Below the pieces are notes generated by a model. The model was given only the letters and a program-made list of their open reading frames with translations, did not search any database and was not told where the DNA came from. Made by a program: the position numbers and the translations under genes. DNA of 64,000 nucleotides from Octopus vulgaris (lineage: Eukaryota), in NCBI GenBank assembly GCA_951406725.2, contig OX597825.1, positions 42,408,001-42,472,000 of the forward strand, written 5' to 3'. Position 1 is the first letter of the stretch, and each line of letters starts with the position of its first letter. This document shows positions 1-64,000 of this stretch, piece by piece.

Positions 1-329
1 AAAATGTTTGGTTCCATTTTGTGCAGTGGCTTAATGAAAACTATGTTTTCTTGACATCTGTCTGTCTACACTGAAGACAGACCAAACAATGCTGTTTACA
101 TAGGCCCAAGGAAAAATAGTGATGACTAAAGAACAAACAACAAAAAGTTTCCCAACAGAAAGAGAGCTTATTAGAACTGATCCAGGAAATCTTACGAAAC
201 CCCAATGAGCCTGGTCATGAAAGACAAATCCCCTTTCCAAGACTTTGTTTCCTGGCCTTCAGCTGCATGCTTAATGTATGACCAGTTCAGTCATATCATA
301 TTCACTACTTCACCCACTTTTCAAAAGAT

Positions 330-1420
330 TTAATAAGGGCAGCATCTACCATCACAGATACAGTTGTTGTTATTAGATGCCACATTTTTGAAACTCTGTT
401 TCAAGGTCCTTGCATTAACTTTGCAGATGTTTTTAGAGAAGTGTCTCAGGCTGCTGAGATTGACATTTCTATGAGCAAGTATGTTTTGTGATCATGATTT
501 TTTTTTACCACAATATTTAATCTGAATAGCATAATCAAGGAACAGTGACATCTTTATTTTCTACTACTTTGACAGACTTATATTTCCACTATTTTTTCTT
601 ATATGGGAGCCCAGACTCACAGCATATGATCCAAAGCAAATACTGACTAAATCTATCATGTCAGGTAATATATTCATTTGAGGCTAACACAAAGCATCCA
701 GAGATGAGGTAGTCAATTGTTTCTCTTGTTGCACCACAAAAGTTCCAGGCAAGATCTACCATTTTAAAGACTACTGATTTGGTAGTTTGTGGTGGACAAA
801 TGCTGATTCTGAGCTGCCTGCTATAACAAAGCACCTTTGTTTCTGAGTTAAGTCTAGATGCAAACAACTATTGATGGGTCATATTTGTATCAAAATCAGG
901 ATTTCTGGCCCTTGTAGGGCATTTGCTGTGCAATACTTTGCTTTGCCATATATTGAACAGCTCTGATATGCTATTTGATTTGGTTTATGTTTTTAATTGT
1001 TTTGCCTTTACAGTGGTTTCTTCTCATTTGTCTAGTTGTGCCTCATATCTTTCTTTGAATATAGTTTCTTAGTACTTTCATACTCGTAGACAGAATTAAG
1101 CATCCATATGCTTGTACTCTTTAGATAGTGGTCTAAAGCTATGGTTGATATCTTCAAAGACAGTTAGAGCTGCATCAGTTCTCATCCTCCATCCTTTTGC
1201 GGGGTGTATAGCCTTTGGATGACGCTTGTAGTGCATAGAGAGAAACTTGAATAGTTTTGCATAATTTTACATTGACGGACCGTTTTATGATGTTAAAACT
1301 ATAGGTTGCAACAGGTATTACTGAGGCATTGATTGCATCAATCCTGTTTCTCACATTAAGTTTACCCTTTAGGATAGCTCTTATTCTACAATAGCATTCT
1401 TTCCATATTACTATTATTTC
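330..1420 (-). mobile_element. Degenerate R4/Dong-like non-LTR retrotransposon fragment (RT thumb, CCHC knuckle, RLE remnant)
   Basis: Minus-strand translations include KECYCRIRAILKGKLNVRNRIDAINASVIPVATYSFNII, FCGATRETIDYLISGCFVLASNEYI..HD and KDLETE..MWHL, broken by stops and frameshifts. These are typical RLE-clade motifs. Confidence 0.75.
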
Positions 1421-1429
1421 ATAAGTTTC

Positions 1430-1620
1430 AGGCAAATTCACTGCATTACCCAGCACACCACCATCAGGCAAAATGTTTTGCAACATTTTGTCCATCTTTC
1501 TAAGTTCAAATTCCACCAAGGACTTTCATCCTTTCAAGGTCAATAAAATAAGAACCAGTTAAGCATTGGAGTTGATGTACTCAACTTACCCCCAAAACTT
1601 GTGCCAAAACTTGAAACCAT
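1430..1620 (+). mobile_element. tRNA-derived SINE, abundant family A, decayed
   Basis: B-box-like gttcaaattcc followed by the shared core actttcatcctttcaaggtcaataaaataagaaccagtt, which recurs about 10 times in the window. Confidence 0.7.
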
Positions 1621-1812
1621 TATTATCATTATTATCACTATTACTATATCATGAAAAATCTCAACTTTATTTTGTTGGGCATGATGGAAAGTATGAGCTG
1701 TGCTCAGTCAGCAAACCAAAGCAACACTTGTTTACTGATCATGCCACATGCTTCTTTCTTCTTCTTTGCCACCACTACCACCACCATCATTATTATTATA
1801 ATATTATTATTA

Positions 1813-2030
1813 CAGCAGCAAACTGGCAGAATCATTACTATGTAAAGGAAATGCTTAGTGACTTTTTTTCTTGTTCTTTATGTTCTGAGTTCAAATTCCA
1901 CTGACATTGATTTTGACTGGTATCCTTTTGGGAGAATCAATGAAATAAATACCAGTCGAGCACTTAAGTCAGTATAATTGACTAACCCCATACTTGGAAA
2001 CTCACAGTCTGTGCCTATAATAGAAATAAT
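1813..2030 (+). mobile_element. tRNA-derived SINE, family A
   Basis: ctggcagaatc...tctgagttcaaattcc...tatccttttggg...aaataccagt matches the other copies. Confidence 0.7.
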
Positions 2031-2908
2031 AATTATTATTATTTAATTTTAGGAACAATAACTTTTGGTAAAATAAGAGACTATAGTCTGATAATTCACA
2101 TATTTAAAATAATGTCATATGTATCATAGCAGTGATATGTCTAGTTGAAAATAGAGACTATTAAATGGCTTCTGGTTTATGGTAAATTAAGTATTCCAGT
2201 AGTATTTGATTTACATGACCATTTTATTAAACAAAGAACCTTCAAACTTCTAAAGGAAGTTTTAGATTTTGTATGAGCCTTGCAGGTAAACTATAATGAA
2301 TATTGAAAGATATAGCTTTACTTTTAATTACTTTCTCTGCTCATTGCTGTTAGAATCAGTTATTCATTTTATTACTAAAATTCTAGATTCACTTGTCATT
2401 GCTAATACTGTTGACATCAATTAACTTTTCTATATTGATTATACAAGTTATTTTAAATGTTCATGCATGCATTAGGTTTTTGACTAGTCTTGTGCAGAAA
2501 ATCATCATGCAATTATTAGACTTTGCAGTGAATATAACACAGTTTATACTTAAATAGAATTTCTGTAAGATCTACACAGGAATTGCTTCAATTTCTTCAA
2601 TGCTTTCTAAGTTTAATTTTCAATAAAGTACGTATCTAGGAATGAGTTTCAAGCTAAAACATATTAGTGTTGTGGTCATTATAACTGCTTCATGCATACT
2701 GGAATATATGTAATGCAATATAGTTTAGTCATCTGACTTAGCTCAGACTTAGTGCTGAGTTTAAAAATTAGATTATAATCAATATATTGAATCATTCTGT
2801 AGAACATTTCTATAAACAATGTGTCTCTAAACAAAGTGTCTAAATAAGAAAGCATTCCTATAATATTAATTCTATACCTTTTGTTTGGCATCTTTAATTA
2901 TATATATA

Positions 2909-3807
2909 TACTAGCTTAAGGTGACCCGCTCTATGCGTGGATAAGAGTGTGGTTGTTACTTTCTGTTGCTTCCTTTCTGCTTTTTATCACCACATTCTCC
3001 CTCTTTGTTTCTCTCTCCTTTCTCTCTCACTTTCCCACTCTCTTACTCTTCCTTTCTCTCGGACTCTCCCTCGCTTTCTCTTACTCTCTACCTTTCTCTA
3101 TCTATCTCTCTCCCATTCATAAACAACAAAAGATCTTGAGTAAGTTGAGAAAGAAAAGCATTTTGAAAGATCAACCATAAATATCAGGCAGTGACAACGG
3201 AAAGGTCTGCTTCAAGGCAGACAGCAAAACACTAACATTTAAAAGGAACAGACGAACTTGCTAGCTGAATAAAAATAAAAGAATATTGGAAACCAAAGTT
3301 TGAAGGGATAGAATCTGAGGATAGTAGAGTCACCATAGCTTTGCATTTCTTAATGACGGACAACAACGTAGTGGCAGTTTAATGGCTGGCGTAAAATTTT
3401 GAACTTGATGTAAGCGAAAATTCCTAAACACCAAGTTTTGAAGTGATCATTTCTCATGACAGTAGACTCACCATGACAAGCATTCAAAACTTCATCATGG
3501 ACGGCAACATATTGAAGATTTAAAGGCTGGCGTAATTTTTTTAGCTTGATGTATAACAGAGAATTCCTAAACACCCACTCCTGTAAATTTTAATCCCCTT
3601 CCAGCCCCATTTAGACCCCTTTTCACATTTTGGTTAATATAACCCGATTTCATTCGGGTCTACACGGGCCACATATTATAAGATGAGGAATTTTGTCCTA
3701 GAGGTCACATCTTTCATTTGAGGAAAAAAATAGTTGCCATGCAAACTCGCCAGCACTTTTAACATAGGTGTGAATATTTTCAGCTCAACCGACCACATAA
3801 TGCACAC

Positions 3808-3848
<41 letters not shown>

Positions 3849-4187
3849 TAAATATCTTTATGTACATATATACGCATTATTAGTAGACGCTGTCAAGCGA
3901 CATTATAGAGAGAAAGTGATGGGAAGGGAGGAAACAGAGAGAGACAGAGGAAGACAGGCAGATAAGAGAATGGGAGCTGACTTGTCAAAGTGTGCGCTTT
4001 TTTGCCCTAGTAACCACACCTTTTAAGATAGGGATTTCTAACCTAGCCCACTCCCATCCTCACCTCATTTTACATGTCCCTGTAAATTTTGGAGTCAATC
4101 CGACGGGATCTAGTGTCCTTTAACCCGTTCCAATGCCAAAACCAGACAAACAAACTTTTTGCATTTCAGAATTATAATATAGAGATA
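2909..4187 (+). mobile_element. Helentron-associated (HINE/DINE-1-like) non-autonomous element
   Basis: Starts tactagc...gacccgctctatgcgtgg after a TA run. It contains CT-rich and TA microsatellites and an ~80-bp internal duplication (3352-3432 vs 3497-3575), and ends aaattttggagtcaatccg...agacaaacaaac...ttatataatagagat. Family assignment rests on architecture only. Confidence 0.5.
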
Positions 4188-5169
4188 TGATATGTACTTT
4201 CTGGGTGTTTAATCTGACATTTGTTGAGGTGTGAGGCTTAGTGATTAAGATGTTGCATTCATGATCATAAGATTGAGGTTTCAGTTCCTGAACAGGGCAA
4301 TGCATTGTCTTCTTGGGCTTCATTTCTCATTGCTGCACCCCACCTAGCTTCCCACCCAGGGATAGGAAATATATATGCTACAGAATCCAATAAACCAGCC
4401 TATGGCTTGGGGAAGACCTTTCATCTTTTTAAATTTGATATTTACCCCTTGAACACAATGTTCAATGTTGTTTTCCAATGACATACTTATTGCTACTGCT
4501 TCTTTCAATTGGTTATCAATAATAAAGATTTTCGGCTTTTGCAACCAGTGTTTTCATTTATTAACTTCCCTAAGATCATTCATTGCTACTGCTACTTCAT
4601 AAAATTCATCCAGTCAGTAACAGATGTTTTGTAATTAATGTTCCTATGTAAAGATGTAAAACTAGTATGACAAAATATTTTCTCCCACTTTTCAGAAAAT
4701 AAGTATTTACCGAATGGCTGCAACTTCCACCAATCTTTAAAAGTGTTGGAGAGCCTCGGCTGCATACAAAATATGTGTGCCGTTTTAACCCATTGATGAA
4801 TAATACTGTAAACAGAGCAAAAGTAATCAGCATGAACTGTAAAAATATAGAGAATTTGCAGGATTAAAAGTTGAATGCCTAATCAAATAAGCTGCATACA
4901 TGCTGATATCTCCACTGATAATATATCAAAAGAATACTTATTCAAAATAAACATGAACCAGCATAAATACGTGTTTTTAAAAGGCATTATTTCTACAGTT
5001 AGTTATACAAACAGATCACGTTTTAAATTATAACATTTAAATGCAAAGAAACAAAAAAAAAAGAAAGAAAGAAAATAGGAAGGTAAAGCAGCAGAAGGTG
5101 GAAGGGAAGAGGGCTATGGGCCACACATCAGAACAAAGGGTGTGCTCAGCCATGTTCCACAGTAACGAC

Positions 5170-7740
5170 CATGATGGCATTGCCATGGAGAATGGCCAGT
5201 GACACTTGCTGCAGTAACTATTCCACCTCACAGGCCTCATTTCTCAGATGGGCCACCATTATCCCGATTTTGTTGAGGAAATTAGGAGAATGGGGTCTGA
5301 CAACACCTGACATCTTGACAGCAGCCAACACAAACTGAAAGCAGCTGGCCAGAACCCTGTATTTATTGATTTTTTTTTTCTCCTCTGTGTTATGGACAGT
5401 GGCACTCAGGTTTGCAGCCAATACAGCTAGGTTGGAGCCAGTGAATGTCTCACTGCATGTTGCATCTCAGACTAGGGATCTGTCTCTCTCAAATGAGAAG
5501 AGTGTCATTCCATCGAGGTACATACCATCCCTGCAGTCGAAACTTACTAGCTCCATTTGAGACAGGAAGCCAGCCATGTCGAGGCCCCTCCTAATCATAT
5601 CATTCATAGCTGCATGTTGGGGGATTCAGCCCATGCTAAAGCTGCAAGATACTAGATGCAGGAGACTTCATCTACTACAGAGCCACAATGACATTTGTGC
5701 AACTCATACATGTGGAGACTGAGGAGTTGGGTTACTCCAGTATGAGTGCACACATCTAGAAGGGTAGTGGTAGATAAGGAGGGCACAGAATTGAACCATG
5801 CACCATTATTTGGCTGCAAGTCAGAATGAAGGCAGGCAAAGTAGTGGTGATCTAATTATGTCTCTAACCATTCAAAGATGGACTTGCATCTGATGTCATC
5901 CCAATTATGTTGGACATCCACATTCTGAGGGACTCAAGGCTTTCAGTGGTCCAGTTGACTAGGGCTGACTCTAGTTTCTGGACCATGTCTGGTTCAGACA
6001 TCTCATGGAGTATTTTGCCAATGAAGGTGCAGCTGGAAGAAACTGAGGAAATATAGGCCAGCAGAGTAAGGTCCAATGTGAAACAGAGACCAAGGCCACC
6101 AAATCTAACCTGCAGTTTAGCCTCCAGCCAGCACTATCAAAACTGACATTGTAGATTACCACCAGTTGGTATCATCGAAGTCACCAAGACAGTCTCTGAA
6201 AGGGTAATGGAGTACACTGCATAGAGAGATAAGGAGCTTAGGTAGGGCAAAGCAATCCCTCGAGAGGAAGAGCACCAAGTGTGCATCAATGAGAAGCAAT
6301 CTGGACAAGTCTACAAGCTTGGTCTCCAGGCACTCTATTATGGCTTTTGGGAGGATTGGACAGCCAAGAATGGAGACAGTATCTCTCGGTGTCAGCTGAG
6401 CCCTCACCAAGACAGACTGGATACTGAGTAATGTCCTAAAATTCAGCTTCACCGTAGCTCACATTTATCACCTCTGGCTTGGATGGGTTGATCTTAAGCT
6501 CGAGAACCTTTGGGACTGACTAAACCTGTTGACAGTCCTTAACAACAGACTCTACTGAGCCAACCAGGGTCATGTTATCCATGTATCAGACACTGAAGGG
6601 TGAGTGAACCGATCAGGCAGCATTGCAGACAGCCAACGCAAAAAAGACCAGACCGAAAGGGTCACCTTGCTAAACACTTGTGAATGAAGCAATCCAGAGT
6701 CAGCTGCCATGAGTATGCTGGGTGTACTATAGGAAAGGTATGTAAGTGGGTGTAATGAGGAAGCACATCTTAGACACATCTCCAAGAAGTGGTCACATCT
6801 GACATTTCTGAAGACACTTTTTAAACCCAGCTTCAGCAGGAGGCAAGGTGATGAGGGAAGCATGTGTTGTATGAAGTGTCTGGCAGTGTGGGTAGCAACC
6901 TCACATTCACACTTTGCTCCCACCCCTAGCTTGACAAGGCTAAGTGCCTCACTCAGGTAATCCCTGACTGATCTACAAGCTAACATTGTCATAAGTCATT
7001 AAAAGATGTTGTCCACCACTGTTGGTGCCTCTGTCATTCTTCTGAGCAATCAGGTTTGCTGAGAAGAGAGATCTCAGGCATGGCAGAGGTGGTTCATGTG
7101 AAGACGTCTCTCTATCAGAGCAGTGAGGGATCAGAGAAAGTTTGCTCCCACCTCAGTGGAGTATGGCAAGATTAACTCTTTAAAGTGGCTGAGTTGCAGG
7201 CCATCAGCTCCAACACTCCTGCTCGCAGGGAAGGATCTCAAGGCTGCAGTCACATCATCACTGGATGCAGTCAAGGCCATGTCACTGTCAGGGATTTAGA
7301 AATCCCTAATTTCAGCTGGAGGGCCTGGATGCTTAATACAGAGACCAGCCAGAGTGTCTTGTGTGGATTTGAGTACTGTGTTACTAGAGGCCTGCATGTG
7401 CACTGTGGAAGAAATATCACCCTCAATTAGTCATCAATAGACCTGGTCTTAAAGCCTTTTTTGCACAATTGGAATGGACCTACATACATGGCATTGGTGC
7501 TTAAAAGAAGTGAGAGCCATTTAGTGATGGGTGACTAAGCATTGCAAACTGGAGTAATTAGTAATTAATGCCTGCTCTATGGATGATGCTAGTACTTCAA
7601 CTACAAAAGCACAAGCAGCCTTTGAAATCCTGATGATGATTCTCCATGACTGTCTGAGATGAGAGATCAATACTAAGGTATCTTCAAGGCAGAGCAAGAT
7701 CAAGTCATCACCAAGCTGCAAATCAGTATCCACCTGTAAC
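5170..7740 (-). mobile_element. Degenerate CRE-clade non-LTR retrotransposon (RT, CCHC knuckle, restriction-like endonuclease)
   Basis: In order on the minus strand: LGVGAKCECEVATHTAR..LLKLGLKSVFRNVR, GV*QGDPFGLVFFAL, YMDN (YLDD position), DAHLVLFLSRDCFALPKLL, CHCG..LVSC..QHAAMNDMIRR, DGMYLDGMTL (KRPDG position) and LLQQVSLAILHGNA. Many stops; CpG-depleted. Confidence 0.8.
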
Positions 7741-7779
7741 GAACTTAGTGTGAGTGTGAATATCTTCTCTTGTACTTTC

Positions 7780-8420
7780 GGGGTACAAGAAAGCAATCAC
7801 TCACTAGCCGTTGCTTTAATAATCCAGAATTCTACCAGTCAGAAACAACAAGACGCAGACGTAAAATATATATCTACTACTTTATTCTCTTTCTTGGTAA
7901 CAATAAGTGTGTTATCTGATGTCCTTGGTTCTGGGCGCGCAAGGCTGAAAGTTAATCGATTGTAATATTTACAATATTCAGCCGCTAAAAACCAGAACGG
8001 GTTCAAGATGGCATCGAACAGGGAAGTTGAATGTGGTCGGCAACAATTTGGTTAAAGGCATTCGGCCGACTGCTGCTAGAATCAAGTCCTGACGGAGAGA
8101 GAATATACGTGACCGTTGCCTTCGATAGCCATGTCTCAAAGTCCCCGCTGACTGCTGCTAGTGGTCAAACGTTCTAACTGCTACGTAGGCAATAGGGTTC
8201 TTCTTCCGGTACTTCGCGCATGCGCGAGAGGGCCCTTCCTCTCTCTGCCTTGGTAAAGGCACCAACACGTGCGAAATACAAATGGACGGTGCGCGAGCGC
8301 ACGCCGTTATAGGGTCACTACACACCTATTGTGTAGAGAGGGATATGCGCCCGGAGGTTAGGAAGCTTTGGCAGTGCCACCGGTGCTGGGACATATTTTG
8401 TCACTGATACATAGAATCTT
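7780..8420. promoter_or_regulatory. CpG-rich promoter-like island with NRF1-, ETS/GABP- and YY1-like motifs
   Basis: Sharp local excess of CpG relative to both flanks. Contains the palindrome tcgcgcatgcgcga (NRF1 core GCGCATGCGC) at ~8215-8228, cttccggt at ~8203-8210 and caagatggc at ~8004-8012. Confidence 0.7.
7805..8190 (-). other. Candidate non-coding first exon of a minus-strand gene
   Basis: A GTGAGT donor (+ strand actcac, 7799-7804) lies where CpG richness ends. Only short uORFs inside; the TSS position is estimated. Confidence 0.35.
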
Positions 8421-9272
8421 TCAAAATATATTTGGAGATCAAAAGATAAAAGTGAAATATTAGATAAGCTACGAGTGAATGAATCAAACTTCTGTTACAT
8501 CTATCTCACAAACAAGCTTCGCATTATTTCCTACCCAACTTCAATCCTAAACAAATGAAAGAAATTTATTTTGACATGCTAAAAGATGGCAAAATTCCTC
8601 TGCTTGAATTTCAAAACCCTTTCAATATATGAATAATAATTGATATCAGAGACCTGTGTTTACTTCAAAGTGCAGTAAACAAAATGTGAAACATATTCAA
8701 TAATTTCTTCACAAACCACTTGTAAACCATTGACCTGAGAGCTGATTCAATCAAACCATAGTTTTAAAAGCATGTCATCTTATTTCCTTTACACCTTTAG
8801 TATTCAGATCACTCTGTCAAATGTAATGCTTAAAAAGTCACATTATTTTGATTTAATTATGAATTACCTTGTAGCTTTGAGATTTTGATAATGTGATTAT
8901 TGTTAGATTGACATTGTAGGATAAATGTGAGAGATCAAATCTGGCTGGTTTGAACATAAAACAGGTAGAATATTTGAGTCAGATACAGCTGGATTAAATG
9001 TTAAATGGTTAAACATTAACTAGAGGGACCCATGAATATTTCATGGAATTAATGGTCAACTTGTTGAGTCATTTCTGAAAACTAAAGAGTAGCTTATGTT
9101 GTGTCTGTATCAAAAGATAGTATTTCATCTACTATTTATTGAAAAGTAAAGGAAATTAAAATATGATGATCACTTAATACACTTTATATACTTTATGCAC
9201 AATGTTATAGGTTTGATATACAGCTCTCTCCCTCTTTCTTTCTCAGTCTTTTTCTCTCATTCTATGCTTTTC

Positions 9273-9496
9273 CCTTCAACTACTCACTTGAAAGCATTAC
9301 AGGTGGGCTAAGTAACAGAGGAAGAAAACTTAGTTAAAAAAACGAATTACACATTTCATTCACTGCCAACTGCCCCTCACCCATCCTTCTCTGCATCCGC
9401 CCCATCTCTTTCCTCCCCTTTCCCTCTCCCCTCCTGATCCTTTCAACTAATCACGTGAAAGCATTACGGATGGGCTAAGTAATGGAGGAACAAACA
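9273..9496. repeat. Diverged ~55-bp direct repeat pair
   Basis: ttcaactactcacttgaaagcattacaggtgggctaagtaa (~9275) vs ttcaactaatcacgtgaaagcattacggatgggctaagtaa (~9442). Confidence 0.7.
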
Positions 9497-9593
9497 GAAT
9501 TATTATCAGTTTGAAAAACAAAGAATTAGTTTCTACACACTACAAACACAAGGTTCTACTGAGCACACATTTTTGAACAAGATAAGCAGAACT

Positions 9594-9664
9594 TTGTGTG
9601 TGTGTGGTGTGTGTGTTTGTGTGTGTGTGTGTGTGTACTTGTGTGGTGTGTGTGTGTGTGTGTG
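9594..9664. repeat. (TG)n microsatellite
   Basis: Read directly from the sequence. Confidence 0.95.
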
Positions 9665-11164
9665 CACGCACGTACGTGCATGTGCAGGTGTGTTTAAGAT
9701 CAGCACGAATGTTATCAATCTCATTGGTGTAGGTAGGGCTGCAAGGAACATGGGCACTGACCCTTCCTACAGACTCAGCAAGTTAAAAACAAAACATATA
9801 TTTAATCAGTAAGGCCATTGTATGTTTAGTGTAAAATATAATAGAATGTTATTTCAGACCTCAACTGTCTAACAAAATTGCTATCAGTAAATATGGCAGA
9901 GAAAAATGATAAATATTAATACAGCTGTAGATTATTCTAATGTTTAAAACACTTGATGCAGTTATTAAGTCAAGCAACTCTACACAACTAAGACAAACAC
10001 ACACATCACACATGCACACACATACACACATACTCATACACACACATGCACACACGAATATATATACATACGTGTGTATGTATGTATGAAAATATATGTA
10101 TATATAAGAGTGACAATGATGATGGCAATGATGTTGATGGTGGTGATATATATATACACACACGGATATTCTAAGGACAATGAGCTCTTTTATGTAGAGA
10201 TATATTCCAAATGACGGAAAATTCAAAATTTCCCCAGAGATAAAGATAACTGCTTTGATGAGTGATAATCGATAAGAATAAAATACTCAGAAAATGATAT
10301 TAAAGCTATACCACATAAAGATTTTTAAAAAATACATCTAAATTATAGTCTTTCATAATGGACAGTACATTACCCTAATATAGCTTTCAGTGAATGTGCA
10401 ATGTCAAAAATAGTTGCAACTGTCTAATTTTCATGACTGAAATTTTGCTAAATTATTAAAATATTTATCTGAAAACTAACAACTGGTATTTTGAGATTTT
10501 ATAAAATTTGAAATGATATATTAATTCAATTGCAAAACTATTAGAAACCAAAATCTATGTCTAAACTAAAATATAATTTAGAATATATTTCTGTATTCAC
10601 TAAGTACAATATAAATGAGAATATCTGAAACAATTTTTTTTTTACATTTTTTTATGTCAGTGCTTAGCTCTTGTTGATTCTGATTTTGAACTGAACAGTT
10701 ATTATTAACGATAGATAATCATAAATAATTTTAGGTGGTTTGTAAGTTTAGGTTCAAATTTTTGTGAGTAAAGAAGGAACAGAAAGATGGCATAAGAAAT
10801 AAAGAGAAAAGTAAAAATGAAATATTTAATATGATATTGGATTAACTGCTCAAAGGTTTCATGATTAAATCTATTTAATCTATTAAATCTATTTAATCTA
10901 TTTATGTAATTGAATACTTGAACATCATGACAAGATAAGGTATTGAATCATCTAAGAGTGCGAAGTAAGATAGTCCTGTGCTCTGTCCATGGAGTTTTAT
11001 ATCTCTCATCTACTTAATGCAATGATATGGAAGCTAAGAAAACAGCTCTTTAAAGCTGATTGGCGTTCAAATATCATTTATGTTTTTTTATTTACACTAG
11101 TTTCTTAAAAAATGTCTCTCCACTAAACTAAATAGCCTAACCTTATTTAGTAATCACAATCTCC

Positions 11165-11760
11165 AGACAGTGAACTGGTAGGCGTGTAAGCACACTGGGT
11201 GGAGGCGCAATGGCCCAGTGGTTAGGGCAGCGGACTCGCGGTCGTAGGATCACGGTTTCGATTCCCAGACCGGGTGTTGTGAGTGTTTATTGAGCGAAAA
11301 CACCTAAAGCTCCATGAGGTTCCGGCAGGGATGGTGGTGATCCCTGCTGTACTCTTTCACCACAACTTTCTCTCACTCTTACTTCCTGTTTCTGTTGAAC
11401 CTGTATTTCAAAGGGCCGGCCTTGTCACTCTGTGTCACGCTGAATATCCCCGAGAACTACATTAAGGGTACACGTGTCTGTGGAGTGCTCAGCCACTTAC
11501 ACGTTAATTTCACGAGCAGGCTGTTCCGTTGATTCGGATCAACCGGAACCCTCGTCGTCGTAACTGACGGAGTGCTTCCATCCATCCAAGCACACTGGAC
11601 AAAATGTTTAGTGACATTTATTCTGGCTCTTTGAGTTCTGGATTCAAACTCTGCTGAGGTTGATTTTGCATTTCATTCCTTCAGGATTGATAAAAAAAAA
11701 ATTACCATTTAAGCACTGTGGTTTATCCCCTAAAATTACTGGCAAAGGGCCAAAATTTAA
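11165..11760 (+). mobile_element. Older family A SINE split by a younger SINE insertion
   Basis: Head cagtgaactggtagg before 11199; remainder aagcacactggacaaaatgtttagtg...ttcaaactctgctgaggttgattttgcatttcattcc after 11587. Confidence 0.7.
11199..11587 (+). mobile_element. Young tRNA-derived SINE (family C) with 11-bp TSD
   Basis: A box tggcccagtgg, B box ggtttcgattccc, CpGs retained, (tcca)n tail. TSD aagcacactgg at 11188-11198 and 11588-11598. Confidence 0.9.
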
Positions 11761-12475
11761 TACCATTGATTAATCCCAAACTTGTCCTTCAATATTTGGA
11801 ACACAGCCCATGGACTAGCAGCTCTATCTCTGTAGATCCCCAAAGGTCCCTGGACCCAGGCTGGGAACCACTGTATTAGCATGTGTGTGTGCATGAAACA
11901 GAGAGAGAGGGGGGTGCAGGCACACAGACAGATACACAAACACACTGGCCAGGCAGATACCCATCAGACTCACTGAAGAGTTGTAACTGTTCTGTGCTTG
12001 AACAGCTAATCTTGGAAGATTTCCAGATGTGCCCACATAGCAAAGTTATAACCGATCATATTGCTGCAATCATAATACTATCATTAGTGAAATCATGATA
12101 CATAGGTGAATCTTATTATCTCTGACCTTTTATTTCCACAAGAAAAGACTAGAAGATAAATCTTTTCCTCATCACTAACACCACCACCACCACCACATAT
12201 ACAATACTAATCAAATTAGCAATCACATTCCTGTGTGTCTCAAGACATATTCTCAAATTTTTGTCAGCTGAGACATGAAGAATAAAAATCTTTATCAAGA
12301 GAGTACAATAAAATAACCAAATGTGAAATAGGAACTGACTAGGAAACAACACAGAGTAGAATGCATTTTTCATTTTATCATTTCACTCCTTTGTTCAAAA
12401 TATTAAACCTCATAATATATCATTCAAGAATTTACAAAAATATACTATTTTACAATACAAATAAATTTATCTTTA

Positions 12476-12566
12476 TATGTTTAGAAGATGTTTAGATTGT
12501 TATGTTTAGAAGATGTTTAGATTGTTATGTTTAGAAGATGTTTAGATTGTTATGTTTAGAAGATGC
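12476..12566. repeat. 25-bp tandem repeat, about 3.6 copies
   Basis: The unit tatgtttagaagatgtttagattgt is repeated head to tail. Confidence 0.95.
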
Positions 12567-13399
12567 TTTAGAGATATTTAAAAGAGTAATAAAACTTTGG
12601 AACAGTACACAACTTGTTGATAGTCTTGTGCTTTACGAAAATACCATAATCAGCTGTTTAATCAAGTTTGGTATTCAATTAAAAATATTACATTATATTA
12701 AGCTAATATAAATAATTTTAATGAAAGATAAGCAAAATGAGTTTCCTATAAAAAGAAAAAAATAACAATTTCGTTATTGGCAAGAGTTGTTTTGAATGGT
12801 TATTTACACCTAAAAATTCAAAGTGTAAACAAGTTTTTTTAAGTAATTACTTTAAAAAAAATTACTCAAACACACGCATACATATATTTAGACAAATGTA
12901 CATGTGAATACACAATACACACATCCGATACACACAAACACACACACGTATGCGTATATGTACACTTATGTGTGTATGTAAGTAGGTAGGTATGTATACA
13001 TAAACACACATATTCACACACATGCACACAACACACATACATATAACATAGAGGAATTATAATTAATGCTTTTCCTGTTCGATATAATAATATCAATATT
13101 TCAAAGCAACTCTATAAAAAATATATATTACCTTGACATCAAACACTAAGTAGACAATTTTCATTTCATTTCAGCTCACATTGCTATTTTTTATTACATA
13201 GGTTAATAAACAGACTTCAACAGTTCAAGCTACTAGTGTCTGCCTGACAGTCCAATTGCCAATATTGCGTATCTTGTTACCAGTACTGCACATAGTAGCA
13301 AAACCATGTTGCTATTGGTAACCCAGTTCATCTTGCTATTAATGGATGTATATGACACAAAATAGCACCTAATTAATAATCTGTGAAAGCTATATATAA

Positions 13400-14160
13400 T
13401 TGATAAATTGGTCATCTTGAGGTCTAGGTCTTTGTCTTTTTCACAGGCCCCACCCCAGAAGTAATCAATTATTATATAGATGATTATATCAACAATACCC
13501 CCACTTGCCAGTGAACATTTAACCACCTTCATTGCCTTTCTTAATTTCTACCACTCAGCTTTAGATTAACATCTTCCTGCCTTATAACCTCTGTTATCAT
13601 TCATAACATCTGTTTGATTTACCCTCACAGCTGTTGTACAATATTTTACAAATATACTGACTTCTATTCCTACCTCAGTTTCATCAGGTCTCACACAACT
13701 TTCATCAAATCAACTATTGCTTTGCTTCTGCAATCTCTGTAACCAAAACTTCTGTCACATCAAATGGTCTGCTGCTTCATATACAGTTGCTTCAAACCAG
13801 TTCTCAATACTGATTGCCAATGCACCTTAGCCATTAACCATACCAGGCTCGTCTACTTCACACCAATTCTGTCACAAATCACAAATTGTCATTCATTTCC
13901 ATGACCTTCCATTCTGTCATCTACCCTTCAGCACACTATGCTGTGACAATATCTTTATTGCCTCCAATCCAACACTATTTTCCCACATTTTCTCTTAACA
14001 CTATCTTTTTTCTTTCAAATGTGTAGGAATCTAGACATTTTAGTCTTAGTTGCAGCACTTGTCCTTTCACAAAGAACATCACTATCTTACACAAATTTCA
14101 GTCACCTATCCATAGAATGGACTACTTCATCTACACCTCCCAATATATCATCCCCTGTAA
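13400..14160 (+). mobile_element. Highly decayed Penelope-like fragment
   Basis: YIDD-encoding tatatagatgat at ~13473 and a CSTCPF..DYFIYTSQYI remnant resembling the Cys-rich start of the GIY-YIG region at ~14050-14150. Confidence 0.35.
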
Positions 14161-14214
14161 CAAATATGAACTTTTCTATAGAGTGAAAAACTATTTGGAA
14201 GTTGATCAATCATT

Positions 14215-14350
14215 TTAGTGGACTAAATTCACCACAAGGCTTCAGTCAGCAGAAGACACTTGCCTTAGGTGCCATGCTGTGGGACTGAACTCAAAATCAT
14301 GTGATTTGGAAGCAAACCTCTTACCAGGCAGCCACATCTGCAACTACAGC
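14215..14350 (-). mobile_element. tRNA-SINE family B fragment
   Basis: Reverse complement of the head seen at 17357 (gagttcagtcccacag...ggcaagtgtcttct). Confidence 0.65.
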
Positions 14351-15599
14351 CATGTCTGTGCCTAATCAATTAATGAAAATAATTTCTACAGTGGCAATGA
14401 TGTTATGTTTCAGCTAAGACCAATTTTGTACTTTTTGATATATTGTTGATGTGGTAATAAGTCAGAATAACTATAAATCAAGGTTAGTTTTTAAAATTTT
14501 ACAATATTCTAACACTTCTTAATTGTGGTGGAATACAATTTCATTGTTCTGACCTCATAGTACTAATTAAGAATTGAATTGCCTTGAGAATACACTTGCT
14601 AACTATTCATTTATTACATTTAGAGAGGCTGATTAATATAACTTTGAAGCTGGAGAGGAGAATGAGAACTAACCATTAATAACTGTACAGCAATTGCTAA
14701 GGTTGGGTGGTTTATATGGCATTCCAATTTTAACAGGGAAGACCAGTTTCTTTGATGATATTTTCTTAGAATTTTGATGGTGTTTTTTTATATGTTTTAG
14801 TAATGATATTTTAGTTATGGTATTTATTGAGTTTAGAGCAGTGCATTGTGGTGTTTATTTGACATATTTTCTTAATTTTTCCTGCCAGTATATGTATGCT
14901 TGAAGATTGTAAAGTTTCATGAAATTATTAAGGTTATTTTGAAAAGAAGTAAGTATTGTAACAAAATCTTACCTTTATCAAGTTGATGACATGATTTCTG
15001 CAAGTTTCTTAAATTTTAATATACAAATTACATTTTTGTTCTGGTTATGATACTTTCTCATTTAAATTCATATTAGTGTTGCAGTAATCCATTTCTCATA
15101 GAAGGATTTCCACCACATGGGATTTATTAAGCTGTTTTATTTTTCTTATTTTTTTTATTTGTCATTATCAATTTTTTTCTCTAATGAAGCCTATGATATA
15201 GAATTTCACAAATGGTATGTGTAAAATCTCCAATGAATGAAGGAGAATATTCTTTTCCACCTTCAACTGTTTATTCTCACTTGACAAATAGGGCTCAACA
15301 GGAATAAAGTGGATATGTATTTATTCTTACAGATAAAAGAAAAAGTACTCAATACATAAGCTAGAGTCTATATTTATTAGGAAACAGTTGATGTTTCATT
15401 CCATTGTTACTCAGAGCTTTATGTGTGTGAGATACAGGTATACTGAATCAACTGATACTTGGGGAATAGATGAATAGCATGTCCTTGTGCATGAACTAAG
15501 CTAATTCTCATTGTTTGAAGTGGGACAGTAGTTAAATATGTAACAGATGGACTGCTAAAATATTACAGAAAACCCTCAACTAAGGTAAAATATCTTCAG

Positions 15600-16400
15600 G
15601 CTACAAAGAAATTTTTATGAAGATGACTAAGTGATAATATCACGTTTTTCCAGCAAAGTGATATTACTAAATGTTTCAAATACCCAAAACATTTCAGTTA
15701 AGCTTTACCTCAAAAGTTTTAATCAATTAAAGTAGGAAGTAGTTTGATGCTCCATTTGGAGTATATATGAGCTCATAGTTTCTGGGTTTCCAATCAAACT
15801 GTGAAAAGCTATGGAGTTGTTTTCCATGACTCTTGGACTAAATGACTGAAGGTGCTGATAACATTTTCATGTGTTCACTATGTACCTTTAAAATTCCTCT
15901 CAATACTGCCTGGATGTCACAGATGTGCCAAATGTACTCATATATACAAGATACTCTGATCGGATAAATAAGATGGTTCCAGAATTGAAATGCATTGATA
16001 CAGTTATTAAGAAGTTAAGAAATTTCCAAGTATTGAAAGTAAACATTCTTGTAGGTTCAATCAGTTCTGTATAGTGGACATTTCTTTATTTTATGTTAAA
16101 TTCCTTCTGTTGTGATTAGTGATATTTAAACATCAGGACAATATAGAACTTTGTGAATGGGATTTGTCAGAATGTGTTGAACCACTGAAAGGAACATTTC
16201 AGTACACTCTTAAAAAAGAATTCAACTACTACAGAAGATTTTCTTCCAAATGTGACCCAACATCCAATACAATCTTGGAAGTCAGCTTCACAAAAATTTA
16301 CAGAATATAAGCAAGGAAAGTAGTCAGGCTGGACCAATTCTCACTGGAACTCGTTTATAGTGAAGACTTGTCTTGAAAAACAAGTCTTCTTAGTCTTATT
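15600..16400 (+). mobile_element. Possible decayed DNA-transposon transposase (Sola-like)
   Basis: Fragmentary FYEDD..SR motif and Cys-rich remnants in broken frames. Weak recall-based match. Confidence 0.25.
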
Positions 16401-17356
16401 TTTGCTAGAAGCCTTGTTCAATCATCACCTCCTAGTCATCACTTATATATACAAAAATAATCCATTCAAAATAATAAGTAGGATACATTTTAAAATAAAA
16501 TAATAATCCTAATATACTTTGTATTGGATCACAGAGCGATGGGTCACTGCGTGATGATGAGTGCTTGGTTCATTCAACTGAACTACATAATCATTGAATT
16601 AGATGTCACTGAGCATTCAACTCCCACTTTTTATGAACCCTGTTTTGTAATATCCCCTTCTTCTGCTGCCCTTATGGCAAATGAAAAAAATCATCATTAT
16701 CATTATTATTTACAAACTTAAGCAATCGTCCACTAAAATTCCAAATAAACTTTCACATTATTATCAGTAAGTAATCTGTAAATAATTTAAAAGAAAAGAA
16801 AGAAAAATAAACCTTGTCTAATTCTATGGGATGATTACTCTTAAGTAATTTCAAGATATCTATTTGTTACTAATAACTAGCCAATATCTACTAAAATGGA
16901 GCTTATCTGAAAATTATATTTCAGTCTATTTCTGTATCAATAATCAACAGATAGGTTTTCCTAAACATGTTTCAAATATTTTGTAATTAAGTTTGGTGAC
17001 TTAGTAATCAGCAAGTCTACGCATTAGTAGCCACAGAGTCCAGTCTGGTTCAATCATGATAAACATGGCTTCCATCAAGATAGTGGAGACATTTGCTTTT
17101 ATTTAACTATCTTTCCAAATGTATAAACAAATGGTAGCTCTAAATATGTTATTAGGATATTATTTAACTTCATTTCAATATATCTTGGTAAAAACTTATG
17201 ATGAAGTTTACAAATACATATTTTCCATAATTTACATATACAAAGAGATATCTACATGCATATTCAGTTATATAGTGTGTGTCAATATGTATGTATGTTT
17301 ATGTGTGTGTGTCAATATGTATGTGTATATTTATAAAAAAAATATGTATATATGCA

Positions 17357-17710
17357 TAGGCTTAGCTGTGTAGTAAGAAATTTGCTTCCGAACCACATGG
17401 TTCTGAGTTCAGTCCCACAGTGTTGAACCTTGGGCAAGTGTCTTCTACTATATGTAGCCCTCTACTGACCAATATCTTGTGAGTAGATTTTGTTAATGGA
17501 AACTGAAAGAAACCCATCATAAATATATATCTATGTGCATGTGTGTGTCTGTTTGTCCCCCATCACTGTTTACAATCGGTGTTGGTGTGTTTGCATCTCT
17601 GTAACTTAGCAGATAGAATAAGTACTGGAGTTAGTTCATTTGACTAAAACTTCTTCAGTGTTGTGTTCCACAGCATGGCTACAGTCAACTGAGTGAAACA
17701 AATTAAAGAT
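17357..17710 (+). mobile_element. tRNA-SINE family B
   Basis: ggcttagctgtgtagtaag (A-box-like), gagttcagtccc (B-box-like), an internal TA/TG tract and a 3' cagcatggctacagtc...tgaaaca tail. Confidence 0.7.
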
Positions 17711-17760
17711 TAAAAATATATTACAAATAGATACACATATATGCATATATACATATACAT

Positions 17761-17795
<35 letters not shown>

Positions 17796-17804
17796 ATTAA
17801 TTAA

Positions 17805-17940
17805 AAAAATGGAGAAAAAGACAAGAAAAAACAACAATGTGAGGATGTGATATAAACAAAATATTGGTATGGGTTATTTCCCTTCATCAGCACAGAATTA
17901 CTGTTCATTGAGAGATTTACAAATAGTAATTTTCTAATAT
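17805..17940 (-). mobile_element. Penelope pLTR-like fragment with a truncated hammerhead half
   Basis: Minus strand CTGATGA-A-GGG-aaataa-CCC (17871-17890) lacks the downstream GAAA. The flank resembles the reverse complement of 21460-21530. Confidence 0.45.
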
Positions 17941-17948
17941 ATATATAA

Positions 17949-18000
<52 letters not shown>

Positions 18001-18148
18001 CATATGTATAGATATATACTTATATATAGTTGAAATTTACAGAAAAACACTTATATAATACTTATATAGACATTCATATGTCTTGCATATGCATGCACAG
18101 GTATATTTTTTATTCTTACTGGATTTGAGGCAGTGCCCATGGCCTTTA

Positions 18149-19045
18149 TGAGGTGGGTATCCAAAAGCAAGTAGAAACGTTCTGTAGGTAAAAGCCTATT
18201 GTTGTTCAGGCTTCCGCTGCTAGAAGCCACTTGATGAGATCCTCAGGCACCAGTCTGCTGACCAGCATTTTCCAGTAAGGTCATACTGCTACATGGTGTA
18301 TCTTTGTTTTGCAGTGCTTCTGCCCAGTTTGTCGATTTTTGTGATCGTTGGGGTGAAGGAACAGCATGCTTCTGTGAAATTCTGTTTTCTGCTGAGAAAA
18401 ACAGTGGCTGAAATAGTTGTCATTCTTCATATAGCTTACAAGGCCACTGCCATGAGCAAAACATAAGTTTATGAGTGGTTTCCACTCTTTAGAAATGGTC
18501 ACTTAATGATTGAGGACCAACCTCGTTCAGAGTAACCATCAACCTCCTGAACGAATGAAAACATCATGAAAATTCATGAACTGATCATGGAGACCTGTCA
18601 CCTAACAACAATTGACAAACTTTGGTGTGTCCTGGACCTCCTGCCGACATATTTTGAGCAAGGAATTGTGAATGAAAAGAGTTGCAGTAAAATTTGTAGC
18701 TTGCTTGCTCGTGGAAGGTCAAAAGCAGTCACAACTGAATGCATGTTGTGAACTGAAAGAACAGCTAGAAGTTGATCCAGACCACTTTTTGAAGGTCATC
18801 ACTGGTGACAAAAGCTGGTGCTATGGAATTTGCAGATGTGGAAGAGGTGAAGAAAAAACAATGGAGGCATTAAAAGGTATCACTTCACAAGAACTCCAGC
18901 ACTGCTCCAAACAGTGGAAAATGCATATGCACTGAAGCATTGTTTCAAATGAAAAGTACTTTGAAGGTGATAAAAGTGAAAATATGTAAAAGTAAGTGAA
19001 TAAAATAATATTGCAAAATTCTGGTTTCTTTTGGGTACCCCCTCA
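18149..19045 (+). mobile_element. Internally deleted mariner element
   Basis: TIRs tgaggtgggtatccaaaag / cttttgggtaccccctca flanked by TA. Encodes MKRVAVKFV..KVITGDKSWCYG joined directly to the C-terminal region ending KYFEGD. Confidence 0.9.
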
Positions 19046-19463
19046 TATAAGCAATTCTAGATTGGTTTATATTGATGCTAATAATGTCAATATCTGCAAG
19101 GACAATAAGGCAGGGGATTCAAGATGGTTGATATTCTGTGAAGGAAGAACTAGGTGCTGCAATTGGAGCAGAATATGTGTAGGATGGAAAGAGCATTTGT
19201 GATGAGCAAAGAAAATATGAATTGGATGGAGATGGCTTGAACCCACACAACTCTGGGAAGTAGAGACGATTACAGTAATAGTAGAAAAGGACAAGAGAGA
19301 AAATAACACGCATGTGGGTCAGAGGCTTGTTTGTGTGTGCGCTTGACTTTATGCCAAACATTTAGGTGGTTACTATCTAGAAGCAGTTTGTGTGTAATAT
19401 TGCAGCACCACCCTAGATAGGAGAGCAACACTCCATTGTGGGCTTTATTTGAATAATGCAAAG

Positions 19464-19684
19464 TAGTGGCTCTCAACTATTTTTTGCCTATGGACCCCTT
19501 TGATTTCTATTTTAATCAGGCAAGGGAATCCTCATAGCTATTCAATGTCTAAAAACTCCTGTTATCTTTTTGACTGAATATTTTTAGGAATGGTATAGAA
19601 AAATGTGTAAATATTTTGTGCATTGTAGAAATATAACCAGTTTATTGCACAAAATTTCCACATGGACCCGGTTGAGAACCACTG
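19464..19684. mobile_element. hAT/Charlie-type MITE
   Basis: TIRs tagtggctctcaac / gttgagaaccactg with imperfect 8-bp flanks atgcaaag/atgtagaa. Confidence 0.6.
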
Positions 19685-19749
19685 ATGTAGAATATCAATA
19701 ATTGCTAGGAGTAGAAATATTTTATAGCCCTGAAGAAAAGGACCAGTTT

Positions 19750-20235
19750 TTGATGATGAATTTTGCCATCAGAGAATCCTGATGAGAGTGAAATAGAACT
19801 AATGTGATTTTCAGGCCTCTGGCTGAGGGCTATTTATGATTAAAGGTGAGTTGTATGATGATGTTTTGTGAATATGAGTTGTATCTCTGTTACCTTGCTA
19901 TCAAATGAGACAGGTGTGATATATCTCCAATGGTGGATACATTTGGAGTTTCTGTTCATCGAGTCAGGGTATGTCTGTCATATGTTTAGATTATAAATGA
20001 ATAATGAAGTGATGGAAAACATTGGGAAAGTATAAAGTTTAGTTTTATATGCATAAGAATGAATGTCACTGGATGTGGTGGTAAGTAAGTCATTGATGTA
20101 TAGAAAGATGATAAGATAAGGGACAAAACTGCATCCTGGGGCATGCCAAAGTTGATAAAAACAAGGGCAGAAAGGTGTCCATCAACACACATGAAAACAG
20201 TGCAATTTGCTTGGAAGCAGAGATGTAGGGTGGAA
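19750..20235 (-). mobile_element. CR1/Jockey-group LINE RT fragment
   Basis: VDGHLSALVFINFGMPQDAVLSLIL corresponds to the GVPQGSVLSP motif, followed by a frameshifted IHSYA remnant. Confidence 0.6.
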
Positions 20236-20288
20236 TATATTGTTACCAGTTTAAATAAACTATACATACATACATATGTATGTATATG

Positions 20289-20333
<45 letters not shown>

Positions 20334-21329
20334 AAAATTAGAGATAAAACCACTATTGTGCAACTCAAACAGTGATAGACATAAACCAATACATAAATAA
20401 CCAATATATATATAATGTTTTTTTTTTAAATATATAACTTATAACTAGATCTCAAAAGGTATAAAATCAATGATAAATATATAATATAATACACTAAAGT
20501 AAGCACATAAATGTGAAACAGGGTGGGAAAAAATAGTACTCGAATACTGGAAGTAGAGTGTGATATATTTAATTATTATTAAAGCAGAGAAAGACAGACA
20601 GAAGGAGAAAGCGAAAGAGAGATTCAAGCATAGATCTTTTAATTCTAGCGACTATTTGAAAGAGGAAGCAGCTTTGCAACTTTAAAAAAATGCATATTTC
20701 TTTCAAAACAAAAGAAAAAATATGTGATGGTGCAGATATTAGATGCAGAGGGACAAAGTAAAACTTTCAAAATAGCAGATAACTAAATATGTTATTCTTT
20801 CTATATTTTCACTATTTCTTCTGGCAGTAACCATACAGGGAACAAAGTTTGCATGGAAAGTATGTAGCATTATACAGACAGTATTTTGGACCAAACTTAA
20901 CTAGCGAAATGAAGCTAAAGATCATAGGGTCAGACTGTAAATGTTTGGATTATTAACTTTACAGTAGATAAGATGTGTATGTCTTTGAGTGTGTGTGTGT
21001 GCTTGAGCGTGTGCATGTGTATGAGTGTGTGTGTGTGTCTGTGTGTGTGTGTGCTTGAGTGTGTGCATGTGTATGAGTGTGTGTGATATTGCATTTAATG
21101 CTTACTGTAAATATGAATGTAAGAATATATGAAAATAATTGTGATGAAGATGAGGATAATCATAATCATCATCATCATCATCATTATTATTTGCATTGAA
21201 CAGGAAACAGACCAAGTCAGTACTTAATGGATGCCACAATGCTCATAGACTAATGTCCATACATTTCATGATAGCTTGCTTTCTATGGCTGGATGCCATT
21301 TTCTGACCAATTACATAGTGGGTGTTTTT

Positions 21330-21537
21330 GACCGCGTGTGTACCGTTGGTGATTTTTTTTCCCTCCGTCTTCCCTTCTCTGGATCTTTCCTTTTCCTATG
21401 TTTCTGACAAAGAGCTCTGCTCAAAACGTAAAACCCTCCTTCTTACCTTCCTTCCTGAGCATCCAATAATACTATAGTTGTTCCACGTCCTCGCGTTGTT
21501 GTATTTTCTCTTTGTGTTTTCATGTTTGGATTAACTT
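21330..21537 (+). mobile_element. Penelope pLTR-like fragment carrying a decayed minimal hammerhead
   Basis: Contains the motif at 21400-21434 and ends in a TA run. Confidence 0.55.
21400..21434 (+). ncRNA. Decayed minimal type I hammerhead ribozyme motif
   Basis: GTTT-CTGACAA-A-GAGC-tct-GCTC-AAAA-CG-TA-AAAC. Two CpG-type G>A changes separate it from CTGACGA...GAAA; helix III is the palindrome ACGT. Confidence 0.6.
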
Positions 21538-21562
21538 TATATATATATATATATATATATAT

Positions 21563-24500
21563 CATCATAATCATCATAATAATCATCATTATTTAACATC
21601 CGTTTTCCATGCTACCATGGGTTGAACGGTTTGACCGGGGTCTGGGAAGCCAGGCGGCTGCACCAAGGCTACTGTCTGATCTGGCAGCGTTTTTATGGCT
21701 GGACGCCCATCCTAATGCCAACCACTCAGTGAATGTAGTGGGTGCTTTTAACATGCCATCAGCACAGGTATCACAACTACAATTTCAATTTGATTTTTTT
21801 TTTTATGTTGATGCACTTGACTCAATAGGTCTCCTCAAGTACAGCAGGCCATCCTGCAATCCAAGACACTTTGGATGGGCTAGGGCTTCTAAGCGAAGCT
21901 GGTGCAGGAAACAGCCATGAACTCACGTTATTTGTCGGGTCTTTGCAGTCACAGCATATCTCCAGAGGTCTCAGACTTTTGTCATTGCCTCTGTGAGACC
22001 CAACATTCGATGGTCATGCTTGACCACCTCATCCCATGTCTTCCTGGGTCTAGCTCTACTCCAGATTCCTTCAATTGTTTGGGAGTGGCACTTCTTCACA
22101 CACCTTTCCTCATCCATCCGTAGTACATGACCATACAAACACAGACATCTCTCTTGCATGCCACATCCAATGCTTCTTATGTCCAGCATTTCTCTCAGGG
22201 CACTTACACTCTGTCGTGTATGCACACTGACATTACACATCCAACGGATCATGCTAGCTTCATTTCTTTCAAGCCTACGCATGTCCTCTGCAGTCACAGC
22301 CCATGTTTCACTGCCGTCAAGCATGGCAGTTTGCACACATGCATCATACAATCTACCTTTCACTCTGAGTGAGAGACCCTTTGTCACCAGTAGGGGTAGG
22401 AGCATTCTAAACTTTGCCCAGGCTATTCTTATTCTAGTGGTAACACTCTCTGAGTATCCAGCCCCACTACTAACTTGGTCACCTAGGTAGCAGAAACTAT
22501 CAACTACTTCTAGTTTCTTCCCCAGGAGTGTAATGGAATCTGTTTTCTGAGTATTAATGGTGTCTATTGCACCTGGGCATCTGCCGCACATAAAAGCTAT
22601 CTTCTCGGTTAATTTTCCTTTGATGTTGCTGCACCACTTATGTGTCTATAGCTTACACTGGGTACATCTTATGGAGTTTCTACTTACACCTTTTCTACAA
22701 ATCGAGCAGGGCCACCTGCCTGAAGAGGTGTGTGGTGTGTTTGCCTTCCTACTTACGAGAACTTTGGTCTTTGCTACATTGACTCTAAGGCCTTTTGATT
22801 CTAAACCTAGCTTCCACACCCGAAATTCCTTTTCTAGTTTCGGTTGTGATTCTGCTATGAGGGCCAGGTCATCAGCATAGAGGAGCTCCCAGGGGGCAAC
22901 CCGTCTTGAATTCCTCTGTTATTGCCCGGAGGACTATGATGAATAAAAGGGGACTGAGGGCTGAACCTTGGTGGACCCTCTACTTCTACCCGGAATTCTT
23001 CACTATACTCATTGCCAATCCTAACCTTGCTGACGGCCTCTCTGTATAGGGCCTGTACAGCCCATATTAACCATTCATCATTCTCCAGTTTCCACATCGC
23101 CCACCAAATAAGGGATTGGGGGACCCTGTCAAAGGCTTTCTCCAAATCCATGGAAGCTATGTATAGGTGTTTATTTTTAGCTAGGTATTTCTCCTGCAGC
23201 TGTCGAACCAGGAATATGGCATCAGTGGTGCTTCTACCAGGCACAAAACCAAACTGCATCTCATCTAAGCAGACTCTCTCCCTAATGAGATGGACTATGA
23301 CCCACTCTGTGACCTTCATCACCTGATCCAACAGTTTAATACCCCTATAGTTATTTCTATCTAGAGCATCACCTTTACCCTTTTAGCAGTTGACTATGGC
23401 TCTGCTATGCCAGTCATTGGGTATGACTCCATTATGAACTACCTGGTTTACAATGCGGGTGAGTAGGCCATAACCCACACCACCAGATGGTTTAAGCATC
23501 TCAGCAGTGATTCCTGATGGGCCGGGGGCTTTTCCTGGTTTTATACCCTTAATTGTTTTATCTACTAGGGAGCTGTCTATTCGGATAGCTGGTCACTCTA
23601 CTGGGCCAACATTTGGCAGGCTCTCTTCCTCCCATTCATTCTCCACACTCAGCTGTCTCTCATAATGGCTTCTCCAAGCCTCTTTCTTTTCAGAAACATT
23701 GAACGCATCCATGCAGACACATTTCTCTCCTGTGACATCACAATTTTCTCTCACACACTGTCTAGCAATCTGAAATACCTCAGTTCTTTGGTTCTTACGT
23801 CGCTGGACATTGGCAAACTTCTTCTCTGCTTCACCCTTGGCTATGTATATCTGCCACCCAGCCTCCCTTCTGGCTACCTGGTACAGTTCCCTGCTACCCC
23901 CATCCCTCCAGGCTTTCTAGGCCTGTTTCTTTGCTCTAATGGCTTTGTTTACCATGCTATTCAACCACCACGTAACTCTAGGTCTGGAAGGGACTTTGCG
24001 CCAGCCACAGACTTGGTCTGTAGCACTCAGCAAGCTGTCCCGTAGGAATTTCCAGCTACCTTCTATGTCCGACGTCTGTAGCTCCTCCTCCTTCTCATCA
24101 AATTTCTTGATGAGTATGTCCCTAAATCTCTGACCATGTGAAGGGTTCTTTAACTTCCAAATCCTTCTTTTCTGGATTGATCTGCTTCTTGGTATCCTTC
24201 TGGCCTCGAGCCTAAAGTCACTAATGACTAGCCTATGCTTGGGGTACATTCTTCACCCAGGAGGGTCTTTGTATTTAAGAGCAACCCTGCATCCCGCTCT
24301 CTCGTGAGGATGAAATCAATCTGGCTAGCAGAGTCCCCTGACTGATAGGTTATAAGGTGGCTGTCTGGCTACCTGAAGTTAGTGTTGCAGATTAAAAGGT
24401 TACATGCATCACAGAACTCCAGTAGCCTAGTTCCCTCATCGTTTCGGGTGCCAATACCATGGCCACCATGTACCCCAGTGACGATAACCGATTCCTGCCC

Positions 24501-24902
24501 AACATGCCCATTAAATTCTCCCGCCACAAGGATGAGGTCATTTCCACTCGTCTTTGAGGTAGCCTGTAGAAGGGTATTATAAAAGTGGTCCTTCTGATCA
24601 TTTGGCAGCCCCGCATGTGGGACATAGGCGGAGATAATCGTAGCTGTGCCATTCTGTAGGATTAGCCTGAGCATAAGCACTCTATCGCATACCCTGACAA
24701 CCTCTCTGACCTCATCCACCCATTTCTCCGCAAGGAGTATGCCTACGCCCCCTACACCATCCATGTTACCATGCCAGAAGACTTTACACTTATGTGCCTT
24801 TCCTGTGAGGACCTTAGCTGAAGCACCTCTCCATCTTACCTCTTGTATGCAGCATACATCAACCCGTCTCCTTTCAAGCATCTCAACCCGTCTCCTGTCA
24901 AG

Positions 24903-24903
<1 letters not shown>
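21563..24903 (-). mobile_element. Near full-length RTE-clade LINE (APE endonuclease + RT), frameshifted
   Basis: APE motifs VDVCCIQEVRWRG and LILVAGEFNGHVG; RT motifs QFGFVPGRSTTDAIF, DLEKAFDRVP and WELLYADDL; C-terminal FCYLGD and MLDGSETW; (GAT/TAT)n tail at the 21563 end. Confidence 0.95.
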
Positions 24904-24944
<41 letters not shown>

Positions 24945-24946
<2 letters not shown>

Positions 24947-25130
24947 TGTTTTATATATGAATATGTTTATGTAAACGATGCATTTGAAGATAGGGGAAAT
25001 AGGTAATGGATGTATATGCATATTTCAAGAGTTATTGTTCCTTCTTCAGCACCACATCCAACCCATCAACTATCTATGAGCATATTGCTTAAATACCCAG
25101 AAAGTTTAATGGTGTAACACTAGTGGATAG
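24945..25130 (-). mobile_element. Hammerhead-bearing repeat unit, copy 1 (pLTR- or retrozyme-like)
   Basis: Direct repeat of 27748-27930; abuts the (TA)n run at 24905-24943. Confidence 0.75.
25009..25053 (-). ncRNA. Type I hammerhead ribozyme motif with intact core
   Basis: Minus strand GGTG-CTGAAGA-AGGAA-caataa-CTCTT-GAAA-TATGCATA-TA^CATC. Helix III region is the palindrome ATATGCATAT; cleavage triplet AUA. Confidence 0.75.
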
Positions 25131-25402
25131 TCCAATCTCTGTATTAAACTCATTCTTGGCAGCTGGTATGTAAATGTTAATTGCTAGCAAGGACTCAGTA
25201 TTTAATTTGTAACCATAATATACTACTAAGTACATTAATGGCTTGCAAGTCAATATTGTAACTTACTTTTGTGTTAGCAGTGTGATGTTTTCCTTTTGAA
25301 GTTCACCTCTTGTTGTGGCAGGTGAGAAGTAGGCTGGTCCACTACTAATAAAAAGTGGACCGACACAGTCAGTAATGTCAGTCAGTGAAGGCACACCATT
25401 CA

Positions 25403-26534
25403 GTGAACACCTGAGCCTCTGTATTAATTGCTTTTGTTTAAATCCTTGTGATTCTGTCATGTTTTCTTGTTTATGTAATTGTTGAAGGCTTAGTGCCTAT
25501 TGTTGAATTTTGTTGAAGACTGTTGCTGTTTTGCCTGCGGGCCTGTGTATTTAATTATTTCCTTCCCCCATTTAGGAGCAAAGAGACTTTGAGAAAATGA
25601 GTAGAGAACTGGAACGTGCCCATGCCAGGAGCTATGCTTTGGTGGCAGGAAGCCGTACTACTGTGACAAATGTGCTGGAGCTGCAGGAAGTGAAAATTGA
25701 AAGAGAGAAGTTGGAGAGTTGCAAGGAACTGATCCAGAAGGAGGGGTCAAGTTTAAGGTTAACCCTTCTAGAGGAAGTAACCAGCAGAATGAGAAGGACA
25801 GTGGTATTCAGTATGCTGTCTGTAACCAATAAGAAAATAGAGATGGCATCAGAGGAAGCCCTTGAGAAATGTGTGGAAGAAGTGAAGAGTGCTGCGACAT
25901 TCTACACTAGAGGGAGAAGATATAGCACTGTGAATGTGAGGTTTGCCACCAAAGAAGAGGCAATAAATCACTCCACTGTGCTGCTGAGATCACAAGAAAG
26001 GGTGTTCCTGCCGATCTATTGCAGCAAAAGAGTTGCAAGACTTAGGATTGGTAGGGTGCCACCTGAAATCAAAGAAGCTCAGCTGGTGGCAGCTATGATG
26101 TATAGAACCAAAGAAGTCACTAAGTTAATCCAAGCTGCAAGAACAAAGAAAATGAATTGATGGGGTACCGCCTGGAAATGGTTATACACCACCTTAAAGT
26201 ACATAGAAGAAGGGGAAGGACAGCAAAACAGAGGAGATATTACAGCAAGCACACAACACACAAGGTACACTTACACAGCATACATCTCCACCAGTAACAC
26301 CCCCTCCAAAAAAAGGAAAGTGCCCCAGATAGTCCAAGTTCACCTCATAGACAAGCAGACACAAGCACAGACAGGATGTAACCACTTGAGAGTGAGGCTC
26401 AGGTAGCCATTTCTATTTTATTATATAATTCATTCCCATCCATTCGTTTATGTTTTATGTCCCCACTTTGTATTGTATTGTCGGTCCTTTTGCTGTCCTT
26501 TCTGTGTAGGGCCCTAGTGGTCAATAAAGAAATG
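25403..26534 (+). mobile_element. Non-autonomous L1/Tx1-like element (ORF1 part + 3' UTR) nested in the 5' LTR
   Basis: Contains an ORF1-like reading frame and ends ...gtcaataaagaaat. Flanked by diverged ~25-bp duplications of LTR sequence (cagtcagtgaaggcacaccattcag / cagtcagcaaggtacgctgtttgg). Confidence 0.6.
25597..26160 (+). CDS. L1/Tx1-type ORF1-like protein fragment (RRM-like), transposon-derived
   Basis: 187-aa ORF with SYALVA, TVNVRFATKEEA and RLRIGRVPPEI motifs typical of non-LTR ORF1p. Confidence 0.55.
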   Translation: MSRELERAHARSYALVAGSRTTVTNVLELQEVKIEREKLESCKELIQKEGSSLRLTLLEEVTSRMRRTVVFSMLSVTNKKIEMASEEALEKCVEEVKSAATFYTRGRRYSTVNVRFATKEEAINHSTVLLRSQERVFLPIYCSKRVARLRIGRVPPEIKEAQLVAAMMYRTKEVTKLIQAARTKKMN

Positions 26535-26794
26535 CAGTCAGCAAGGTACGCTGTTTGGGCCTCTTCTGGAGAGATGATGAAATACACCGTCATAATGTGG
26601 GACATAACATTGGTGACAAGGATTTGTAACTCATACAGCCACTGATATGTAGTAGCAGGACATATGAGTGCTGATTAGGATACCTCCCACTGTATAACGG
26701 TATCATTTTAACAGTGGTAATAAGGTTAAGAATGTCAAAATGGAAGACCTATATTCAAGAACAATGAAAGAAAGTTTGATGGGTTCGAACTCTA

Positions 26795-27180
26795 ACACAG
26801 AACTGAACTACACAGGGTGAAAAGTAATATATACACAGTGAAAAATATATAAAAAAGATTCTGGAAAAAAAATTGCTAACACAGAATTGAACTACACACA
26901 GGGAAAAATATATATGATAAAAGATCCTGAAAAGAAAAAATGTCTGATAAAACTGGAACTCTTCACAGAATTGAACTACACACAGTGAAAAATTATTCTG
27001 TGTGGAAGAAATAATAATAATAATAATAAGTTCATTCAAAGGATTTATAAGTCAGGTTGCTATATATAGTAAAACTACCCAGTAATAATGTAGACTTGGT
27101 ACTACCTATGACATTTTGAAAAAAAAATGATTCTGTGTGGAACAAAAAATAAATATAATAATAAATCCATACAAAGGAAT
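26795..27180. repeat. Internal repeats of the LTR element
   Basis: acagaa(c/t)tgaactacaca occurs three times (~26796, 26881, 26965); attctgtgtggaa...aataataa...caaagga occurs twice (~26995, 27130). Confidence 0.8.
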
Positions 27181-27747
27181 TAATAATTTTGTGTGTAACA
27201 AAAAATAATTCTGGTTAATGATACATTTAAAGTGAATCATGCCAGAAGGGTTCAAATGTAAGCAGATATCTATTGAAACTGAAAACGAACCAATTGCTAA
27301 GAAAGTTAAAATGGACAAAGAAAATGCAAGCCATTTTGTGATTGAGGATACTAAACAAGTCCTCCTTGTAAAGACTCCAGTTGAAATGTCAATGGAAGTG
27401 ACTAGTAAAGAACACATAGAAAATTCTGAAATTAGAGAATCTGAGTGCAATGAAAGGAAAAGTCATAGAAATGAAATATATATAATGCTGTGTGAAGAAA
27501 TAATATATATTAGAAAAAAATTTTGTAGAAAAAATTCTCAAAGGGGGTGATGTTGTGACAGACACCCTCCCCCCACCGGTGAGAAGTGGGCTGGTCCACT
27601 ACTGATAAATAGAGGACTTACACAGTCTGTAATGTCAGTCAGTGAGGTATGCTGTTCAGGCCGAACAACGAAATACATCGTCATAATGCAGGACATAACA
27701 ACTCTACAGATTTTGTATAAAATTCAGAGCCCACACTGAAAGTTACA

Positions 27748-28040
27748 ATGTTTCTTATATGAATACATTTATATAAACAATGTGATCAAAAATGAAAATT
27801 CAGGTAATGGGTGTATATGCATATTTTTAATTGTTGTTCTTTCATCAGTACCATATCCAACCCATCAATTATCCACAAATGCATTGCTGAAATACCCACT
27901 AAGTTTAGTGATATAATTCTACTGGATACCACTACACTTAGTGGGTACTTAAGCAATATGTTTGTGAATAACTGATGGATTTGATGTGGTGCTGATGAAA
28001 GAGCAATAACTCTTAAAATATGCATATACATCCATTATCC
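27748..28040. mobile_element. Hammerhead-bearing repeat copy 2 with inverted arm (~240-bp palindrome)
   Basis: 27803-~27905 is the inverted complement of ~27935-28040. Both arms carry decayed hammerhead cores. Confidence 0.8.
27988..28032 (+). ncRNA. Hammerhead motif with a G12>A change
   Basis: GGTG-CTGATGA-AAGAG-caataa-CTCTT-AAAA-TATGCATA-TA-CATC. Confidence 0.6.
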
Positions 28041-28275
28041 ATTAACATTGTGCATCTGAAGACTTTGTGCTTTTCTTATATCGGGAGGAAACCAAAAGTA
28101 AATAAGGATGAAAATGTACATAGACTGGGAAAAGATGGACAGGGCAAGTAAAAGTCAATACCAAAGCAGATAGAAGTAAGGTTAGGAGATGAAGAAGTAC
28201 AGACAATGTATGAAAAGATGAGAGAAGGAAAAGATGATTAATAATAATAATGATGATAATAATAATAATAATAGT

Positions 28276-28686
28276 AATCTTTTCTACTAAAGGCACAAGG
28301 GGCCTGCAATTCTAGTCCATTACATCGCCCTTAGTGTTTCACTAGTACTAAATTTATCGACTCCAAAATGATGAAAAACAAAGTCGACCTCAGCAGAATT
28401 TGAACTCAGAACAAAAAGACAGATGAAATGCCATTAAGCATTTTTACCCAATGTGCTAACGATTCTGCCAGGTCACCACTTTAATAATATTCCTTTCTAC
28501 TGGAAGTTCAAGGCCTTAAATTGGGGGGAAGGGATTAAGTGAATTACATTGATCCCAGTGCTTAAGCCCAAAAGAATGAAAGGCAAAGTTGACCTCAGTG
28601 GAATTGGAACTCAGAATGTAGTGACGGGCAAAATACTGCTAAGCATTTTGCCTGGCATGCTAGAGATTCTGCCAGCTCACTGCCTT
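28276..28686 (-). mobile_element. Two tandem family A SINEs
   Basis: Two reverse-complement copies (aaagtcgacctcagcagaatttgaactcagaac; aaagttgacctcagtggaattggaactcagaa) between (AAT)n tracts. Confidence 0.75.
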
Positions 28687-28698
28687 AATAATAATAAC

Positions 28699-28736
<38 letters not shown>

Positions 28737-30779
28737 TGATGATGATAATATTGATATAAGTATATATACTTACTGATGCACAATGTTAGAGTACACCTTT
28801 GTTGCAGGTCTGAGGAAGTGCCACTTTAGTGTTTAAACCATTGCATTGCCTCCTTAAACTGATATAAACCAATCAAGTATTCTTTATGCTACATGCATAA
28901 TACATTACAATTCTTCTTAAACAGCTACAAATAATAACATCTCAAGTTAACAAAATAACAAATGTAAGCTGTAATCAACATGTTACATCACTGCAAATCT
29001 AACAGCTGTGATAAAATTCATTTGAGACATCAAAAAACATGAACAAAACAACAACCTATGTTTGATGTTCAAACAGCAAGTAAACTTTACATACTGGATA
29101 ATTATTATATGGGGTTGTGAGACCATATAACAGCTTTAATAGAAGTCAAGCTCAGCCAGTTTACTTCTAAACAAAAATTTATAATCAGTAACCCACTGTG
29201 CCAATAGATATGGTTTTACCCACAAAATATATCCAGTGTCATAATAGCCAGTTTGCTTAGAATAACTTCTGATCAAACTATGACAAACTAAAATCCAATA
29301 TTCTTTCTTCCATTCTATATTCTTAATAAATGCAGAAAAATTTCCTATTGCTCATTTTAATTAAATATGCAAAAAATAAAGTCTGTAACAAATTTGAAGG
29401 AATTTTCAAGAGAAAATTAATGTAAAAATGTAATTATAATAATATTTCTTTCCTTCTTTCAATAAAATTTAGAGGAAAATAATTAAAAACTTATTTTGCT
29501 GTAGTGTATTTTAATTAACTACAACAAGTAGGAGAGAATGTTTATTTGTAAAATATAGAAAAACTTGTTTTAATTTTATGTAGTTTAAAACTACTTTCAG
29601 ATTATTTTGGATTGAAATTCATTAAAATTTTTTGAGAAACAAAAATAATCATAACCAATTTTATTATTTTTTGTTTTCAGAATTTTTTTCAGAATTTTCA
29701 TCAAAAATAGTTTTGAACATTGTTTCCAATAATTATCCAAGAATCCAAATAGAATCAACTCAAGAGTGATGGCGAAAATTCCATGAAAGAGACAGATAAA
29801 ACAAAACAATATTTAATTTGAACATACAGAATCAAACTATTTTTGATAGTTTAAAATTATTCAAATTCCTCTTAGCTTAAGAAAATAGTCTTGAGATTTA
29901 GTTCCATGTGAATAGATTTCTTGAATTTTTATTAAATACAGGTTTTACAACATCATTTAAAAAAATTTTTTATAAAAGTTCAACTGCCTACTTTCATATT
30001 AATAGGGCCATAGCTGTAGTACTTTTACTGTCATTTATGAGTAGTAATTGTAAAATTTGTGTATGATGAATGTAAGAAACCTTTCAGCATCATATTGTCT
30101 AGCAAACAGGGTTCCATTCATTTTTAGATGTAATTTCTAAAGAAAAATCATGATTTGCCAACTAGAAATTCCTTACTTTGTCCACAGAAAACTAAAGTTA
30201 TTTAAGCCACACTACCATCCTAAATAAGGATAGTAGATTAGAAGATTCATTTGAGTATTTAACAAAATACTTTGCAGTGTTTGTTTTGGTTAGTTATGCC
30301 CAGAGTTCAAACGTTGCTGAGGTTTTCTTTGCTTTCCAATATTATCAAATGATTCTCTCAAATTGCAACTTTGTACCTGTGTTACAAATAATATCATAAT
30401 GCTAATCTTGAAATTATTGAAAAGGCCATCATATTCTTCATTGATATCCACATTCAAAACAATACAATGAATGTGACTTTTGTCTTTTAATGAATATTGA
30501 CATAATTCCTAATCATTGGTATCATCAAATAATGATTAACTCTGCTGAATAATATTTTCTTTCTTTACCCTTCAGATTCTTGAAATGCTATATTTTTATG
30601 AGTGAATAGGCTTAGTAATTTTCTGATTTATTTAATCTTAATCAATTAAAATTTTGATATGCTCTATTTCTGCCTATTTTGACCGAATTAATCACATAGA
30701 AATTCAGTGCACTCCTCACCAATATCATTAATTAATTAAAATTTCTTGTTTTACTACATCAAATATGCTAATGCCCACT

Positions 30780-32167
30780 TGACTATTAAGGATTCATGCA
30801 GCAGATGTCCTAAGGTATTTTTTCCACAGCCAATGAGGAAACTAGGGATAGATGAGTGGTTGGTGACAGTGGTATAAGCCATGTACAGGGATGCTGTCAG
30901 TATGGTGAGGATTGGTAATGAGTATAGCAATGAATTCAGTATACAAGTAAGAGCTCACTAAGGATCGGTCCTCAGCCCTGTCTTGTTCATCATAGTCCTC
31001 CAGGAAATAACAGAAGAATTGAAGTCAGGCTGTGCCTGGGAGCTCCTCTATGCTGATGACCTTGTTCTTATAGCTGAATCACAACCAGAACTAGAAAAGA
31101 AACTTCAAGTGTGGAAGTAAAGTCTGGAATCAAAGGGCCTTAGTATTAATTTAGCAAAGACCAAAGTCTTAGTAGGAAACAGATAAATCGCAAATCCCAT
31201 CAGAGAGATGACCCAGCTCAATAAGTAAAAAAGGCATTGATAGAAACTAAATAAGGTGTACCCAATGCAAGCTATTGGCACATAAGAGGAGCAGCAATAT
31301 CAGACGAAGGTTAACAGGGAAAATAATTTTTGTGTGTAGCAGAAGTACTGGTACAATAAACACAAGAAATGCACAGAAAATAGACTCCATCAAATGCCAG
31401 GGGTAATACTTAGAAGTAGTTGATAGCTTCTATTATCTGGGTGACCAAGTCAGCAGTGGAGGTGGATGCTCTGAGAGTGTAGCTGCTAAAATAAGAATAG
31501 CCTGGATAAAGCTTAGGGAGCTTCTTCTACCTTTGTTGTTAACAAAGGACATCTCTCTGAGAGTGAAAGATGCAGACAGTATTGTTACACGGCAGTGAAA
31601 CATGAGCTGTGACTGCATAGGACAAGTGAAGGCTTGAAAGAAATGAAACTAGTGTGTTTTGTTGGTTGTGCAATGTCAGTGTGTATGTACAACAGAGTGT
31701 AAGCATCTTGAGAGAAAATTTGAGTTAAGAGGGATCAGATGTGGTGTGCAAGGGAGAAGACTGCAGTGGTATGGTCATGGGATACATATGGATACGAACA
31801 ACTGTGTAAAGAAGTGCTGAATCTGTAGAAGAGGTAGACCCAGGAAGACATGAGATGTTGGGTTTCATGGAGATGATGACAAATGATCAAGACCATTGGT
31901 AGCTAGCTGTGCTTGAGAAGACTTGTCAGTCCAAGTGAAATTGTAGTCATGGACTGTGCCAGTGACACATCTAAGGCACCCATGATGGTGACACATAAAA
32001 GGCACCCATGCTGTGACACGTAGAAGGGATCCATTACACACTTGGAGTGGCATCCAGCTTTAGAAACCAAACCAAAATACAGCTCTCGGTCAAAGTCTAA
32101 CCCATACCAGCATGGAAAATGGAAGCTTGATGATGATGATGATGATGATGACGACGACGACGACGAC
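30780..32167 (+). mobile_element. 5'-truncated decayed RTE LINE
   Basis: WELLYADDLVL at ~31037, YLGDQVSSGGGCSESV and a (GAT)n(GAC)n tail; homologous to 21563-23100. Confidence 0.9.
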
Positions 32168-32717
32168 GTTATCTTCACTAGCCACATAATATATTTTTCT
32201 AGAGGAAAATAATTTACTGAATTAATTCTGGTACTTTTTTAATAAAATTTGGCCAGATAGAGAACAAAAAGAAATCAATATCAATGAAAAAACAACCCTA
32301 ATACAGTTAGGCATCCACAGTCCTTTAAGAATTTGCAAAAATTTGTTGCTAGAAATCACATATATATTAAAACCATGTAAAACATATGTAACATTTATTG
32401 TAATTCAGTTGGATACTGCTTTGTAGCTTACAGAATCTTCTGATTCTTGGTAATGCTTAAATAAACTGTTTTGATCCCTATCTGAAGTAGCAGATATCCT
32501 TTACACAGATACATTCTAATAACAAAATTAAAAAAAAATTCAATGTAAATCCACCAGAATAATAAACCTTCAATAACAATTCTGTTTTACTAGTCAGTCA
32601 AATGATCTTTGCATAAATTATATAGCAGACATGATCCATTGACCTATGATGAAACATAAGCCAACCATGAAAAACCTGTCTGTGTGTTTCAGACAATATG
32701 TGTATGTATGTATATGT

Positions 32718-32748
<31 letters not shown>

Positions 32749-33674
32749 CATATATGTGTGTATACGTTTATATAAAATATCCTCTTCCTTTTAAGATAAT
32801 TAGGTATCACATTTGAATGAGATTTAGCCACCATTCTTAGCAGAAAAAGTGACTGTCTAGAAGCTTCACTAGTGAAACTGTAGCTGCTGAAGGTCAATGC
32901 ACTTGATGTTTTATTTGACTTTCTGTGAAGTTATTCTGGCTGTGTGGTGTTCTCAGAGGTGCACAGTTTTAGGAAAGAAAGTAAAGTGTAAAGTTTAGAA
33001 TTAGCAAGCTGAGATAGAGTAGAATGAAAAAGGGTAGTGAAATAGCATATAAGTTAGTTCAGGGAAATTATATATTTTATTAAATGCAGTAGAGATATAG
33101 GAGTGGATTTGGTGCAGCTATGAACTAGTTATTGTCATACAGCACTAAGTTGGCCATTCGTGAGGTAATCTATGATCAAAGGCTTTTCAGCTATGATTAT
33201 CCCATATTGTTATCAGAATCTAGGGCCACATCATTCGATCCTCCTTAATTTTGCTATTTGTATTCATTTGAAAAAGACTTGTTGCTATTTTTACCATACC
33301 AGGTGTCTGCATAGAGATGCACTCATTGCTTTTCAGGATTTCTTGTTGAAAAACAATGGGTTTAAAGTAGTGACTCATGCTACCACTGGAAAATGGTTTG
33401 AAAGAAGAAAGGCAAGTTCAGCATAATAAGCAAATGGTGATACTATCTTCATACAAGTGTTTCTGGCTAAAGATAATAGCAAAAATAATTCAGGAAGAAG
33501 AGTGTGGGGTTGATACAGAATGGGCCACCAGGATAGCATAAGAATTTAAGAAAAATCAATTACTCAAAATTATTAACACAATTAGAAAGAATTTTTTTTA
33601 TCCTGTGCAACGTATAGGCCACACTTTATAACCAAATTCTACAGAATACCAAATTTAATGTTAGGAGGATTCAT

Positions 33675-33868
33675 GGCAATGAGGTGGCAGAATCATTAAC
33701 AAGCTGGACAAAAATTTTGAGTGACATTCTGAGTTCAAATTCTGCCAAAGTCAACTTTGCTTTTCATCCTTTCAGGGTCGATGTACCAGTTGAACACTGG
33801 AGGTCAGTGAAATTAACTTACCTCCAATCCCGAAATTGCTGGCCTTGTACCAAAATTTGGAGCCAATA
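33675..33868 (+). mobile_element. Family A SINE
   Basis: tctgagttcaaattctgccaaagtcaactttgcttttcatcctttcagggtcgat. Confidence 0.75.
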
Positions 33869-34231
33869 CTATGAGGAATAATTTTCTGATGCACTATATG
33901 ATTTATTTACTTGATGTATTATCGGTATGATGTATTACCTTGATGGTAGAGGTACATGGCTTAGTGGGTAGAGTGTTGCATATGGTTTCAATTGCTGGAA
34001 TGGGAAATGCAGTGTGTTCTTGAGCAAAATACTTCATTTCATGCTGCTCCAGTCCACTCATCTGGCGAAAATGAGTATCCTGTGATGGACTGGCATGCCA
34101 TCAAGGAGTGGGAGAAAATATATTCCACAGAAGCCAGTGAACTGAACTTACAAGCGTGTGGCTCAGGAAGGACCTTTGATTCTTTGATTAACTTGATGTA
34201 CTAGCTATTTGATGTACTGACGAGATATACT

Positions 34232-34445
34232 GATTTCAAATTTTAGCACAAATCCAATAATTTGTGGGGAGGTGGAAAGTCAATTACATCAACCCTAGTA
34301 TGCCACTGGTACTTATTTTATCGACCCTGAAAGGATGAAAGGCAAGGTGACCTCAGTGGAATCTGAACTCAGAACAAAAAGACAGACAAAGTGTTGCTAA
34401 GTCTTTTGCCTGAAGTGCTAACAGTTCTGCCAGCTCACCACCTTT
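34232..34445 (-). mobile_element. Family A SINE
   Basis: Reverse complement of the core: tcgaccctgaaaggatgaaaggcaaggtgacctc. Confidence 0.75.
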
Positions 34446-36596
34446 GTATTGACTAGGTATATTAATTACATGATATATTAACTACGTGTATTAACAATAT
34501 ACTCAATTGACTTGACAGAAAAGTTTCAAAACAAAATAGGAGAGATATATACAGCTTACAGGAAGGAACTGTTTTCATTAACATTCTTAGTATGAAACAC
34601 ATAACTGAAGCTTTTACAAAAACATTTTAGTTTGTCAAATTTCTTAAAATTGAGAGACAAATGATGTGTAACACAAAGAAATCTGCCTCAGTAGTAACCA
34701 TATTAATGGCCACTGAAAAGAATATATGTAAGAACAAATGTGATCTCTTTAATGTTGAAAATGATGGTGAAGAGTTAGTATTTGGCAGATTTAGAGAGAA
34801 TACCATTCTTGTAGATGACATATTGTTGTATTTTCTGGTAGTTTGATGTAGATGTTCATAAAATTAGATTTGATAGTTTGTTGAAGATAGAAGACAGCTT
34901 GGGAGTGCAATGTTTGTAAGTAATAGAAGATAGACAGTTTTGTTAATCTGGCATTACTGTGTAACTATTTGGCAATAGTAAATATATGAACATTATTGTT
35001 GGACTGGAGAAGTGAACAAGCAGATGCAACACTATTGGACAAGTTTTAATTGCGTTTCTTCCATCACTGCAGCAACTATTTCTGCTCTTTTCTATATCAA
35101 TTCTTCTTTATCTTACTTAAAACATTTGTTACAACCACTGCCCTCTCTCAACTATTCTACTGTCTCTTAGTTTTCTTTACCAGATATACACAAATCTAAA
35201 ACATTCTACCCATTCTTGCTCTTCTATCCAACTATACATACAAGCACTAAACTTAAACAATAACTCTGCAACAGTACACACTGAAGTATTAACAACAACT
35301 CAAGTAGTTATCTATGACACCAGTCTAAATGTATCTAGAAAGACATTCCTCTTTTAGCTAATTAATAAAGTAAAAAAAAATTTGGAATTCTATTGTTTCC
35401 ACTTAGATCCCAGCATGTGAATTATTGATTTAATTTAGTTTTGTATAAAACTACTGTTTAGACTACAGGGTTAAGTTGATAAAATTAACATTGTATATTA
35501 TCAGTACATATTTCACTGACTAAAAGGAAAGCAAACTAAAGTATGTAAAATAAGTACCATCAATTCATTATACCATTAACCTATAAGCTGCAGCCTTGTT
35601 CAGGGCAAATTTACATTTCTTTAATTACAGAGGCTGAAAGTCTTATATAGTAAGGAGCTTAAATTTTTATTAAACTATTAATATAAATAAGTGATTTATT
35701 GCAAATCTCTGCTCTTAGAAATAAAATGTTATTGATTATTGCAAAGGAGAACTCTCTAGGTCTAATTATGAGAGTTTTCAGCACGTTTTTCTTTTCTTTT
35801 TTTTTTATCTAATTCTCAGGCAATTTATAGCAAAACCTATCAGGGTTTTAAAACATTATGACTGTTATATAGGCCTAATAACATTGGAAGCTATATATCA
35901 GATATCAGTGATGAACTACATGATTGACACAGCAGAATAATAACTTATTGTAATTTTATTAACTTTGTAGAATAAAAGACTAAATAAACAAATGATATCA
36001 TTTAATCTTATGTGACTGAAGCAATCAAATATCAAGCTTATACCAGGTTTCAACCACCTAATCTTATCCTAATCTTAATTATTGTCTTCTTATTCAAAAC
36101 AATCACTGACAATGCCTGTCAGAATAATATACTGCAATGCAGCTATAGATATTACAAAACACATTTTGTGCTGAATTTTGTAGCTCCCCTATCTAAATGT
36201 CCAACATGTTAATGTTACACTTAAAATAAGAATTAGCTGATATATCAGAACCTAATTATGGCCAACACTAATAAATACCTTGATTTCTATGTTTCTTTCT
36301 GTATCAGTCTCTTTTCAAATCCCTGTAAGTCCAGACTATACATCTGTGACTTGCTTCATAATGGAAAATATGGAAGTTTTGTCATTAAGGATCAGCATTG
36401 GAACTGGCACTACATTTTTCTTTTACTGGTGAGCAGTCACATGCACACAAGCTAATTCATGTGATAGAAATATTGGCTGAACACTTTGATTTCCACCTAC
36501 TTTTTATTTCTGTCTTGCTATATGGAATAGTATACAGTCCTGAAATAATCTCTTTACATGGGAATAAAATCATTTTAAAAGAGAAGTATAAGACTA

Positions 36597-37567
36597 CAAG
36601 GTTCAGCTGGAAAGTTCATTGGCTGACCAAGATATTCTTCAAATCAGGAGAATAAAGAGGGTAATCAACCAGTTCAAAACCACAGTCACACACAGCAGCC
36701 ATTGAAACAAAACACCTTTTGTCAGTTTTCCTGGGAGTTTGATCTTTATAGCTTTTCCTATCTGCTTCAGCAAGTTGGCGTAGTACTCTCCATTAATGGT
36801 GTGACCCTTCCGAAGATAGTCAAAAAACACAATGCCTTTTGCATCCCAGAAAATCGAGGTCATCACCTTCTCTGCAGATGAAAAGACCTTGGCCTTCTTT
36901 GGAGCAAGTGAGTAGAGGTGTTTCCACTGCATGGATTGGCTCTTTCTCTCTGGCTCAAAGTGATGAAGTTGACATTTATCCTTGGTTAGAAAACATTCAA
37001 AGAAACCAGCTGGATCTGCCTCAAACAATGTTAGATGTTCCTGTGATATGATCAACCTGATGTGCTTTTGATCAGGTGTCAGAAGACATGATACAATGGG
37101 CAGAGACCTTCATCATGACAAGTTCATTGTTCAGAATATTCTCAACTCTCTCAAGAGATATGCTAATAGCATTGCCCTTTTGACTTATTGTGGTGGACAC
37201 AATCAATGTTTCTCTTGGTGCTGACACCTGATCTTGGGTAGTTTTCATCACTTTCTTTTCCCCTCTTAAATTTAGCTGTCTGCTTTTGTGCTGCTCATAA
37301 AGCTGGAGTGTCATCCTCTTATGTAGCAAACCATGTCAGAATAAATGTCCTTAGGGGCCAAACCATTTTACTTCAGGTTCTTGATCAGACCAAAATGCAA
37401 ACTTTTATCCATTTTCAAGAGAAGTCACTACTAGTTACTTTTAAAGTATTCTTTGAACAGTAAGAATTCAGTTTACCTTATTAATAAAGGGTTGAAATTA
37501 ATGTATGCAAGACTTCACAGTTCTAGCATCACTCCTTCATGCCTATGAACTTTTCAGCTCACCCTCA
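36597..37567 (-). mobile_element. Decayed mariner element
   Basis: Translation HHFEPERKSQSMQWKH..KVMTSIFWDAKGIVFFDYLRKGHTINGEYY. TIRs caaggttcagctggaaagttca / tgaacttttcagctcaccctca with TA flanks. Confidence 0.9.
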
Positions 37568-38449
37568 TAAATATCTCTTTGTTACTTCTGTATTGTTTTA
37601 TCTTCATTTTTCTCCTTTTGTTACTAATTTTAACAAGGAGCATGCAAATAAGAGATAAGAGAAATATTTCCAGTGAATATGAAAGTTAGAACTAAATCAT
37701 TACTTTCTTTTGGAAATGTTCAACTATTCCTAAAGTGAGCAACACTTGCAGAATGATTTCAACTTCTATATTCCAATAATAGATTTTTGAAAGTTCTGTT
37801 TCACTAGATTTAAAAGGTTTGCATCATTTCTGATATCTTAAAAATACCTTCTAAAGTTTCAAACGTCAGAATGTACTCCCTTGCAGAATTGTAATATGTC
37901 AATTGTCTGTAGACAAGAGCGTTTATATCTTACAGCATGAAATGTAAGTATAATTTCTAAAATGATTTAATAATTTCATGTTAAGATATCTTAAAATGTG
38001 TTAATTTTGCCTCTTGATTTTTTTTAACATTGTATACTTCATCAAAACCTCAATAATAATCTGAATGTTTTGCTGATTTAAACAATTCAAGCACATAAAT
38101 TATCATAATTCACATTATTTTTAACTCAATAAATTACATTTTAAAGCCTTCATTGCAATTTAATTTACTTTTATTTAAATGCTCAATTACAATCAAAACA
38201 AAACAGATAACATCAAGTTACCTGAAATGTTTTGCTTTAAATTTAGATTTATGTCACCATTTGTAGATGTTTTCATCATACATTCAGACAAGCAAAAAGT
38301 TAAACAATTTCATGTATTTAAATTATTAAAACAATAAATGCTGTAGGATTTTTAAATATGTCTGTAAATCTTCAGTTTAGCCACAAACTTATAAAAATCT
38401 TGTATCACATATTTGAAATTACTGAAGAGACAGATTAACTATCATTTTT

Positions 38450-39300
38450 GCATCTAGAACTAATAGTATGCACCTTTGCATTAAACTACCTTTTTAGAAT
38501 ATCCAGAAAACTTATCATGAATAGGAGTGTCATAAAAAAATTTTCCCATCTTTTGGAGGTACTTGAAAAGTAACTGACAAAGCAATTTAAAGAATAACAA
38601 AATTGGCAACTCTCACTTCTATATGCATCACATCATTAAGATCTATTCATCATATCATTAAGATCTAAATATCTGAAAATGCCAAGCAACAAATGGATTG
38701 GAATATTGAACAAGGAATTAGTATGATAAAATAAGTTTTTAAAATTCCCTAAAAGTAAGAAATTCTTTGATAGCACACTTGATTTCAATATTGAAATGTG
38801 GTCATAAAATAATAAATATTAAAAGCTGATAGAATTCTGCACTGTCCCTACAGAATATATATCTCCATGCTTTTGAACAATAACTTATTGGATTTTCAAA
38901 ATGTCTGAAAAGATAAACATCATAAATTTCCACTATAGTTCCCATTTCATTGAAGGCTTTTGTGACATAAATGATAGAGGAATGTTTAAGAAACTTTTAG
39001 ATATGTTTATACATCTTGATGAATTAAATTCGAAAAAAAGCTTTATTTTTCAAGTAGATGCACATATTGAAGAGAAAATTAGCATTATATATTTATTTAT
39101 TTGTGTGTTTGGTAAACAAATAGGAAAAAGTGCTAAATATATGAAATTAGAGTCTATTGATTTGAACTGAAAATTCATTCCACCATTACCCAGCACTTCT
39201 CACCACATGTGATTCTTCAACTAACAAATATTCATCATTTTGCTATCTGGCAGATTACATGGGGCATGCAGCTTAGTAGGGATAAAATAAATAATCAATT
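38450..39300 (+). mobile_element. Decayed Penelope-like RT fragment
   Basis: NFHYSSHFIEGFCDINDRGMFKK..LDELN..SF resembles the PLE RT region around the catalytic DD motif. Confidence 0.35.
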
Positions 39301-39728
39301 TTGTTCTAATATTTCATTTTTTACTTGCTGAGTCTGAAGGAAGGAGCAGTCTTTGTAGGACCCCCTAAGACTGATGCTGTTGATAACATTAATATTCCAT
39401 ATAAACAGTTGTAATTTAACATTTGCAGAAAGTATGAGCTAGGAGGAAATTCCAGAGAAGGAACATTCTGTAAAGAAAGGACTAGGTATAATGGTTAGTG
39501 AGGGGCTTGGAAATTGGACACAACATGAGTTATAACTGGAGGGGACACAAGAGGGTTGAAAGTGTCTGAATGGAAGCTAAACAAGATCAGCAGCACCAAG
39601 AAGCAGAGATTATTCTAGTAACAGTACAGAAGGCAGAAAGAGAAGACAGCACGTTTGTTAGGGTGGAGGGGAAAAATACATTTTACGCAGATTTTTGAAA
39701 TATGTTTTTAAGAATATATTTTTGATTG

Positions 39729-39982
39729 TGAAATCCTTTAGAAACAATTGTGCTAGAATCTGAAGTTCTTAAATTTACATCTTTAGGTTCCGCAGCCCAC
39801 TTGAAATTTTGAATAACGAGTGAAGAATCAATTTATAACATACTTGCTGTTCCTCATTTTATTTTTTACATTCATTGTTATGAATCAAATTTCTTTTGTA
39901 AAATCCTTTTAAAACAAAAGTGTTAAAATCTCAAGCTCTAAGATGTATATCTCAGGCTCCACAACACACTTGAAATTTTGAA
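39729..39982. repeat. Diverged ~85-bp direct repeat pair
   Basis: aaatccttt..aaacaa..gtg.ta.aatct...cacttgaaattttgaa at ~39731 and ~39901. Confidence 0.7.
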
Positions 39983-40699
39983 ATTATGTGAAATAAATAG
40001 ACTTTTTGACTTTGCTTCCTTTATTATTTTTAATGCTAGGTGACTGACTATATGTGTTACAAGAGGTCTAGATTACACACACATTAAAATAAAATTACAT
40101 GTAAACTAGTTTTTGATTTTTGGCACATTTTGGTAATAAAAATAATTAACATTTCCAATTTATTTGAAATAATTCCATGTAACTAAATAATACGTATCGT
40201 TGTAGTGCAATCCTTTTTGTTCCAGGAACAATTAGCATCTCACTCTCAAATAAAGAATGGAATAGTCAAAGATTTTTTGTTTTGGAAATTCCTAAAATGA
40301 CATAATGCTAATTGTTTGCACTTGCAACAGGAAATGTCAAATAAAGTTTTGGTTTCATTGTTTTTAAACACATTACACTTTATTTAAAACGATGGCACAT
40401 TTTTTCTATTTTGTACAGATAATATTTGGTACTTTAGATAAAAGTTTAAGGTTTTTGGTTTAACTGACTCATTTGTAACACAAGGGATGGATGCCTTTTA
40501 CCAAAGAAGAATGATCTTTTTGCTACAGTCTTGACATTTGTTTAATTGAAGGATCTTTCTTAACTACATTCTTTTCTTTTACTCAGTCAAATAAAACACA
40601 TTTTAGTACGTCTTTGTGAGTTAGTAAAACTCACTTGCTAAGATTACATGGAGCACCAAATATTGGGTATTCAGTATTATGACATGTTATTGGCTTATG

Positions 40700-41340
40700 A
40701 GTCATCATTAAATGTAAACAACACTAAATTTAACACAATCCTTAATTTTAATCCAGCAGCCTAAGTCAAGGTAGAAAGCAAAAAGCTTCACATACACATG
40801 ATGTATATTCACACACAATGACCATTGCAGCGACACTGGAGAGAAGTTCACACTCCCATTCTCTTTAAAGTCAATGCAGAACCTCAACTTGGTATGCAAC
40901 CTCTTAAGGATACTATATCTACTGTTTTGCATTCTGCTATGTAGAAGTATGTATTCATTACAACTTATAATCCATGAAATCCAAAATTCGACCAAAAATA
41001 GGGATATTTAAAATTTCCAATGGCATTGCGGACCCTGCAAAAGATATTTAACTGCAAAGTTCTTCATACACCTTTCTTTTAACCCTAATTCACAAAAAAA
41101 TATTGATTCTTGGTTACCGGTTATGAAAGTTGCATTTTTCACTACACCCAAATGCTTGTTGGTCAAAGGTTCAGGTATGTCTGTGAGTGATTTCAAGTGA
41201 ATCAGCCAAGTGACCTTTCTCTAGCTCCAGTCTAAGAAGTGTACACCAGATGCACTATCACATATGTGGAACCTATTATCCACTGAAGGCTTCAGATGAG
41301 CATTGTAGAGTGTCCTTGAAAGCTTTGCTGATGTTGAGTG
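40700..41340 (-). mobile_element. Decayed hAT-like transposase C-terminal fragment
   Basis: LLHS(frameshift)..SILKRLHTKLR resembles the LPHSNA.ERVFS dimerisation motif; upstream VYEELC and FWSNF remnants. Confidence 0.4.
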
Positions 41341-43173
41341 CTTTCATTAAAATTCTTTAAGCAAAATCCAACTGGTGGATTATATACGACAGTAAATCTC
41401 TACCAGATCTGGTTTCAAGGAAACTGTACAAGCAATCGCTAAAAAGGGAGGGAGAATGAAAGAGAGACACACAGACAGACAAACGAATATTTGAGCTGTT
41501 GGTGTTAATGGCTATCTCCCTCACAAGCACATATTTAGGAAGCCATTGTGTATTTAACTAATCTGCTAAGAATCCGCGGGCAAATTTCTGTTGAATCATA
41601 TTATGGGAATTATTTGAGCAAACAAATTGCTTTACATGTTCATTGATGCACTATTTTTGAGTTATGTGCAAGATAATCATAGATAAGGCATACAATAGGC
41701 TGTAGATTTGCTTTCCTTTATCCAGAATGCACTAGATCTAAACAAGACTAGAAGCAAAACAACAGTATAAACCTGAAGTTACATATGGAAAATGCCATGG
41801 ATAAAAATAGTAACTAGAAAGGAGGTAAAAGAAAATAGAACTCCAAAACATGCTTCATGCATTCCTTAACAGACAGACTAAGCCCTGCTATACCAATTAC
41901 TTAACCAATATGGCTTTAACCAATTCCATTAGCATAGCTTAATATTCTTCATCTGTTTGAGAGTTTATGAGATAATAATATGGACTTCTTTGGCTTCCAT
42001 TTAAGACACCTAAACAAACATCAGCCAATGAGAAGTATGTGCACCCAGCCATCTACCTTCAAAATCAACAAGACACCAACTTGAAACCAGCCAACAAGAA
42101 CAGAGCTAGTGTTGTGCCGGACCTTGTTCAACTTCAAATTGTCCTACAACCAATAATCCATGTCCTCTGCCATATGCTAAACTAATTCCTTTGTCATCCC
42201 ACCACAAACTTCATCATCTGCATTCCACATACTATCATGATCTTTTTCCTCACTAACAACCCTGCTCATCCTATTTTTTTGCATGTACCTGTCCACTAAC
42301 ATTGCATTAAAATAGCTTGACTAACTTCTAACCCTTTGAAGTAACCTACCCATCATATATTCATGACATCAGTTATTTTTTCGACCTCTGACCAAAAACT
42401 TAACTTATCCAGGTCTGTAAATAGAAAATACCAGTCACATATTAGCTGGCCATTTTAGAAAGTATTTGTTCAGTGTTTGATGAAACCATGCAAGATAACA
42501 GAAACATCTCACCTCCCATTTTAGTGTTCCAAATCACTTTAATGAGATCCATTGCAGTCTAGACTGGCTTTAACATTCTCTATCCTTTCATATACGTTCA
42601 TTTGTATCTTTACTGATTCTAACTTACAGAATGAGAGGTGTTCTATTTATCTGTCCGCTCTCTTGTACAATACCATGGCACTCCTGCTTCTTTGCTTTAG
42701 CAGAATTAACAGTTTGCACTACCAATTGCACATCTTCTCCACTGAATATCAATTACCAGCATATTTTCTTCTTATAGTTCAGAACACTGACAAATGTCAG
42801 CACATGCATTTCACACCACAACTTTTCCATCCATTACATAAAATTAAGACCATCAGTCTCCTGAATATTTTTCAATCTTCCATTCAATTCTGCTAACATA
42901 TAAAAGTTTGTACTAAGAAATGCCATAGTACATTACAATAATAATTTTTAATAACAACAATTTCTTTTGATATGAATTCTCACATACTTTGAATCAAAAT
43001 TTCCAGCTTTCAACAAATAATGCTATAATATGGCTAGGAGAAGAATAAATAATGTTCTACCCTTTCATGTCTTCTTTTTTGTATATACTTTTTGAGCTAA
43101 ATTGAATAGTCTGGTTATTTTTGTGCATATATGTATAATGTATTTTTACAAAAACCCACAGCAATATTTTTAG

Positions 43174-43354
43174 TGATTAATAATAGTTGAATAGAACAAT
43201 GTAAAATGTTATTAAAATCACAAATATTCCCTAAACAGAAATTAGTATTTCCAGTTGAATAAGTAGTGCACTAACAAGATACAGCAATTGGCTATTTTTT
43301 CACTCTGTCTCTCCTATTGCTACTGCTATAGATTTTGCTCCTCTGCATACCACT
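43174..43354. repeat. ~180-bp dispersed duplicate of 59191-59371
   Basis: Co-linear high similarity in the same orientation; both end ...ctctgcataccact. Confidence 0.9.
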
Positions 43355-44653
43355 TCCCACACCAGTCCACCCAATGAACAGGCTTTTCCTCTTCTTTTCA
43401 TTCATACTCTGTTTTACCTACCACAGCCTGCATTAAACACTTTACTCAATGATTCTTTCCCTGACTGCAACGTTCTGAAATATCTTTTTTATCAAATTTG
43501 TTGCTGCTTATTCCCAATTCAAATTTGACCAAGTACACTTATGATCAAAGCTATAAAAACTATTCACTTTTTAGGAGCATATTTATGACTTCTTATATGT
43601 TCCACTGTCCTATTTAGGACATTGGGTGTTAATAATCTCTCTCTACAAAAGTTTTACTCCTAGTTACTGACATACAGAACTTCAAATTGAATATAAACTA
43701 CATTTATCATAGCAGCCTAGAGAAGCCTAAAATTTTATAGACTGTACCCTTCTTATTCTGACTATTTTATTAAGTTAATAAAAACAGAAACATATTTACA
43801 TATCTAATTTTGTCCAGAAATATATGAAAGATAACATGGCTTCCATCAAAAGGAAATGAGTTTGTGAACTATTTTATAGTAAAACCAATTTACATAACCT
43901 ATATTATCAGTTGATGACATTATTATTCATGTGCAACAGCTGGCATAGAAACAATAATCTTTATTAATAGTTTAATATTTAAATTAACAAGTCCATTATG
44001 CAAAATCAATGTTTTAAAGTTGCTAACAAAAACCACAACAGTGGTCTCTCAATAAATGGAAGCTTTTATATCAAAAGTGGATTCATTTAAAAAAATTATG
44101 AGGAAAAAAACATAGTAATGCTTTATTCAATTTGTTTATACATACATTTATGCAGAGACATGCATACATGTTCTCTGCATTCTCCTTTATAGTTTTTCAT
44201 CAGCCAAGTGTAACAAAGGTGTAACAAAATTTAGCCCAGTAAATACCAGCCAATTCGGTGCTAGAGTGGAAGATACATGCTTCATTTGTCATGCAATGAG
44301 AATGAATCCAGAATCACATGATAGAAAAGCAAACTTCACAACAGTCATACCTGCACCTATGTATAAACATACATACACACACACATTATGTATATATCCT
44401 TTAAGTTTGTTTATGGGAAACATTTTGAATATGCATGTAAAAGTTCCTATTCATTAATGTGATATTGCCTGAAGAAATAAATGCATGAACATGATCTACC
44501 TAATGTCCATGGATACTACGAACTGTACTGTAATCACCCCAGGAATACAGACTATTGTATTATGGGACACATGATATGAGGAAACGTGTGTAGCAAAGCA
44601 TTAAAATATTTATAAATTCCATCCAAGGATTATTATTATTACTATATATATTA

Positions 44654-44860
44654 AGGCAGCAAACAGGCAGAATTGTTAGCACACTGGACGAAATGCTTAG
44701 TGGTATTTCGCCCTTTGCTACGCTCTGAGTTCAAATTCCACCAAGGAATTGCCTTTCATCCTTTCAGAGTCGATTAAATAAGTACCAGTTTCGCACTATG
44801 GTCAATGCAATCAACTTCATCTCCTCCTCCAAGCTGTCCTTGGGGCAAAAATTTGAAACC
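44654..44860 (+). mobile_element. Family A SINE
   Basis: aaggcagcaaacaggcagaattgttagcac...gagttcaaattcc...gcctttcatcctttcagagtcgat. Confidence 0.8.
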
Positions 44861-44879
44861 ATTATAACTATATATATTA

Positions 44880-45733
44880 TGTTAAGGGCCTCACACTCAG
44901 GATAAAAGGTAGACTGTATTATGCATCTGTACGAACTGCTATGCTACATGACAATGAAACATAGACCATGGCTGCTGAGGACATGCATAGGCTTGAAAGA
45001 AATAAAGCTAGAATGATCTGCTAGATGTGTAATGTCAGTGTGCATACATGACAGAGTGTAAGCACCCTGAGAAAAAAGTCGGGCATAAGAAGCATCCAAA
45101 TGTGGTTGCAAGAGAGATGACTGTGTTGGTATGGTCAAGTGTTATGTATGGATGAAGACATCTGCATGGGAAAGTGCTACTCCCTAACTTTGGAAGGAAC
45201 CTGTGGAAGAGGTTGACCCAAGAAGACATGGGGTGAGGTGGTGAAGCATGACCTTTGAACATTGGGCCTCACAGAGGCAATGAAAGGAAACCGAGACCTT
45301 TGGAGACATGCTGTGATTGAGAAAACATGCAACTAAAGTGACATCACAGCCATACATGTCTGGTCCAGTTAAGAGTACCCCTGATGTGTCGTGCAATATG
45401 ATATGCTTGGGAAGACCTGCTGAGTCAAGTAAAACCAATATCATAGTTGTAGTCAGTGCTCCTTAACTGGCTCCTATGCAATTGGCCCATAAAAAGCACC
45501 ATCCAAATGTGGCCGATGCCAGGCCCACTAGACTGGTTCCTGTGCTGGGGGCATGGAAAAAAACACCCACTACACTCTCAAAGTAGTTGGCGTAAGGAAG
45601 GGCATCAAGCTGTAGAAATACTAACAGATTAGATTGGAGGCTGGTGCAGCTACTGGCTCTCAAGACCTCAGTCAAACCGTCCAACCTATGCCAGCATGGT
45701 AAACAAACATTAAACGATGATGATGATGATGAT
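44880..45733 (+). mobile_element. 5'-truncated RTE LINE 3' end
   Basis: Homologous to the reverse complement of ~21590-22390; (GAT)n tail. Confidence 0.9.
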
Positions 45734-45753
45734 ATATATATATATATATATAT

Positions 45754-45993
45754 GGAGGCGCAATGGCCCAGTGGTTAGGGCAGCGGACTCGCGGTCATAG
45801 GATCGCGGTTTCGATTCCCAGACCGGGCGTTGTGAGTGTTTATTGAGCGAAAAAACACCTAAAGCTCCACGAGGCTCCGGCAGGGATGGTGGTGATCCCT
45901 GCTGTTAAACGAGAGATTTAAATGGCGGTGCCCCAACATGGCCACAGCTCATTAGCTGAAACTGGAAAATCATCAAAATCATCGAAAATCATC
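45754..45993 (+). mobile_element. Chimeric SINE (family C head, family B-like tail)
   Basis: The first ~150 bp nearly match 11201-11350, then ggcggtgccccaacatggccacagctc...tgaaac and an (aaaatcatc)n tail follow. Confidence 0.8.
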
Positions 45994-46002
45994 ATATATA
46001 TA

Positions 46003-46663
46003 TGATAGTAGTAACAGAAAAGAGGTATTTCGATTATTCCCATGTGGTGTGTTGTAATGTATATAAGAAATTCAAAAAGGAAGATACGCACACTTACATA
46101 TTTTTAATATATCGACCAGTTTTGCTATCGCTATTCATGATATGTTTTACTTATTTCAATATATATTTTTTCTTAAGAAGAAATTTGGTCCATGTTGTGT
46201 ATGATAAAATTCAAGAGTGAATGACTTCACAAGTAGATAAATAAAGGGAAGTAATTGGTTGTTATTGTTGTGTGTAAGGGAGATAACTGTTCAGCTTTCG
46301 GTAATGGGTGGGGATTAAATATGTGTACAGAACAGAGACAGGTTTCAAAAACCTTGTTTAGTAGGGAATTTATGTACAGTGATGTAATCGTGAATTGAAA
46401 TATGTAAAAATATAAAAGTTGGTTATGCGTGCATATTAAGACGTGTTTTGAATTTTTCAATGAAAAAAGTTTCTTTATTTAAACGTTCTAGTTGAGAGAT
46501 TGTGTCTTTGCACTGGTAGAAAGGGAAGACTGTGAAATTTGGTTTGATGTTACCTGCACATTTTTCTATATGTTCACTGAGAGGAACTTGTCTGTATTGC
46601 AGGAAACGGATTTGCTCCTTGTGTAGAGTGGTTCTCTTTCTCAAGGTCATACTCGTTTGTCCA

Positions 46664-46665
<2 letters not shown>
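46003..46665 (-). mobile_element. Penelope-like element 3' end (GIY-YIG C-terminal half + pLTR)
   Basis: [53 protein letters not shown], with a hammerhead remnant downstream. Confidence 0.85.
46109..46143 (-). ncRNA. Decayed minimal hammerhead in a Penelope pLTR
   Basis: ATATC-aTGAAtA-GC-gata-GC-aAAA-C-tg-GTC-GATAT. The 5-bp helix I is intact; the core has three substitutions. Confidence 0.5.
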
Positions 46666-47495
<830 letters not shown>

Positions 47496-47913
47496 TCTTT
47501 GTGGCCAACATTTCTGATTGTTCCTTCTGACACATGGAGATCTTTTGCAATTGACCTCATGGACTTTCTGAGATTGTAACGAATGGCATGTTGAACTTGC
47601 TGGATAAATTCAGGTGTTCTGATGATTTCAAAGCATTTAGAATGTTTCTTATGTTGATACTGGCGATACATTTCCAGTTTCAGTCTCTAGCTCCTTACAA
47701 ACTTTGTAAATGAAAGATCTGGCAACTTTTAAAAATTGAGATATTTCTAAATCGCTATGCCCAGCTTTTATAACAACAATAGCATCATGCCTACTCATTT
47801 CATGGGTAAGCTGAGGGTTTGCCCTTATTATTTTCTGAAACAAAGATTATACAGAGTTAGCCAAAAATGCAGCAATGACCCAAAAAGTTATGTCCTCAAA
47901 TACCTTACACACC

Positions 47914-47916
<3 letters not shown>
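47496..47916 (-). mobile_element. Tc1/mariner-superfamily (maT/DD37D-like) element, 5' part
   Basis: TIR TA-cagggtgtgtaagg; N-terminal [62 protein letters not shown]. Confidence 0.8.
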
Positions 47917-47961
<45 letters not shown>

Positions 47962-48012
47962 TTATACATTTGTTTTGCAAGATTTTTTATGTGAAATCAT
48001 GTGTTGAAATAG

Positions 48013-48457
48013 ATATTTTTGTATTTAGGGATGGTCATGTTGCCAGTTTGTCCCCAAAAAAACACACGCACTATATATTTTGTGTTAATTTCCTTCAGCT
48101 TTATTTTATTTTTTATATTATTCCTATTTCTGTCAGAGTTCTTTCGTCACACATATGTGACCTCATCCTTTGCTTTCTTCTTTCTTATTTGTTTGTCTCT
48201 CCTTACTAACAATCAGCCATTTGTGTGTCTCTCCTTACTAACGATCAGCCGTTTTGGCTGATCGTTAGTAAGGACAGACACACAAATAAGAAGGAAGAAA
48301 GCAAAGGACCACTGATGAGGTCACAGAAGTGTGACGAAAGAAGTCTGGCCGAAATATGATTAACGTAAAAAATAAAATAAAGCTGAAGCAAATTAACACC
48401 AAATATATAGTGCGTGTGTTTTTATTGGCTAAACTGGCAACATGACCATCTCTAAAT

Positions 48458-48467
<10 letters not shown>
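48013..48467. repeat. ~455-bp near-perfect palindrome carrying a hammerhead motif
   Basis: Arms pair end to end around the loop gtttt (48251-48255). The left arm has a ~32-bp tandem duplication and a 7-nt deletion in the ribozyme core. Confidence 0.9.
48306..48350 (+). ncRNA. Type I hammerhead motif (core intact, helix III imperfect)
   Basis: GGACCA-CTGATGA-G-GTCACA-gaag-TGTGAC-GAAA-GAA-GTC-TGGCC. Confidence 0.65.
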
Positions 48468-48522
<55 letters not shown>

Positions 48523-48744
48523 CGAATATTCTTAGAAATATCGCCACCAGTGGCCTAGTATGTATAAAAAGTCAATAGACAACATATTATCAATATAAAA
48601 TAGTGAACATTTAAACACAAGAGAAAACTATCTCTAACAGGTAATTTTTACACGCTAGAAGAAGCAGTCAAAACGACCAGAACCAAGTTTAAGAGCAATT
48701 TTTGAAGGGAAAGAAAAATATAACTTTTACCTTGTTATTTTTTG

Positions 48745-48815
48745 CGGTTATACCTAGGTTTCAAATTTCTTTAGCAATTAAAATATTTTGCTAGACGAAT
48801 TCTCATCAGTAACCG
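48745..48815 (-). ncRNA. Type I hammerhead ribozyme motif, best preserved in the window
   Basis: CGGTTA-CTGATGA-GAATTC..TAGCAA-loop-TTGCTA..GAAATTT-GAAA-C-CTAG-GTA^TAACCG. It has a 6-bp helix I, a complete core, palindromic ACCTAGGT helix III and a GUA triplet. Confidence 0.85.
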
Positions 48816-49023
48816 TGCCTTTATTTGTGGTTCTCGTCGTTTTGACTGCTATCCTATATATATATTTTATGAATATTATCTTAGCATTTTCGAAGATCAG
48901 CTCAGCATTATCCAATTACTGCTGACTGAAACTGCACTTGCACTGTGAATTTTGAAACATTATAACATATAATGATGAGACACGTGTTATTTGTCTCTGA
49001 ATTATATGTTAGTTGTTAAGGCA

Positions 49024-49094
49024 CGGTTACTGATGAGGATTCGCCTAGCAAATTATTTTGTTTGCTAAAGAAATTTGAAACCTAGTTATAACTG
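49024..49094 (+). ncRNA. Hammerhead motif, partner copy with a helix III mismatch
   Basis: CGGTTA-CTGATGA-GGATTC...GAAATTT-GAAA-C-CTAG-TTA-TAACTG. Confidence 0.7.
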
Positions 49095-49216
49095 CAAAAA
49101 ATAACAAGGTGAAAGTTTTTATTTTTCATTCCCAACGAAAATTGCTCTTAAATGTGGTTCTGGTCATTTTGACTGCTTCTTCTAGCATGTAAAAATTCTT
49201 GTGTTTAAATTTACAC

Positions 49217-49269
<53 letters not shown>

Positions 49270-49569
49270 CCCAATTAGCTTGAAATGCTTATTCAGTGAA
49301 CTGCTATCTATAAATGCTTATATAATATACACACGATTAGGGGCAGTACTAGGAAGAATTTTCTATGGGTCACTCTACTCTATAAAAACTGAAGATTGAT
49401 GCTTTATGTTCTGTGTAGTACACCAGTCCTAGCCAAAGAGTGTTGAGAACTTCAGGCTTCACCATTAGCTACAATGGTATACTAAAATTTCAAAGATCAT
49501 ATGAAAGATTTACTGTCTTATTACAAGTCAAGATAATTACTGACATGCTGTTTGTGAATAGGTCTTCTA

Positions 49570-51200
49570 TAAACAAACGTTTCTGGCATTTTATCAGAAA
49601 AGTCTTTGAAAATCATTTCAAAGCTTTTGACATGTCATTTTCTATATATAGCATCACCAAATTATTTAGTCACCTTTGTGAAATTGTAGACCATTCAAAT
49701 TAGTTTTATCTTTGAAAAACTTCCTTCTCCTGATGTAACTGTTACGGGCATTGTTAAGAAAATCTTCAAAGATATGGAAACATTAGGAGATGCTGTGAAT
49801 CGAATGTTTGCTCCCACGTATCCAAGCAGATATTGAGGCGTTATGGCACTGAAAGGAAGAGAAGTTTTTAGGGCATCAAGTTCTTTGGCCAAGATTGGAC
49901 TGCACACATATGTGAAGAAAAGTGAATACATGTCTTTCTGCCAATCAAAAGACGTTGAACTGTTTGCTTTGAGTGGTTCCAAACTAAATGTTGGTTGAGT
50001 GAAGAGTTCAGAAGCAGACAAGATCAGGAGAGCACAAGCATAGATAGCTTGTCACAAACTAAAGAAGGTCTTAACACTCCAAACAGTCCAGGCGAATCAA
50101 AATCAAGCTGTTGATTGCAGCTGTTAAATCAGTGTCAAATTATATGGCAGTCAAGCATGAACACTGACAAAGAAATTACCAAACAGAATAGATGGTTGCC
50201 ACACAAGGATGCTACAAAAGGCTCTTAAATGTGAAATGGCAGCAGCCTTTATGGAAACCTATGGAAAGGTAATGAGAAGATCAAGCAAATATGGCTGCAA
50301 CTATCTGGTCACTGCCACCTGAACCTGAAGCGTCCAAATTAGTCTTGTGGAACCCACTTCATGGTGATGTAAGAAGAGGAAAATGTTTTCACATTTACAT
50401 TGACAACTTGATCACAGTCACTGGCCTGGAATGTATCCATGAGCTCAAAGCAGTGATATTGAACCAAGGTGTATGGTAGGTGGTCTTTGTTGCTATGGCC
50501 TGAGTTGGAACCCGACCATAAGAAAATAATAGCATGTTTTTAGCTGTTTCAGTATAATAAGAGTATTAAATTCTATCAACAAACTGAGAGTATATAACTC
50601 AAAGTCTTTTGGCACAGTTACCATTTGAAAGTTTCCTCTTAAAGTTTGTAAAACGCAATTCCTTTTCATTTCATGGAAAGTTATTCACAGGAATATCAGG
50701 AGCAGGAAACTTTCATTGTTAAATAATCTCTTAAACTTTGGCTTACATCTGCTGGCCACCTGGCTGGGTCATCAGAAATGTTAGCTTTGACTACTTTTGG
50801 ATGAGCCATATTCTTCATCATTTATAACTAGACTTCCCATTTTGGTCCTGTCTTCTGGAGTGTTAACATTGTCTTCAACCTGATTTACAGCTGCATCATC
50901 ATTTTTATAAGTTGTTGCCAATTACATCATTGTATTCATCAATTATAATTGGACTAATGACTGTGTTGTCATTTTATGAATCGTTCTTGTTTTCTTCATC
51001 TTCAATATGTTGTCACTTCAAAGTTGGAGTGACAAGAAATTTTGTTGGAGTATCTCTTTGTGTTACATTTTCAGTTACCTTAGACTTGGCAGGTGTTCAT
51101 TTCTGATTGCTGCTCAACTACTTTTGCCCACTGTCTCTCTCTCTGCTTGAAGGGTTTTTTCTATTACTTTTGTTTAGAAAAGCTAAACAGGGCAATAACC
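49570..51200 (-). mobile_element. Internally deleted hAT transposase remnant (TTF-type N-terminus and dimerisation C-terminus)
   Basis: SPNVSISLKIFLTMPVTVTSGEGSFSKIKLI..STISQR*LNNLVMLYIENDM at 49580-49800; NISDDPARWP..RKLSNG remnant at 50550-50790. Confidence 0.75.
49810..50520 (+). mobile_element. RTE-like LINE 3' fragment nested in the hAT remnant
   Basis: IRRAQA*IACHKLKKV..YGSQA*TLTKKLPNRIDGCHTRML..ASKLVLWNPLHG..RRG..YIDNL. Confidence 0.7.
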
Positions 51201-51989
51201 TGAGATTACAAAATAAAATCATTTATAATCAAGACCACTGCTAGCACTGAAAAATAATATATATGTGCATGTATGCATCTTATTATTAAAACAAATGATT
51301 CTTTCTTTTTTAAAAGACTAGGAGTAAGAAGAAAAGCACAGGATGCAAAAGAATAAGCTCTAGTAAATAGAAATGTAAATACTCTTTATGCTAATGAGCT
51401 AAAAACTAGTTATTTTGATATGTAGATCTTGGATTTACTTTTAACCTCATTCCACTTTTATATGCAGGCTTAAGACTTTAAGTTTGCAGTTTGACAAGCA
51501 AGGTAAATGGTGATGATAAATTGAAATTAAAAAGCAAATAAACAAGTGAATAGCAACAAAACATTGAAACAAATATACGAGAACAGATTAAATAGTTCCA
51601 CTGTATTCAGAGTATCAAGAAACTTTATGCACATTTGACATTCATTAACCCTATGACTGCTTCAATTAAAATTGGAGAATTGCCTCAAAAAGCTATTTGG
51701 GATACTAAAATATAGAATCTCTATTTTTCTGTTATGTTTAGTTTTTTTTATTTAGTTATATTTTCTTTTCTTAGAAAACACTTTTACTAACATAATTTTA
51801 AACGTTTTTACCAAAAGAGAGCTACCATTTTCCAAAAATCATCTGACACAAAGCAGGTTGGGTGATCTTGATTATTTCCTGTTTTTACACTTAGTTTAGG
51901 TATTCCTGTCTTTATAAAAATGTATCTATATACATATTAATTAGCAAAAATTATTAATAAATATATGCAAAAAACAATAAAGATATATC

Positions 51990-52365
51990 TTTCAACAAAA
52001 TAACTTGAGAGATATGCTATAGGAAATGCCTTGAGATAATCAATGGCATATCCCTTTGATGTTTCTTAAGATAACTAAACTAAGCTAATTGTGATGCCTT
52101 GCCTGCCAGATGTTGCTAGGTATACGTGCCACGGAAAATAAATTTCACAGTTGAATAAGATATTTTTCTAAAGTCATGGGTAAGATACCTTTAAACAAAA
52201 TAACTTGAGAGATACACTATAGGAAAATACCACAAGGTAATCAATGGTATAAATTGCCCTTTGGTGCTTGATGAGATAACTGAGCTGTGTTGGTTATGAT
52301 GCCTTGCCTGTCAGATGTTGTCAGGAACTCATGTCACAGAAAATAAATATTGCAGTTAAATAAGA
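51990..52365. repeat. Diverged tandem duplication, period ~200 bp
   Basis: aacaaaataacttgagagata...gatgccttgcctg.cagatgttg...aataaga occurs twice. Confidence 0.85.
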
Positions 52366-52702
52366 CTAGTCATTAGACTGAGACCATGCTTCAGCCACCT
52401 TGAAGAATTTTAGTTGAATAAATAAACCCGAGAGAATATTTCTTTTTCTAAAACTGGTATAGTCTATCAGTCTCTTGTGCTAAACCACTAGGTTATGGGA
52501 TCGTAAACACACCAACACTAGTTGTCAAGTAGTTGGGGAGGTTAAAAACATACACGCACATACACACACACACGCACACATATATGATGGGCTTATCTCA
52601 GTTCCAATCTACCAAATCCACTTACAAGGCTTTTGTCAGCCTGAGGCTAAAGTAGAAGACACTTACCCAAGGTAATACATAGTGGGACTGAACCAGGAAC
52701 CA
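52365..52702 (-). mobile_element. tRNA-SINE family B
   Basis: tagaagacacttacccaagg...gtgggactgaacc is the reverse complement of the family B head. Confidence 0.65.
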
Positions 52703-53393
52703 AGACGCAAACTTCCAAGTTCTGTATTTTCTTTTACCCAAAGCCAGGAACTTTTCAGCACACCCTCATACACACACGCACTCACACGCATGCACTCACA
52801 TGCACTCACACGCACGCACACACACACTCACACACACACACACTTATATTAATGAAACTCAATGTATATCTTGTGGCACAAGTTTCAAACTACTTCTGTT
52901 TTCAAGTGAGAATCGTTAGGTGGAGTACTTATTTTCAATGATGTATAAGGGGTGGGGGTCCCTTCATGTCTGTTGGTTTGCTTCTCATATTTGCTAAATG
53001 GCTATCATTTTTACGCTTCTCCATCGGTTACATCTTCTGGCTGCTGTTTATTTTCACTGTTGTGTTTTTAATTAGTCTTCTTTTAATTTAATTTTTATTG
53101 GCTTGTGTGTTGACTGAATTTGACTGTTATTCTAATTAGTGCTGTTTCTACTGTATTTGGTAATTTTTTTCTGTTTGCAGATACTGATGTCATGGAAAAA
53201 TGGTTTTGCTGGTGTGAATTTTTTTAGCCAAGGCTTGTTATTAACGTGTGTGTTAATTCAGATGGTCCTGTAAGTTTGTTTGTGCATGTGAGTGCTTTGT
53301 TATATATACATACATACAAGCTAGGCCAAAAATCATACACCAAAACATTTGAAATTATATTTAGATTACATTATTATTATTATCATTATTACT

Positions 53394-53604
53394 AAGGTGG
53401 TGAGCTGGCAAAATCATTAGTATACTGGGAGAAATGCTTAGTGGTATTTCATCTGTCTTCATGTTCTGCATTCAAATTCTACTGAGGACAACTGTGCCTT
53501 TCATCCTTTCAGGATTAATGAAATAAGAACTAGTTGAGTATTGGGATCAATGCAATCAACTCACCCCTTTCCCAAAATTGCTGGTCTTGAGCCAAAATAT
53601 GAAA
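53394..53604 (+). mobile_element. Family A SINE
   Basis: aaggtggtgagctggcaaaatc...ttcaaattctactgagg...gcctttcatcctttcagg. Confidence 0.8.
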
Positions 53605-53721
53605 TTATTATTATTATTATTATTAATATTATTATTATTATTATTATATTATGTTTGACTTTTGCTTTATGTTTGTACAAGTTGGCTCCAAGTCTCACCC
53701 AGAGACCTCAAGAGACAACAG

Positions 53722-53763
<42 letters not shown>

Positions 53764-53766
<3 letters not shown>

Positions 53767-54204
53767 TAGTTTTATTTTTATAGCGTGCTTTCACTTCACT
53801 ACCGAGCGCAGCTCTGTGTGCCTTGGGTATGTGCTGTGATTTGTTGTGATGCTCTGATGGTTATTGTATGGAAAGTGTTCTGCGTAGGATGTGTGCAGTG
53901 CCTAGTAGTGCAATTTTCTGTATTTTATATGTGTTTGTAAGTCCTGGTGTTTTTGTTATGTATTTGTCTGAATATTTTTTTATCATGCCTAATGCACCTA
54001 CTATGATAGGAATTGTTTCTGTTTTCAGGTTCCACATTCTAGTTACCTCTATTTCCAGGTCTTTGTATTTTGAGAGTTTCTCCATTTCTTTTAGAGACAC
54101 GTTGTCATCTGCCGGTATTGATACATCAATTAGAAAGCATTTTTTTTTCTTCATGATCTCTGACAACTGTATCTGGTCTGTTGGCCTTAATTTCTCTATC
54201 TGTG

Positions 54205-54206
<2 letters not shown>
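53764..54206 (-). mobile_element. 5'-truncated R4/Dong-like retrotransposon inserted in (TAA)n
   Basis: HTDREIKANRPDTVVRDHEEKK(frameshift)CFLIDVSIP..EKLSKYKDLEIE..IPIIVGALG..QKIALLGTAHILRR is a PD-(D/E)xK RLE domain. 3' UTR contains aataaa; TAA repeats on both sides. Confidence 0.9.
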
Positions 54207-54257
<51 letters not shown>

Positions 54258-54258
<1 letters not shown>

Positions 54259-54455
54259 AAGCAGTGAGCTGGCAGAATTATTAGCACACCAAGTGAAATA
54301 CTTTGCAGTATTTTGTCTGCCACTATGCTCTGAGTTCAAATTCTACCTTTCATCCTTTCGGGGTCAACAAATTAAGTACTAGTTGAACACAGGGTCGATG
54401 TAGTTGACACATTTCTGACCCCATAAATGGTTGCCCTTGCGGCAAAATTTGAAAC
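54258..54455 (+). mobile_element. Family A SINE
   Basis: gcagtgagctggcagaatt...gagttcaaattct..ccttcatcctttcggggtcaac. Confidence 0.8.
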
Positions 54456-54799
54456 TATTATTATTATCATTGTTATTATTCACTTTGTTCATCATGTACA
54501 AGTATGTGTGAATTGATCATTATTTTATTTATTTTATTCTATTTTAGAAAAATTGAAACATGTGTTTGACAACTCTGGAGTGTCATGAATTTATTTTGTG
54601 TGTGACTTTTAGCCAACCCTCTGTGTGTGAGTGTGTATGTGCATATATATGTGTGGGCGTGGATTACTAAAAGTTCAGTCATACTGAATAATTATAGATT
54701 AAGTGGTCAAGAGAGAGAAATAAGAAGAGGAGTGAGTAAAGAGAGGGGATTCTTTTACAGTATCTGTCATCTTGCACATGATTCTTTTTTCTTTTTACT

Positions 54800-57700
54800 T
54801 TTAACAGAATTTTAGAATCAGTGTATATATATGTTTTCCATGGATGGATGTAATTTTTGATTCATTATAAATCTGATGACATCTTATTCTTTTTGGTGGT
54901 CTACTTGGTTGACTTCCCTGTAAGGAATGGTCATCAACCATTCCGGTTGGTTGATTATCTTATGGGGTCAGTTTGACTTTTCCCTGAGGGTCCAGTTCGG
55001 ATCAGTGGTAAAATTGCATTGGTCTAGAGACAGGTGACGTCAGCAACTGGTGTTTGAGAAGGTGTATGGTGCTATCGTATAGAGATTTGGAGTTGTGGTT
55101 TCAAAACCCAGGAGGAAAACTGTTACAAAAGTTTTCAAATTATGTCTGTTGTATCTGGTGGGTTTTTGTGGAGAAATTGAGTTTTTTCTTCTTTCTAAAG
55201 GATATTTAGCTGTGGTTTATATTTTTCAATGAGTATGTTTTCCTTTTGAATTGGAATTGGGTTGAAGTATTTCCAGTACATTGACAGAGAGGGAAGATTT
55301 GGTATTTCGGGTTTATGTCTGCAGGGAATTGGTTTAGGTGTTTGCTTGTGGGAATTTTCCCGGTCGTGGGGTCCTAGATTTGTTACCTATGTACCGTCAG
55401 TCTGTCCCTCAAGGTCCAACTAGTTTGACCTAGGTAGTCTCCATCACACCTACCACATTTGAGGACATAGATTAAGTTCTTCGATGTACAGGTGAAGTGG
55501 TTTTTTATGGTGAAAATTTGACCTGACTTACATCTATATGCTGAGCCCTCCAAGACGCAGATACAAGTTGCACAATTAAGGCAGTTGCATTTTTTGACTA
55601 GTGGGATTGTATTGTTGGTGGAGAATTTGGCACTGGTGAGTAAACTTTTATCTTTTTTTACTCACAGATCGTTCATAAGGAGGACCATGTTTTGGTGTTG
55701 TATGCTTCCATGCTCCTCAGATTGTGTGTTGATATGTAAGGTAAAGTTTAAAGTGTGTTATGGGGTTTTCTTGTTTTCTATAACTTTTGGATGTCTATCA
55801 TTTTTGCACATTCTATTCCAATTTTGATTAAACAGCCAGGCATTTTCTTTCTAGTATTGTGTTTTTTTAGTTCTTGGAGTCATTTATCGTGGGTTTCAGG
55901 ATCTGATGCAATCATGCAGATTCTTCTTGCTAAATTGAACTGCATATTGATTTTAGTAGGTTTTAGGTGGCAGGAAGAAAATAGAATATATTGTTTTGAG
56001 TCTGTTGGTATGAAGTAGATGTCAGTTTCAATTTAAGTATCTCTTTTTATGATTAAGATGTCCAGGAAGGGTAGCTGTTTGTAAATTGGATACTGTAGCT
56101 AATGCTGTTGATTAAGTTTTTAAATTCTAAGACCACAAAATGAAACAATCATCCAGGTAGCATTTCCAGTTGGCAAGTAAGTATTTTTGGAAGTTGTCTC
56201 CTAATTTCAGTCTAGCATGCTCATATATTTGAACTTCCAAGTTTGCCATGACAAAGTTAGCAAAAGTAGGGGCTATCTTCGTTCCCATCGCAGTACCCAA
56301 TTTTTGTCTGTAGGTGTGTTCTCATTGAAGTTGAAATTGTTCTGTAGGATGAATTTTATTCCTTAAATGATGAATACTTTTCCAGTTCAGTCAGGAATGT
56401 CATTTGGGAATTTATCCAGCGAGAATTGTATTGCTTCTATTCTGTATTCATGAAGAATCAAAGTGTAGAGGTTTATTACATTGAATGAAGCCAGAAGGGA
56501 GTCGTTGCTGGTTGTGTTCAAGAGATGATTTTAAAAATCCAAATCATCCCTTATAAAGCTTAGTATATGTAGAAGAATAGGTTTTAGCAGGACGTCAATA
56601 AAGTTATTGAGTCTGTGTTTCTCACATGAGGGACTGGCCACAATTGGTCTCATTTTGAGATCTCTCGAATGTGGAATACTTATGACTAAAGAAGTTGATT
56701 TGCTTCACTTTTGTGGATTTTGAGAAGTCCATAAAAGTTGCTGGTTTTGTAGTCAAATCTAGTTAAGTAATCTCTCTCCATTTCCATTAAATCTTGTTGG
56801 AACTGATGGATAAGGGTAGTAAGTCTTACCATTATCTTGGATTGACTCTAGTTGTTGATTTTTTCATAGTAAGTATTGTCTTGAAAGAGGATTAGGGTAG
56901 TGTATATGTATTTTTCTGAGTCCATGATTTCTACAGCACTCCCTTTATCAATTTCTTTTATAATTATATTTTGATCTTCCTTGAGATCATTAATGATATC
57001 CCATTCTTCTTGACTGGTATTTGTTTAAATTTTCTAGGTGGGAGTATCACAAAATATATACAGAGTTTGGCTTCTTCCTTTTGTCGGACAGTAGTTAGTT
57101 TTATTATGAAGTATTGAGTGATCATTAGTTCCTTTATCAACTAGTTCTTTGATGACTTAAAGTTTTCTATAGAATTCCTGGATATCATTTTGGTTCAACT
57201 TTGTGGTGTTGGGGTAAACTTCAGTCTTTTTGCAAGAATTTTGATTTATCGGTTTGAAAGGGTTTTACATGAGAGATTTATAATCTTCAGGACCTCAAAT
57301 CTGGTTGGTGCCATCGAGTGTCCTGGTTTTGGCCTAGTTTGCTTAAAAAATGGTTTCTTGGGTTTTGATGTAAGGAATTAGTGCTCTTGTTGATTGTCAT
57401 TCCTCAATCTATTGTGGGTTGCAATGGGTTTTGTGTGGGGTTGTTTTAATGGTTATATCTTGTGGTTTGGATGAGGTGGTTCATTGTAGAAGATATGTCT
57501 TGAATGAGAGAAGTTCTTATTTCTTCTTTGGTCCTTTTTGACGTCTTCATTATGTGGGATGTGTCTCAGACATGGAGAGTTCCTATTTCTTCAAAGAAAT
57601 CATTCACAAAGAAGTTAAGTCTGTGATGTGGAGGGTTCCTGGGGTGAAAGGGGTTTCTGTATTTTTGAGTGGGGGTGTTATGTCTTGCAGTGAAGGGTGC

Positions 57701-57900
57701 ATTGGAATTTCCCATTTTGTGTCTATGTTGAGTATTTGGTTGGTTTTTCGATGGAACTCTAGTGAGGGTAATGGTTATTCTTTGTTCTAGGTAGGCATTC
57801 AGGTATTTTTGTGGCAATATAAAAGGCAATATGAAAGGTGAATATATATTTAACCACATGATTTCCATAGGATTACAGCCATAGTCACATGATTCACTGA
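54800..57900 (-). mobile_element. Near full-length decayed Penelope-like element (RT + GIY-YIG)
   Basis: In order: DKGSAV, FYGLLKIHK, MRPIVASPS, YRQKLGTAMGTKIAPTFANF, WKCYLDDCF and FTCTSKNLIYVLKCGRCDGDYLGQT, with stops and frameshifts. Boundaries approximate. Confidence 0.9.
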
Positions 57901-57928
57901 ATTTATATCTCATACTATTCATTTATAT

Positions 57929-58458
57929 CAGGGGTGGGGAAACTTTTTAGTGCAGTGGGCAAAAATTTAGAAAGAAAAAGGTCTGCGGACAGATCACAAG
58001 TTCTAACTCTTACATCTGTGTAGATCTTGGATATATCTATGTATAATTCGTTATACATTAATAAAGATAAGTTTAACACATTAAATTAATGCATAACATC
58101 TTCATTGATGCTGCCACTGAATTTAGGACATTTATATTACTTATAAGGCTTCTATATTTTTCAGTTAGAGTGTAGTTGGATCTCAAGGGGGTGGTACAAA
58201 CCTAGCAATATGTGTTTTATAGTGAAAACAAAATTTCCATTCAAATGGCAATTACCGGAGGATTTCTGTTCGAGTCTAACCAGTTTAAGTCATAGTGGAA
58301 ACATGACCTATGTCACAAATATGCATATGAATATTGTATAAATTTCATAATTAAAAAATTAACTATATTTTGTACATACAAGTTTATCCGACTGTACGTG
58401 AAATAAAATGGGCTTGCGTGTGCAATTGCACCTGTGGGCGGGGTTTTCCCCACCCTTG
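57929..58458. mobile_element. hAT MITE with a perfect 8-bp TSD
   Basis: TIRs caggggtggggaaa / tttccccacccttg; TSD atttatat at 57921-57928 and 58459-58466. Confidence 0.9.
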
Positions 58459-58538
58459 ATTTATATACACACAGACAGGTACACCCACACACACACACAC
58501 ACATACATATATGTAAAAGAATTTAGAAATACAAGGGA

Positions 58539-58701
58539 ATAAACATGCTATAAACTTCGTTATCTGACACCTGTTTCTGCTATAAGAGGCAATGTATTCA
58601 TAGTTGAATGCTTGAGTAATACCTTCATCAGAACGTCAAACATTGCCTCTTATAGCAGAAACAGGTGTAAGCTAATGAACTTCATAACATGATAATTTAT
58701 T
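58539..58701. repeat. Inverted repeat with perfect 29-bp inner arms and hammerhead-like core
   Basis: 58567-58595 pairs exactly with 58640-58668. Minus strand reads CTGATGA (58625-58631)...GAAAC-AGGT-GTC, but helices I and II are weak. Confidence 0.75.
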
Positions 58702-58811
58702 CTGTTGTCATTATAGTTTCTTATTGCTGCTCTGTACTCCGCTGATGCCTAATTCTGAAACATGTATATTGAGTGCTTACATCATGCTACAAGTATCACT
58801 ATGTCTAAGTG

Positions 58812-58862
<51 letters not shown>

Positions 58863-59190
58863 TATATATGGTACTCCAGCATGACTGCAGCTGCATAACT
58901 GAAACACATAAAAGAATATATATATATATATATTTGTGTGTGTGTGTGTGTGTATACACAAATCTTTATCATCATTTAACATTTGTCTTCCATGCTGGCA
59001 TGGGCTAGATGGTCTGATTGATTCCAGTTATAGATAAATGTTTGGCCACCAATTCTTCAAAACATTTGTTTATGCACTAGTATCATATTATAAAGCTAGA
59101 AATACTATTACTATAACTAGCTGTAATAACATAAACATGCAAATGCTTAAAACTGAATCCAACACCATTTGTTAATCACCCACTAATTAA

Positions 59191-59371
59191 TGATTGATAA
59201 TAGTTGAATAGAACAATGCAAAATGTTATTAGATTCACAAATATTCCCTAAACAGAAATTAGCATTTCCAATTGAATAAGTAACACACAAATATGCTACG
59301 GCAATTGGCTATTTCTTCATTCTATCTCTCCTATTGCTAATGCTATAGATTTTGCTCCTCTGCATACCACT
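59191..59371. repeat. ~180-bp dispersed duplicate of 43174-43354
   Basis: Direct alignment by eye. Confidence 0.9.
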
Positions 59372-59886
59372 GAAGTGCAGGTTAATAGATAACTTTACTT
59401 TCATCATCGATATTAGTGTCCTAACATGAAAGAGGAACAAGTATATATATGACTTACACAGGTGGGTTGGGGGGCATTGGAGCCAAGTGAATAAGAGGCT
59501 AGCAAGTGGCTATATTTTGTTTTAGACATTTGCTCTTGCATATTACTATAGTCAAAATTTTGTCAGAAAATTCCCAACTTTATAGCATGTTTAAGAAAGG
59601 TGTATCATGAAGGTTTAGTGGGAAAATATGATTAATAATAATAACATAGCTGCATTCTTCTAAGAATTTACTTAGAAGTAGTATTATATGACTTTTTAAT
59701 CAGGCAAAATGGATAATTCTGCATGGGCCTGGAATCAAGCATGCTGAAAAACTTGTATATATTATATAACACACATGGAAATAAACACATATACATGCAT
59801 ATATAAACACCCAGTGAAACATGCATGAATGCAATCTGCTCAGACTTAACCATTATGCATTTAAAATCAGTCTTTAATGATCTTAC

Positions 59887-60048
59887 CAAGTATAACTGAA
59901 TTCCCATCATTCTTTTCAACTTGCCACAAAGCACACAAACACCATGATATCATTACCAACATTTTCATAATGAGGCCAGGAAGGTTTTGGAATGTTAATG
60001 GACTAATTGTTTTAGGTTTACATTTATAAACATAAATGACTAGTAAAA
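59887..60048 (-). other. Candidate internal exon (weak)
   Basis: Open frame with donor G|GTAAGA. Phase is compatible with an acceptor at 59369 and a GTGAGT donor at 63945; no recognised protein. Confidence 0.2.
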
Positions 60049-60126
60049 CTAAGTACAAAATCCTTCATAAATTCTCAAATAAAACTTAACATTATGCAAA
60101 TATATATATATATATATATATATACA

Positions 60127-60598
60127 TACAAAATTTAGAAGAATGACCACTAAAGTGGACACCCTACATGCTAAACATAGACGTCAAATCACCATAACCG
60201 CTGTAATTTAGTAACTGCAGAGTAATTTCCGACCTCAGTGTGCCAAAGGGAAGGCATTTGAATGATATACCAAATATAATTTGTAAAACTTTATACATGC
60301 TGGATTTCGGTTGAGCATTCTGTATCTAGTTCTGGAAATTATGTTTTGTAAACGACAGACTATGTTGACGATCTTGCAGATATTTGCGTGTTCACATATG
60401 TAAATATTAACAAGTGAAACCAATGGTACTTAGGTAATCGTTTTTTATTTCATATATTTTCATTTGTCTTGCTTATTTCTACATTTTGATTTTTTGCTGG
60501 GATTTTTCTTGAGAACACATTCTTCATGGTAATGGTGATTTGACGTCTATGTTTAGCATATAGGCTGTCCATTTTAGTGGTCAGTCCTCTAAATTTTG

Positions 60599-60600
<2 letters not shown>
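60127..60600. mobile_element. Inverted-repeat element (~73-bp arms) between TA runs
   Basis: tacaaaatttagaagaatgaccactaaagtggaca...gacgtcaaatcaccat is mirrored at ~60528-60600. Confidence 0.8.
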
Positions 60601-60641
<41 letters not shown>

Positions 60642-60651
60642 TTATATATTT

Positions 60652-60690
<39 letters not shown>

Positions 60691-61896
60691 AATCCCTCGC
60701 CATATAATGGTCACCTATCGTTGTTTATTATTTAAGCTTACGTTGATTCCTCTGTGGTGTTGTTTTGCATCTATAATAAAATAGATATTTACAAATTATA
60801 AAAATAATTCAAAGAAATATGTAGTACAGTATTGTTACTACTTTGCAGATTTTCACCAATTGCAGGGGGTTGGAACATAGCACTCACTATAGTCGAGTGG
60901 TTACTATAAGTATATAGAAACCTAGGTGGTTTTTGTTGGTATTAAATTCTAGGTTGGTCCTAATTCAGTGACCTTAAGATAAAAGCATTCTCTCTTTGTC
61001 CATTCTGTAATTTTGTATATCTTGGAAGAACTTTTTTCAAATGTGTCCTTATTTTATGACATGACAATTGTTTGCAGATAGACTGAATACACTCATTGAC
61101 ACATAACTCTTGAGTAATTGTTATAGCTGATATTGAATTGTAGGCAAGAAGCATGGAAACATTCTTGTTCTTGTTTCTAATTTTATTATGGTTGAATTTG
61201 AAAGTCTCTGCCTTTTGCTATTAGGTTTATTTCAATAATTAGGAAATGGTTTTCTCATAGCGTTCCTCATTAGTTTATTACAAGAATGTAAAGGGTTTTG
61301 AATGTTTTATTATATTTTGTTATTGATATAGTTCCTAAACAAACTAACTGAAGAAAATATGCACACAGCAAATTAGGAGACAGAAAACCTATATGTAAAA
61401 ATTTAACATCCACAGAAAACAAAAATGATAAATTACTGATAAAAAACACCCATTAGATAATATTGTCACAGCATTATTTAATGAGCAGAAAGTTTTACAC
61501 TAGGATTGTGGATATCATTTTTCTTCTAAAATAACATTAGAGCTGGAAGAACTAAGGAAAGGAAAAACTCTCTTCTACATAACTTTAGCAAATGATTTCT
61601 GATTTTTTCACTATTATGGGCCACTTTTATTTGATTGAATTTTCCCATAAAATCCACACTTTTGAAAAGTCCATCTATTCAATAAAGCAATTTTATTAAC
61701 TTACCACAAACTTATTTTCCCAAATTGATAATTATACATTTACTGTGGCCTTCAAATTTTTAAAGCAGCTCACAGACCCTCAAGACTACATTTGTAGAGA
61801 AACCAGGGATTTGAGAACATCAAGCTTAGCAGCCATTTCATACAAATAATGTAAGAAATAAAGTAGAAATACTGTAGGAAAATGAAAAATATATTA

Positions 61897-63143
61897 GGAG
61901 TGTTGGCTGAAAGGTACATAGGCCGGCCAAGGTCCCTCATGGAATGTGACCAAATGAGGTTTACATTTTAACATATTTCCTCTTGCAGCCCACACATTTT
62001 TTCCATCGGTGTTGCAGTGCTTGGATCCCTTTTGGCAAAGAAGCTTTCATCCTAAAAAAAATTCATCAACAGCAGATATGACATCATTATCACTGTGATA
62101 CTGGTTTCAAGCCAAGTGTTTTACATGTTAGGAAACATATAAAAATCAGATGGGGCCATATCAACCAGTTCAAAGCCACAGCCACACACGGCAGCCATTG
62201 AAACCAAGGACTTGTGTACTGGATCATTGTCCTGATAAAACAAGACAACTTTCTTCAGTTTTCCTGGGTAGTTGGTCTTGATAGTCTTTCGTAACTGCCT
62301 CGACAAGTTGGCATAGCACTCTTCATTGATGATATGGCCCTTCTGAAGATAGTCAATAAATGCAATGCTTTTTGTATCCCACAAAACTGAAATATTCACC
62401 TTTCCTGCAGATGAAACAACTTAGGCCTTCTTTGGAGAAGGTGATGAGGAGTATTTCCACTGTGTGGATTGTTTCTTTGTCTTTGATTCAAAGTGATGAA
62501 GCCAACACTCATACTGGATTAGAAAACATGCAAAGAAACCAGCTGGATCTGCTGCAAACAACATCAGATTTTCCCATGATGCAATCAGCCTGGGGTGCTT
62601 TTAATAAGGTGTCAGATGTAACACCTACCAGACAGAAACCTTCATCATGCCAACTCCATTGTGTAGAATATTCTCAACTTTCTCAAGGGATATGCTAATA
62701 GCATTGGCCTTTTGATTTATAGTCAATCATCCATCGTCCATTATCATGTGGTGAATATGATCAGTATTTTCCTCAGTGAAGGCAGTTGCAGGACATCTAG
62801 ACACTGGGATATCTTCAAGATTTTTCCTTCCCCTCCTAAATTCAGCTGCACACTTTTACACTGTTGATAAAGCTGGAGTGGATGTAGCAATTGCGTCAGC
62901 ATGAGTGTCCTTGGGGGCCCATTTTTCTAGGGGTACTTGAAACCACCTCAATGCCAAATTTTATCCATTTTCAAGTCACTACCAGTTACTTTTTAAGTCC
63001 CTTTTGAACAGTCAGATGTCAGTTTGTCTGAAAAGAAACAATGCAGTTATTAATGAGAAGAATTGAAAATAATGCATGCAAGATTACACAGCTGTAGCAT
63101 CACTCCTTTATAGTCAGTCTATGAATGCTTCAGCCCACCCTCC
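61897..63143 (-). mobile_element. Near full-length decayed mariner (same family as 36597-37567)
   Basis: VLWDTKSIAFIDYLQKGHIINEECYAN..LFYQDNDPVHKS..DMAPSDFYMFPNM, with matching TIR remnants. Confidence 0.9.
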
Positions 63144-64000
63144 TCAGTTATTTTTACATGTAAACATGTGCAAAAAAGCATATACATGATGTCATATATC
63201 GATAAGAAATCAGATATATAATCCTTTATCAATGGAAGGCTTAAGATTCTCCTCCACAAAAGTAGTACTTCAGAAAAAAATTATTAGGATAAAACAAATG
63301 CTGTAAAGTATTGGCTAAAGGAATAAATTGGAAAATCAAATAATGCAACAAGAAAAAAAAAGTATAAACACCAGGCGTAGCCATATTCACTGACCAAAAC
63401 ATAAGATATATATGAACAAAATATTCATCAGTCATTAAATAGGAAAATCCATTATCAAAAACCTCATTAAAGAGTACAAAATATGCTTTTATTCCATCAG
63501 AAACTAGCAGGAATAATATATCACAAGAACATGTAAAAGGAAATGGTAATCAACAATAAACCACAAGCCAGGAGACTTGTAAATGACCTTTATGTAACCA
63601 ATTTAATGTCCAAATACAGCTCTAAACACAAAATCTGTAATCTTTATGATTTTGTTAAATTGGGCGTACACACACTACACTTTTTGTCTCACTGATTATG
63701 CATCTACAACAACAGAGAAACCAAAAAAAACTGCAGCACACTATCACACAAAACAAAAGTACATAAGGTCACTAGAAATAACATAATCTATACAGAACAG
63801 CTAAAACTTTTAGATAATTAATCATGGAAACTATATTAATAGTGGAACAATGTACAAAATTGAAAGAGCGAATAAAAAATTTCTGAAAGAAAAACCAAGG
63901 CCAATGTGCAGAATTATGTAGGAACAAGAGAGTGAGATAACTCACCATTCCATACACAAGAAAAAAACCAATAAGAAAATAAATTTCCAATACAAAAATG

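What the first reader, a model, noticed from the sequence alone, without database searches (positions are those of the whole stretch)
24945..28040. Hidden retrozyme-like tandem: two same-strand hammerheads 406 nt apart once a nested LTR element is removed
Seen: 24945-25130 and 27748-27930 are direct repeats, each with a minus-strand hammerhead motif (predicted cuts at 25013/25012 and 27814/27813, 2801 nt apart). Removing the LTR element plus one TSD (2395 nt) leaves a 406-nt non-coding monomer. It has an inverted partial copy upstream and a TA run downstream. Established: metazoan non-LTR retrozymes are short tandem monomers bounded by type I hammerheads that yield small circular RNAs and are thought to use Penelope machinery. 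Inference: this is a relic copy of a cephalopod retrozyme or mini-PLE family. Only the 25009-25053 core is intact here.
Basis: partly seen in the sequence, partly recalled or inferred. Interest (0 to 1): 0.85.

Follow-up and report, generated by a model that had tools for sequence, protein, structure and literature searches.

The report
Fossil retrozyme with Penelope-type insertion ends
This is a decayed copy of an old ~408-base non-coding repeat family with a predicted self-cutting hammerhead RNA, and the family's copies end at two fixed inner sites ~120 bases apart rather than at the predicted cut, the pattern left by Penelope-like jumping genes, which likely moved it.

Summary
Two minus-strand type I hammerhead motifs (predicted cuts 25013/12 and 27814/13) lie 406 nt apart once a 2395-nt LTR-type insertion is discounted. 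Only the first keeps both core halves. Other copies run unbroken across the insertion point with a ~408-410 nt period. The family is dispersed (roughly 500-1500 copies, estimated), non-coding, old (copies ~15% from column majorities, none young) and at most 2.1 units long. None of 81 loci adjoins a Penelope ORF. New here: copies are not bounded by the hammerhead. 3' ends fall at two internal sites (~125 and ~250 nt after the cut) in 58 of 90 strand units, then 18 of 32 in fresh loci; none lies within 10 nt of the cut. In head-to-head inverted pairs, one arm uses each site in 14 of 15 classifiable pairs. That is the Penelope 'tail' signature, with a ~120-nt tail instead of 30-40. It is a new member of the animal non-LTR retrozyme / non-autonomous Penelope class. 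Cleavage, circular RNA and the partner element were not shown. The scan noted head-to-head hammerhead mini-elements before, in another genome.

The parts
27927..28043 (+). inverted, 5'-truncated arm (monomer phase 16-132), head-to-head with the main unit; hammerhead with G12 changed to A, predicted cut position 28028
27706..27928 (-). main unit, first part (phase 1-230), with decayed hammerhead (C3 at 27848, stem II broken, AAAA for GAAA, predicted cut 27814/27813)
25311..27700 (+). later-inserted composite non-autonomous LTR element: 1299-nt left end (25311-26609) holding a 194-aa frame with no Pfam match, TGG primer-site-like start at 26611, purine tract 27540-27547, 150-nt right LTR 27551-27700; TSD cctct (25306-25310) / actct (27701-27705)
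25132..25310 (-). main unit, second part (phase 228-407); covers both family end sites, which this copy reads through
24946..25129 (-). main unit, start of the second turn (phase 1-184); ends short of both family end sites
25000..25072 (-). type I hammerhead motif with intact core (C3 at 25049): 4-bp stem II, 3-bp stem III closed by a palindromic loop, AUA triplet, predicted cut 25013/25012
24905..24943 (.). (TA)19 run between the element and the LINE
21563..24904 (-). neighbouring 5'-truncated, frameshifted LINE (endonuclease and RT matches; 'RTE-type' is my recalled label), bounded by TA runs on both sides; not part of the element

Best explanation
This is a decayed insertion of a ~408-nt non-coding, hammerhead-bearing repeat family whose copies end at two internal sites and often sit as head-to-head pairs, and which was likely copied into the genome by the protein of an autonomous Penelope-like element. 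Shown: tandem period, motif, variable 5' truncation, two 3' end sites (S, phase ~236-256; L, phase ~355-379; cut at phase ~117), one S and one L arm per inverted pair, both arms from one sequence variant, later splitting by an LTR element. Inferred: (1) tandem copies were transcribed and the hammerheads, probably as dimers through the palindromic stem III, cut out monomers that were ligated to circles; (2) a Penelope-type GIY-YIG nuclease nicked both strands of AT-rich DNA; (3) each nick primed reverse transcription at one of the two internal sites; (4) the RT ran across one or two hammerhead sites and fell off at random, giving 0.2-2.1 units; (5) when both cDNAs were long they joined 5' to 5' and gave the inverted pair with a one-sided ~120-nt tail. 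The family appears extinct.
For: Ends: 58 of 90 strand units from 61 loci end in S or L, against 11% of the monomer's length (p 6e-33, windows chosen after seeing the data). With the windows fixed, 18 of 32 units from 20 fresh loci do (p 8e-10). None of 122 ends within 10 nt of the cut, and only 4 of 98 free 5' ends do. Pairs: of 21 head-to-head pairs, 11 S+L, 1 L+L, 0 S+S, 9 with an eroded end; of 6 fresh pairs, 3 S+L and 3 with an eroded end. Read-through: 77 of 90 units cross the cut site and 14 cross it twice. One template per insertion: units of one locus share minority letters at 22% against 13% between loci, and no locus mixes the two called subfamilies. Literature: partial tandems, 5' inversions and a one-sided 30-40 bp tail are Penelope hallmarks (PMC8557442); two internal RT start sites make the tail, both strands are nicked, and AT-rich DNA is preferred (PMC11167929). 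The genome holds at least 150 GIY-YIG matches, many in intact 781-aa frames. Flanks after the ends are 71% AT against 64%, with microsatellites in 15 of 62 against 42 of 488.
Against: No partner found: the family profile finds nothing below E 7.6 in 30 Penelope-type loci, only 30 of 150 listed matches being examined. Covariation is not above shuffles (6 pairs with both-side changes against 5.8). The one stem II A-U to G-C switch (p 2.5e-5 among 5017 tests) is a single subfamily event. The active fold is on average 11 kcal/mol less stable than an alternative hairpin that buries the cut (15 intact copies). Natural monomers fold no better than shuffles as circles (z +1.6 to -1.7, 7 copies), and no consensus structure was predicted between S and L. 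The window's own two ends fall in neither site. The ~120-nt tail is 3-4 times the published length. Both end sites are AT-rich TTAA-type stretches, so target microhomology may contribute, unlike the non-homologous priming reported for the anole element.
Confidence: 0.8

Rival explanations
1. Same Penelope-type mobilisation, but from uncut linear tandem transcripts: the hammerhead is a passenger inherited from a pseudo-LTR and no circle was involved (a mini-PLE rather than a true retrozyme).
For: In the anole element cleavage is not needed and unprocessed RNA is the main template. The active fold here is predicted unfavourable. No copy exceeds 865 nt. Eight of nine Xenopus dimers did not cleave in vitro.
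Against: Two subfamilies differ at the tolerant core position N7 and at a paired stem II position while keeping the core. The motif has a full stem III and a 6-nt loop II, unlike the minimal pseudo-LTR hammerheads. 5' ends show no sharp cap at a start site. These points are weak; the DNA alone cannot separate the two templates.
Confidence: 0.4
2. The copies are only the 5'-truncated pseudo-LTR ends of a long autonomous Penelope-like element, and the 400-nt spacing is local.
For: Most Penelope insertions are heavily 5'-truncated, and only the best 40 candidates were scored per search.
Against: The sequence wraps on itself at ~408 nt in many loci. All 17 exact-core hits lie in monomer arrays. 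Free 5' flanks of 46 segments share no common upstream sequence (3 incidental matches). The only Penelope-protein matches in 81 loci are four short weak ones (E 2e-6 to 8e-5); the one inspected lies ~370 nt outside the element.
Confidence: 0.06
3. The family is a SINE or satellite moved by a LINE or by DNA-level duplication, and the hammerhead motif is chance or irrelevant.
For: A LINE lies next to the window copy. Rfam gives no hammerhead match. Covariation is not significant.
Against: There are two internal end sites with S/L pairing and no A-rich or repeat tail at the ends. The LINE sits within a TA run on both sides. 86% of cells pair in the hammerhead helices against 28-48% for slid controls. 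Copies are dispersed over many contigs, not in long arrays.
Confidence: 0.08

Closest known systems
Metazoan non-LTR retrozymes (Cervera and de la Pena 2020, PMC7229834), above all the mussel Mytilus 350-390 nt family
   Same: Non-coding 150-450 nt unit, one type I hammerhead per unit, GC under 50% (29-35% here), no LTR/PBS/PPT of its own, co-occurring Penelope-like elements.
   Different: Old and dispersed with at most 2.1 units rather than long arrays; no RNA evidence; no strong self-pairing in the decayed copies; inverted arms and two internal end sites are not described in the parts of that paper I read.
Non-LTR retrozymes as non-autonomous PLE derivatives (Li, Clavereau, Pollet 2026, bioRxiv 10.64898/2026.07.22.740005)
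   Same: Same conclusion on origin and mobilisation.
   Different: They argue from co-occurrence and pseudo-LTR homology in vertebrates and favour local tandem expansion. Here the evidence is insertion anatomy in an invertebrate-type genome, tandems form at insertion, and no pseudo-LTR homologue was found.
EN+ Penelope-like elements (Penelope/Poseidon, Neptune, Naiad; Craig et al. 2021, PMC8557442; anole PAc, Frangieh et al. 2024, PMC11167929)
   Same: Partial tandems, 5' truncation, head-to-head inverted arm, one-sided tail from two internal start sites downstream of the hammerhead, AT-rich or microsatellite targets.
   Different: No ORF; 408-nt period; tail ~120 nt rather than 30-40; hammerhead of the canonical type with stem III rather than the minimal type.
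Non-autonomous Chlamys elements such as MRC1 (PMC8557442)
   Same: Non-coding elements that form pseudo-LTRs and head-to-tail copies using Penelope-type machinery.
   Different: Those are algal, mostly lack canonical hammerheads and resemble their partners at the 3' end.

Membership tests
Metazoan non-LTR retrozyme | Short (150-450 nt) unit in head-to-tail tandem | tested here: met
   ~408-410 nt period; 14 of 90 units cross two cut sites; longest 865 nt
Metazoan non-LTR retrozyme | Type I hammerhead motif in each unit | tested here: met
   30 of 65 segments keep both core halves; helices pair in 86% of cells; no Rfam match; only one of three window cores intact
Metazoan non-LTR retrozyme | Non-coding, GC under 50%, no LTR/PBS/PPT | tested here: met
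   GC 0.29-0.35; the long frames listed are simple repeats or neighbouring elements
Metazoan non-LTR retrozyme | TSD longer than 4 bp when present | tested here: inconclusive
   matches of 10 nt or more in 12 of 48 loci against 5.1 (max 9) in shuffled pairings, many AT-rich
Metazoan non-LTR retrozyme | Self-cleavage in vitro | not testable with these tools
   folding predicts a competing hairpin
Metazoan non-LTR retrozyme | Expressed as circular RNA | not testable with these tools
   no raw RNA reads were available for this stretch
Metazoan non-LTR retrozyme | Highly self-paired monomer | tested here: inconclusive
   no excess over shuffles in 7 natural copies, but they are ~15% decayed
Non-autonomous Penelope-like element | Partial tandem with variable 5' truncation | tested here: met
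Non-autonomous Penelope-like element | Inverted 5'-truncated copy at the 5' end | tested here: met
   21 pairs in 61 loci and 6 in 20 loci
Non-autonomous Penelope-like element | One-sided tail (two internal 3' end sites) | tested here: met
   S+L in 14 of 15 classifiable pairs; length ~120 nt, not 30-40
Non-autonomous Penelope-like element | Sequence shared with the pseudo-LTR of an autonomous partner | tested here: inconclusive
   none in 30 of 150 listed GIY-YIG loci; most are one young family
Autonomous Penelope-like element | RT plus GIY-YIG ORF between the repeats | tested here: not met

The most novel reading that the evidence does not exclude
A circular-RNA retrozyme whose genomic copies record, insertion by insertion, a two-nick Penelope reaction: each target strand primes on the RNA circle at its own internal site, ~125 and ~250 nt past the self-cleavage junction. 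This would be direct anatomical evidence for how animal retrozyme circles are written into DNA, and would show that the Penelope tail can be ~120 nt.
Probability: 0.4. Interest if true: 0.68.

Novelty: new member of a known kind. Interest (0 to 1): 0.45.

Why it matters
The retrozyme papers I read propose Penelope machinery from shared hammerheads, co-occurrence and pseudo-LTR homology, and leave open where copying starts. Here the insertion ends name two start sites and show that the two arms of an inverted insertion use different ones, which also bears on second-strand synthesis in Penelope-like elements. The same end analysis can be run on live retrozyme families (mussel, coral, axolotl), and the two sites can be tested with purified protein. 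The window copy itself is a dead fossil, and the class is published.

Tried and rejected
Rfam scan: no hammerhead family; the miRNA match only reflects the inverted arms. Sequencing runs: no RNA holder listed, which says nothing on expression. Empty site for the LTR insertion in related organisms: none among the 15 joints shown (195 not shown); contigs of three other coded organisms bridge one or both junctions (X5, X12, X20), so the insertion looks older than their split. Partner search: nothing in 30 GIY-YIG loci, no shared upstream flanks. Covariation: not above shuffles, on 55 of 65 listed segments; 10 with indels were left out, three of them from the minor subfamily. Structure joining S and L: none predicted from 20 copies. 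Circular self-pairing: none above shuffles. The idea that the window's two tandem cores come from different subfamilies: undecided, two of four diagnostic letters each way. The TA run as a family tail: rejected. A Pfam accession recalled for a Penelope domain does not exist in the library.

Full report
Observation. All coordinates hold. On the minus strand the locus reads: an inverted arm (27927-28043), then monomer phases 1-230 (27928-27702), a 2394-nt gap, phases 228-407 (25307-25132), phases 1-184 (25129-24946), and (TA)19. Phase means position in the natural reference monomer L007:1267-1676; the predicted cut is at phase ~117. The gap is an LTR-type element with TG...CA ends and a cctct/actct duplication. 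Its family has ~150-nt LTRs around an internal region elsewhere in the genome, and its 1.3-kb left end also occurs elsewhere. Contigs of three other coded organisms bridge its junctions. Other copies of the host repeat run unbroken over the insertion point, so the 406-nt monomer is real. The main unit is 592 nt, or 1.45 turns.

The ribozyme motif. The copy at 25000-25072 has CUGAAGA, a 4-bp stem II, GAAA, a 3-bp stem III closed by a palindromic tetraloop, AUA, and a bulged stem I. The other two window copies have lost G12. Rfam does not score it. Across the family 40 of 65 segments keep CUGANGA and 30 keep both halves. In 55 aligned segments 85.6% of helix cells pair, against 28-48% for slid controls, but covariation does not exceed shuffles. 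A minor subfamily (14 of 89 called segments) changes N7 and a stem II pair together; that is one event. In 15 intact copies the active fold averages -5.5 kcal/mol against -16.9 for a hairpin that buries the cut, so cleavage may be weak or may need a dimer or a protein. A short palindromic helix III and dimer cleavage are typical of metazoan type I motifs (PMC4209133, passages).

The family. The host genome G000 has 2.8 Gb in 227 contigs. Searches gave 1627, 1092 and 850 first-look candidates, 40 scored each time. An exact 35-base core occurs 17 times, against 0 for the reversed control, which scales to ~500 cores. Median pairwise identity is 75.6%, and 108 segments lie 10-21% from the column majorities. 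No young copy was seen, though the search skips very common words. I analysed 61 distinct loci (ten duplicates dropped from 60, 11 new ones of 17 added), then 20 fresh loci picked by core alone. Length-based searches favour long copies.

Insertion anatomy, the main result. 3' ends cluster at phases 236-256 (S) and 355-379 (L): 30 and 28 of 90 units, then 10 and 8 of 32 with the windows fixed. None of 122 lies within 10 nt of the cut. Beyond the ends the flanks are unrelated to each other, and many copies read through S, so this is not a profile artefact. 5' ends are scattered, 4 of 98 near the cut. 77 of 90 units cross the cut site. Head-to-head pairs number 21 + 6. Using wider windows (220-262, 355-396), 14 are S+L, 1 is L+L, none is S+S, and 12 have at least one end outside both windows. 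With equal independent use of the sites, 14 or more of 15 has a chance of about 5e-4 (my arithmetic). Arms of one locus share minority letters at 22% against 13% between loci. TSD-like matches of 10 nt or more occur in 12 of 48 unnested loci against 5 in controls (13 loci left out). The window's own ends (phases 132 and 184) fall in neither site, probably through later erosion (inference).

Mechanism. Penelope-like elements show partial tandems, an inverted 5'-truncated arm and a 30-40 bp tail often at one end only (PMC8557442, passages). The purified anole protein nicks both strands at AT-rich DNA and starts at two internal sites whose interval is the tail; hammerhead cleavage is not needed (PMC11167929, parts 1-2 of 4). 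The family matches this with a ~120-nt tail. I therefore infer two-nick priming by a Penelope-type protein in trans (0.8). Whether the template was a ligated circle or an uncut tandem transcript cannot be told from DNA; I put the circle at a little over even. The genome has several Penelope-type families with GIY-YIG domains, one with many intact 781-aa frames. None of the 30 loci examined shares sequence with the monomer, so the partner is unknown. None of 81 family loci adjoins such an ORF.

Comparison and novelty. Non-LTR retrozymes are described from coral, mussel (350-390 nt) and axolotl, with Penelope-like elements proposed as movers (PMC7229834, parts 2-4 of 6; PMC7761336 and PMC6155905, passages). 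A 2026 preprint argues they are non-autonomous Penelope derivatives (10.64898/2026.07.22.740005, parts 1-3 of 5). Opposite-strand pairs of minimal hammerheads 100-700 bp apart are also known. So the kind is known. Seven searches showed no report of a cephalopod retrozyme or of tail-type ends in a retrozyme; a 2026 octopus repeat annotation has no mention of hammerheads (PMC13282606, term search). I read no supplements, which may list such families or show insertion ends, and Repbase and Dfam were not available. The host's identity was not tested.

Verdict. Observation confirmed, interpretation supported with a refinement: a fossil member of the retrozyme / mini-Penelope class. The value lies in the family's end pattern, not in this copy. 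Interest 0.45.

Noticed in passing
window 47958-48465: Palindromic element between two TA runs with a hammerhead-like core at 48312 (+) and a decayed inverted partner near 48140-48170; a different family from the one studied.
   Followed up: no
window 48517-49222: Second inverted pair between TA runs, with CUGAUGA...GAAA cores at 48809 (-) and 49030 (+) and a long stem II region; likely another Penelope-type mini-element.
   Followed up: no
L084, L089 and similar loci of G000: Young Penelope-type family with many intact 781-aa RT + GIY-YIG frames and a cysteine linker; its 3' region holds tandem ~60-75 nt repeats. It looks recently active.
   Followed up: partly
window 25311-26609: The left end of the nested LTR element is a 1.3-kb long form that starts and ends like the family's 150-nt LTR and holds a 194-aa frame (25576-26160) with no Pfam match; the same long form occurs at other loci (L109, L112).
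   Followed up: partly
window 21538-24943: 5'-truncated LINE with a short-repeat 3' tail, inserted within a TA microsatellite (TA runs at both ends).
   Followed up: partly
window 28050-28680: Two ~205-nt SINE-like repeats (28363-28489, 28568-28693) next to (TAA)n runs.
   Followed up: no
L038: A 96%-identical local duplicate of a family copy with its flank, 1.4 kb apart; counted once in the alignments.
   Followed up: partly
window 46667-47494: An 830-nt degenerate TA run.
   Followed up: no
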